The notes under the pieces: model-generated | Seen by the model: the letters and a program-made list of their open reading frames with translations, nothing else | Told to the model about the DNA's origin: nothing | Databases searched by the model: none | Assembly: GCF_024502345.1 (NCBI RefSeq) | Contig: NZ_JALDNN010000001.1 | Source: Escherichia coli | GTDB lineage: Bacteria > Pseudomonadota > Gammaproteobacteria > Enterobacterales > Enterobacteriaceae | Direction: 5' to 3' (one strand) | Length of the DNA: 64,000 nt | Shown here: in pieces, positions 1 to 64,000 of the stretch | Position numbering within the stretch: position 1 is the first letter of the stretch | Layout of the letters: every line of letters begins with the position of its first letter | Made by a program: the position numbers and the translations under genes

Positions 1-11912: not shown

Positions 11913-11982
11913 GACTTATATCACCTGTGTTTTGCGTGAGCCTGAGCCATACTGATATTTTTCCTCGCACAAAGGACTCGGC

Positions 11983-12591
11983 ATGAAACTCGTCGGTAGC
12001 TACACCAGCCCGTTTGTACGCAAACTTTCTATTCTGTTGTTAGAAAAGGGCATAACTTTCGAATTTATTAATGAACTGCCCTATAACGCGGACAACGGCG
12101 TGGCGCAATTTAACCCGTTAGGAAAAGTGCCGGTGCTGGTGACCGAAGAGGGCGAATGCTGGTTTGATTCGCCGATCATCGCTGAATATATTGAATTAAT
12201 GAATGTCGCTCCGGCGATGTTGCCGCGCGATCCGCTGGAGTCGTTGCGGGTGCGCAAAATTGAGGCACTGGCGGATGGCATTATGGATGCTGGGCTGGTA
12301 TCGGTGCGTGAACAGGCGCGTCCAGCGGCGCAGCAGTCTGAAGATGAATTGTTACGCCAGCGGGAGAAAATCAACCGCAGTCTGGATGTGCTGGAAGGAT
12401 ATCTGGTCGATGGCACACTCAAAACCGATACGGTCAATCTGGCGACTATCGCTATTGCCTGTGCCGTCGGATATCTCAATTTCCGCCGCGTTGCGCCAGG
12501 TTGGTGTGTCGACCGCCCACACTTAGTCAAACTGGTCGAAAACCTGTTTAGCCGCGAAAGTTTTGCTCGCACCGAACCGCCAAAGGCTTGA
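11983..12591 (+). CDS. yibF: Glutathione S-transferase family protein YibF
   Basis: 202-aa ORF recognised as YibF. Confidence 0.9.
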
Positions 12592-12688
12592 TGCGCGATA
12601 TGTCCTCCTGACCCATCTCACGTTACAATCCGTGGTTATGTTAAACGCCCTTCTCCGTGTGAGAGGGCCTTGATCAGCCAGGTTTCCT

Positions 12689-14080
12689 ATGACAACCGAA
12701 ATGCGTTCCCTCTATAGTCAACTTCCGGCTATTGATCGCTTATTGCGCGATAGCTCCTTCCTTTCTTTGCGTGATACTTATGGTCACACCCGCGTGGTGG
12801 AATTGTTGCGTCAGATGCTCGACGAAGCGCGAGAAGTGATTCGTGGCAGCCAGACGCTGCCTGCGTGGTGTGAAAACTGGGCGCAAGAAGTCGATGCCCG
12901 GTTGACGAAAGAGGCGCAGAGTGCGCTGCGTCCGGTGATCAACCTGACGGGAACCGTGCTGCATACCAACCTTGGGCGAGCTTTACAGGCGGAAGCCGCG
13001 GTGGAAGCCGTTGCGCAGGCTATGCGTTCGCCAGTGACCCTCGAGTACGATCTGGACGACGCCGGACGCGGACATCGCGATCGTGCGCTGGCACAGTTGC
13101 TGTGCCGTATTACGGGGGCGGAAGATGCCTGTATCGTTAATAACAATGCGGCGGCGGTGTTATTGATGTTGGCGGCCACTGCCAGCGGGAAAGAGGTGGT
13201 GGTTTCTCGCGGCGAATTGGTGGAGATTGGCGGCGCGTTTCGTATTCCCGATGTTATGCGTCAGGCAGGCTGCACACTACACGAAGTAGGGACCACCAAC
13301 CGCACGCACGCGAATGATTATCGTCAGGCGGTGAATGAAAATACCGCACTGTTGATGAAAGTACATACCAGTAACTACAGCATTCAGGGGTTCACCAAAG
13401 CGATAGACGAAGCTGAACTGGTGGCGCTCGGCAAAGAGCTGGATGTTCCCGTAGTGACTGATTTAGGCAGTGGCTCGCTGGTCGATCTTAGCCAGTACGG
13501 TTTGCCGAAAGAGCCAATGCCGCAGGAGTTGATTGCGGCGGGCGTCAGTCTGGTGAGCTTCTCCGGCGACAAGTTGTTAGGCGGGCCGCAGGCAGGGATT
13601 ATCGTTGGTAAAAAAGAGATGATCGCCCGCCTGCAAAGCCACCCGCTGAAGCGTGCATTACGCGCGGATAAAATGACCCTCGCGGCGCTGGAAGCCACGT
13701 TGCGTCTTTATTTACACCCTGAAGCTCTGAGTGAAAAATTACCGACCCTGCGCCTGCTTACCCGCAGCGCAGAGGTCATTCAAATCCAGGCACAACATTT
13801 ACAGGCTCCCCTTGCCGCACATTACGGCGCGGAGTTTGCGGTACAGGTTATGCCATGTCTTTCGCAGATTGGCAGTGGTTCGCTGCCGGTTGATCGCCTG
13901 CCGAGCGCGGCATTAACGTTTACACCCCATGATGGACGCGGTAGCCACCTTGAGTCATTAGCCGCCCGCTGGCGTGAATTGCCAGTGCCGGTGATTGGTC
14001 GTATTTATGACGGACGATTGTGGCTGGATTTACGCTGCCTTGAAGATGAGCAACGGTTTTTGGAGATGTTGTTGAAATGA
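12689..14080 (+). CDS. selA: L-seryl-tRNA(Sec) selenium transferase
   Basis: 463-aa ORF recognised as SelA; overlaps selB start by 4 nt. Confidence 0.95.
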
Positions 14081-15921
14081 TTATTGCGACTGCCGGACAC
14101 GTTGACCACGGCAAAACAACCTTATTGCAGGCGATTACTGGCGTAAATGCTGACCGTCTGCCGGAAGAAAAAAAGCGCGGCATGACCATCGATCTCGGCT
14201 ATGCCTACTGGCCGCAGCCGGATGGTCGCGTGCCTGGTTTTATCGACGTACCCGGTCATGAAAAGTTTCTTTCCAACATGCTGGCGGGCGTTGGTGGTAT
14301 CGATCACGCGCTGTTGGTGGTGGCGTGCGATGACGGCGTGATGGCACAGACCCGTGAGCATCTGGCGATTTTGCAGCTGACCGGTAACCCGATGCTGACA
14401 GTGGCGCTGACCAAAGCTGATCGCGTGGACGAAGCGCGTGTTGATGAGGTTGAACGCCAGGTAAAGGAGGTTCTGCGGGAATACGGTTTTGCTGAGGCAA
14501 AACTGTTTATCACCGCAGCAACCGAAGGTCGGGGAATTGATGCCCTGCGCGAGCATCTGCTTCAGTTGCCGGAACGCGAGCACGCCAGCCAACATAGTTT
14601 CCGCCTCGCGATTGACCGCGCATTTACCGTAAAAGGTGCCGGGCTGGTCGTCACCGGTACGGCGTTAAGCGGGGAAGTGAAGGTAGGCGATTCACTCTGG
14701 CTGACTGGTGTAAATAAACCGATGCGTGTACGTGCGCTGCATGCGCAAAACCAGCCAACAGAAACCGCCAATGCCGGGCAGCGTATCGCGCTTAACATCG
14801 CGGGTGATGCGGAAAAAGAGCAGATTAACCGTGGCGACTGGCTGCTTGCCGATGTGCCGCCAGAGCCGTTCACACGGGTGATTGTCGAGCTTCAAACCCA
14901 TACACCGCTGACCCAGTGGCAGCCGCTGCATATTCACCACGCCGCCAGCCACGTCACGGGACGCGTTTCACTGCTGGAAGATAACCTTGCTGAACTGGTC
15001 TTCGACACCCCGTTATGGCTGGCAGATAACGACCGCCTGGTATTGCGCGATATCTCTGCCCGCAACACGCTGGCCGGAGCGCGCGTCGTGATGCTTAACC
15101 CGCCGCGTCGCGGTAAACGTAAACCAGAGTATCTGCAATGGCTGGCTTCCCTCGCCAGGGCACAGAATGATAGCGAAGCGTTAGCCGTTCACCTGCAACG
15201 CGGCGCGGTTAATCTTCCTGATTTCGCCTGGGCGCGCCAGCTCAACGGCGAAGGGATGCGCGAACTGCTGCAACAGCCTGGCTATATTCAGGCTGGTTAT
15301 AGCTTGTTGAATGCGCCGGTTGCCGCTCGCTGGCAACGGAAAATTCTCGGCACATTAGCGACTTATCATGAGCAACATCGCGATGAACCTGGGCCTGGGC
15401 GCGAACGTCTGCGACGTATGGCGTTGCCAATGGAAGATGAAGCGCTAGTACTGTTGCTGATTGAAAAGATGCGCGAAAGCGGCGACATCCTCAGTCATCA
15501 CGGTTGGCTGCATCTGCCGGATCACAAAGCGGGCTTCAGCGAAGAGCAGCAGGCCATCTGGCAAAAAGCAGAGCCGCTGTTTGGTGACGAGCCGTGGTGG
15601 GTGCGTGATCTGGCAAAAGAGACGGGTACCGACGAGCAGGCAATGCGCCTGACGCTACGCCAGGCGGCGCAGCAAGGAATAATTACCGCGATCGTCAAAG
15701 ATCGTTATTACCGTAACGATCGGATTGTCGAATTTGCCAATATGATCCGCGATCTCGATCAGGAGTGTGGTTCAACCTGCGCGGCGGATTTCCGCGATCG
15801 CTTAGGCGTAGGCCGAAAGCTGGCAATTCAGATTCTGGAATATTTTGACCGCATTGGCTTTACGCGTCGTCGTGGAAATGATCATTTATTGCGCGACGCA
15901 TTATTATTTCCGGAAAAATAA
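14077..15921 (+). CDS. selB: Selenocysteine-specific elongation factor
   Basis: 614 aa; GTP-binding motif [11 protein letters not shown] at N-terminus. Confidence 0.95.
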
Positions 15922-15980
15922 GGAAATGATTAATTAATTTTTAAAATAAATTAATACAAATTTCTTATGATTTTAAAAAA

Positions 15981-16014
15981 AGCACATTGTTTAATGAATA
16001 CAATGTGCTTTTTA
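15981..16014 (+). terminator. Rho-independent terminator downstream of selB
   Basis: Perfect hairpin agcacattg / caatgtgct followed by a T-run, flanked by an A-run (potentially bidirectional). Confidence 0.6.
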
Positions 16015-16110
16015 TTAGATTAATTTTGATAATTAATAATAATGATCATGTTTTCGAATGAAAATCCTCAGTAAGCTGCCCACCCTTTTTTACACTTTCA
16101 GGAGTGTGTT

Positions 16111-17262
16111 ATGGCATCTTCAACTTTCTTTATTCCTTCTGTGAATGTCATCGGCGCTGATTCATTGACTGATGCAATGAATATGATGGCAGATTATGGA
16201 TTTACCCGTACCTTAATTGTCACTGACAGTATGTTAACGAAATTAGGTATGGCGGGCGATGTGCAAAAAGCACTGGAAGAACGCAATATTTTTAGCGTTA
16301 TTTATGATGGCACCCAACCTAACCCCACCACGGAAAACGTCGCCGCAGGTTTGAAATTACTTAAAGAAAATAATTGCGATAGCGTGATCTCCTTAGGCGG
16401 TGGTTCTCCACACGACTGCGCAAAAGGTATTGCGCTGGTGGCAGCCAATGGCGGCGATATTCGCGATTACGAAGGCGTTGACCGCTCTGCAAAACCGCAG
16501 CTGCCGATGATCGCCATCAACACCACTGCGGGTACGGCCTCTGAAATGACCCGTTTCTGCATCATCACTGACGAAGCGCGTCATATCAAAATGGCGATTG
16601 TTGATAAACATGTCACTCCGCTGCTTTCTGTCAATGACTCCTCTCTGATGATTGGTATGCCGAAGTCACTGACCGCCGCAACGGGTATGGATGCCTTAAC
16701 GCACGCTATCGAAGCATATGTTTCTATTGCCGCCACGCCGATCACTGACGCTTGTGCACTGAAAGCCGTGACCATGATTGCCGAAAACCTGCCGTTAGCC
16801 GTTGAAGATGGCAGTAATGCGAAAGCGCGTGAAGCAATGGCTTATGCCCAGTTCCTTGCTGGTATGGCGTTCAATAATGCTTCTCTGGGTTATGTTCATG
16901 CGATGGCGCACCAGCTGGGCGGTTTCTACAACCTGCCACACGGTGTATGTAACGCCGTTTTGCTGCCGCATGTTCAGGTATTCAACAGCAAAGTCGCCGC
17001 CGCACGTCTGCGTGACTGTGCCGCTGCAATGGGCGTGAACGTGACAGGTAAAAACGATGCGGAAGGTGCTGAAGCCTGCATTAACGCCATCCGTGAACTG
17101 GCGAAGAAAGTGGATATCCCGGCAGGCCTACGCGACCTGAACGTGAAAGAAGAAGATTTCGCGGTTCTGGCGACTAATGCCCTGAAAGATGCCTGTGGTT
17201 TTACTAACCCGATCCAGGCAACTCACGAAGAAATTGTGGCGATTTATCGCGCAGCGATGTAA
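16111..17262 (+). CDS. yiaY: Iron-containing alcohol dehydrogenase YiaY
   Basis: 383-aa ORF with Fe-ADH family features. Confidence 0.9.
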
Positions 17263-17277
17263 TCATCATTTCCACAA

Positions 17278-17304
17278 CGGCTGGCAAATTGTCAGCCGCT
17301 TTTT
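17278..17304 (+). terminator. Terminator-like hairpin after yiaY
   Basis: cggctg-gcaaattgt-cagccg followed by cttttt. Confidence 0.5.
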
Positions 17305-17426
17305 CAACTATCTCTGTAACCCTTGCCCGTAAATTCGTGATAGCTGTCGTAAAGCTGTTACCGACTGGCGAAGATTTCGCCAGTCACGTCTACCCTTGTT
17401 ATACCTCACACCGCAAGGAGACGATC

Positions 17427-18965
17427 ATGACCAATAATCCCCCTTCAGCACAGATTAAGCCCGGCGAGTATGGTTTCTCCCTCAAGTTAAAAGCCCGCTA
17501 TGACAACTTTATTGGCGGCGAATGGGTAGCCCCTGCCGACGGCGAGTATTACCAGAATCTGACGCCGGTGACCGGGCAGCTGCTGTGCGAAGTGGCGTCT
17601 TCGGGCAAACGAGACATCGATCTGGCGCTGGATGCTGCGCACAAAGTGAAAGATAAATGGGCGCACACCTCGGTGCAGGATCGCGCGGCGATTCTGTTTA
17701 AGATTGCCGATCGAATGGAACAAAACCTTGAGCTGTTAGCGACGGCTGAAACCTGGGATAACGGCAAACCCATTCGCGAAACCAGTGCTGCCGACGTGCC
17801 GCTGGCGATTGACCATTTTCGCTATTTCGCCTCGTGTATTCGGGCGCAGGAAGGTGGGATCAGTGAAGTTGATAGCGAAACCGTGGCCTATCATTTCCAT
17901 GAACCGTTAGGCGTGGTGGGGCAGATTATCCCGTGGAACTTCCCGCTGCTGATGGCGAGCTGGAAAATGGCTCCCGCGCTGGCGGCGGGCAACTGTGTGG
18001 TGCTGAAACCCGCACGTCTTACCCCGCTTTCTGTACTGCTGCTAATGGAAATCGTCGGTGATTTACTGCCGCCGGGCGTGGTGAACGTGGTCAACGGCGC
18101 AGGTGGGGAAATTGGCGAATATCTGGCGACCTCGAAACGCATCGCCAAAGTGGCGTTTACCGGCTCAACGGAAGTGGGCCAACAAATTATGCAATACGCC
18201 ACGCAAAACATTATTCCGGTGACGCTGGAGCTGGGCGGCAAATCGCCAAATATCTTCTTTGCTGATGTGATGGATGAAGAAGATGCCTTTTTCGATAAAG
18301 CGCTGGAAGGCTTTGCACTGTTTGCCTTTAACCAGGGTGAAGTTTGCACCTGTCCGAGTCGTGCCTTAGTGCAGGAGTCAATCTACGAACGCTTTATGGA
18401 ACGCGCCATCCGCCGTGTCGAAAGCATTCGCAGCGGTAACCCACTCGACAGCGTGACGCAAATGGGCGCGCAGGTTTCTCACGGGCAACTGGAAACCATC
18501 CTCAACTACATTGATATCGGTAAAAAAGAGGGCGCAGACGTGCTCACCGGCGGGCGGCGCAAGCTGCTGGAAGGTGAACTGAAAGACGGCTACTACCTCG
18601 AACCGACGATTCTGTTTGGTCAGAACAATATGCGGGTGTTCCAGGAGGAGATTTTTGGCCCGGTGCTGGCGGTGACCACCTTCAAAACGATGGAAGAAGC
18701 GCTGGAGCTGGCGAACGATACGCAATATGGCCTGGGCGCAGGCGTCTGGAGTCGTAACGGTAATCTGGCCTATAAGATGGGGCGCGGCATTCAGGCCGGG
18801 CGCGTGTGGACCAACTGCTATCACGCTTACCCGGCACATGCTGCGTTTGGTGGCTACAAACAATCAGGTATCGGTCGCGAAACCCACAAGATGATGCTGG
18901 AGCATTACCAGCAAACCAAGTGCCTGCTGGTGAGCTACTCGGATAAACCGTTGGGGCTGTTCTGA
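17427..18965 (+). CDS. aldB: Aldehyde dehydrogenase B
   Basis: Protein begins [15 protein letters not shown], 512 aa; ORF-track entry carries a 46-codon upstream extension. Confidence 0.92.
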
Positions 18966-18989
18966 TATAAGAAGCTGGTCGCATTGGGT

Positions 18990-19085
18990 ATTCATTGCCT
19001 GATGCGACGCTTACGCGTCTTATCATGCCTACGGGAACCTGACCGTAGGCCGGATAAGGCGTACACGCCGCATCCGGCATAAACA
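18990..19085. repeat. REP/BIME palindromic elements downstream of aldB
   Basis: gcctgatgcgacgcttacgcgtcttatcatgcctac and gtaggccggataaggcgtacacgccgcatccggc, a typical inverted REP pair. Confidence 0.6.
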
Positions 19086-19509
19086 AAGCGCACGTTGTTA
19101 CAATTTACGTTTTAAACCTACGTGCGCAATAACCCAGACTACGCCAACAGAAGTGCGTTTCTGGGGCGTGTTTTGTCAGGAGTTTAATCTCGCGTTTCGA
19201 TGGTGAGCGGGCGAACCAGGCCGTAAATCACCATTGGTGATCCGAGGCCAATCAGCAATAAACGGTAGATAATTGAAGGTTTAATACGCTTAATCTGTAC
19301 TGTGGATGTTTTACTGGAGTTATTCATTAGTTTGGCCAATAGTTCCACTATTTCAATATGATAAACCTCGTCCTGTTGAAAAACCAGACAGCACATTTCA
19401 GAAAGTATATAAAAAACAATATGTCGTTATATAAATAAGGAAATTGCACTGCATCATGGCATTTCATAATATGCGTTAATTGTTCTTTTTTATATTCTTT
19501 GAGGGAAAT

Positions 19510-19833
19510 ATGTTCCTGGACTATTTTGCACTGGGAGTGCTTATTTTTGTATTTCTGGTGATATTCTATGGGATTATTATTTTACATGATATTCCCTACC
19601 TGATTGCTAAAAAACGTAATCATCCTCATGCCGACGCCATTCATGTTGCTGGTTGGGTGAGTCTTTTTACGCTGCATGTTATCTGGCCATTTTTGTGGAT
19701 TTGGGCCACGCTTTACCGCCCGGAGCGGGGATGGGGAATGCAAAACCATGACTCCTCCGTTGTGCAACTACAACAGCGTATTGCCGGGCTGGAGAAACAG
19801 CTCGCCGACATCAAATCCTCTTCTGCCGAGTAA
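19510..19833 (+). CDS. yiaW: Small inner-membrane protein YiaW (DUF3302), paralog of YibI
   Basis: Begins [21 protein letters not shown], 107 aa; near-identical N-terminal region to YibI. Confidence 0.85.
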
Positions 19834-19838
19834 TACTT

Positions 19839-20975
19839 ATGGATTTACTGATTATTTTGACCTATGTGGCTTTTGCATGGGCAATGTTTAAGATCTTCAA
19901 AATTCCTGTAAATAAATGGACCATTCCCACAGCGGCCCTGGGTGGCATATTTATTGTCAGTGGTTTAATTCTGTTAATGAACTATAACCATCCGTATACC
20001 TTCAAAGCGCAAAAAGCGGTTATTTCTATTCCTGTTGTCCCACAGGTGACAGGTGTGGTGATTGAAGTGACGGATAAGAAAAATACGCTGATTAAAAAAG
20101 GTGAGGTGCTATTTCGACTGGACCCGACGCGTTATCAGGCGCGGGTGGATAGGCTGATGGCGGATATCGTTACCGCAGAACATAAACAGCGGGCGTTGGG
20201 CGCAGAGTTAGATGAGATGGCGGCGAATACTCAGCAGGCAAAGGCCACGCGGGATAAATTCGCTAAAGAGTATCAGCGTTACGCACGCGGCAGCCAGGCG
20301 AAAGTAAACCCGTTTTCAGAACGCGATATTGATGTGGCGCGGCAAAATTATCTGGCGCAGGAAGCCTCCGTAAAGTCATCGGCGGCGGAACAAAAACAGA
20401 TCCAGAGCCAGCTGGATAGCCTGGTGTTGGGTGAACATTCTCAAATCGCCAGCCTGAAAGCGCAGCTCGCGGAAGCAAAATATAACCTTGAGCAGACGAT
20501 AGTGCGTGCGCCGAGCGATGGTTATGTGACCCAGGTGCTGATTCGTCCGGGTACCTATGCCGCGTCGCTGCCGCTACGTCCGGTGATGGTGTTTATACCC
20601 GATCAGAAACGACAAATCGTGGCGCAGTTCCGTCAGAACTCCTTGCTGCGCCTGGCTCCCGGCGATGATGCGGAAGTGGTATTTAACGCTCTGCCAGGCA
20701 AAGTGTTCAGCGGTAAGCTGGCAGCCATTAGTCCAGCTGTTCCCGGCGGAGCTTATCAGTCGACCGGCACCTTACAGACGTTAAACACAGCGCCGGGTTC
20801 AGATGGCGTTATCGCGACCATTGAACTGAATGAGCACACTGATTTGAGCGCTTTACCAGACGGTATTTACGCCCAGGTGGCGGTCTACTCTGATCATTTC
20901 AGCCATGTCTCGGTGATGCGCAAAGTGTTATTACGCATGACCAGCTGGGTGCATTACCTTTATCTCGATCATTAA
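19839..20975 (+). CDS. yiaV: HlyD-family membrane-fusion-like protein YiaV, paralog of YibH
   Basis: 378 aa, collinear with YibH at roughly 75 percent identity by eye. Confidence 0.85.
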
Positions 20976-21946
20976 TCTTCGCTTTCCGCCGCTTGTTCAG
21001 GCCGCAGTTGCTGCGACTGAGCAAGCTGGTGGCGAATTTCACGCAGCATTTCATCCAGCACATACTGGACCCGCCAGGGCTGGTATTCCCGTTTACGGAA
21101 GATAGCCACCAGATCCAGCCACCATTCATACGGGTGCTGAAAGCAGGGCACCAGCGTGCCGTCTTGCAGATCGCTCTGCACACTTTTGTCTGGCGCAAAC
21201 ACAATCCCCAGGTGATTTCGTGCCAGCTCCAGCGCCGATTGCGTGTTGTCGCAAACGTAATTTCCCTTCACGCGATAATCCCGCACCTCTTTACTCCCAG
21301 CGACGTTGAAGCGCCAGATATTCGCGTCGTCGATCATCATCGAGTCGATCAAAATACAGGAGTGATGTTCGAGTTCGTCAGGACGGCTAATGGGATGTTT
21401 CTCAAGATAGCGCTGGCTGGCATAAGCGGTTACGGCATATTGGGTAATAAAACTGGCAACCAGCGATTCATCTTTTGGTGGGGCATAGCTGATTAAAACA
21501 TCACAATCATCAGGAAATTCGACGCCTTCATAAAAGGCATTACGCTCAAGATTGCAGGTTTTTAGCGATAAGGTGATATCACCGATATCTTTAATTTTAT
21601 CGATTACATGTTTGGATAAATAGGTAATTATGCCGGTTGGGGCGTAGATGGTGACCCGACCACGTTTCTCATGCTTATAATCTGCAATAAAATTATTAAG
21701 CTGCTCGTTTCTGTCCAGCATGTCGTTGATGTACGGTAACAGCGCGGTACCAAAAGGTGTGAGCATCAGCTGCCGGGTGGTTCGGTCAAAGACTTTTAAA
21801 CCCACTTTTGATTCAAAATCAGCAAGGTATTTGCTGACGTTGGCCTGTGCGATGCCAAGTACAGTCGCGGCATGGCTGATATTTTCACTGGCAGCGATTA
21901 CCGAGATAATTTTTAACTCCCGGTACTTAAGTTGTAATTTTGTCAT
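20972..21946 (-). CDS. yiaU: LysR-family transcriptional regulator YiaU
   Basis: 324 aa with N-terminal HTH; convergent with yiaV, 4-bp stop overlap; divergent from yiaT. Confidence 0.88.
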
Positions 21947-22069
21947 CGCAACAGCCCAATTATATATAATTTTATATATTACTATATAAATATGAATCTT
22001 GCACCGGAGAAATTGTAAGCATTACTATGCCGATTCTTTTTTATCTTATTTTAAAATGGAATACCGGAC

Positions 22070-22810
22070 ATGTTAATTAACCGCAGTATTGTGGCGTTAT
22101 TTGCGTTGCCTTTTATGGCAAGCGCAACTGCTTCTGAATTATCCATTGGTGCTGGTGCGGCTTATAATGAATCGCCTTATCGCGGTTATAATGAAAATAC
22201 AAAGGCAATTCCGCTGATTAGCTATGAAGGTGATACTTTTTATGTTCGTCAGACCACGTTAGGTTTTATTCTGTCGCAAAGTGAAAAAAATGAACTTAGC
22301 CTGACCGCATCCTGGATGCCGCTGGAATTTGACCCTGCCGATAATGACGATTATGCCATGCAACAGCTTGATAAGCGTGATAGTACGGCTATGGCGGGGG
22401 GTGCCTGGTATCACCACGAGCGTTGGGGAACCGTGAAAGCCTCTGCAGCTGCGGACGTTCTGGATAACAGCAACGGCTGGGTGGGGGAGCTATCGGTATT
22501 CCACAAAATGCAGATAGGTCGTCTGTCGCTGACACCTGCGCTGGGCGTTCTCTATTATGACGAGAATTTCAGTGACTATTACTATGGCATTTCAGAGAGT
22601 GAGTCCCGTCGTAGCGGTCTGGCAAGTTATTCCGCGCAGGATGCCTGGGTGCCCTATGTCAGCCTGACGGCAAAATACCCGATAGGAGAGCACGTCGTAT
22701 TGATGGCGAGCGCAGGATACAGCGAGCTGCCGGAAGAGATTACCGACAGCCCGATGGTTGATCGTAATGAGAGTTTTACCTTTGTCACTGGCGTGAGCTG
22801 GCGTTTTTAA
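22070..22810 (+). CDS. yiaT: Outer-membrane protein YiaT (MipA/OmpV family)
   Basis: 246 aa with signal peptide and C-terminal aromatic residue (ends SWRF). Confidence 0.85.
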   Translation: MLINRSIVALFALPFMASATASELSIGAGAAYNESPYRGYNENTKAIPLISYEGDTFYVRQTTLGFILSQSEKNELSLTASWMPLEFDPADNDDYAMQQLDKRDSTAMAGGAWYHHERWGTVKASAAADVLDNSNGWVGELSVFHKMQIGRLSLTPALGVLYYDENFSDYYYGISESESRRSGLASYSAQDAWVPYVSLTAKYPIGEHVVLMASAGYSELPEEITDSPMVDRNESFTFVTGVSWRF

Positions 22811-22939
22811 TTCACCGGTGGAAGTCGGTGCGGCTGGCCTACGCTCTCGCACCGACTTGTAGGCCTGATAAGACGTGTTAAGCGTCGCATCAGGCAATGT
22901 GCACCCTACGTTGGATGCGGCGCGAGCGCCTTATCCAAC
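22811..22939. repeat. Terminator hairpin plus REP elements between yiaT and the GH127 gene
   Basis: 11-bp stem aagtcggtgcg / cgcaccgactt (22822-22858), then REP-like gtaggcctgataagacgtgttaagcgtcgcatcaggc and gatgcggcgcgagcgccttatcc. Confidence 0.55.
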
Positions 22940-24910
22940 TTACGGATGGCAATGCTTTTCCTCATTCACCCAGATCTTCATTTCGCCTTCACCCCGGTTA
23001 GCCCAGCTAAACCACGGGATAAAGGTCAGAGTTTGCGGCTGGCGTTTGGCTGGGGCATAGTCGTAATGCCACAACGGTTGTTGTTCTGGATTGCTCTGTT
23101 CATACCGGTAACCCGGTGCCTGGATTAAGATCTTATGGCTGAACAATCCCTTACCTTCAAATGTCGTAAATGGCGCATCGGCGGGCAGCCACAGATTATG
23201 CAGTGACTCGCCGTTGTCGGCCTGTTCCAGGCAATACACCAGCAGGCCGCGCTGAATCGCCACTTTTCCGGCGACGTGACGCACCAGCGGGTTACCGTAA
23301 ACGCGGCGTACCGGCATCGGCAAAGTCAGATTCAGCGTATCGCCCTCCTGCCATTCGCGGGTAATGTGCAAATACCCTTTACGAATATCCTGCTCGACCT
23401 CTTCCCCATTCAATATGATCTGCGGCTGTGTGCACCAGTCCGGCAGACGTAAAGCCAGCGTATGACGTACCGGCTGGGGCGATTCAACCGCAATCGTCAC
23501 CTGCTCCTGCCACGGATAGTTCCCGCTAACCCGCAGGCGCAGCGTGCCATTTTCTACCGGCACTTCCATGCTGTTTCCTGCGTAGATGTTGATATACAAC
23601 GCATCTTCACGCGGCGTGTAGAGATAATGACCAATCGAGGTCAGCACGCGGGCGATATTTGGCGGACAACAAGCGCAGCCAAACCAACGCTGGCGGATCG
23701 GTTTAACGTGATCGTAGATATGGTTGAATTTCAGCGATTTTGGATGTACTTCCAGCGGATTCACATAGAAGAAATGTTTGCCATCCAGCGCCATGCCGCC
23801 GAGCACGGTGTTGTACAGTGCGCGCTCCATCACATCGGCATATTGACTGTCGCCTTCCATTTCCAGCATTCGTCGGGCAAACATCATCAGGCCGATGGAG
23901 GCGCAACTTTCAGCGTATACCGTGTCATTCGGCAGATCGTAATCGCTAGTGAACGCTTCGCCGCTGCTTTGCGAGCCAATGCCGCCGGTAATATATAACT
24001 GACGCTGGGCCATATTGTTCCACAGCCGCAGGCAGTCCTGACGCTTGCTGTCATCGTGACTTAAACGCGCGAGATGCGCGACGCCGGTCATCAGATAGAC
24101 AAAACGTACCGCGTGACCGATGGCGGTTTGCTGTTGCGCAAGGGGCAAATGTGCCTGGCTGTAGGCTTTGTCTTTCACCATCCACGCCGGGCCGTAGGTG
24201 TGCCAGTGCGATGTCTGCCCGCGCTTTTCATATTCCTGGTCGTAATAGTGCGGTTGCGCACCACGCTGTTCGACAAAATAGTTCGTCAGCGCCAGGTAGC
24301 GCGGCTCTTCAGTCACTTCATACAGGCGCATTAGTGCCAGTTCAATTTCCGGGTGACCAGGATAACCGTGTAACTTACTTTCATCTGGACCAAATACGCT
24401 GTCGATATTATCGGCCAGGCGGCAAACGACCCCCAGCAAGCGCCGTTTTCCCGTGGCCTGGAAGAAGGCGACTCCGGCTTCAATCAGATGACCTGCGCAG
24501 TAAAGTTCATGACACTCCGCCAGATTGCTCCAGCGTTCTTCGGGTGCTTTTACCGTAAAGTAAGTATTGAGATAGCCGTCTTCGCATTGGGCGGAGGCGA
24601 TCAGTTCGATTACCTCGTCGGCGGTTTTTTCCAGTTCGGCGTCCGGCTTCTGGCACAGCGACCAGGCTACCGCTTCCAGCCATTTGGCGACGTCGCTGTC
24701 CTGAAACACCATCCCGTAAAATTCACCCTCCTGAAGTCCGGCGGCAATGCGAAAGTTTTCAATCGCATGGCTGGGTTCCGCTTCTGGGATACGATCGTTC
24801 AAGGCATCCCACTGATAAGGAATCACCACGTCGCGGACCAGTTGTTGGTACTGACCGAGGAACGGATCGCTGACCGTCAGTTTATGCAGATCGACTTCCG
24901 AAATGTTCAT
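22940..24910 (-). CDS. Glycoside hydrolase family 127-like enzyme (beta-L-arabinofuranosidase family, DUF1680)
   Basis: About 656 aa from ATG at 24910 with AAGGAG RBS. Contains E-x-C (ESCAS) and, about 77 residues later, CACCPPN, matching the spacing of the Zn-binding/catalytic Glu338/Cys340 and Cys417/Cys418 of HypBA1 as I recall it. Confidence 0.7.
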   Translation of the reverse strand: MNISEVDLHKLTVSDPFLGQYQQLVRDVVIPYQWDALNDRIPEAEPSHAIENFRIAAGLQEGEFYGMVFQDSDVAKWLEAVAWSLCQKPDAELEKTADEVIELIASAQCEDGYLNTYFTVKAPEERWSNLAECHELYCAGHLIEAGVAFFQATGKRRLLGVVCRLADNIDSVFGPDESKLHGYPGHPEIELALMRLYEVTEEPRYLALTNYFVEQRGAQPHYYDQEYEKRGQTSHWHTYGPAWMVKDKAYSQAHLPLAQQQTAIGHAVRFVYLMTGVAHLARLSHDDSKRQDCLRLWNNMAQRQLYITGGIGSQSSGEAFTSDYDLPNDTVYAESCASIGLMMFARRMLEMEGDSQYADVMERALYNTVLGGMALDGKHFFYVNPLEVHPKSLKFNHIYDHVKPIRQRWFGCACCPPNIARVLTSIGHYLYTPREDALYINIYAGNSMEVPVENGTLRLRVSGNYPWQEQVTIAVESPQPVRHTLALRLPDWCTQPQIILNGEEVEQDIRKGYLHITREWQEGDTLNLTLPMPVRRVYGNPLVRHVAGKVAIQRGLLVYCLEQADNGESLHNLWLPADAPFTTFEGKGLFSHKILIQAPGYRYEQSNPEQQPLWHYDYAPAKRQPQTLTFIPWFSWANRGEGEMKIWVNEEKHCHP

Positions 24911-24920
24911 CTTGTGCTCC

Positions 24921-26321
24921 TTAAGGCTGTACATGACGCTGACGCAGGTCGGTAGCTATGCGTGACATCATAGGATTATTGAGTTTGCAAAAGCGGATCG
25001 CCCCTGCCAGCAGCAGGTGGAATAGCGCAGGCAGTAATGTTTCCATCGCCGCGATCCCGCCAAGCGAACTGGCGGTCTGGTTTTCCACGCCAGGCTGGTA
25101 GGCGACAAAAATAAACAGCAGGCTGATGATCCCGGCGCTGGAGGCCCAGGCCAGCTTGATGAAAAACAGATTGAAGGCGAAGTTCATGCCGGAAGAACGT
25201 ACGCGGGTTTTCCACTCGCCGTAGTCATCGGCAAAGGCCATCAATGAGAAGTGCAGTGGCAATGTGAAGCCAAGAATTACGCCATTACCGAGGATCACCG
25301 CCAGCCACAGCGTTTGATAAGCCGGGCCGGAGGGCAGGAACCACATCAACACCGCCAGCGCAGCGAGGAGCAGGTTGGTGTAGTAGTAAATTTTGACGGT
25401 ATCGAAACGCCGCGTTAACGGGCTGACAATCACCGAGCCGATAATGGAGGCGAAGGTGACCATGGTGAAGAACAGCGACGTGTAGCCCGTACTGCCTTGT
25501 AAGACGTAGGTAATGAAGTACATATACCCACCGCCGCGAATGTTAAAGACGTTAATCAGCAGGAAAGACATGACCAGCATCAGCAGCAGTTGGTCGTTGT
25601 TCCGCAGCCCGGCAAGATGTTCGCGCAGGGTAAATTTCCCCATTGTGGAGAGCGGCACCCGTTCACGAACCCAGAAGAAACAGCACAGGAACATCACCAC
25701 GGCAATGGCGCACAATACCCCGACGCCCAGTTGATAGCCGCGTGCAGCGTTGCCCTGACCGAAGAGATCTACCATCCACGGTAAGCCTACCGAAACCAGA
25801 AATCCCGCTACGCCGCAGAGAACGAATCGCCAGGGCTGGCAGGAGATCACTTCATTGTGGCGGGTGGTCATGGTGTTGATCAGCGCGCAGTACGGTACGT
25901 TGATGGCGGTATAACCGACTGAAAGGAGCAGGTAAGTACCGAACGCCCAGGCGATTTTTACTCCCATGCTGGCATCTGGCACGGTGAACGTCAGGATGCC
26001 GATAATGCCGATGGGAATGGCAATCCATAGCTGCCACGGACGAAAGCGCCCCCAGCGACTTTGCGTCCGGTCGGCAATGACGCCCATCACCGGGTCGGAG
26101 ATGGCATCAAACACGCGCAGTGCAATAAACAGCGTGCCAACCAGCGCCGGAGTTAATCCAAAAACGTCGGTGTAGAAAAAGGTGAGAAAATTCATGATCA
26201 GGCAAGTTATTACGGTGCCGCCTGCGTCACCCAGGCCGTAGCCTATTTTTTCCCGTACAGATAACGCATCGTCAATTTTACCTTTAGCGATATCAGCGGT
26301 AGTAATCGGTGTAGAGGTCAT
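24921..26321 (-). CDS. Glycoside-pentoside-hexuronide (GPH) family sugar:cation symporter (MelB-like)
   Basis: 466 aa, multi-TM; N-terminal GYGLGD motif typical of GPH transporters; immediately upstream of and co-directional with the GH127 gene. Confidence 0.75.
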
Positions 26322-26546
26322 AGATATTCCTCGTGAATAGGGAGCAATTTTTAGTTTTATTGAAATGACCTGATTAATTCTGCCGTGAACGGGAATATCA
26401 ACAAGGCGAGAAAAGAGTAAAAAAAGGTGACGATTCCGACCTGAATTTAAAAGTGTGAAATGGATCAGGTGAAATTAATGTTTTTGATTAATAATCAAAA
26501 GGTAATGTGTTTAATCATTAATGAATAAGCGGGAAATTACATATCA
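26322..26546. promoter_or_regulatory. Divergent promoter region between the GPH-GH127 operon and the AraC-family regulator gene
   Basis: 225-bp AT-rich intergenic region between divergent starts; contains a partial CRP-like motif tgtgaaatggatcagg. Confidence 0.4.
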
Positions 26547-27362
26547 ATGCTCGAATTATCCATGACGTTACCGATTAAAGTGCAAAATGGTGGATTATTT
26601 ATTTCCCGTGGCGTAGGGAGGCATCCTGCAAGGCGGCTGGAGTCATGGGAAATTATCTTTGTCGAAAAAGGTCGATTAACGATTCAGGAAGAAGAACGGA
26701 TATTTCTGGTCGATGCGGGAGAGAGTTTATTACTCTGGCCGAACCGACAACATGTTGGGGTGGAGGATTTTCCCGCCGATCTCAAATTTTACTGGCTGCA
26801 TTTTGAGGTTAAAGCGCCGGACAACGACCCTCGCTGGCTTACTCATCTTAGCGTGCCGCAACAAACGAAGGTTGTCGATCCGCAGGCGCTGGTGGCCCTG
26901 TTTCGCCAGTTCTTAAGCGAACAGGAAAAGCATCAACGCACTCCGGCGCTGGAGTTTATTGTGCTGCTCATTTTGCAGCAGCTCACCCGTGACGCGCGTC
27001 TTGATGAACAGGCCGATGGCGCAGGCACCACCCTTGCCTGGAAAGCGCAGAAACTGATCCGCACGCAATATCATCGCCCGCTTTCTACGGCGCTTCTGGC
27101 CCGCGAGCTGTACTGCAATGCCGATTATCTTGGGCGCGTCTACCGGCGGGTGTTTCATCTGACGTTAACAGAAGCAATCCATCGCCAGCGGGTGCGCGAA
27201 GCCGAAAAGCTGTTAATTAGCGAAGCGCGATCGCTCACGGAAGTGGCGGCGTTGTGCGGGTTTAATGACGTTGGCTATTTCCGGCAGATTTTTCGCAAAC
27301 ACACCGGTTTAACGCCAGCAGCGTGGAAGCGGCGTTACAGCAAGGAACATATCAATTCGTAG
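26547..27362 (+). CDS. AraC/XylS-family transcriptional regulator
   Basis: 271 aa; cupin-like N-terminal half and C-terminal double HTH (RELYCNADYLGRVYRR ... VGYFRQIFRKHTGLTPAAWKRRY). Confidence 0.8.
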   Translation: MLELSMTLPIKVQNGGLFISRGVGRHPARRLESWEIIFVEKGRLTIQEEERIFLVDAGESLLLWPNRQHVGVEDFPADLKFYWLHFEVKAPDNDPRWLTHLSVPQQTKVVDPQALVALFRQFLSEQEKHQRTPALEFIVLLILQQLTRDARLDEQADGAGTTLAWKAQKLIRTQYHRPLSTALLARELYCNADYLGRVYRRVFHLTLTEAIHRQRVREAEKLLISEARSLTEVAALCGFNDVGYFRQIFRKHTGLTPAAWKRRYSKEHINS

Positions 27363-27402
27363 TGCCGTGTCGATTTCGCTTTCGACATCACGTCTGAAAC
27401 AG

Positions 27403-27504
27403 GTGGGAGAGAAAAATCTCCTGAAACCTCTGCGTGAAACCGCGCAGGCTATTTCTAATGAACTGGGGTTTACTGTCAGGGACGACCAGGGCGCGATCAC
27501 ATAA
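27403..27504 (+). pseudogene. Possible 3' remnant of an IclR-family regulator gene (yiaJ-like)
   Basis: Start-less frame ending at a stop, encoding ...NLLKPLRETAQAISNELGFTVRDDQGAIT, which resembles IclR-family C-termini; sits where yiaJ would end next to ysaA in K-12. Confidence 0.3.
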
Positions 27505-27605
27505 CGCTTTGGACAAGTGCCAAAACTTTAACATTTCCTTCGTTGGATCAAAGCAGTAGGGACGCGCTCTCTGGCACTCTGCTGTTTTAGTGCAAAGGAG
27601 TGATC

Positions 27606-28079
27606 ATGAACCGGTTTATTATTGCGGATGCGACGAAATGTATCGGTTGCCGTACCTGTGAAGTGGCTTGCGCAGTGTCGCATCAGGAGAATCAGGATTG
27701 CGCTGCGTTGTCACCAGACGAGTTTATTTCCCGTATTCGTGTCATTAAAGACCACAGCTGGACCACGGCAGTAGCCTGTCATCAGTGTGAAGATGCACCG
27801 TGCGCGAATGTCTGCCCTGTTGACGCGATAAGCCGCGAACATGGGCATATTTTCGTTGAACAAACACGTTGCATTGGCTGTAAAAGCTGTATGCTGGCTT
27901 GCCCGTTTGGTGCGATGGAGGTCGTTTCTTCGCGCAAAAAGGCGAGGGCGATTAAGTGCGATCTGTGCTGGCATCGGGAGACGGGGCCGGCCTGTGTTGA
28001 AGCCTGCCCGACAAAGGCGTTGCAGTGCATGGATGTCGAGAAAGTGCAGCGGCATCGGCTACGGCAGCAGCCTGTTTGA
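27606..28079 (+). CDS. ysaA: 4Fe-4S ferredoxin-type protein YsaA
   Basis: 157 aa from ATG at 27606 with AAGGAG RBS; multiple CxxCxxC motifs. Confidence 0.85.
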   Translation: MNRFIIADATKCIGCRTCEVACAVSHQENQDCAALSPDEFISRIRVIKDHSWTTAVACHQCEDAPCANVCPVDAISREHGHIFVEQTRCIGCKSCMLACPFGAMEVVSSRKKARAIKCDLCWHRETGPACVEACPTKALQCMDVEKVQRHRLRQQPV

Positions 28080-28086
28080 AACGTTT

Positions 28087-28224
28087 TCCGGCGTTTCTCA
28101 ACGCCGGAATAGTGCGCTTTGTTTATGCCAGATGCGGCGTAAACGCCTTATCCGGCCTACAAATTCTTCCAAATTCAATATATTGCAGAAATTATGTAGG
28201 CCTGATAAGCGTAGCGCATCAGGC
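28087..28224. repeat. Terminator hairpin plus REP/BIME pair between ysaA and avtA
   Basis: Hairpin ccggcgtt-tctca-acgccgg; REP gccagatgcggcgtaaacgccttatccggcctac (28128-28160) and inverted copy gtaggcctgataagcgtagcgcatcaggc (28196-28224). Confidence 0.55.
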
Positions 28225-28229
28225 AATTT

Positions 28230-29483
28230 TTAGTGACTTTCAGCCCAGGCTCTTTCTATCTCTTCCGCCAGAATCTTCACCCCCGCCTCAATTTTCTCCG
28301 GCTCTGGTACGTAGTTCATGCGCATACATTGATGCGTATGCGGCCACGGTTTATCCAGTCCCGGGAAGAAGTTGTGCCCCGGCACCATCAGCACGCCGCG
28401 TGCTTTCAGGCGCTGGTAGAGTTGCTCGGTCGTAATGGGCAAATCCTTAAACCAAAGCCAGAGGAAAATGGCTCCTTCTGGTTTATGAATTAGGCAGCGA
28501 TCTTCCGGTAAATAGCGGCGAATGATGGCGATAGTTTCCTGAACACGCTGGTAGTAAAACGGTTTGATGACTGTTTCAGACAGGCGCAGCAGATCGTTAC
28601 GCTTAATCATTTCACACATCATCGCCGGACCAATACCGCCAGGTGCCAGGCTGATAATGCCGTTCATATTGGTGATGGCAGTGATGATTTTTTCATTGGC
28701 GATGATAATGCCGCAGCGGGAGCCAGGCAGCCCCAGCTTGGAAAGACTCATGCACAGCACGATATTCGGATTCCATAGCGGGCGCGCTTCACTGAAGATG
28801 ATACCCGGGAACGGGACGCCATAAGCGTTATCAATCACCAGCGGAATGCCGTGTTGATTCGCCAGCGCGTCAAGCTTCAGCAACTCTTCGTCAGTAATCA
28901 CATTGCCTGTTGGATTCGTCGGCCGGGAGACGCAAATCATCCCGGTTTCTTCGCCAATATGCAGATGCTCAAAATCGACGTGGTATTTAAACTGGCCTTC
29001 CGGCAGCAGTTCAATATTCGGACGCGCAGAGACAAACAGATCTTCTTCCAGTCCGGCGTCAGCGTAGCCAATGTATTCCGGTGCCAGCGGGAACAGCACT
29101 TTTTTGACCCGACCATCGGCACGGCGTCCGGCAAACAGATTAAATAAGTAGAAAAACGCGCTCTGGCTGCCGTTTGTTAGTGCAATATTCTGTGCTTCGA
29201 TATCCCAACCCAACTTCTCGCGCAGCATTCCGGCAAGCAGTGTGAGTAGCTCCGTTTTCCCCTGTGGACCGTCGTAATTGCACAGTGCATCAGTCGCTTT
29301 GCCACTTTCCAGCATGTCGGTCAGTAGCGTCTGGAAGTAGTCCTGCATTTCCGGGATCTGCGCCGGATTACCGCCGCCGAGCATAATCGCGCCAGGCGTG
29401 CGTAAACCGTCGTTCAGATCTTCCATCAGCAGCGTAATGCCGGAGTGGCGGGTAAATTTGTCACCAAAAAGGGAGAATGTCAT
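28230..29483 (-). CDS. avtA: Valine-pyruvate aminotransferase
   Basis: Protein begins MTFSLFGDKFTRHSG, 417 aa; ORF-track entry has a 35-codon upstream extension. Confidence 0.93.
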   Translation of the reverse strand: MTFSLFGDKFTRHSGITLLMEDLNDGLRTPGAIMLGGGNPAQIPEMQDYFQTLLTDMLESGKATDALCNYDGPQGKTELLTLLAGMLREKLGWDIEAQNIALTNGSQSAFFYLFNLFAGRRADGRVKKVLFPLAPEYIGYADAGLEEDLFVSARPNIELLPEGQFKYHVDFEHLHIGEETGMICVSRPTNPTGNVITDEELLKLDALANQHGIPLVIDNAYGVPFPGIIFSEARPLWNPNIVLCMSLSKLGLPGSRCGIIIANEKIITAITNMNGIISLAPGGIGPAMMCEMIKRNDLLRLSETVIKPFYYQRVQETIAIIRRYLPEDRCLIHKPEGAIFLWLWFKDLPITTEQLYQRLKARGVLMVPGHNFFPGLDKPWPHTHQCMRMNYVPEPEKIEAGVKILAEEIERAWAESH

Positions 29484-29660
29484 AGCGGGATATCTGTCGA
29501 ACTCTGTAGCAAGGAAGGTAACAATAACGCTACATTTGCTGGGGTGCAAATCGGTCTGTTGAAGAGTGAGCGGTGCTTTATCCTGCAACGCTGATTAGGG
29601 CTGACATTTTATCCTGGTTGGCGGCTTCCCGAGGTACTGACGAACGGGAAGCCGGAAAAG

Positions 29661-31691
29661 TCACTGTTGCCCAGCCCAGATGACCAGCACTTTATCGTCG
29701 CCATGCTCACGAACAAAGCCGTAGCCCTGCTTCAGCGAAAGTGTCGTTTGTTTGCCCGCGCCAATTGCGGGATGGCGGGCGCGGAACTGGCTGATTTTCT
29801 GCCAGTGCGCGACGTTGGCGGCAGATTTACCGCTAACATCCTGCCAGTTCATATCCGAACGTGTACCTTGCAGCGGATCAGAACCTGTAGGACCGAACGG
29901 ACGCGAGGATTCATCGCCATAAAAGATTTGTACCGCGCCTGGCGCTAATAGTAATAACTCTGCTGCTTTGTCGCCCCCTTCACGGAACAGACGGGTATCA
30001 TGCGACGAGAGGTAGCTCAACACGTTGAAACCCTGCAATTTCTCCGCCATTTGCTGCCAGGTCGTATCCATCTGCGCAATACAATCGACAGCTTTCGCCG
30101 CCTGCTCCTGATAATCGAAATTGATCATCGCATCGAAGCCGTGGCGATAGTAGTCACTTTGCATCACGCCGTGGCCCCAGGCTTCACCGGTCATCCAGAA
30201 AGGTTTGTCATCTAATGCTTTGTCGGGGTTAGCTTTTTTCCATTCGCGAAGCGCGGCGCTGGCTTCGGTTTTCAGTTGCTGCCAGGCGGGCAACTCAACA
30301 TGTTTGGCGGTATCGACCCGAAAACCATCAATCCCATAGTCGCGGACCCACTGACTTAACCAGTGGGTTAAGTAATCGCGAGGTGTAAAGCCTTCGATGA
30401 CTTTAGCGTGAGTATCCGTTTTGTTTTTATAGAACACCGGCAGACCAGAAGCGGTAGTTGATTCGGTTTTGATATCCGGCAAAAAGGCCAGCGACATAGT
30501 GAGATCGTCAAATCCAGGATTGTCGTAATCGCCGATATCCGTTCTGATCCAGTTTTTTCCCCACCATTTATCCCAGCCTGTTTTGTCGCTGAAATTAATG
30601 TAATCGTTAAAGCTATGCCAGGTTTGCCCGGCGGCAGGTTTCCAGTCGCTCCAGCGTTCACCCAGCGTTTTTTTCACTTCGTCACCAGAAAGATATAACG
30701 CGCCAAACTGATACTCCTGCATATCCGCCAGCGTGGCATAGCCGGTGTGGTTCATCACGACATCAAAGAGAATACGAATACCGCGCTGATGTGCGCTATC
30801 AACCAGCGTCCGTAGATCGGCTTCGTTGCCCATATTGGCATCAAGATTCGTCCAGTCCTGTGTGTAATAACCGTGGTAGGCATAATGCGGGAAATCGCCT
30901 TTTGTACCGCCGCCGACCCAGCCGTGAATTTGCTCAAATGGGGCGCTTATCCATAAAGCATTAACGCCCAACTGCTGGAGGTAATCCAGTTTGTTGGTCA
31001 GGCCGCGTAAATCGCCGCCGTGAAAAGTGCCAATTTCCGCCATACCGTCTTTATGACGTCCGTAACTCTGGTCATTACTGGGATCGCCGTTTTCGAAACG
31101 ATCTGTCAGCACAAAGTAAACCGTGGCGTTATGCCAGTCGAAAGGGGCAGAGGCGTCAGTTTCTGCCCGTTCCAGCAGGAGTAAACCGTTGCTGGTGGCA
31201 GCGGGTTGTAACGTTATTTGACCGTTCTTCACTATCGCAATTTGCTGGCTGTAATAATCCCGTACGGCGGCTCCTTCCAGGAAAGTGGCGCTGACATCCA
31301 GCGTGAGCGGTAATCCATCCCATTTCGGGCATACACGGACCTGGCTTGCTACCGGTTCGGCGGCGTTCTGGATGGAAATCATCAATGTTGGCGTGCCGGA
31401 GCGGGTGTCTATTTGCAGCGTATATTCGCCGTCCCTGAACAATCGCCATTGAGGCGGCGTGTTGCTACAGGGTTGCAGGGAAAGCATCTGATTGAGTTTT
31501 ATCGCATCCGCAGGCTGCCAGCACTGTTGGTCAAAATTTAGCGTTAGTGGACGCGTACCTTTGGGCAACTGCGCGTGGCTGACAAATGTTCCCGTTCCCT
31601 GTTCACTAAAGGCAGGGAACCCCGGAGAAGTCCAGCTGGCGGCAACGGCGAAGCCAGGAAGGAGTGTCAGAAAACAGGCGGCGAGTTTCAT
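29661..31691 (-). CDS. malS: Periplasmic alpha-amylase
   Basis: 676 aa, signal peptide MKLAACFLTLLPGFAVA, GH13 motifs. Confidence 0.95.
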   Translation of the reverse strand: MKLAACFLTLLPGFAVAASWTSPGFPAFSEQGTGTFVSHAQLPKGTRPLTLNFDQQCWQPADAIKLNQMLSLQPCSNTPPQWRLFRDGEYTLQIDTRSGTPTLMISIQNAAEPVASQVRVCPKWDGLPLTLDVSATFLEGAAVRDYYSQQIAIVKNGQITLQPAATSNGLLLLERAETDASAPFDWHNATVYFVLTDRFENGDPSNDQSYGRHKDGMAEIGTFHGGDLRGLTNKLDYLQQLGVNALWISAPFEQIHGWVGGGTKGDFPHYAYHGYYTQDWTNLDANMGNEADLRTLVDSAHQRGIRILFDVVMNHTGYATLADMQEYQFGALYLSGDEVKKTLGERWSDWKPAAGQTWHSFNDYINFSDKTGWDKWWGKNWIRTDIGDYDNPGFDDLTMSLAFLPDIKTESTTASGLPVFYKNKTDTHAKVIEGFTPRDYLTHWLSQWVRDYGIDGFRVDTAKHVELPAWQQLKTEASAALREWKKANPDKALDDKPFWMTGEAWGHGVMQSDYYRHGFDAMINFDYQEQAAKAVDCIAQMDTTWQQMAEKLQGFNVLSYLSSHDTRLFREGGDKAAELLLLAPGAVQIFYGDESSRPFGPTGSDPLQGTRSDMNWQDVSGKSAANVAHWQKISQFRARHPAIGAGKQTTLSLKQGYGFVREHGDDKVLVIWAGQQ

Positions 31692-31800
31692 GGCGGATGA
31701 GTCCTTATTGCTGCGATTTCAGACAGTTTGCCAGCGATAAGCCAGACAAAACTCATCCCTGAGCGGTAAGTCCACAGGATGAGAAGCAAGGGTGAGCGAT
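31692..31800 (-). promoter_or_regulatory. malS upstream region with candidate MalT boxes
   Basis: GGATGA-type motifs near 31695 and 31776; malS is a known MalT-dependent gene. Site positions are tentative. Confidence 0.3.
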
Positions 31801-32010
31801 CTCGCGCAAAAAACGGCTGAATTTTGCGATAAACCCCACATTTTCTGCGATTTAGCGCCAATCTGAATCGTTAACACGTGACATAGTTTCAGATTTGGAC
31901 TATTCCTTGGGGTGCTCTTGACAGCTATTTTTGATATGATTTGAGATTCAACTCTCAAATTTGTGAAAAATATAAGGTGTTGGAATGATTAAATCCGACC
32001 AGGAGACCTG

Positions 32011-32835
32011 ATGATTTTGACTCCCATACGACGATATGGGGCGATGATTCTTATGTTACTCACTCTGGTGTTTTCGAGTGAGGTGTTAGCGAAGACGCAC
32101 ACAACAACAGCGAGTCAAAAGTCCCACTTAACTAAAGCTAGTAATAAACAGGTAAGCAGTAAACAAGAGTATTCTCGCAATAGTGCAAAGAGTAGTTCAC
32201 TTCCTGATTTGCGAAAATACCCTTCCGGAACACCAAGGAAAAAGGCGTTTCTCCGGACCGTAATGCCTTACATTACCAGCCAAAATGCAGCCATTACTGC
32301 AGAACGTAACTGGCTGATTTCAAAACAGTATCAGGGCCAATGGTCACCTGCTGAGCGTGCGCGTCTGAAAGACATCGCCAAACGCTACAAGGTGAAGTGG
32401 TCTGGTAATACGCGAAAAATCCCGTGGAATACCTTGCTTGAACGCGTAGACATTATCCCCACCAGTATGGTGGCGACGATGGCTGCAGCAGAAAGCGGTT
32501 GGGGAACGTCGAAGCTGGCGCGCAACAACAACAATCTTTTCGGCATGAAATGCATGAAAGGACGTTGTACCAATGCGCCGGGTAAAGTGAAAGGGTACTC
32601 ACAGTTTAGTTCTGTCAAAGAATCGGTGAGCGCCTATGTCACTAACCTCAATACGCACCCGGCTTACTCTTCGTTCCGTAAATCGCGTGCGCAGCTGCGT
32701 AAAGCGGATCAGGAAGTGACTGCCACAGCGATGATTCACAAGCTGAAGGGCTACTCGACCAAAGGGAAGAGTTATAACAACTACCTGTTCGCAATGTACC
32801 AGGATAACCAACGGTTAATCGCGGCGCATATGTAA
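32011..32835 (+). CDS. bax: Bax protein (putative glucosaminidase)
   Basis: 274-aa ORF, position between malS and xylR as in K-12. Confidence 0.88.
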   Translation: MILTPIRRYGAMILMLLTLVFSSEVLAKTHTTTASQKSHLTKASNKQVSSKQEYSRNSAKSSSLPDLRKYPSGTPRKKAFLRTVMPYITSQNAAITAERNWLISKQYQGQWSPAERARLKDIAKRYKVKWSGNTRKIPWNTLLERVDIIPTSMVATMAAAESGWGTSKLARNNNNLFGMKCMKGRCTNAPGKVKGYSQFSSVKESVSAYVTNLNTHPAYSSFRKSRAQLRKADQEVTATAMIHKLKGYSTKGKSYNNYLFAMYQDNQRLIAAHM

Positions 32836-32849
32836 TTGTATTTCCTCGA

Positions 32850-32919
32850 GCCTTATCCGACTTGTCGGTCGGATAAGGCTTTTGATCGCATCAGGTGGTT
32901 GTGCTGAGTTACCTGATGC
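32850..32919. repeat. Two REP-like palindromes downstream of bax and xylR
   Basis: gccttatccgac-ttgtcg-gtcggataaggc (perfect palindrome) and gcatcaggt...acctgatgc. Confidence 0.5.
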
Positions 32920-32942
32920 GACGCCGACAATTCTCATCATCG

Positions 32943-34121
32943 CTACAACATGACCTCGCTATTTACATCGCGATACTCTTTTGGCGTCGTGTCATATGCT
33001 TTTTTAAAAACAGAGTAGAAATATTGCAGCGATGGATAACCGCACATTTGCGATATCTCATTGATCGACAAGGTGGTTGAAATCAGCAGACTGCGCGCTT
33101 TCTCCAGCTTCTCGGCATGAATCATGGCATGGATGGTTTCACCCACCTCTTCTTTAAAACGCTTCTCAAGATTGGAGCGCGAGATCCCGACCGCATCGAG
33201 TACCTGATCCACTTTAATCCCTTTACAGGCGTGATTACGAATGTAATGCATGGCCTGAATAACGGCGGGATCGGTCAGCGAGCGGTAATCTGTTGAGCGC
33301 CGTTCAATGACGCGAACTGGTGGGACCAAAATTCGCTGTAGCGGCATTTCTTCTTTATCTAATAATCGATGCAACAGTTTTGCCGCCTGATAGCCCATTT
33401 GCCGCGCGCCCTGAGCGACCGAAGAAAGGGCGACACGCGACAGATAGCGGGTCAGTTCTTCGTTGTCGATGCCAATCACGCATAATTTTTCCGGTACGGG
33501 AATGTGTAGATGTTCACATACTTGCAGAATATGCCGCGCCCGGGCGTCAGTAACGGCAATAATCCCGGTTTGCGGTGGCAGCGTTTGTAGCCAGTCTGCC
33601 AGCCGATTTTGCGCGTGTTGCCAGTTCTCTGGCGCGGTTTCTAACCCCTGATAAACCACTCCGCGATACTTTTCTTCGGCGACAAGCTGACGAAATGCAT
33701 ATTCGCGTTCAGTGGCCCAACGTTTGCCGCTTGATTCCGGAAGACCATAAAAAGCAAAGCGGTTAACGCCTTTCTCTTTTAAATGCAAAAATGCGCTTTC
33801 AACCAGCGCATAGTTATCGGTGGCAATGTAATGAACGGGTGGGTAACTTTCTGCAAGGTGATACGAGCCGCCAACCCCAACAATGGGGACGTCGACATCA
33901 GCCAGCGCTTGCTCGATCTGTTTGTCGTCGAAGTCGGCAATGACGCCATCTCCTAACCAGTCCTTGATTTTATCAATGCGGGCGCGGAAATCTTCTTCAA
34001 TGAAAATATCCCATTCCGATTGTGACGCCTGTAAATATTCCCCTACGCCTTCTACTACCTGCCGGTCATAGGCTTTATTGGCATTGAACAGTAATGTGAT
34101 GCGGTGACGTTTAGTAAACAT
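32943..34121 (-). CDS. xylR: Xylose operon AraC-family activator
   Basis: 392-aa ORF recognised as XylR. Confidence 0.95.
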   Translation of the reverse strand: MFTKRHRITLLFNANKAYDRQVVEGVGEYLQASQSEWDIFIEEDFRARIDKIKDWLGDGVIADFDDKQIEQALADVDVPIVGVGGSYHLAESYPPVHYIATDNYALVESAFLHLKEKGVNRFAFYGLPESSGKRWATEREYAFRQLVAEEKYRGVVYQGLETAPENWQHAQNRLADWLQTLPPQTGIIAVTDARARHILQVCEHLHIPVPEKLCVIGIDNEELTRYLSRVALSSVAQGARQMGYQAAKLLHRLLDKEEMPLQRILVPPVRVIERRSTDYRSLTDPAVIQAMHYIRNHACKGIKVDQVLDAVGISRSNLEKRFKEEVGETIHAMIHAEKLEKARSLLISTTLSINEISQMCGYPSLQYFYSVFKKAYDTTPKEYRDVNSEVML

Positions 34122-34198
34122 GGTTCTTTTCCTGCTGAATCATGCAAAAACTCAAAACCGGTAATACGTTACCGGCTTTGAGAAAATTTTTATCAAAA

Positions 34199-35380
34199 TC
34201 AAGAACGGCGTTTGGTTGCGGAGTCCATCCATACTGCCAGCAACAGAATCGCACCTTTAACGATATACTGCCAGAAGGTCGGTACATCCATCATACTCAT
34301 GCCGTTATCCAGTGAAGCCATGATAAATGCCCCCATTACCGCTCCAGCCACGCTCCCGACACCGCCAGCCAGGCTGGTGCCGCCAATCACGCATGCTGCA
34401 ATTGCGTCCAGCTCGGCGATATTCCCCGCAGAAGGTGAACCAGCGCCAAGTCGAGAACTGAGGATTAATCCGGCGATGGCTACCATTAATCCGTTAATTG
34501 CGAACACGGCAAGTTTGGTGCGTTCAACGTTAATCCCGGAGAGCCGTGCTGCTTCCAGATTGCCGCCGATGGCATAAATGCGTCGTCCAAATGCCGTCCG
34601 CGTTGCCATAAACATTCCGCCGAGTAACAGCAACGTCAGCAGCAGAACAGGAGTGGGAACGCCACGGTAATCATTCAACAGCCAGATTGCGCCTAATACG
34701 ATGATAGCGGTTAAAGCCTGGCGACCGACTACTGCGGTAGAGGCCGGAGACTGCAAACCCAAAGCCTGACGGCGCATTCTTCCGCGCCATTGCCAACCAA
34801 CAAAAGCCATTAAGCCAAGCGCGCCAATGATGAAGCCGGTGCTGGCGGGGAGATAGCTTTGCCCAATTTGTGACATCGCGGCGCTGGTGGGGGATACAGT
34901 CGTGCCGTTGGTGATGCCAATGAGTATGCCGCGAAATGCCAACATGCCCGCGAGAGTGACAATAAATGAAGGGACTTTGCGGTACGCGACCCACCATCCG
35001 TTCCAGGCACCGAGAAGCAGTCCCAGAACCAACGTCACAATGATGGTAAGTGGCAAAGGCCAGCCTAGCCAGACGTCACAAATCGCCGCGACGCCACCTA
35101 ATAGCCCCATCATTGAGCCGACGGAAAGGTCGATTTCAGCAGAAATTATGACGAACACCATTCCTACCGCGAGGATGCCGGTAATCGCGGTCTGGCGTAA
35201 CAGGTTGGAGACGTTACGGGCGCTTAAGTAGGCACCATCGGTGGTCCAGGTAAAGAACAGCATGATTGCGATGATAGCTGCAATCATCACGAAGACCTGC
35301 AAATTCAGTGATTTCAGCCCGGAGAAGCCACCGGATGTCGGTACGGCCAATTTCACTTCAGACGGATTGCTTTTCGACAT
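34199..35380 (-). CDS. xylH: Xylose ABC transporter permease
   Basis: 393 aa, multi-TM; 23-nt overlap with xylG. Confidence 0.95.
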
Positions 35381-36899
35381 GATGTTCGCTCCTCAATGCG
35401 GCTTCCATCACCTGCTCCTGAGTCAGGTTATGATTTATCAGGTTGGCTTTTAGTTTCCCTTCATGCATCACTAGTACACGATCGCTAAGGCCGAGCACTT
35501 CAGGTAATTCGGAAGAGATGACAATAACGGCAATACCCTGCTGGACGAGTTGGTTAATTAATTTGTAGATCTCGTATTTCGCGCCAATATCGATACCCCT
35601 GGTGGGTTCATCAAGAATGAGAATGCGCGGGTTAAGTAACAGACAGCGAGCGAGGATCGCTTTTTGCTGATTGCCGCCGCTCAAACGTCCAATAGCAAGG
35701 TCGGGGGACGACGTTTTAACTTTGAGTTGCTGGATTGATTCCAGAATACATTTTTGCTCTGCCGCGTCATCAAGCTGGCTAATGCCACCGGTAAATTTAT
35801 TGAGTGCGGCGAGGGTAATATTTTTACCAGCCGCCATTACCGGAACGATGCCGTCGCGCTTTCTGTCTTCGGGGACCATCGCAATCCCCTGGGCGATGGC
35901 TTGCTGACAGTTACGAATATCTACCTGTTTGCCATCAATATAAATTTTTCCTTCCCATTGTCCGGGCCACACACCAAACAGGCACTGAATGGTCTCGGTA
36001 CGTCCGGCACCAACGAGTCCGGCAATACCCAGTATTTCGCCACGTTTCAGGGAAAACGAGACATCATTAACTCGTTTAATATGACGATTAACCGGATGCC
36101 ATGCCGTCAGATGTTCAATACGTAATATTTCATCTCCGGTGGTATGTGGTTCATTAGGGTAAAGCGCGGTTAACTCTCGCCCGACCATCATGGTGATAAT
36201 ATCGTCTTCACTCATTCCGGCAGCATCACGCGTACCAATGTGCTGTCCGTCGCGAATAACGCAAATCGTATCGGAAATCGCTTTGACTTCGTTGAGTTTG
36301 TGCGAAATATAAATACAGGCGATACCGTGCTGTTGTAGATCGCGAATAATATCCAGTAAAACCGACGTTTCCTGCTCAGTTAATGAGGCTGTCGGTTCAT
36401 CGAGAATTAACAAGCGCACCTGTTTATTAAGTGCCTTGGCAATTTCAACCAGTTGTTGTTGCCCAAGCCCTAAATCGCCAACGCGGGTATCAGGTGAAAT
36501 GGATAAACTGACCTGTGCGAGCAGCTTCTGACAGCGTAGCGTCATCAGGTCATAATCCATAATGCCATTGTGGGTTATTTCGTTACCCAGGAAGATATTT
36601 TCCAGCACGGTCAATTCTTTCACCAGGGCCAATTCCTGGTGAATGATGGCGATACCTTTGCGTTCGGTATCGCGGATGTGACTCGCCTGAATCTCTTCTC
36701 CCGCAAAAATAATTTCGCCTTCGTAGGAGCCATGGGGATAAATACCACACAGCACTTTCATCAGCGTTGATTTACCAGACCCATTTTCCCCACAGAGTGA
36801 GACGATTTCGCCAGCATTCAACCGCAAGCTGACGTTATCAATCGCCTTCACACTGCCGAAGGTTTTGGTAATGTTCTTCATTTCAAGTAGATAAGGCAT
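35358..36899 (-). CDS. xylG: Xylose ABC transporter ATP-binding protein
   Basis: 513 aa with duplicated Walker A motifs ([18 protein letters not shown]). Confidence 0.95.
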
Positions 36900-36976
36900 A
36901 ACGACTCCACCTAAGCCAATTCATTCACGCGGCATGGAGAGAAATCACGCCCCCGCTCCGCGCCGGGGCGTAACGC

Positions 36977-37969
36977 TTACAGCTCGCTCTCTTTGTGGAA
37001 TCCGTCTTTAACTACCGTGTCTTTGATGTTGTTTTTATTCACATCGATCGGTGTCAGGAGGCGGGAGGGCACATCTTTCAGGCCATTATTCAGTGTGGTA
37101 TCTGCTTTTGGTTCCTGACCATTGCCCAACTCAACGGCAATTTCTGCGGCAGTATTTGCCAGCAATGTAATAGGTTTATACACCGTCATAGTTTGCGTAC
37201 CGGCAGCAATACGTTTAATACCTGCGAGATCCGCATCCTGGCCGGAAATTGCTACTTTCCCTGATAAACCTTGCGCGCTTAATGCCTGAATTGCCCCACC
37301 TGCGGTGGCATCGTTTGAGGCAACTACAGCATCAATTTTGTTATTATTGGCGGTTAGCGCGTTTTCCATAATTTTCAATGCGTTTTCCGGTAACCAGCCA
37401 TCAACCCATTGGTCACCAACGACTTTAATTTTTCCGGAATCAACGTAAGGTTTTAACACTTTCATTTGTCCGGCGCGGAACAGCTTGGCGTTGTTATCTA
37501 CCGGCGAGCCGCCCATCAGGAAGTAATTACCTTGCGGAACAATATCGACCAGGGCTTTTGCCTGCAGTTCACCGACTTTTTCGTTATCGAAAGAAATATA
37601 AAAATCGATATCCGCATCGTTAATCATACGGTCGTAAGCTAATACTTTAATGCCTTCTTGTTTGGCTTCTTTTACAACGTTACTTAATACCTGACCGTTA
37701 TACGGAATAATGACAAGAACATCGACACCCCGGTTAATCATGTTTTCAATCTGCGACATTTGTGTTTCTTCATTGCCATTTGCAGACTGTACAAATACTT
37801 TCGCGCCGAGAGATTCTGCCTTTTTCACAAAAATATCTCGATCTTTTTGCCAGCGTTCAAGACGGAGATCATCAATCGCCATACCTATTTTGACTTCTTT
37901 GGCGTGTGCCGCAACGTTGGTAAGCAGAAGTGAGGTGCAAAGGGTGAGTAGAATGTTCTTTATTTTCAT
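36977..37969 (-). CDS. xylF: Xylose-binding periplasmic protein
   Basis: Begins MKIKNILLTLCTSLLLTNVAAHA, 330 aa; ORF-track entry extended 26 codons upstream. Confidence 0.95.
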   Translation of the reverse strand: MKIKNILLTLCTSLLLTNVAAHAKEVKIGMAIDDLRLERWQKDRDIFVKKAESLGAKVFVQSANGNEETQMSQIENMINRGVDVLVIIPYNGQVLSNVVKEAKQEGIKVLAYDRMINDADIDFYISFDNEKVGELQAKALVDIVPQGNYFLMGGSPVDNNAKLFRAGQMKVLKPYVDSGKIKVVGDQWVDGWLPENALKIMENALTANNNKIDAVVASNDATAGGAIQALSAQGLSGKVAISGQDADLAGIKRIAAGTQTMTVYKPITLLANTAAEIAVELGNGQEPKADTTLNNGLKDVPSRLLTPIDVNKNNIKDTVVKDGFHKESEL

Positions 37970-38047
37970 GGTGTAGGGCCTTCTGTAGTTAGAGGACAGC
38001 TTTAATAAGTAACAATCACCGCGATAAACGTAACCAATTTTTAGCAA

Positions 38048-38334
38048 CTAAACAGGGGAAAACAATTACAGATTTTTATCTTTCGATTACGATTTTTGGT
38101 TTATTTCTTGATTTATGACCGAGATCTTACTTTTGTTGCGCAATTGTACTTATTGCATTTTTATCTTCGAGGAATTACCCAGTTTCATCATCCCATTTTA
38201 TTTTGCGAGCGAGCGCACACTTGTGAATTATCTCAATAGCAGTGTGAAATAACATAATTGAGCAACTGAAAGGGAGTGCCCAATATTACGACATCATCCA
38301 TCACCCGCGGCATTACCTGATTATGGAGTTCAAT
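38048..38334. promoter_or_regulatory. Divergent xylF / xylA promoter region (XylR and CRP control)
   Basis: AT-rich intergenic region; CRP-like motifs ttgtgaattatctcaat and agtgtgaaataacat around 38219-38250; regulatory architecture known from K-12. Confidence 0.6.
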
Positions 38335-39657
38335 ATGCAAGCCTATTTTGACCAGCTCGATCGCGTTCGTTATGAAGGCTCAAAATCCTCAAACCCGTTA
38401 GCATTCCGTCACTACAATCCCGACGAACTGGTGTTGGGTAAGCGTATGGAAGAGCACTTGCGTTTTGCCGCCTGCTACTGGCACACCTTCTGCTGGAACG
38501 GGGCGGACATGTTTGGTGTGGGGGCGTTTAATCGTCCGTGGCAGCAGCCTGGTGAGGCACTGGCGTTGGCGAAGCGTAAAGCAGATGTCGCATTTGAGTT
38601 TTTCCACAAGTTACATGTGCCATTTTATTGCTTCCACGATGTGGATGTTTCCCCTGAGGGCGCGTCGTTAAAAGAGTACATCAATAATTTTGCGCAAATG
38701 GTTGATGTCCTGGCAGCCAAGCAAGAAGAGAGCGGCGTGAAGCTGCTGTGGGGAACCGCTAACTGCTTTACAAACCCTCGCTATGGCGCGGGTGCGGCGA
38801 CGAACCCAGATCCTGAAGTCTTCAGCTGGGCGGCAACGCAAGTTGTTACAGCGATGGAAGCAACCCATAAATTGGGCGGTGAAAACTATGTCCTGTGGGG
38901 TGGTCGTGAAGGTTACGAAACGCTGTTAAATACCGACTTGCGTCAGGAGCGTGAACAACTGGGCCGCTTTATGCAGATGGTGGTTGAGCATAAACATAAA
39001 ATCGGCTTCCAGGGCACGTTGCTTATCGAACCGAAACCGCAAGAACCGACTAAACATCAATATGATTACGATGCCGCGACGGTCTATGGCTTCCTGAAAC
39101 AGTTTGGTCTGGAAAAAGAGATTAAACTGAACATTGAAGCTAACCACGCGACGCTGGCAGGTCACTCTTTCCATCATGAAATAGCCACCGCCATTGCGCT
39201 TGGCCTGTTCGGTTCTGTCGACGCCAACCGTGGCGATGCGCAACTGGGCTGGGACACCGACCAGTTCCCGAACAGTGTGGAAGAGAATGCGCTGGTGATG
39301 TATGAAATTCTCAAAGCAGGCGGTTTCACCACCGGTGGTCTGAACTTCGATGCCAAAGTACGTCGTCAAAGTACTGATAAATATGATCTGTTTTACGGTC
39401 ATATCGGCGCGATGGATACGATGGCACTGGCGCTGAAAATTGCAGCGCGCATGATTGAAGATGGCGAGCTGGATAAACGCATCGCGCAGCGTTATTCCGG
39501 CTGGAATAGCGAATTGGGCCAGCAAATCCTGAAAGGCCAAATGTCACTGGCAGATTTAGCCAAATATGCTCAGGAACATAATTTGTCTCCGGTGCATCAG
39601 AGTGGTCGCCAGGAGCAACTGGAAAATCTGGTAAATCATTATCTGTTCGACAAATAA
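38335..39657 (+). CDS. xylA: Xylose isomerase
   Basis: Begins [15 protein letters not shown], 440 aa. Confidence 0.96.
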
Positions 39658-39728
39658 CGGCTAACTGTGCAGTCCGTTGGCCCGGTTATCGGTAGCGATA
39701 CCGGGCATTTTTTTAAGGAACGATCGAT

Positions 39729-41183
39729 ATGTATATCGGGATAGATCTTGGCACCTCGGGCGTAAAAGTTATTTTGCTCAACGAGCAGGGTGAGGTGGTT
39801 GCTTCGCAAACGGAAAAGCTGACCGTTTCGCGCCCGCATCCACTCTGGTCGGAACAAGACCCGGAACAGTGGTGGCAGGCAACTGATCGCGCAATGAAAG
39901 CTCTGGGCGATCAGCATTCTCTGCAGGACGTTAAAGCATTGGGTATTGCCGGCCAGATGCATGGAGCAACCTTACTGGATGCTCAACAACGGGTATTGCG
40001 CCCTGCCATTTTGTGGAACGACGGGCGCTGTGCGCAAGAGTGCACTTTGCTGGAAGCGAGAGTTCCGCAATCACGAGTGATTACCGGCAACCTGATGATG
40101 CCCGGATTTACTGCGCCTAAATTGCTATGGGTTCAGCGGCATGAGCCGGAGATATTCCGTCAAATCGACAAAGTATTATTACCGAAAGATTACTTGCGTC
40201 TGCGTATGACGGGGGAGTTTGCCAGCGATATGTCTGACGCAGCTGGCACCATGTGGCTGGATGTCGCAAAGCGTGACTGGAGTGACGTCATGCTGCAGGC
40301 TTGCGACTTATCTCGTGACCAGATGCCCGCATTATACGAAGGCAGCGAAATTACTGGTGCTTTGTTACCTGAAGTTGCGAAAGCGTGGGGTATGGCGACG
40401 GTGCCAGTTGTCGCAGGCGGTGGCGACAATGCAGCTGGTGCAGTTGGTGTGGGAATGGTTGATGCTAATCAGGCAATGTTATCGCTGGGGACGTCGGGGG
40501 TCTATTTTGCTGTCAGCGAAGGGTTCTTAAGCAAGCCAGAAAGCGCTGTACACAGCTTTTGCCATGCGCTACCGCAGCGTTGGCATTTAATGTCTGTAAT
40601 GCTGAGTGCAGCATCGTGTCTGGATTGGGTCGCGAAATTAACCGGCCTGTGCAATGTCCCAGCTTTAATCGCTGCAGCTCAACAGGCTGATGAAAGTGCC
40701 GAGCCAGTTTGGTTTCTGCCTTATCTTTCCGGCGAGCGTACACCACACAATAATCCCCAGGCGAAGGGGGTTTTCTTTGGTTTGACTCATCAACATGGCC
40801 CCAATGAACTGGCGCGAGCAGTGCTGGAAGGCGTGGGTTATGCGCTGGCAGATGGCATGGATGTCGTGCATGCCTGCGGCATTAAACCGCAAAGTGTTAC
40901 GTTGATTGGTGGCGGGGCGCGTAGTGAGTACTGGCGTCAGATGCTGGCGGATATCAGCGGTCAGCAGCTCGATTACCGTACGGGGGGGGATGTGGGGCCA
41001 GCACTGGGCGCAGCAAGGCTGGCGCAGATTGCGGCGAATCCAGAGAAATCGCTCATTGAGTTGTTGCCGCAGCTACCGTTAGAACAGTCGCATCTACCAG
41101 ATGCGCAGCGTTATGCCGCTTATCAGCCACGACGTGAAACGTTCCGTCGCCTCTATCAGCAACTTCTGCCATTAATGGCGTAA
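39729..41183 (+). CDS. xylB: Xylulokinase
   Basis: 484 aa, FGGY kinase N-terminus MYIGIDLGTSGVK. Confidence 0.95.
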   Translation: MYIGIDLGTSGVKVILLNEQGEVVASQTEKLTVSRPHPLWSEQDPEQWWQATDRAMKALGDQHSLQDVKALGIAGQMHGATLLDAQQRVLRPAILWNDGRCAQECTLLEARVPQSRVITGNLMMPGFTAPKLLWVQRHEPEIFRQIDKVLLPKDYLRLRMTGEFASDMSDAAGTMWLDVAKRDWSDVMLQACDLSRDQMPALYEGSEITGALLPEVAKAWGMATVPVVAGGGDNAAGAVGVGMVDANQAMLSLGTSGVYFAVSEGFLSKPESAVHSFCHALPQRWHLMSVMLSAASCLDWVAKLTGLCNVPALIAAAQQADESAEPVWFLPYLSGERTPHNNPQAKGVFFGLTHQHGPNELARAVLEGVGYALADGMDVVHACGIKPQSVTLIGGGARSEYWRQMLADISGQQLDYRTGGDVGPALGAARLAQIAANPEKSLIELLPQLPLEQSHLPDAQRYAAYQPRRETFRRLYQQLLPLMA

Positions 41184-41351
41184 ACGTTATCCCCTGCCTG
41201 ACCGGGTGGGGGATAATTCACATCTATATATCTCACTAATTAATTAATATTTAGTATGAATTTATTCTGAAAATCATTTGTTAATGGCATTTTTCAGTTT
41301 TGTCTTTCGTTGGTTACTCGTAATGTATCGCTGGTAGATATGGAGATCGTT

Positions 41352-41693
41352 ATGAAAACCTCAAAAACTGTGGCAAAACTATTATTTGTTGTCGGGGCGC
41401 TGGTTTATCTGGTTGGGCTATGGATCTCATGCCCATTGTTGAGTGGAAAAGGCTATTTTCTTGGCGTGTTAATGACAGCAACTTTTGGCAACTATGCATA
41501 TCTTCGCGCAGAAAAACTCGGGCAATTGGATAATTTTTTTACCCATATTTGCCAGTTAGTTGCGTTAATCACTATCGGTCTCTTGTTTATCGGTGTTTTA
41601 AATGCACCTATCAATGCTTATGAAATGGTGATCTACCCCATCGCCTTTTTTGTCTGCTTGTTTGGTCAAATGCGTTTGTTTCGCTCGGTATGA
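41352..41693 (+). CDS. yiaB: Inner-membrane protein YiaB
   Basis: 113 aa from MKTSKTVAKLL; paralog of YiaA. Confidence 0.8.
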   Translation: MKTSKTVAKLLFVVGALVYLVGLWISCPLLSGKGYFLGVLMTATFGNYAYLRAEKLGQLDNFFTHICQLVALITIGLLFIGVLNAPINAYEMVIYPIAFFVCLFGQMRLFRSV

Positions 41694-41735
41694 GCAACAT
41701 AAAGCTCTTACACATTCAGGAATGAAAGGAATACT

Positions 41736-42176
41736 GTGATGGACAACAAAATATCAACCTATTCACCCGCCTTTAGTATTGTGTCATGGATAGCTCTCGT
41801 TGGTGGTATCGTTACCTATCTGTTAGGGCTATGGAATGCAGAGATGCAGTTAAATGAAAAAGGGTATTATTTTGCCGTACTGGTGTTAGGACTGTTTTCT
41901 GCTGCGTCTTATCAAAAGACCGTTCGGGACAAGTATGAAGGCATACCGACCACTTCCATTTATTATATGACCTGCCTGACTGTCTTTATTATCTCTGTTG
42001 CATTACTGATGGTAGGTCTGTGGAATGCGACATTATTACTCAGTGAAAAAGGTTTTTATGGACTGGCTTTCTTCTTAAGCTTGTTTGGTGCAGTAGCGGT
42101 GCAGAAGAATATTCGTGATGCCGGAATAAACCCGCCAAAAGAAACACAGGTTACCCAGGAAGAATACAGCGAATAA
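41736..42176 (+). CDS. yiaA: Inner-membrane protein YiaA
   Basis: 146-aa ORF with an internally duplicated membrane domain. Confidence 0.8.
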
Positions 42177-42217
42177 TTCACGTAAGCCCGGTCAGTCCAA
42201 TGTGAACGGGCTTTTAC

Positions 42218-43213
42218 TTAACTCACTAATCTGTTTCTGTCGATTCGTTGTACCAGCATAGAAAGTAACAAACTCGCTGCCAACGTCGCGCAAAAGATCC
42301 AAATAATATCCAGTATTGGCCAATTTTTAAGCTCAATTCCCCGGGTGCGCAGCGCATGGATAATCAAGGCGTGGAATCCGTATATACCCAATGAATGGCG
42401 GGAGATTAAGCCAAGTCCGCGAATGGTACGCGTATCCAGCGTGTTTTTAACCAGAGTCAATAGCGCGATTGCGCAGATAAAAACCATCGGCCCACAGTAA
42501 AGATACCAGGTATCGGCAAAATTTCCGCGCCACTGCAATTCATATAATGTCCCGCGAGAGATAATAAAAACCCCCGTCGCAAACAGCGCGGCGCTCACCC
42601 ACGACAGTGCTTTATGCTGTGTGTCCATCATCCCTATAGCGCGGCCCAACATGCCATACAGAATGTAGTAAAAAGTATCGCCATTGATATATAAGTTAAT
42701 TGGCAGCCATTCAAAACCGTCAATTTTCTGCGGCACTGTGTTTGGGTTAGCGATAATGCCAATCACCGCCATTAGCACCAGCAACATTTTTCCGCCGACG
42801 TTCTTCACCTGAATCAGCGGTGAAACCAGATAAATCACCGCAATCGCGAAGAAAAACCACAAGTGGTAAAACACTGGCTTTTGCAGCAGGTTTTTCAGCG
42901 CTAACTCCATATTGATGGAGGTAAACAGCGCAATGTAGAGCAGTGCGATTGCGCTATAAAAAATCAGACATAAGCCGATACGCAAGAAATGGCGCGGCTG
43001 GGCGCTGCGTTCGCCAAAAAAGAGATAGCCGGAAATCATGAAAAATAGCGGCACGCTGACACGAGAGGCAGAATTCAGAACATTGGCGATATCCCATGTG
43101 ACGGGGCTAACACTATGAGCATTGGTCACATACCAGGTAGTGGTGTGAATCATCACCACCATTAAACACGCTATCCCTCGCAGGTTATCAATCCAGTAAA
43201 TTTTGGGCTGCAT
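42218..43213 (-). CDS. wecH: O-acetyltransferase WecH (acyltransferase-3 family)
   Basis: 331 aa, polytopic membrane protein. Confidence 0.88.
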
Positions 43214-43387
43214 CTGTGTCTCTGTATCTGGTTAAAAAAAGTCTGACCGATAAATCATTTGGTTGGCGCACTGGAATAATCTGAGTTTTATCACTACAGC
43301 TTATAGAGGCTTAAGGAAATTCGTAAGATATCAGCCACTATACCGATATAAATAATAAGACTCACCTGCAAACCAGACGGTAATTTA

Positions 43388-43687
43388 ATGATGATGAACG
43401 CTTTCTTTCCGGCAATGGCGCTTATGGTGCTAGTGGGTTGTTCTACACCGTCACCCGTGCAGAAAGCACAACGGGTAAAGGTTGATCCTCTGCGTTCGTT
43501 GAATATGGAAGCGTTATGCAAGGATCAGGCGGCAAAACGTTATAACACCGGCGAGCAAAAAATCGACGTCACCGCCTTCGAACAGTTCCAGGGAAGCTAT
43601 GAAATGCGCGGTTATACCTTCCGTAAAGAGCAGTTTGTCTGTTCTTTTGACGCAGATGGCCATTTTTTGCATCTTTCCATGCGTTAA
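43388..43687 (+). CDS. ysaB: Lipoprotein YsaB
   Basis: 99 aa, lipobox LVGCS. Confidence 0.8.
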   Translation: MMMNAFFPAMALMVLVGCSTPSPVQKAQRVKVDPLRSLNMEALCKDQAAKRYNTGEQKIDVTAFEQFQGSYEMRGYTFRKEQFVCSFDADGHFLHLSMR

Positions 43688-43781
43688 GCCCTGCTTTTTC
43701 CCGTTTCGTACTGTATATCTTCCATCCAGCGGGTATACTGATCCCTTCCTTTAAATCCACACGTATCCAGCACGAAATAAT

Positions 43782-44693
43782 ATGCAAAAGTTTGATACCA
43801 GGACCTTCCAGGGCTTGATCCTGACCTTACAGGATTACTGGGCTCGCCAGGGCTGCACCATTGTTCAACCATTGGACATGGAAGTCGGCGCGGGAACCTC
43901 TCACCCAATGACCTGTCTGCGCGCGCTGGGGCCAGAACCGATGGCGGCTGCTTATGTTCAGCCTTCTCGTCGCCCGACCGATGGTCGCTACGGCGAAAAC
44001 CCCAACCGTTTACAGCACTACTATCAGTTCCAGGTGGTCATTAAGCCATCGCCGGACAATATTCAGGAGCTGTACCTCGGTTCTCTGAAAGAGCTGGGCA
44101 TGGACCCGACTATTCACGACATCCGTTTCGTGGAAGATAACTGGGAAAACCCGACTCTGGGTGCCTGGGGACTGGGCTGGGAAGTGTGGCTAAACGGCAT
44201 GGAAGTGACGCAGTTCACTTACTTCCAGCAGGTTGGTGGTCTGGAGTGTAAACCGGTTACCGGCGAGATCACCTACGGTCTGGAACGTCTGGCCATGTAC
44301 ATTCAGGGCGTAGACAGCGTTTACGACCTGGTCTGGAGCGACGGCCCGCTGGGTAAAACCACCTACGGCGACGTGTTCCATCAGAACGAAGTGGAGCAGT
44401 CCACTTACAACTTCGAATACGCGGATGTGGACTTCCTGTTCACCTGCTTTGAGCAGTACGAGAAAGAAGCGCAGCAGCTGCTGGCGCTGGAAAATCCGCT
44501 GCCGCTGCCAGCCTACGAGCGTATTCTGAAAGCCGCCCACAGCTTCAACCTGCTGGATGCGCGTAAAGCCATCTCCGTCACCGAGCGTCAGCGCTACATT
44601 CTGCGCATTCGCACCCTGACCAAAGCAGTGGCAGAAGCATACTACGCTTCCCGTGAAGCCCTCGGCTTCCCGATGTGCAACAAAGATAAGTAA
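43782..44693 (+). CDS. glyQ: Glycine--tRNA ligase alpha subunit
   Basis: 303-aa ORF recognised as GlyQ. Confidence 0.96.
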
Positions 44694-44702
44694 GAGGCGG
44701 CT

Positions 44703-46772
44703 ATGTCTGAGAAAACTTTTCTGGTGGAAATCGGCACTGAAGAGCTGCCACCAAAAGCACTGCGCAGCCTGGCTGAGTCCTTTGCTGCGAATTTTACTGC
44801 GGAGCTGGATAACGCTGGCCTCGCACACGGCACCGTTCAATGGTTTGCTGCTCCGCGTCGTCTGGCGCTGAAAGTAGCTAACCTGGCGGAAGCGCAACCG
44901 GATCGTGAAATCGAAAAACGCGGCCCGGCGATTGCCCAGGCGTTCGACGCTGAAGGCAAACCGAGCAAAGCGGCAGAAGGTTGGGCGCGTGGTTGCGGTA
45001 TTACCGTTGACCAGGCTGAGCGTCTGACTACCGATAAAGGCGAATGGCTGCTGTATCGCGCCCATGTGAAGGGCGAAAGCACCGAAGCACTGCTGCCGAA
45101 TATGGTTGCGACTTCTCTGGCGAAACTGCCGATCCCGAAACTGATGCGTTGGGGCGCAAGCGACGTGCACTTCGTGCGTCCGGTGCACACCGTGACCCTG
45201 CTGCTGGGCGACAAAGTCATTCCGGCAACCATTCTGGGCATTCAGTCCGATCGCGTGATTCGCGGCCACCGCTTTATGGGCGAGCCGGAATTCACCATCG
45301 ATAACGCCGATCAGTATCCGGAAATTCTGCGTGAGCGTGGGAAAGTCATCGCCGATTACGAAGAACGTAAGGCGAAGATTAAAGCCGATGCCGAAGAAGC
45401 AGCGCGTAAGATTGGCGGTAACGCTGACTTAAGCGAAAGCCTGCTGGAAGAAGTGGCTTCGCTGGTGGAGTGGCCGGTCGTTCTGACCGCAAAATTCGAA
45501 GAGAAATTCCTCGCGGTGCCGGCTGAAGCGCTGGTTTACACCATGAAAGGTGACCAGAAATACTTCCCGGTGTATGCGAACGACGGCAAACTGCTGCCGA
45601 ACTTTATCTTCGTTGCCAACATCGAATCGAAAGATCCGCAGCAAATTATCTCTGGTAACGAGAAAGTCGTTCGTCCGCGTCTGGCGGATGCCGAGTTCTT
45701 CTTCAACACCGACCGTAAAAAACGTCTTGAAGATAACCTGCCGCGCCTGCAAACCGTGTTGTTCCAGCAACAGTTGGGGACGCTGCGCGACAAAACTGAC
45801 CGCATCCAGGCGCTGGCTGGCTGGATTGCTGAACAGATTGGCGCTGACGTTAACCACGCTACCCGTGCGGGTCTGCTGTCTAAGTGCGACCTGATGACCA
45901 ACATGGTCTTCGAGTTCACCGACACCCAGGGCGTTATGGGGATGCACTATGCGCGTCACGATGGCGAAGCGGAAGATGTCGCGGTGGCGCTGAATGAGCA
46001 GTATCAGCCGCGCTTTGCCGGTGATGACCTGCCGTCTAACCCGGTAGCCTGTGCGCTGGCGATTGCTGACAAGATGGATACTCTGGCGGGTATCTTCGGT
46101 ATCGGCCAGCATCCGAAAGGCGACAAAGACCCGTTTGCGCTGCGTCGTGCCGCACTTGGCGTGCTGCGAATTATCGTTGAGAAGAACCTCAACCTTGATC
46201 TGCAAACGCTGACCGAAGAAGCGGTGCGTCTGTATGGCGATAAGCTGACTAATGCCAACGTAGTTGATGATGTTATCGACTTTATGCTCGGTCGCTTCCG
46301 CGCCTGGTATCAGGACGAAGGTTATACCGTTGACACCATCCAGGCGGTACTGGCGCGTCGTCCGACTCGTCCGGCTGATTTCGATGCCCGTATGAAAGCG
46401 GTATCGCATTTCCGTACCCTGGATGCAGCTGCTGCACTGGCGGCGGCGAACAAACGTGTATCTAACATTCTGGCGAAATCTGACGAAGTGCTGAGCGATC
46501 GCGTGAATGCCTCTACCCTGAAAGAGCCGGAAGAAATTAAACTGGCGATGCAGGTTGTGGTGCTACGTGACAAGCTGGAGCCGTACTTTGCGGAAGGTCG
46601 TTACCAGGATGCGCTGGTCGAACTGGCTGAGCTGCGTGAACCGGTTGATGCTTTCTTCGATAAAGTGATGGTAATGGTTGATGACAAAGAATTGCGTATC
46701 AACCGTCTGACCATGCTGGAGAAACTGCGCGAACTGTTCCTGCGCGTTGCGGATATTTCGCTGTTGCAGTAA
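44703..46772 (+). CDS. glyS: Glycine--tRNA ligase beta subunit
   Basis: 689-aa ORF recognised as GlyS. Confidence 0.96.
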
Positions 46773-46787
46773 TAACGCCGTTATTAA

Positions 46788-46818
46788 AAAGCCTGCCATC
46801 TGGCAGGCTTTTTTTATT
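46788..46818 (+). terminator. Rho-independent terminator of glyQS
   Basis: agcctgcc-atct-ggcaggct followed by a T-run. Confidence 0.7.
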
Positions 46819-46979
46819 ATCGCTAAATAATACAGCAACCTTTAATAATCTTCTGCTGAATAAAGATTATCTCATATATTAATTTTATGAGGTTTTTTTA
46901 GGATTATATCAAGGAGAAGAAACAAACTTATTAAGCTAGAATAGCCACGGGTGCTTGAGACTGTTTGTCTCAGGTATTC

Positions 46980-47060
46980 ACCGAAAGGCAGACAGAGAAA
47001 AGCCCCACCTGACTATAAATCAAAGTGAGGCTACCCTATGCCTGAACACCATAAGGTTAG
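46980..47060 (-). ncRNA. sokA: Putative SokA antisense RNA of the hokA/sokA type I toxin-antitoxin locus
   Basis: Placed by analogy with hok/sok loci, where Sok is antisense to the mok translation-initiation region (here the mok-like ATG at 47038). Boundaries approximate; no promoter or terminator mapped. Confidence 0.3.
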
Positions 47061-47097
47061 CCTCTTACTCGTTGGAAATCAACACAGGGGGCTGGGA

Positions 47098-47250
47098 ATG
47101 CCGCAGAAATATAGATTACTTTCTTTAATAGTGATTTGTTTCACGCTTTTATTTTTCACCTGGATGATAAGAGATTCACTGTGTGAATTGCATATTAAAC
47201 AGGGGAGTTATGAGCTGGCGGCATTTTTAGCCTGCAATTTAAAAGAGTAA
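47098..47250 (+). CDS. hokA: Hok-family type I toxin HokA, with an in-frame upstream mok-like start at 47038
   Basis: 50-aa product MPQKYRLLSLIVICFTLLFFTWMIRDSLCELHIKQGSYELAAFLACNLKE (single TM, Hok signature). An in-frame ATG at 47038 with SD gtgagg gives a 70-aa reading frame. No IS element follows. Confidence 0.8.
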   Translation: MPQKYRLLSLIVICFTLLFFTWMIRDSLCELHIKQGSYELAAFLACNLKE

Positions 47251-47258
47251 GAGTCTTC

Positions 47259-47285
47259 GGCGGGAAGTTATTCCCGCCTTTCTTA
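47259..47285 (+). terminator. Hairpin at the 3' end of the hokA transcript
   Basis: ggcggga-agtta-tcccgcc followed by tttctt. Confidence 0.45.
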
Positions 47286-47380
47286 CGGCGTTGCGCATTC
47301 TCATTGCACCCAAATTTATTTTTCACAAAAATAATACTAGATTTTATTACGCGATCGATTATTTATTTCCTGAAAAACAA

Positions 47381-47410
47381 ATAAAAAAATCCCCGCCAAA
47401 TGGCAGGGAT
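47381..47410 (-). terminator. cspA rho-independent terminator
   Basis: On the minus strand ccctgcc-attt-ggcgggg followed by a T-run. Confidence 0.6.
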
Positions 47411-47437
47411 CTTAGATTCTGTGCTTTTAAGCAGAGA

Positions 47438-47650
47438 TTACAGGCTGGTTACGTTACCAGCTGCCGGGCCTTTAGCGCCGCTTTCGATGGTGAAGGACAC
47501 TTTCTGACCTTCGTCCAGAGATTTGTAACCATCGTTCTGGATAGCAGAGAAGTGTACGAACACGTCTTTAGAGCCATCGTCAGGAGTGATGAAGCCGAAG
47601 CCTTTGTCAGCGTTGAACCATTTTACGATACCAGTCATTTTACCGGACAT
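47438..47650 (-). CDS. cspA: Major cold-shock protein CspA
   Basis: 70 aa, [21 protein letters not shown] with RNP motifs. Confidence 0.96.
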
Positions 47651-47810
47651 AGTGTATTACCTTTAATAATTAAGTGTGCCTTTCGGCGATATGGCGTGCT
47701 TTACAGATTTTGAAGCGTTAAAGGAATGTGCACTACGAGGGGTATCAACGATAACTCTTGAAGGGACTTGCCTTACTACACTGCTTTAATGGTCTGTACG
47801 TCAAACCGTT
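47651..47810 (-). promoter_or_regulatory. cspA long 5' UTR (cold-responsive RNA thermosensor region)
   Basis: About 160 nt between the presumed promoter and the cspA ATG; established for K-12 cspA. Exact 5' end not determined. Confidence 0.55.
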
Positions 47811-47877
47811 GATGTGCATTAAGCCACGCATTGGCGGGTGATGCAACAATTATTTTTCATATTTATGATTAATCGGT

Positions 47878-47904
47878 TGGAAAACGGTCCTGTCATCAGG
47901 ACCG
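47878..47904 (-). terminator. Terminator-like hairpin downstream of yiaG
   Basis: ggtcctg-tcatc-aggacc palindrome with flanking T-run on the minus strand. Confidence 0.45.
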
Positions 47905-47930
47905 TAAACAGCAATAAAGTGGATAAAAGT

Positions 47931-48221
47931 CTATTCCATCAACTGCTTACTTAATGCCGGGTTGGCTTGAATCAAACGCATCAATTTTAGTTCGGCACTT
48001 GAAGGCTTCACGCGTCTGGATTCCCATTCCTTTACCATGGCGACTGATACGCCCAAAACCCGGGCGAAATCATCGATTTTTAACCCTGTCCCTTTTCGTA
48101 ACTGCTCAATTTCGGTACAGGACGTTGTTCTGTGCGTCAGGGTAATTTTCTGCGTTTCATCTTTAAAAACAATCTGTTCCAGGCTGCTCAACAGCTCATG
48201 CATTGGATCTTTATATTCCAT
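47931..48221 (-). CDS. yiaG: HTH (XRE-family) transcriptional regulator YiaG
   Basis: 96 aa, C-terminal HTH; no partner toxin-like ORF seen upstream. Confidence 0.85.
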   Translation of the reverse strand: MEYKDPMHELLSSLEQIVFKDETQKITLTHRTTSCTEIEQLRKGTGLKIDDFARVLGVSVAMVKEWESRRVKPSSAELKLMRLIQANPALSKQLME

Positions 48222-48654
48222 TGAAAACTCCTCAAATCACACTGCGGGATCGTGAATTGCATCGAAGCTCATTAAGAATAGTCGGGAAAAGCAGACACAG
48301 CGGGGTGAAGTCAGGGCATGCTCTGGCTATGATTCGATTCAGCCAGTCATTTAGCGTGACTTATAGCCACCTAACGATCTGATAAATGCCGATATATTTC
48401 TTACCACTCCCGGTTTGTAAAGATTTCGAAAATCTAACGTTCTGCGAAGGCGTAAATCTCGGGCTACAAAAAAGGCAACGGCAATATCATTTTTTAACAA
48501 TGAAACAACAAATTAACCTTGTTTCATTTTCTCCATGATTTTACCAGGAAGATTACGTAGAAAGGGTATCCTGCAAGCCTGTCCTGGACTATCCTTGTCA
48601 CGTCAGACACGCGTGTGTCGTTGTGCGCTTTTTTTGGGTGAAAGGAGTAAGAAA

Positions 48655-49365
48655 ATGGCGACAGGAAAGTCCTGCTCTCGCTGGTTTGCGCCTCTTGCGG
48701 CGTTATTAATGGTAGTTAGCCTGAGTGGGTGTTTTGATAAAGAAGGCGATCAGCGTAAAGCGTTTATCGACTTCCTGCAGAATACAGTGATGCGTAGCGG
48801 TGAACGTCTACCAACCCTGACTGCCGATCAGAAAAAACAGTTTGGTCCTTTTGTCTCTGATTACGCGATTCTGTATGGTTATTCTCAGCAGGTGAATCAG
48901 GCGATGGATTCCGGTCTGCGCCCGGTTGTAGACAGCGTTAACGCAATTCGCGTACCGCAGGATTACGTTACGCAAAGCGGTCCGCTGCGTGAAATGAATG
49001 GTTCGCTGGGTGTGCTGGCGCAACAACTGCAAAATGCGAAGTTGCAGGCCGATGCTGCGCACTCTGCGCTAAAACAGAGTGATGACCTGAAACCGGTCTT
49101 TGATCAGGCATTCACCAAAGTGGTAACGACGCCAGCTGATGCATTGCAACCGTTGATTCCGGCGGCACAAACTTTCACGCAACAACTGGTGATGGTTGGA
49201 GACTACATTGCCCAACAAGGTACTCAGGTGAGCTTTGTAGCAAATGGCATCCAGTTCCCGACTTCACAGCAGGCAAGTGAATATAACAAACTGATTGCGC
49301 CATTACCGGCACAACATCAGGCGTTTAATCAGGCCTGGACTACAGCAGTTACTGCAACCCAATAA
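48655..49365 (+). CDS. yiaF: Uncharacterised lipoprotein YiaF
   Basis: Begins MATGKSCSRWFAPLAALLMVVSLSGC, 236 aa, lipobox LSGC; ORF-track entry is extended upstream. Confidence 0.85.
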   Translation: MATGKSCSRWFAPLAALLMVVSLSGCFDKEGDQRKAFIDFLQNTVMRSGERLPTLTADQKKQFGPFVSDYAILYGYSQQVNQAMDSGLRPVVDSVNAIRVPQDYVTQSGPLREMNGSLGVLAQQLQNAKLQADAAHSALKQSDDLKPVFDQAFTKVVTTPADALQPLIPAAQTFTQQLVMVGDYIAQQGTQVSFVANGIQFPTSQQASEYNKLIAPLPAQHQAFNQAWTTAVTATQ

Positions 49366-49414
49366 AGAGTAAAAGCCCGAGCGATTATCGGGCTTTACTC
49401 CACGCAGTCGCGGC

Positions 49415-50389
49415 TTAGTCCGCGACGTGCGGATTCACACAGTTCTTCTCAACCTTTCCTTGTAACGCATCAATCAAATTATCCACGGCACAGGCGGCCA
49501 TGCCATAACGCGTCTCATGGGTGGCAGATCCAATATGCGGTACTGCGACGACGTTGGCCATTGAGAGCAACGGCGAATCTACGGACAGTGGCTCTTGTTC
49601 GAAGACATCCAGCCCGGCGGCGTGAATTTCCCCTTTCTGCAATGCTGCGATCAGTGCATTTTCGTCAACCACCGGGCCACGTCCGGCATTAATGAAAATG
49701 GCGGAGGATTTCATTTTGGCGAATTGTTCTGCGCCAAACAGATGATGCGTCTCATCAGTTAACGGCAGGATCAGGCAAACGAAATCTGACTCTTGTAACA
49801 GAGTATCCAAATCGCAGTAGCGGGCGTTGAAGCGTTCTTCTGCTTCTTTATGGTGGCGGCGCGCGTTATAGAGGATGGGCATGTTGAAGCCAAAGTGCGC
49901 ACGTTGTGCCAGCGCCATGCCGATCCGTCCCATCCCGACAATGCCCAGTGTTTTATGGTGAACGTCAGTGCCGTACCAGTCCGGGCCTATGCTCGCGGTC
50001 CATTCGCCTGCTTTTACCCGTTCTGCTACCTCCACAACCCGACGAGCGGTAGACAACACCAGCGCCATCAGCGTATCGGCGACGGTTTCTGTTAATACGG
50101 TTGGCGTGTGCATCAGCAGAATTTTTCGGGCGGTAAGCGCATCGACATCAAAATTGTCATAGCCGACGGAGATCGTTGATGTGGCACGCAGTTTCGGCAT
50201 TTTTTCCAGCAATGCGGCATCTACATTCTCGTTTGAACCCAGTAAACCTTCAGCTTCGGCAAAAATTGCTGCATTTTGTTCGACGGTTTGTGGGCTGAGG
50301 TTTGCCACCTGGTGAACGGTGAAATGCTCTTGCAGGCGTTGCAGTAAATCATCAGGTAAGGCTTTGTAGAGGATAACGGACGGCTTCAT
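49415..50389 (-). CDS. ghrB: Glyoxylate/hydroxypyruvate reductase B
   Basis: 324 aa from [15 protein letters not shown]-2-hydroxyacid dehydrogenase family. Confidence 0.93.
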
Positions 50390-50492
50390 GCTTCTCTCCA
50401 TTCACTGATAAGGCGATCACCTTAGCCTGAAATATGATGAAGGAAAACTGAAGAATGCCAGGTGATTTCTGCATCACCTGGCATGAAAGGGA

Positions 50493-51152
50493 TTACAGCG
50501 GGCTTAAGGTAATTTCTACACGGCGGTTTTGCGCCTTACCTTCTGCGGTGCTGTTGCTGGCGATTGGGTTAGCCGGGCCAAGGCCCTGAGTACGGATGCG
50601 GCTGGCGTCCACGCCCTGGGTGATCAACGCGCTGGCAACGGAATCCGCACGTTGCTGGGAGAGACGCATGTTCAGGTCGTGACCACCCGTGCTGTCGGTA
50701 TAACCAATCACGTTAACCGCCGTTTTCGGATACTCTTTCAGCACCATTGCCACGCCGGTCAGGGTGTTAGCGCCCGCAGGTTTCAGGGTCGCGCTGCTGC
50801 TGTCGAAGGTCACGTTGTTCGGCATATTGAGGATAATGTTATCCCCGCTGCGGGTTACGCTAACACCAGTGCCGCGCATTTTGTCACGCAGCTTCGCTTC
50901 CTGCACATCCATGTAATAACCAACGCCGCCGCCCAGAGCTGCGCCTGCTGCTGCGCCAATCAGCGCGCCTTTACCGCGATCTTTCTTCGAAGAAGAGAGC
51001 GCACCAATACCCGCGCCCACGAGAGAGCCCAGACCTGCGCCGATAGCAGATTTACCTGCTTCGCGTTCGCCGGTGTAAGGGTTAGTTGTGCAGCCAGATA
51101 CCGCCAGAGCGCCACTCACTACGGCGGCAATAAGATAAACACGTTTCTTCAT
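50493..51152 (-). CDS. yiaD: OmpA-family lipoprotein YiaD
   Basis: 219 aa, lipobox VSGC, Gly-rich linker, OmpA-like C-terminal domain. Confidence 0.88.
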   Translation of the reverse strand: MKKRVYLIAAVVSGALAVSGCTTNPYTGEREAGKSAIGAGLGSLVGAGIGALSSSKKDRGKGALIGAAAGAALGGGVGYYMDVQEAKLRDKMRGTGVSVTRSGDNIILNMPNNVTFDSSSATLKPAGANTLTGVAMVLKEYPKTAVNVIGYTDSTGGHDLNMRLSQQRADSVASALITQGVDASRIRTQGLGPANPIASNSTAEGKAQNRRVEITLSPL

Positions 51153-51304
51153 TGTTAATCCTTAATAACCTTTTTATTCTTTGCCACGGGTTCCGTGGCG
51201 GGAGATTATGCCGCGTGAACATGAAGATTATTCCTGGGAATACTCGGAAATTTGTAAGTAATATTTAACTGCTCAATACATCTAACCTTTCAGGAGTCTT
51301 CGGT

Positions 51305-53638
51305 TTGGCCAACTCATCCTCACGATATTCCGTTCTGACTGCCGCCCATTGGGGGCCCATGCTGGTTGAAACCGACGGCGAAACCGTGTTTAGCTCGCGT
51401 GGCGCGTTAGCCACAGGAATGGAAAACTCCTTGCAGAGCGCGGTTCGCGACCAGGTTCACAGCAATACGCGGGTACGATTTCCAATGGTGCGCAAAGGCT
51501 TTCTCGCGTCACCGGAAAACCCGCAAGGCATTCGTGGGCAGGATGAATTTGTTCGCGTGAGTTGGGATGAGGCGCTGGATCTTATTCACCAACAACATAA
51601 ACGCATTCGTGAGGCTTATGGTCCGGCATCGATTTTTGCTGGTTCCTACGGCTGGCGTTCAAACGGCGTGCTGCATAAGGCCTCGACATTATTACAACGC
51701 TATATGGCGCTGGCAGGCGGTTATACCGGGCATCTGGGGGATTATTCGACCGGCGCGGCACAGGCGATCATGCCGTATGTCGTGGGTGGTAGTGAAGTTT
51801 ATCAACAGCAGACCAGTTGGCCGCTGGTGCTGGAACATAGCGATGTCGTGGTGCTGTGGAGTGCTAACCCACTCAATACGCTGAAAATTGCGTGGAATGC
51901 ATCCGATGAGCAGGGGCTTTCTTACTTTTCTGCACTGCGTGACAGCGGGAAAAAGCTGATCTGCATTGATCCAATGCGATCGGAAACCGTCGATTTCTTT
52001 GGCTATAAAATGGAGTGGGTGGCACCGCACATGGGCACCGATGTTGCGCTGATGCTGGGGATCGCCCATACGCTGGTGGAAAATGGTTGGCACGACGAAG
52101 CGTTTCTGGCGCGTTGCACCACAGGTTATGCCGTCTTCGCCTCTTATTTGCTGGGCGAGAGTGACGGAATAGCGAAAAACGCCGAATGGGCGGCAGAGAT
52201 TTGTGGTGTTGGCGCAGCGAAAATCCGCGAGCTGGCGGCTATTTTCCACCAAAATACCACCATGCTGATGGCAGGCTGGGGAATGCAGCGCCAACAGTTT
52301 GGTGAGCAAAAACACTGGATGATCGTCACGCTGGCAGCAATGTTGGGGCAAATCGGCACACCCGGCGGCGGTTTTGGTCTTTCTTACCATTTTGCCAATG
52401 GTGGTAACCCCACGCGGCGCGCTGCGGTACTCTCTTCCATGCAGGGCAGCTTGCCGGGTGGCTGCGATGCGGTAGATAAAATCCCTGTCGCCCGCATTGT
52501 TGAAGCACTGGAAAACCCTGGTGGCGCATATCAACACAACGGTATGAACCGACATTTCCCGGATATTCGTTTTATCTGGTGGGCGGGCGGTGCCAACTTT
52601 ACTCATCATCAGGATACCAATCGCCTGATCCGTGCCTGGCAAAAACCGGAGCTGGTGGTGATCTCTGAATGCTTCTGGACGGCGGCGGCAAAACACGCGG
52701 ATATCGTTCTGCCTGCGACTACCTCTTTTGAGCGTAATGATCTCACCATGACCGGTGATTACAGTAATCAGCATCTGGTGCCGATGAAGCAAGTGGTGCC
52801 GCCACGCTATGAAGCGCGTAATGATTTTGATGTTTTTGCCGAGTTAAGTGAACGCTGGGAGAAGGGCGGTTATGCACGTTTTACGGAAGGAAAAAGTGAG
52901 CTGCAATGGCTGGAAACGTTTTATAACGTTGCCCGACAGCGCGGGGCAAGCCAGCAGGTTGAATTGCCGCCATTTGCTGAGTTCTGGCAAGCCAATCAGT
53001 TAATTGAGATGCCGGAAAACCCGGACAGCGAGCGGTTTATTCGCTTCGCTGATTTTTGCCGCGATCCGCAGGCGCATCCATTAAAAACCGCCAGCGGTAA
53101 GATTGAAATCTTCTCGCAGCGTATTGCCGATTACGCTTATCCGGATTGCCCGGGGCATCCAATGTGGCTGGTGCCGGACGAATGGCAGGGCAATGCCGAA
53201 CCGGAACAGTTACAGGTACTTTCTGCTCATCCGGCGCATCGTCTGCACAGCCAGCTGAATTACAGTTCTCTGCGCGAATTGTACGCGGTGGCAAACCGTG
53301 AGCCTGTCACCATTCATCCTGACGATGCCCAGGCGCGCGGCATACAAGATGGCGATACTGTTCGGCTGTGGAACTCACGCGGGCAAATTCTTGCCGGAGC
53401 GGTCATTAGCGAGGGAATTAAACCTGGCGTGATTTGCATTCACGAAGGGGCATGGCCGGATCTGGATTTAACCGCTGACGGTATTTGTAAAAACGGCGCA
53501 GTGAACGTGCTGACCAAAGATCTCCCCAGCTCGCGGCTGGGGAATGGCTGTGCGGGTAATACGGCGCTGGCATGGCTAGAAAAATACAACGGCCCGGAAC
53601 TGACACTTACAGCGTTTGAACCACCGGCCAGCTCATAA
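51305..53638 (+). CDS. bisC: Biotin sulfoxide reductase (molybdoenzyme)
   Basis: 777-aa ORF of the DMSO reductase family. Confidence 0.93.
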
Positions 53639-54047
53639 TCCAGGTGGGTAGTTGGGTTTCATCCTGCCATGCGCAATCGACAATGTGAAAACCCTGCGCC
53701 TGGTAAAAATCTATCGCCGGTTGATTTTTTTGATAAACCTCCAGCATCAGATGGGGATGGCGCTGTTGCACATACTGCATCAGCGCCTTACCAATACCGC
53801 GCCTGACGGCCTTCGGTGCGACAAACATCGCTGCCAGAAATCGGCCTTCCATAATGCTGACAAAACCGAGAAGCTTACTGTCTTCTTCCCAGACCCAGTT
53901 TTGTGCGTTGGCAAGATAGGCATCCCGCACCAGTGGAATGCACTCGCGCCAGTAATTCGCTTTTATAAAGGGATGGCCCCAGGTTGTACTTTCCAGCCAC
54001 AGTTCGAGGATCGCGGGGAGTTCTGAACGTTGCGCTTCCCTAATCAT
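53607..54047 (-). CDS. yiaC: GNAT-family N-acetyltransferase YiaC
   Basis: 146 aa; convergent with bisC, 3' ends overlap by 32 bp. Confidence 0.85.
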
Positions 54048-54607
54048 GGTTTATTTCCCGGATAGCAACAGCAGCCAACCACATGATCATTCACCAGCCC
54101 ACATGCCTGCATAAAGGAGTAACAGATTGTGGTACCGACAAACTTAAAACCACGTTTTTTCAGTGCCTTAGATAGGGCGTCGGAGGCGGGCGTAGATGTG
54201 GGGATTTCGCTCAACGTTGTGGCTTGTGTCACCTGTGGCTGATGATTTACAAACGACCAGACAAAGTCGGCAAACGGTTCGCCGTTCTGTTCCATTTGCA
54301 GGTACGCCCGCGCATTACCAATAATTGCCTGAATTTTCCCGCGATGGCGGATAATCCCGGCGTCCTGTACCAGTCTTTCGACATCCTCTTCCTGCATTGC
54401 GGCAACCTTCACCGGATCGAACTGATGAAAGCAGGCGCGATAGTTTTCGCGTTTTTTGAGGACGGTGATCCACGATAACCCAGCCTGCTGCCCTTCCAGG
54501 CAGATCATTTCGAACAGTTTTTTACTGTCAGTTTCAGGCACGCCCCACTCATTATCATGGTAGGCAATATAAAGCGGGTCCTGACTCACCCAGCCGCAAC
54601 GTTCCAT
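54044..54607 (-). CDS. tag: DNA-3-methyladenine glycosylase I
   Basis: 187 aa from MERCGWVSQDPLYIAYHDNEWGVPETD; ORF-track entry has a 55-codon upstream extension. Confidence 0.93.
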   Translation of the reverse strand: MERCGWVSQDPLYIAYHDNEWGVPETDSKKLFEMICLEGQQAGLSWITVLKKRENYRACFHQFDPVKVAAMQEEDVERLVQDAGIIRHRGKIQAIIGNARAYLQMEQNGEPFADFVWSFVNHQPQVTQATTLSEIPTSTPASDALSKALKKRGFKFVGTTICYSFMQACGLVNDHVVGCCCYPGNKP

Positions 54608-54697
54608 ACTTTCCCTCGCTATGTACCCGATCGTAAAAATTTCAGCCGCTTTTCTTGACGCATCGGTGAAAAAGTCAATATTTAATACAGGGCTACT

Positions 54698-55462
54698 ATG
54701 CCCGATATCCTTCATACAATGACAATAATATTGCCGAATTCGGCTCTTCCCTGGAGTCGTGTTAATGATCATAAAAAAAGCGGTGGTCGCTGGCAGCTAA
54801 GCCTGCTGGCGAGTGTGGTAATCAGTGCCTTTTTTCTCAACACAGCTTACGCCTGGCAACAAGAATATATCGTTGATACGCAACCCGGGCATTCCACAGA
54901 GCGTTACACCTGGGATAGTGAACATCAACCTGATTACAACGATATTTTGTCGCAACGTATTCAAAGTAGCCAAAGGGCGCTGGGACTGGAAGTCAATCTG
55001 GCGGAAGAAACCCCTGTGGATGTGACCAGCAGTATGAGTATGGGCTGGAATTTTCCTTTATATGAACAGGTTACAACTGGCCCGGTCGCGGCATTACATT
55101 ACGATGGCACAACCACCTCGATGTATAACGAGTTTGGCGACAGTACTACCACGCTGACCGATCCGTTATGGCATGCCAGCGTGAGTACCTTAGGCTGGCG
55201 TGTTGACTCCCGGCTTGGCGAGCTCCGACCCTGGGCGCAAATCAGCTATAACCAGCAATTTGGCGAGAATATCTGGAAGGCGCAATCAGGCCTGAGCCGG
55301 ATGACGGCGACAAACCAGAACGGCAACTGGCTGGATGTCACCGTAGGCGCTGATATGTTGCTCAATCAAAATATTGCCGCCTATGCCGCGCTATCTCAGG
55401 CAGAAAATACCACTAACAATAGCGATTATCTGTATACGATGGGGGTTAGTGCCAGATTTTAA
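54698..55462 (+). CDS. yhjY: YhjY (autotransporter-like outer-membrane protein); start codon uncertain
   Basis: Open frame of 254 codons ending in a C-terminal Phe. The best-RBS ATG (54765) is out of frame by 1 nt across an A7 tract; in-frame ATGs at 54698 and 54719 have weak RBS. Confidence 0.6.
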   Translation: MPDILHTMTIILPNSALPWSRVNDHKKSGGRWQLSLLASVVISAFFLNTAYAWQQEYIVDTQPGHSTERYTWDSEHQPDYNDILSQRIQSSQRALGLEVNLAEETPVDVTSSMSMGWNFPLYEQVTTGPVAALHYDGTTTSMYNEFGDSTTTLTDPLWHASVSTLGWRVDSRLGELRPWAQISYNQQFGENIWKAQSGLSRMTATNQNGNWLDVTVGADMLLNQNIAAYAALSQAENTTNNSDYLYTMGVSARF

Positions 55463-55690
55463 CGTAACAATCACAATTGAAACCATTGGATAACAATAGT
55501 TGTGGCGATAGTGGGTGCTAACTTACCAAATAATAAATTTGGTGAATAATTGTCGCGTCATTCATTCCTGAACTAAGGCATTTCATTCCGTTCTGATGGC
55601 ATTTCATGCCGTTTTTCCCCAGGCATAAAGTGCACTTCGTTATGGTTGTCGGCAGAGATTTTTCCTTTTTATTACTGCAGGAATACTGCC

Positions 55691-64000: not shown

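What the first reader, a model, noticed from the sequence alone, without database searches (positions are those of the whole stretch)
53607..53638. Convergent 3' overlap of bisC and yiaC
The stop codons of bisC (plus strand) and yiaC (minus strand) lie 32 bp inside each other's coding sequence, with no room for terminators. Transcription of one gene must read into the other, which creates potential for antisense or transcriptional-interference coupling.
Basis: seen in the sequence. Interest (0 to 1): 0.2.

Follow-up and report, generated by a model that had tools for sequence, protein, structure and literature searches.

The report
Conserved bisC–yiaC 3' gene overlap
Two real E. coli genes on opposite strands, bisC and yiaC, share their last 32 base pairs; the overlap is old and well conserved, is already in the standard annotation and in a published list of overlapping transcripts, and has no demonstrated regulatory role.

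Summary
bisC (51305..53638, +) and yiaC (54047..53607, -) overlap by 32 bp (53607..53638), exactly as RefSeq annotates them in K-12 and in a strain 100% identical to the window over the 1.3 kb compared.

- **Both ends are real.** BisC aligns with solved DMSO/TMAO reductases up to residue 774-775 of 777. YiaC's last beta-strand (133-140) is conserved across its family.
- **The overlap is ancient.** 79 of 80 Enterobacteriaceae species examined (about 20 genera) have it, at 32, 38 or 23 bp. Synonymous sites inside it are almost frozen.
- **It is tolerated because constraints are staggered.** Each protein's conserved C-terminal element lies opposite the other's permissive tail.
- **"No room for terminators" is only half right.** Published bicyclomycin data place a Rho-dependent stop for the tag-yiaC transcript about 250 nt inside antisense bisC. 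A terminator-like hairpin also lies 63 nt past the yiaC stop.
- **The pair is already catalogued.** It is one of 165 convergent "excludons" reported for MG1655, and E. coli has about 75 convergent CDS overlaps.

Regulatory coupling between the two genes is plausible but untested. Verdict: real, ordinary, already known; low interest.

The parts
51305..53638 (+). bisC CDS (biotin / methionine-S-sulfoxide reductase, 777 aa, TTG start, TAA stop)
   Evidence: ORF. RefSeq annotation. Pfam Molybdopterin and Molydop_binding domains. phmmer against PDB aligns residues 7-775 with TorZ/MtsZ 7l5i and DMSO reductases, which end 3-4 residues later.
53607..54047 (-). yiaC CDS (GNAT lysine acyltransferase, 146 aa, TAA stop)
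   Evidence: ORF. Annotation. GNAT Pfam hits. Orthologues of 146-148 aa. AF2 model with mean pLDDT 94.9, last strand at 133-140 and a low-confidence tail at 141-146.
53607..53638 (.). 32-bp dual-coding overlap. It holds YiaC I137(3rd base)[13 protein letters not shown] and BisC (L768 2nd-3rd base)[13 protein letters not shown].
   Evidence: Conserved as 32, 38 or 23 bp in 79 of 80 species. Third-position entropy is 0.23 against 1.25 for yiaC and 0.65 against 1.34 for bisC.
54044..54607 (-). tag CDS, upstream gene of the tag-yiaC operon. Its stop overlaps the yiaC start by 4 bp (ATGA).
   Evidence: Also noted in PMC6199490.
53522..53544 (-). Terminator-like hairpin on the yiaC strand, 63 nt past the yiaC stop and inside bisC codons D-L-P-S-S-R-L-G-N. 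It has a 9-bp stem followed by AUCUUUGGUC.
   Evidence: Present in most genera but lost in Klebsiella and Raoultella. Covariation is inconclusive. It is more stable than 97.7% of synonymous recodings, which is not significant after 22 segment tests.
53330..53606 (-). C>G (rut-like) stretch of the yiaC-strand RNA downstream of the yiaC stop. It ends near the published Rho-termination peak at MG1655 3714344, which maps to about window 53355.
   Evidence: C/G is 1.15-1.69 in 80-nt windows. Adams et al. 2021 supplementary file 2 gives a Rho score of 7.30 and p = 5.5e-14, classed 'antisense bisC'.

Best explanation
bisC and yiaC are two genuine convergent genes whose coding sequences share their last 32 bp.

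Shown:
- Both stop codons are real and conserved.
- The overlap exists in nearly all Enterobacteriaceae examined.
- More distant tag-yiaC operons have no bisC next to them.
- Inside the overlap, synonymous sites of both genes are nearly invariant.
- The invariant YiaC residues (W136, M138, W140, the end of the last GNAT beta-strand) lie opposite the variable last three residues of BisC.
- The invariant BisC residues (A770, F771, P773, P774) lie opposite a low-confidence, disordered-looking YiaC tail that four species truncate.

Inferred: the overlap is a frozen arrangement. It probably arose when bisC came to lie against the 3' end of tag-yiaC. It persists because separating the genes would need a duplication of the shared segment.

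Transcription:
- There is no intergenic DNA, so each mRNA must run into the antisense of the other gene. This follows from the geometry.
- Published data show that the tag-yiaC transcript continues about 250 nt into antisense bisC and is stopped there by Rho.
- Inferred mechanism: ribosomes leave at the yiaC stop, the C-rich untranslated RNA loads Rho, and an embedded hairpin may help define or protect the 3' end.
- bisC has no recognisable terminator inside yiaC or tag, so it is presumably stopped by Rho or by polymerase collision (inferred).

The complementary 3' ends make the pair a convergent 'excludon' in the descriptive sense. Any regulatory effect is unproven and, I judge, probably small.
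For: - Overlap and annotation.
- BisC homology to solved reductases up to residue 774-775 of 777.
- YiaC orthologues are 146-148 aa with an invariant PTW.M.W motif.
- Distant homologues (32-45% identity) keep W140 and end 2-10 residues later.
- AF2 places the last strand at 133-140 and gives the tail a mean pLDDT of about 60.
- 79 of 80 species have the overlap (32 bp x44, 38 bp x32, 23 bp x4), with the bisC stop fixed relative to the yiaC start.
- Third-position entropy is 0.23 against 1.25 for yiaC (p = 6e-6) and 0.65 against 1.34 for bisC (p = 1.7e-4). At most 0.7% of flanking 32-nt windows are as conserved as the overlap.
- Outgroup tag-yiaC loci lack bisC.
- Rho termination region at MG1655 3714344 (+), antisense to bisC.
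- C>G stretch downstream of the yiaC stop.
- Listing as a convergent excludon.
Against: - No 3' end was mapped for either gene in the curated Term-seq table, so the exact transcript ends are unknown.
- The Rho peak comes from 800-nt comparison windows and is imprecise.
- The 'frozen accident' reading is an inference. Conservation of the adjacency could equally reflect selection for coupled expression.
- The origin by bisC insertion rests on only two outgroup lineages of unknown taxonomy.
Confidence: 0.8

Rival explanations
1. The overlap is a selected regulatory device, a true excludon. Transcription of tag-yiaC represses bisC and vice versa, through RNase III cleavage of the 3' duplex or through polymerase collision. 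Expression of the two genes would then be mutually exclusive, for example under oxidative stress.
For: - The pair is in the MG1655 excludome.
- The adjacency and overlap are kept in 79 of 80 species.
- The excludon paper reports higher synteny for excludon pairs in general.
- YiaC is reported to be upregulated under oxidative stress (PMC6199490), and BisC repairs oxidised methionine and biotin (my own knowledge of Ezraty et al. 2005).
- A precedent for functional 3' antisense crosstalk exists in mscL-arfA (PMC10070815).
Against: - No expression data for this pair were found.
- Conservation is fully explained by dual-coding constraint.
- Intestinirhabdus alba lost bisC and kept yiaC unchanged.
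- Read counts in the published data are low, about 90 reads per 800 nt. Collisions and duplex formation should therefore be rare.
- Any CDS overlap automatically satisfies the ExcludonFinder criterion.
Confidence: 0.15
2. The hairpin at 53544..53522, embedded in bisC, is the real terminator of the tag-yiaC operon, either intrinsic or as a 3'-end protector. It is maintained by selection on bisC synonymous sites.
For: - It matches the terminator scan.
- It gives a stable 9-bp stem.
- It is kept in most genera, with a few double changes such as CCCCAGC/GCUGGGG to GCCCAGU/ACUGGGC.
- It is more stable than 97.7% of synonymous recodings.
Against: - The U-tract is weak.
- No Term-seq 3' end is reported there.
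- Bicyclomycin raises downstream reads about five-fold, so much of the termination is Rho-dependent.
- The covariation score is no better than the slid controls.
- The hairpin is lost in Klebsiella and Raoultella.
- There is no strand asymmetry.
- The recoding p-value of about 0.02-0.03 does not survive 22 tests.
Confidence: 0.15
3. Annotation artefact: one of the two genes really ends earlier, or is not a gene, and there is no true overlap.
For: None found. Pfam domain envelopes stop before the C-termini (YiaC at 123, BisC at 741), which on its own could suggest loose tails.
Against: - The stop codons are facts of the sequence.
- BisC aligns with solved homologues to within 2-3 residues of its end.
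- YiaC residues 134-140 are invariant and form the last beta-strand.
- Both stop positions are conserved across about 20 genera.
- Both proteins have been studied experimentally.
Confidence: 0.01

Closest known systems
Convergent (tail-to-tail) overlapping gene pairs of bacteria, long-overlap class with codon positions 1-1, 2-3, 3-2 ('phase 1')
   Same: Two real CDSs on opposite strands share their 3' ends. The phase is the one reported as commonest among convergent overlaps longer than 4 nt (bioRxiv 10.1101/2025.11.07.687268). E. coli has 75 convergent overlapping pairs among 663 overlapping adjacent pairs (PMC4161906).
   Different: Nothing categorical. At 32 bp it exceeds the 4-nt overlaps that make up most convergent overlaps, and it is documented here as stable over about 20 genera.
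Convergent excludons (overlapping 3' transcripts of neighbouring genes; ExcludonFinder map of E. coli MG1655)
   Same: yiaC-bisC is explicitly listed among the 165 convergent excludons. The termination signal of one gene lies inside the transcription unit of the other.
   Different: In the classical excludon the overlap lies in UTRs, and reciprocal expression has been shown. Here the overlap includes coding sequence, and no reciprocal expression has been shown.
mscL-arfA convergent pair of E. coli (3' antisense crosstalk with RNase III processing)
   Same: Convergent neighbours with complementary 3' ends in the same organism (PMC10070815).
   Different: For mscL-arfA, regulation and RNase III cleavage were demonstrated. 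For bisC-yiaC nothing of the kind has been tested.
Rho-dependent termination of read-through antisense transcription downstream of a stop codon
   Same: There is a bicyclomycin-sensitive drop in coverage on the yiaC strand about 250 nt past the stop. It is preceded by C>G untranslated RNA.
   Different: The rut-like region and the stop site are entirely inside the coding sequence of the opposing gene.

Membership tests
Convergent overlapping protein-coding gene pair | Both ORFs are genuine protein-coding genes | tested here: met
   Pfam domains, PDB homologues, orthologue families, a high-confidence AF2 model of YiaC, and published biochemistry of YiaC.
Convergent overlapping protein-coding gene pair | Opposite strands, with 3' ends sharing nucleotides including both stop codons | tested here: met
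   53607..53638 is shared and is identical in the RefSeq annotations.
Convergent overlapping protein-coding gene pair | The overlap is conserved in orthologous loci and is not a strain-specific stop-codon accident | tested here: met
   79 of 80 species have an overlap of 32, 38 or 23 bp. Synonymous sites in it are depleted of variation.
Excludon (convergent) | Transcripts from both strands overlap in vivo | not testable with these tools
   Taken from the literature only. The pair is listed in at least 50% of 58 RNA-seq sets, and a Rho region lies inside antisense bisC. The geometry makes at least 32 nt of overlap unavoidable.
Excludon (convergent) | Reciprocal (mutually exclusive) expression of the two genes | not tested
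   No expression data were available, and no paper addresses the question.
Excludon (convergent) | RNase III-dependent processing of the duplex or transcriptional interference | not testable with these tools
   The supplementary tables of the excludon paper are not held.
Bidirectional intrinsic terminator between convergent genes | A single GC-rich hairpin flanked by an A-tract and a U-tract, placed between the two stop codons | tested here: not met
   There is no DNA between the stops. The only hairpin (53522..53544) lies 63 nt past the yiaC stop and upstream of the bisC stop, with a weak U-tract on one strand only. No hairpin precedes the T-run at about 53722-53730 on the + strand.
Rho-dependent terminator (yiaC strand) | Bicyclomycin-sensitive read-through | not testable with these tools
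   Published values: upstream/downstream reads of 90/23 without BCM and 60/112 with BCM, Rho score 7.30, p = 5.5e-14 at MG1655 3714344.
Rho-dependent terminator (yiaC strand) | C-rich, G-poor untranslated RNA upstream of the stop region | tested here: met
   C/G is 1.15-1.69 over about 280 nt after the yiaC stop, falling below 1 beyond about window 53386.

The most novel reading that the evidence does not exclude
The overlap, conserved at family level, is maintained for function and not only locked in by dual coding. On this reading, tag-yiaC and bisC form a reciprocal switch acting through their complementary 3' ends. The switch would link DNA-alkylation repair and lysine acylation with repair of oxidised methionine and biotin. 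The hairpin embedded in bisC would be a selected 3'-end element written into synonymous sites of the opposing gene.
Probability: 0.12. Interest if true: 0.4.

Novelty: already known. Interest (0 to 1): 0.12.

Why it matters
The value is mainly practical and illustrative.

- **Genetics.** A deletion of either gene that removes its last codons also damages the other gene. The engineered ΔbisC strain BE104 keeps the shared segment, which leaves yiaC intact. Phenotypes assigned to bisC or yiaC knockouts should be checked for this.
- **Evolution.** The locus is a clean example of how a 3'-3' overlap can persist for a very long time. Each protein's constrained C-terminal element is placed opposite the other's permissive tail.
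- **Transcription.** It is a simple case of an operon terminated by Rho inside the coding sequence of its convergent neighbour.

None of this opens a new question.

Tried and rejected
- **Known RNAs.** An Rfam scan of 51000-55500 at E <= 1 found no family, so no known sRNA or antisense RNA explains the junction.
- **Whole-junction folding.** Folding both strands gave z-scores of 0.46 and 0.08, so there is no unusual structure.
- **Terminator for bisC inside yiaC.** The T7 run at about 53722-53730 is the antisense of the conserved YiaC Q-K-N codons. It has no preceding hairpin in any species, so I rejected it.
- **Hairpin 53522..53544.** I tested covariation, synonymous recoding and strand asymmetry. 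The results are suggestive but not significant after multiple testing.
- **Distant bisC contexts.** Searching with BisC C-terminal fragments returned only frameshifted assemblies or torZ-type paralogues, so I dropped that route. The outgroup state came from distant YiaC homologues instead.
- **Papers and supplements not held.** The supplementary tables of Dar & Sorek 2018, Conway 2014 and ExcludonFinder, and the Keio paper, were not available.
- **Outgroup terminators.** A terminator scan of the intergenic DNA after yiaC in the outgroups was uninformative.

Full report
**1. Observation**

The window carries bisC on the + strand, 51305..53638, with a TTG start and a TAA stop at 53636-53638. It carries yiaC on the - strand, 54047..53607, with a TAA stop on the complement of 53607-53609. 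The two coding sequences share 53607..53638, which is 32 bp including both stop codons. Codon positions pair 1-1, 2-3 and 3-2.

Over the 1.3 kb tested (53000-54300), the window is 100% identical to E. coli FDAARGOS_943. The locus is present at 95% identity or more in 5421 of 5426 complete E. coli genomes. RefSeq annotates the same overlap in that strain and in K-12 MG1655, where yiaC is 3713652..3714092 and bisC is 3714061..3716394.

**2. Are both ends real?**

- **BisC.** It has the Molybdopterin and Molydop_binding domains. It aligns with solved homologues up to residue 774-775 of 777, including TorZ/MtsZ 7l5i and the Rhodobacter DMSO reductases, and those chains end 3-4 residues later.
- **YiaC close orthologues.** YiaC is a GNAT protein. 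Its orthologues are 146-148 aa and share a nearly invariant C-terminal motif P134-T135-W136-x-M138-x-W140.
- **YiaC distant homologues.** Homologues at 32-45% identity still keep W140 and then end after 2-10 unconserved residues.
- **YiaC structure.** An AlphaFold2 model (mean pLDDT 94.9) places the last beta-strand at 133-140. Residues 141-146 have no secondary structure and low confidence.

The refuting condition, that one gene actually ends earlier, is not met.

**3. Conservation**

A scan of one genome per species returned 80 loci encoding YiaC orthologues. In 79 of them bisC converges on yiaC and overlaps it: by 32 bp in 44 species, 38 bp in 32 and 23 bp in 4. The bisC stop is always at the same distance from the yiaC start. 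Only the yiaC stop moves. About 20 genera are covered, including Escherichia, Salmonella, Citrobacter, Klebsiella, Raoultella, Enterobacter, Kluyvera, Kosakonia, Lelliottia, Shimwellia, Siccibacter and Atlantibacter.

The single exception is Intestinirhabdus alba. It has lost bisC, so yiaC is followed directly by yiaD, yet its YiaC still ends in ...WQADQTP. In two more distant lineages, whose YiaC is 40-45% identical, the tag-yiaC operon exists without bisC. About 0.5 kb of non-coding DNA follows yiaC there. The overlap therefore most likely dates from the arrival of bisC next to tag-yiaC in an ancestor of the Enterobacteriaceae. This is an inference from only two outgroups.

**4. Dual-coding constraint**

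Entropy at third codon positions was measured across the 80 sequences that carry the overlap (79 of the scanned species plus K-12).

| Gene | Inside the overlap | Preceding 300 nt | Mann-Whitney p |
|---|---|---|---|
| yiaC | 0.23 | 1.25 | 6e-6 |
| bisC | 0.65 | 1.34 | 1.7e-4 |

Only 0.7% of 32-nt windows in the yiaC flank, and none in the bisC flank, are as conserved as the overlap.

The constraints are staggered.
- The invariant YiaC residues I/M/W 137-140 are encoded opposite the variable BisC tail A[S/N][S/A/P]-stop.
- The invariant BisC residues A770, F771, P773 and P774 are encoded opposite the YiaC tail, whose consensus is QADQTP.
- That tail is truncated in four species by a CAA to TAA change, or an equivalent one.
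- In E. coli itself the tail has become PVVQTL. The underlying changes are synonymous or conservative in BisC: D772E, and two silent proline codon changes.

Much of the apparent conservation of the YiaC tail is thus imposed by BisC. I read the overlap as a tolerated, locked-in arrangement.

**5. Transcription**

- **Read-in is unavoidable.** With no intergenic DNA, each mRNA must include antisense sequence of the other gene.
- **Intrinsic terminator scan.** The consensus scan found one terminator-like hairpin on the yiaC strand at 53544..53522. It lies 63 nt past the yiaC stop and inside bisC codons DLPSSRLGN.
- **How good is the hairpin evidence?** The hairpin is retained in most genera with a few double compensatory changes, but it is lost in Klebsiella and Raoultella. 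Its covariation score does not exceed the slid controls. It is more stable than 97.7% of synonymous recodings, but that is about 1 in 22 segments tested, and there is no strand asymmetry. The evidence for selection is inconclusive.
- **Rho termination on the yiaC strand.** Adams et al. 2021 (PMC7815308, supplementary file 2) list a Rho termination region on the yiaC strand, classed 'antisense bisC', with its peak at MG1655 3714344. Upstream/downstream reads are 90/23 without bicyclomycin and 60/112 with it. The Rho score is 7.30 and p = 5.5e-14. The peak is 252 nt past the yiaC stop, which maps to about window 53355.
- **A rut-like stretch precedes it.** The yiaC-strand RNA between the stop and that point is C-rich and G-poor, with C/G of 1.15-1.69. 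This fits Rho loading on untranslated RNA.
- **What is missing.** No curated Term-seq 3' end is reported between 3710464 and 3717247. No Rho region is listed on the bisC strand.
- **bisC strand.** Downstream of the bisC stop the only feature is a T-run, which is the antisense of the conserved YiaC Q-K-N codons. It has no preceding hairpin in any species.
- **No known RNA family.** Rfam has no match in 51000-55500.

**6. What is already known**

- ExcludonFinder (PMC12288877) lists yiaC-bisC among 165 convergent excludons found in at least 50% of 58 MG1655 transcriptomes. Any CDS overlap satisfies its criterion automatically, and the pair was not studied individually.
- Huvet and Stumpf (PMC4161906) count 75 convergent overlapping pairs in E. 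coli.
- The phase found here is the one reported as commonest among convergent overlaps longer than 4 nt.
- Functional antisense crosstalk between convergent neighbours has a precedent in mscL-arfA (PMC10070815).
- Polymerase collision has been proposed as a way of terminating convergent pairs (bioRxiv 10.1101/2022.10.23.513370).
- Christensen et al. 2018 note the 4-nt tag-yiaC overlap but not the bisC overlap.

**7. Verdict**

'No room for terminators' needs qualifying, because termination signals lie inside the partner's coding sequence. The feature is an ordinary member of a known class. It is already annotated and already catalogued as a transcriptional overlap.

What this analysis adds is modest:
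- the depth of conservation;
- the staggered-constraint explanation for why the overlap is tolerated;
- the link to a published Rho site.

A selected regulatory role is not excluded, and I put it at about 0.12-0.15, but nothing here requires it.

Noticed in passing
window 54044..54047; loci L003-L082: yiaC is overlapped at both ends. In Escherichia and a few other species the tag stop overlaps the yiaC start by 4 bp (ATGA). In most other genera the tag-yiaC overlap is 23 bp (56 loci), and it is also seen at 11, 20 and 1 bp. The tag stop therefore drifts while the yiaC start stays fixed.
   Followed up: partly
L086 (E. coli BE104, NZ_CP040643.1) 2917..3000: This strain carries an engineered bisC deletion with a Datsenko-Wanner FRT scar. 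The right end of the deletion lies 8 bp outside the yiaC stop, so the whole shared segment and yiaC are preserved. This shows why the overlap matters when designing knockouts. A deletion of either gene that left only its last 21 nt would cut into the other gene.
   Followed up: partly
L056 (Intestinirhabdus alba) 4001..4716: This is the only species of 80 without bisC next to yiaC. yiaC is followed by about 270 nt and then yiaD, and YiaC keeps the usual ...WQADQTP end. I did not check the 270 nt for bisC remnants.
   Followed up: no
window 53607..53638 (proteins P0001, P0004, P0005): Rare E. coli YiaC variants of 193-202 aa arise from stop loss or frameshifts inside the overlap. They read on through antisense bisC, and the same mutations would also change the BisC C-terminus. 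Some may be sequencing errors: P0001 is a singleton, while P0004 has 41 members and P0005 has 11.
   Followed up: partly
window 53613..53632: E. coli proper differs from the other Escherichia clades and other genera inside the overlap. BisC has D772E plus two silent proline codon changes. The same changes turn the YiaC tail from QADQTP into PVVQTL.
   Followed up: partly
window 51305: bisC is annotated with a TTG start codon, both in this strain and in the ORF list.
   Followed up: no
window 54044..54772: The longest ORF containing tag is 242 aa, starting from an upstream ATG. The annotated Tag protein, which matches Pfam, is 187 aa and starts at MERCGW (54607).
   Followed up: no
about window 57019 onward (L001 7520..8301): In the matching strain FDAARGOS_943 an IS4-like ISEc60 transposase gene lies downstream of yhjX. 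K-12 has eptB after yhjX at that position.
   Followed up: no
window 53722..53730 (+ strand): A run of seven T on the bisC strand lies about 85 nt past the bisC stop. It is the antisense of the invariant YiaC codons Q106-K107-N108. A T-rich version is present in most species, but none has an upstream hairpin.
   Followed up: yes

What the first reader, a model, noticed from the sequence alone, without database searches (positions are those of the whole stretch)
54698..54800. A7 tract puts the best-RBS start codon of yhjY out of frame
The ATG at 54765, preceded by a GGAG Shine-Dalgarno, reads atg atc ata aaa aaa gcg ... and stops after 11 codons. With one more A in the A7 tract (54773–54779) it would read MIIKKSGGRWQLSLLASVVISAFFLNTAYA, a canonical signal peptide, and give a 232-aa protein, which is the length I recall for K-12 YhjY. 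As it stands the long frame is only reachable from weaker upstream ATGs (54698, 54719). This could be a homopolymer sequencing error, a strain-specific inactivating indel, or a slipped-strand on/off switch for an outer-membrane protein.
Basis: partly seen in the sequence, partly recalled or inferred. Interest (0 to 1): 0.45.

Follow-up and report, generated by a model that had tools for sequence, protein, structure and literature searches.

The report
One-base deletion frameshifts yhjY start
This E. coli lineage has really lost one A from an eight-A run at the start of the outer-membrane protein gene yhjY, which cuts the gene off from its normal start codon; this is an ordinary inherited homopolymer frameshift, not a sequencing error and not a detectable on/off switch.

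Summary
Window 54773-54779 is A7. The ATG at 54765, with a GGAG Shine-Dalgarno, stops after 11 codons. K-12 has A8 and a 232-aa YhjY. That ATG, its Shine-Dalgarno, the promoter and the 5' UTR are conserved across Enterobacteriaceae genera, so it is the true start.

The A7 is not an assembly error. Fourteen independent assemblies of the same lineage (isolates, Illumina gut metagenomes, Logan) are 99.91-99.97% identical to the window and all carry A7.

It is not a demonstrable phase switch:
- In 5,412 complete E. coli genomes, A7 is exact in 44, A8 in 4,162 and A9 in 28.
- Minus-one variants of three other K-12 A8/T8 tracts are as common (0.26-1.5%), and some are clearly assembly artefacts.
- Within the window's lineage, tract state follows the SNP-defined subclades, so one A8>A7 event is enough.

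The most likely consequence is a null or strongly reduced allele. Residual protein could come from the in-frame upstream ATG at 54719, which PGAP uses to aa, or from rare -1 slippage on A_AAA_AAA.

Side finding: the tract overlaps a predicted RybB pairing site in a strongly conserved leader. Interest is low.

The parts
54655..54682 (+). Probable yhjY promoter: -35 TTGACG (54655-54660), 16-nt spacer, -10 AATATT (54677-54682)
   Evidence: Consensus scan gives 9 of 12 matches. CTTGACG and GACAATATTTAATACAGGG are invariant or nearly so in 23 sequences from about 12 genera. No transcription start was measured.
54690..54703 (+). Predicted stem-loop at the 5' end of the mRNA, GGGC-uacuau-GCCC. It contains the non-conserved ATG 54698.
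   Evidence: Folding. Orthologues keep a stem with different sequences, e.g. GGGCC/GGCCC, GGGU/GCCC, GGCU/AGCC. The G of the ATG at 54700 is predicted to be paired.
54698..54700 (+). First upstream in-frame ATG, which opens the 254-aa ORF. It has a weak AGGG Shine-Dalgarno.
   Evidence: It is not conserved: TTG, GGG or AAG in other species. Gene callers for metagenome and Logan assemblies use it.
54719..54721 (+). Second upstream in-frame ATG, giving a 247-aa product. It has no Shine-Dalgarno and lies in an A/U-rich stretch that is mostly unpaired.
   Evidence: PGAP starts yhjY here in A7 genomes. SD energy is +0.3 kcal/mol and mean P(unpaired) is 0.70.
54741..54759 (+). Conserved hairpin CGGCUCU / loop / GGAGUCG that would sequester the Shine-Dalgarno GGAG (54753-54756). 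It overlaps the palindrome GCCGAATTCGGC (54733-54744).
   Evidence: RNAalifold on 24 sequences predicts 7 pairs kept in 23-24 of 24, with no covariation. P(unpaired) of the SD G residues is 0.03.
54765..54800 (+). Canonical yhjY start codon, now heading an 11-codon dead-end ORF (MIIKKAVVAGS, stop TAA 54798-54800)
   Evidence: The same ATG is the annotated start in K-12 and FDAARGOS_943 and is conserved in 54 orthologue loci.
54773..54779 (+). A7 homopolymer, one A shorter than the E. coli norm of A8. In the frame of ATG 54765 it is also a slippery A_AAA_AAA heptamer.
   Evidence: Alignment. Counts: A7 44, A8 4,162, A9 28 genomes.
54776..54787 (+). Predicted pairing site for the 5' end of the sRNA RybB (AAAAGCGGUGGU against RybB nt 1-12)
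   Evidence: RNAduplex gives -17.5 kcal/mol and 12 contiguous pairs; 0.6% of 1,000 shuffles do as well. RybB sequence was read from MG1655. A TRIC-seq preprint lists yhjY as a new RybB target.
54787..54812 (+). 10-bp hairpin 7 nt downstream of the A tract, with the dead-end ORF's TAA in its loop
   Evidence: It is not more stable than shuffles (z = -0.10) and is not conserved in other species.
54779..55462 (+). Intact body of yhjY, from Ser6 of the canonical protein to the stop. The signal peptide ends AYA|W at 54853/54854. It carries an autotransporter-type beta-barrel domain.
   Evidence: ORF. Pfam PF03797 E = 1.1e-11. TIGR01414 scores above its cut-off. The body is identical to the A8 allele P0003.

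Best explanation
The window carries a genuine, inherited one-base deletion (A8 to A7) in the homopolymer that spans codons 3-6 of yhjY. yhjY encodes a small outer-membrane beta-barrel protein.

The deletion puts the conserved start (GGAG, 8 nt, ATG 54765) out of frame with the rest of the gene. Ribosomes that start there make an 11-residue peptide and stop at 54798.

The 227 codons from Ser6 onward remain open. They can be read only three ways:
(a) from the Shine-Dalgarno-less ATG 54719, or less plausibly ATG 54698, inside the 5' UTR, which would give a precursor with a 15-22-residue longer N-terminus;
(b) by rare -1 ribosomal slippage on A_AAA_AAA;
(c) by RNA polymerase adding an A.
Routes (b) and (c) would recreate exactly the wild-type MIIKKSGG... 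protein.

The net effect is most likely a null or strongly hypomorphic yhjY allele fixed in one commensal E. coli lineage. It arose by ordinary replication slippage and was not selected as a switch.

Shown: the deletion, its heritability, the identity of the true start, and the lack of excess tract variability. Inferred: the reduction in protein and the routes of residual expression.
For: - Deletion relative to K-12 and the nearest complete genome.
- True start: the ATG, SD, leader and promoter are conserved in 54 loci from Escherichia, Citrobacter, Salmonella, Kosakonia, Lelliottia and others. It also has the strongest SD.
- Polarity of change: other Escherichia species and many Citrobacter have an in-frame AAAAAAA-T (ATA AAA AAA TGC). 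E. coli A8 came from T>A, and the window lacks that base.
- Heritability: 14 loci 99.91-99.97% identical to the window all carry A7. The products are on 36+12 contigs.
- Single origin within the lineage: A7 loci carry the markers 53679A, 56260G or 52004T. A8 loci with the same protein carry 52576T or the ancestral haplotype. The two sets do not mix.
- Ordinary frequency: A7 0.81% and A9 0.52%, against 0.26%, 0.40% and 1.5% for -1 variants of three other A8/T8 tracts.
- Leakiness: A_AA.A_AA.A frameshifts at more than 0.10% without stimulators, against a 0.055% background (PMC4066793).
Against: - No expression data were available, so loss of protein is inferred.
- PGAP does not flag the allele as a pseudogene. 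It calls a 247-aa protein.
- The ORF body is still intact in every locus seen, and the allele has spread widely; for the window's own allele the index lists the 254-aa product in 74 blocks, and another A7 haplotype, P0005, is on 272 contigs. This would also fit a tolerated, still-functional allele.
- ATG 54719 lies in an accessible A/U-rich stretch, while the canonical SD is predicted to be mostly paired. Initiation upstream could therefore be less negligible than the SD scores suggest.
Confidence: 0.67

Rival explanations
1. The A7 allele is functionally near-neutral. Translation from ATG 54719 yields a precursor with a longer signal-peptide n-region, which is exported and cleaved at AYA|W to the same mature protein.
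For: - The ORF is open from 54719, and PGAP annotates it that way.
- ATG 54719 is predicted to be accessible and probably lies inside the transcript, given the conserved promoter and 5' hairpin.
- A7 alleles persist in several expanded lineages with an intact body.
Against: - ATG 54719 has no Shine-Dalgarno (+0.3 kcal/mol).
- The leader upstream of the tract is identical to K-12 from 54680 (the aligned stretch), so no compensatory change has occurred there.
- Ribosomes loading at the strong canonical site read a dead-end frame.
- Export of the extended signal peptide was not tested.
Confidence: 0.2
2. The A tract is a slipped-strand contingency switch that turns an outer-membrane protein on (A8) and off (A7 or A9) at elevated rates.
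For: - The homopolymer lies at the 5' end of an OMP gene.
- A7, A8 and A9 all occur in natural genomes.
- A7 sits on at least 4 distinct yhjY haplotypes, so the mutation recurs.
- Indel rates rise exponentially with run length (PMC8510543).
Against: - The frequency is not above three control A8/T8 tracts.
- Part of the A7 signal comes from assemblies with several homopolymer -1 calls: JL05 is in all three lists, and the ETEC17xx project accounts for 14 of 19 rlmI hits and one yhjY hit.
- 19 of the 28 A9 genomes are one laboratory K-12 clone.
- No reversal is needed to explain the 25 sequences of this lineage (the window and 24 loci).
- The tract is interrupted in many orthologues, e.g. ATA AGA AAC.
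- Eight A:T pairs is short for a contingency locus in a mismatch-repair-proficient organism (general knowledge).
Confidence: 0.06
3. The frameshift is compensated during gene expression. Efficient -1 ribosomal frameshifting on A_AAA_AAA, helped by the hairpin 7 nt downstream, or transcriptional slippage restores useful amounts of wild-type YhjY.
For: - The heptamer is in the correct register, and a -1 shift gives exactly MIIKKSGG....
- A 10-bp hairpin lies at a suitable spacing.
- A_AA.A_AA.A is shift-prone and is used by IS elements (PMC4066793).
- Compensatory frameshifting at homopolymer indels is a known concept (PMC5009743).
Against: - Without stimulators the motifs reach only about 2-10 times the 0.055% background.
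- The hairpin is no more stable than shuffles (z = -0.10) and is not conserved.
- Homologues are in frame, so there is no history of selection for recoding.
- Robust transcriptional slippage is described for runs of 9.
Confidence: 0.05
4. The A7 is a homopolymer sequencing or assembly error in this window.
For: - Homopolymer -1 errors clearly exist in public complete genomes.
- No complete RefSeq genome is identical to the window across this locus.
Against: - 14 independent assemblies of the same lineage from different sources and technologies all have A7.
- Tract state tracks the SNP subclades.
Confidence: 0.02

Closest known systems
Canonical yhjY (b3548) of E. coli K-12, a 232-aa putative outer-membrane protein with an autotransporter beta-barrel domain
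   Same: Same locus and neighbours: bisC, yiaC, tag, yhjY, yhjX. The promoter-to-start stretch 54680-54772 that was aligned is identical to K-12, and the protein body differs from K-12 in this set only by D53E and D153E.
   Different: One A fewer in the tract, so the annotated K-12 start no longer reads the gene.
Slipped-strand phase-variable (contingency) surface-protein genes, e.g. homopolymer-controlled outer-membrane genes of Neisseria, Haemophilus and Campylobacter (from general knowledge)
   Same: A homopolymer near the 5' end of an OMP gene whose length sets the reading frame. Natural length variants exist.
   Different: The tract is short and made of A:T. Its variability is not above that of control tracts, and it is stable within the lineage. 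No switching rate has been measured.
Programmed -1 frameshift sites of dnaX and IS elements (A_AAA_AAG/A with a downstream stem-loop), and compensatory frameshifting at homopolymer indels (PMC4066793, PMC5009743)
   Same: A slippery A_AAA_AAA heptamer in register, with a hairpin 7 nt downstream. A -1 shift would give the full-length product.
   Different: The arrangement is an accident of a recent deletion. It is not conserved, the hairpin is not significant, and the expected efficiency is a fraction of a percent.
RybB-regulated OMP mRNAs (ompA, ompC, ompW, fadL and others)
   Same: The 5' end of RybB is predicted to pair with the early coding region (54776-54787). yhjY is reported as a RybB partner by TRIC-seq.
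   Different: Regulation of yhjY by RybB was not tested here. The site is retained in both the A7 and A8 alleles, so it does not explain the deletion.

Membership tests
Homopolymer frameshift allele (natural null or hypomorph) of a conserved gene | Indel in a mononucleotide run relative to intact orthologues | tested here: met
   A7 against A8 in K-12 and FDAARGOS_943, and against in-frame A7+T in other Escherichia species.
Homopolymer frameshift allele (natural null or hypomorph) of a conserved gene | The indel separates the conserved translation start from the ORF | tested here: met
   The conserved SD-ATG now reads 11 codons and then TAA.
Homopolymer frameshift allele (natural null or hypomorph) of a conserved gene | Heritable: reproduced in independent assemblies of related strains | tested here: met
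   14 of 14 related loci carry A7, and tract state is congruent with SNP subclades.
Homopolymer frameshift allele (natural null or hypomorph) of a conserved gene | Loss or strong reduction of the protein | not testable with these tools
   Needs a Western blot, proteomics or reporter fusions.
Slipped-strand phase-variable contingency locus | Simple repeat in the promoter or 5' coding region whose length sets expression | tested here: met
   The A tract spans codons 3-6. A7 and A9 are out of frame and A8 is in frame.
Slipped-strand phase-variable contingency locus | Tract-length variation above that of comparable repeats | tested here: not met
   0.81% (A7) and 0.52% (A9), against 0.26%, 0.40% and 1.5% at three control A8/T8 tracts.
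Slipped-strand phase-variable contingency locus | Reversible switching within a clone | tested here: not met
   25 sequences of this lineage (the window and 24 loci): no reversal is needed, and A7 and A8 subclades are distinct. Resolution is limited to about 5-7 kb.
Slipped-strand phase-variable contingency locus | High switching rate (about 1e-5 per generation or more) | not testable with these tools
   Needs a fluctuation or deep-sequencing assay.
Programmed -1 ribosomal frameshift site | X_XXY_YYZ slippery heptamer in the zero frame | tested here: met
   A_AAA_AAA at 54773-54779 in the frame of ATG 54765.
Programmed -1 ribosomal frameshift site | Stimulatory structure 5-9 nt downstream | tested here: inconclusive
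   A 10-bp hairpin at 54787-54812 with a 7-nt spacer, but z = -0.10 against shuffles.
Programmed -1 ribosomal frameshift site | The frameshift arrangement is conserved among homologues | tested here: not met
   All 54 orthologue loci, and at least 4,162 of 5,403 E. coli genomes (exact-flank A8), are in frame.
Autotransporter beta-barrel domain proteins (PF03797 / TIGR01414) | Significant match to the family profile | tested here: met
   PF03797 E = 1.1e-11 over residues 103-224 of the 247-aa form. TIGR01414 scores 22.2 bits against a cut-off of 16. Only the C-terminal half of each model is matched.

The most novel reading that the evidence does not exclude
The A tract at the start of yhjY acts as a low-rate slipped-strand switch. 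In its A7 state it remains leaky through -1 decoding on A_AAA_AAA. This would tune, rather than abolish, an envelope-stress (RybB)-regulated outer-membrane protein in natural E. coli populations.
Probability: 0.06. Interest if true: 0.45.

Novelty: new member of a known kind. Interest (0 to 1): 0.14.

Why it matters
There is little biological news here. The allele is a natural loss-of-function or hypomorphic variant of a poorly characterised outer-membrane protein gene, carried by a widespread commensal lineage.

It has three practical uses:
- It shows that the 247-aa and 254-aa "YhjY" proteins in public databases are start-codon artefacts of a frameshift allele rather than true isoforms.
- It supplies natural yhjY-deficient strains for anyone studying the gene.
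- The control analysis shows that about 0.3-1.5% of complete E. coli assemblies differ by -1 at any given A8/T8 tract, partly through assembly error. That is a useful baseline when judging similar "phase-variation" candidates.

Tried and rejected
- Rfam scan of 54500-55000 at E<=10: only chance-level hits, no known RNA family.
- Folding of the region downstream of the tract and of the whole leader: neither is more stable than shuffles, z = -0.10 and -1.02.
- RNAalifold on 24 leaders: conserved pairs but no covariation, so the structure is unproven.
- Literature search for yhjY (20 papers): nothing on the A tract. Hits concerned a recurrent synonymous S21S change, an IS insertion, an intergenic mutation, OMP modelling, and RybB partnering.
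- Assembly error was considered and rejected.
- A conserved uORF from ATG 54719 was considered and rejected on inspection of the aligned leaders, because its frame and stop differ between genera.
- Re-initiation at CTG/GTG codons after the TAA at 54798 was considered. It cannot be tested here and is unlikely to give an exportable protein. PGAP uses such a downstream start, giving 219 aa, for A9 alleles.
- I did not identify the sequence type or serotype of the window's lineage.

Full report
**Observation.** The window reads ...CCTGGAGTCGTGTTA ATG ATC ATA AAA AAA GCG GTG GTC GCT GGC AGC TAA. The ATG is at 54765, the A7 run at 54773-54779 and the TAA at 54798-54800. The only long ORF over the gene runs 54698..55462 (254 aa), and a second in-frame ATG lies at 54719. 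The predicted Shine-Dalgarno pairing is -5.9 kcal/mol for ATG 54765, -3.1 for 54698 and +0.3 for 54719.

**Comparison with K-12 and other E. coli.**
- MG1655, C600 and the closest complete genome, FDAARGOS_943, have A8. FDAARGOS_943 is 99.92% identical to the window over 3.8 kb.
- In all three, yhjY is annotated as 699 nt (232 aa) starting at the Shine-Dalgarno-preceded ATG.
- All 30 rows sampled across the ranking of a 901-nt query were one base longer than the window at this locus, and none of the 5,422 hits reached 100% identity.

**Which start is the real one.** A scan of one genome per species returned 54 orthologue loci from Escherichia, Citrobacter, Salmonella, Kosakonia, Lelliottia, Silvania, Phytobacter, Siccibacter and others.
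- The ATG, the CTGGAGTCG Shine-Dalgarno block, the leader and a promoter are invariant or nearly so across these genera. The promoter is CTTGACG, a 16-nt spacer and AATATT. This conservation is higher than in the signal-peptide codons that follow.
- Directly after the inferred transcription start lies a stem-loop whose sequence differs between genera while the stem is kept. This places the mRNA 5' end near 54689-54690.
- ATG 54765 is therefore the ancestral start. Both upstream ATGs lie in the 5' UTR. ATG 54698 is not conserved and sits partly inside the 5' hairpin.

**History of the tract.**
- Other Escherichia species and many Citrobacter read ATA AAA AAA TGC, an in-frame A7 followed by T.
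- E. coli reads ATA AAA AAA AGC, so its A8 arose by a T>A change (Cys6 to Ser).
- The window has lost that eighth base.
- Several genera have A8 with a different next codon. Others interrupt the run, for example ATA AGA AAC. The homopolymer is common but not maintained everywhere.

**Error or real?**
- The exact 254-aa and 247-aa products, which exist only with A7 on this haplotype, are on record on 36 and 12 contigs. The index lists the 254-aa form in 74 blocks.
- Fourteen fetched loci come from NCBI isolates, ENA human-gut metagenomes and Logan assemblies. They are 99.91-99.97% identical to the window over 5-6.8 kb, differ from one another by a few SNPs, and all have A7.
- The allele is therefore real and inherited.

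**Switch or ordinary mutation?** Exact-match queries with 28-33-nt flanks against 5,426 complete E. coli genomes gave:

| Tract state | Genomes with an exact match | Genomes with a match |
|---|---|---|
| A7 | 44 | 5,412 |
| A8 | 4,162 | 5,403 |
| A9 | 28 | 5,412 |

- Nineteen of the 28 A9 genomes are one laboratory K-12 clone, the CV601/PG2018 series.
- A7 sits on at least four distinct yhjY haplotypes: the window's lineage, O157:H7 TR01, O111:H8 8E and a K-12-like haplotype. Two further 247-aa protein variants are on 272 and 47 contigs. The deletion therefore recurs.

As a baseline I deleted one base from three other A8/T8 tracts of MG1655 and ran the same exact-match search:

| Control tract | Exact -1 matches | Genomes with a match | Frequency |
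|---|---|---|---|
| ycbF-pyrD intergenic | 14 | 5,410 | 0.26% |
| rlmI coding | 19 | 4,737 | 0.40% |
| elfC coding | 59 | 3,834 | 1.5% |

- The yhjY figure of 0.81% lies inside this range.
- Some of the signal is artefact. Strain JL05 appears in the -1 lists of yhjY, rlmI and ycbF-pyrD.
- Fourteen of the 19 rlmI hits come from one ETEC sequencing project, which also contributes a yhjY A7 genome.
- Exact-flank counting undercounts in all cases, so the percentages are good only to within about a factor of two.

**Within the window's own lineage.** I compared 15 A7 sequences, the window included, with 10 loci that encode the same protein body but have A8.
- A7 sequences fall into subclades marked by 53679A, 56260G or 52004T. 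The window and L017 share 52004T.
- A8 loci carry 52576T or the unmarked ancestral haplotype. L082 differs from the window only at 52004 and the tract over 12 kb. Three others are mosaic.
- No A8 locus carries an A7-subclade marker, and no A7 locus carries the A8 marker.
- A single A8>A7 event explains all of them. A fast reversible switch would be expected to scramble this pattern. Resolution is limited to a few SNPs in 5-7 kb.

**Consequence (inferred).**
- Ribosomes loading at the conserved site now make MIIKKAVVAGS and terminate.
- The leader from 54680 up to the tract is identical to K-12, so nothing there has compensated.
- One residual route is initiation at ATG 54719. It has no Shine-Dalgarno, lies in an accessible A/U-rich stretch and is the start PGAP picks.
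- The other routes are -1 slippage on A_AAA_AAA or an extra A added during transcription. Either would give exactly the wild-type N-terminus.
- Published measurements put A_AA.A_AA.A above 0.10% without stimulators, against a 0.055% background, with motif-to-background ratios of 2-10 (PMC4066793).
- A 10-bp hairpin starts 7 nt downstream, but it is no better than shuffles (z = -0.10) and is not conserved.
- I therefore expect a null or strong hypomorph. An exported, correctly processed 247-aa precursor cannot be excluded.
- The protein body carries an autotransporter-type beta-barrel match.

**Side findings.**
- The last four As of the tract plus GCGGUGGU (54776-54787) are predicted to form 12 contiguous pairs with the 5' end of RybB. 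The energy is -17.5 kcal/mol, and 0.6% of shuffles do as well. The same position is the best site in many orthologues.
- A TRIC-seq preprint lists yhjY among new RybB partners.
- The E. coli T>A change that created A8 also removes a bulge from this duplex, improving it from -13.7 to -17.5 kcal/mol.
- The leader contains an invariant palindrome, GCCGAATTCGGC, and an invariant hairpin that would sequester the Shine-Dalgarno. Neither shows covariation.

**Verdict.** The "sequencing error" reading is rejected, the "lineage-specific indel" reading is supported, and the "on/off switch" reading is not supported. This is an ordinary homopolymer frameshift allele of low general interest.

Noticed in passing
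window 54650-54765: The yhjY promoter and 5' UTR are more conserved across about 12 enterobacterial genera than the signal-peptide codons. The conserved parts are CTTGACG, GACAATATTTAATACAGGG, CAATGACAATAATAT, the palindrome GCCGAATTCGGC (54733-54744), and a hairpin CGGCUCU/GGAGUCG that would hide the Shine-Dalgarno. No Rfam family matches. This suggests an undescribed regulatory leader.
   Followed up: partly
window 54776-54787: Predicted 12-bp pairing with the 5' seed of the sRNA RybB (-17.5 kcal/mol). It overlaps the A tract and matches a TRIC-seq preprint that lists yhjY as a new RybB target. The E. coli-specific T>A change that made A8 also makes this duplex continuous.
   Followed up: partly
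window 57086-57093: A T8 run about 130 nt upstream of the first gene of the fimbrial operon downstream of yhjX is itself length-polymorphic. Three close relatives (L009, L012, L078) have T7.
   Followed up: no
window 57226-62719: A chaperone-usher fimbrial operon (major subunit, PapD-like chaperone, 857-aa usher, further subunits) lies downstream of yhjX, before the EptA/EptB-type sulfatase gene seen in relatives. K-12 similarity ends just after yhjX. From memory, this is the position of the lpf island in some pathotypes.
   Followed up: no
window 40982-40989: A G8 run lies inside an intact 484-aa ORF (39729-41183). G:C runs of this length are highly mutable, but the frame is open here.
   Followed up: no
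E. coli genomes records NZ_CP049936.1 (JL05) and the ETEC17xx/40xx series (CP1226xx-CP1229xx): These complete assemblies carry -1 calls at several unrelated A8/T8 tracts, including inside the conserved rlmI gene. They probably contain systematic homopolymer undercalls. Tract-length surveys based on complete genomes need this caveat.
   Followed up: partly
window 54044-54772, minus strand: The mechanical ORF list extends tag to 242 aa, from an ATG at 54772 that overlaps the yhjY start region. The annotated tag in relatives is 187 aa (54044-54607). The extension is an ORF-calling artefact.
   Followed up: yes
L020 (E. coli CV601, NZ_CP067994.1) and about 18 derived K-12 records: A laboratory K-12 lineage carries A9 in yhjY. 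PGAP annotates it as a 219-aa protein from a downstream start that would lack most of the signal peptide. This is another silent frameshift allele hidden by start-codon reassignment.
   Followed up: partly
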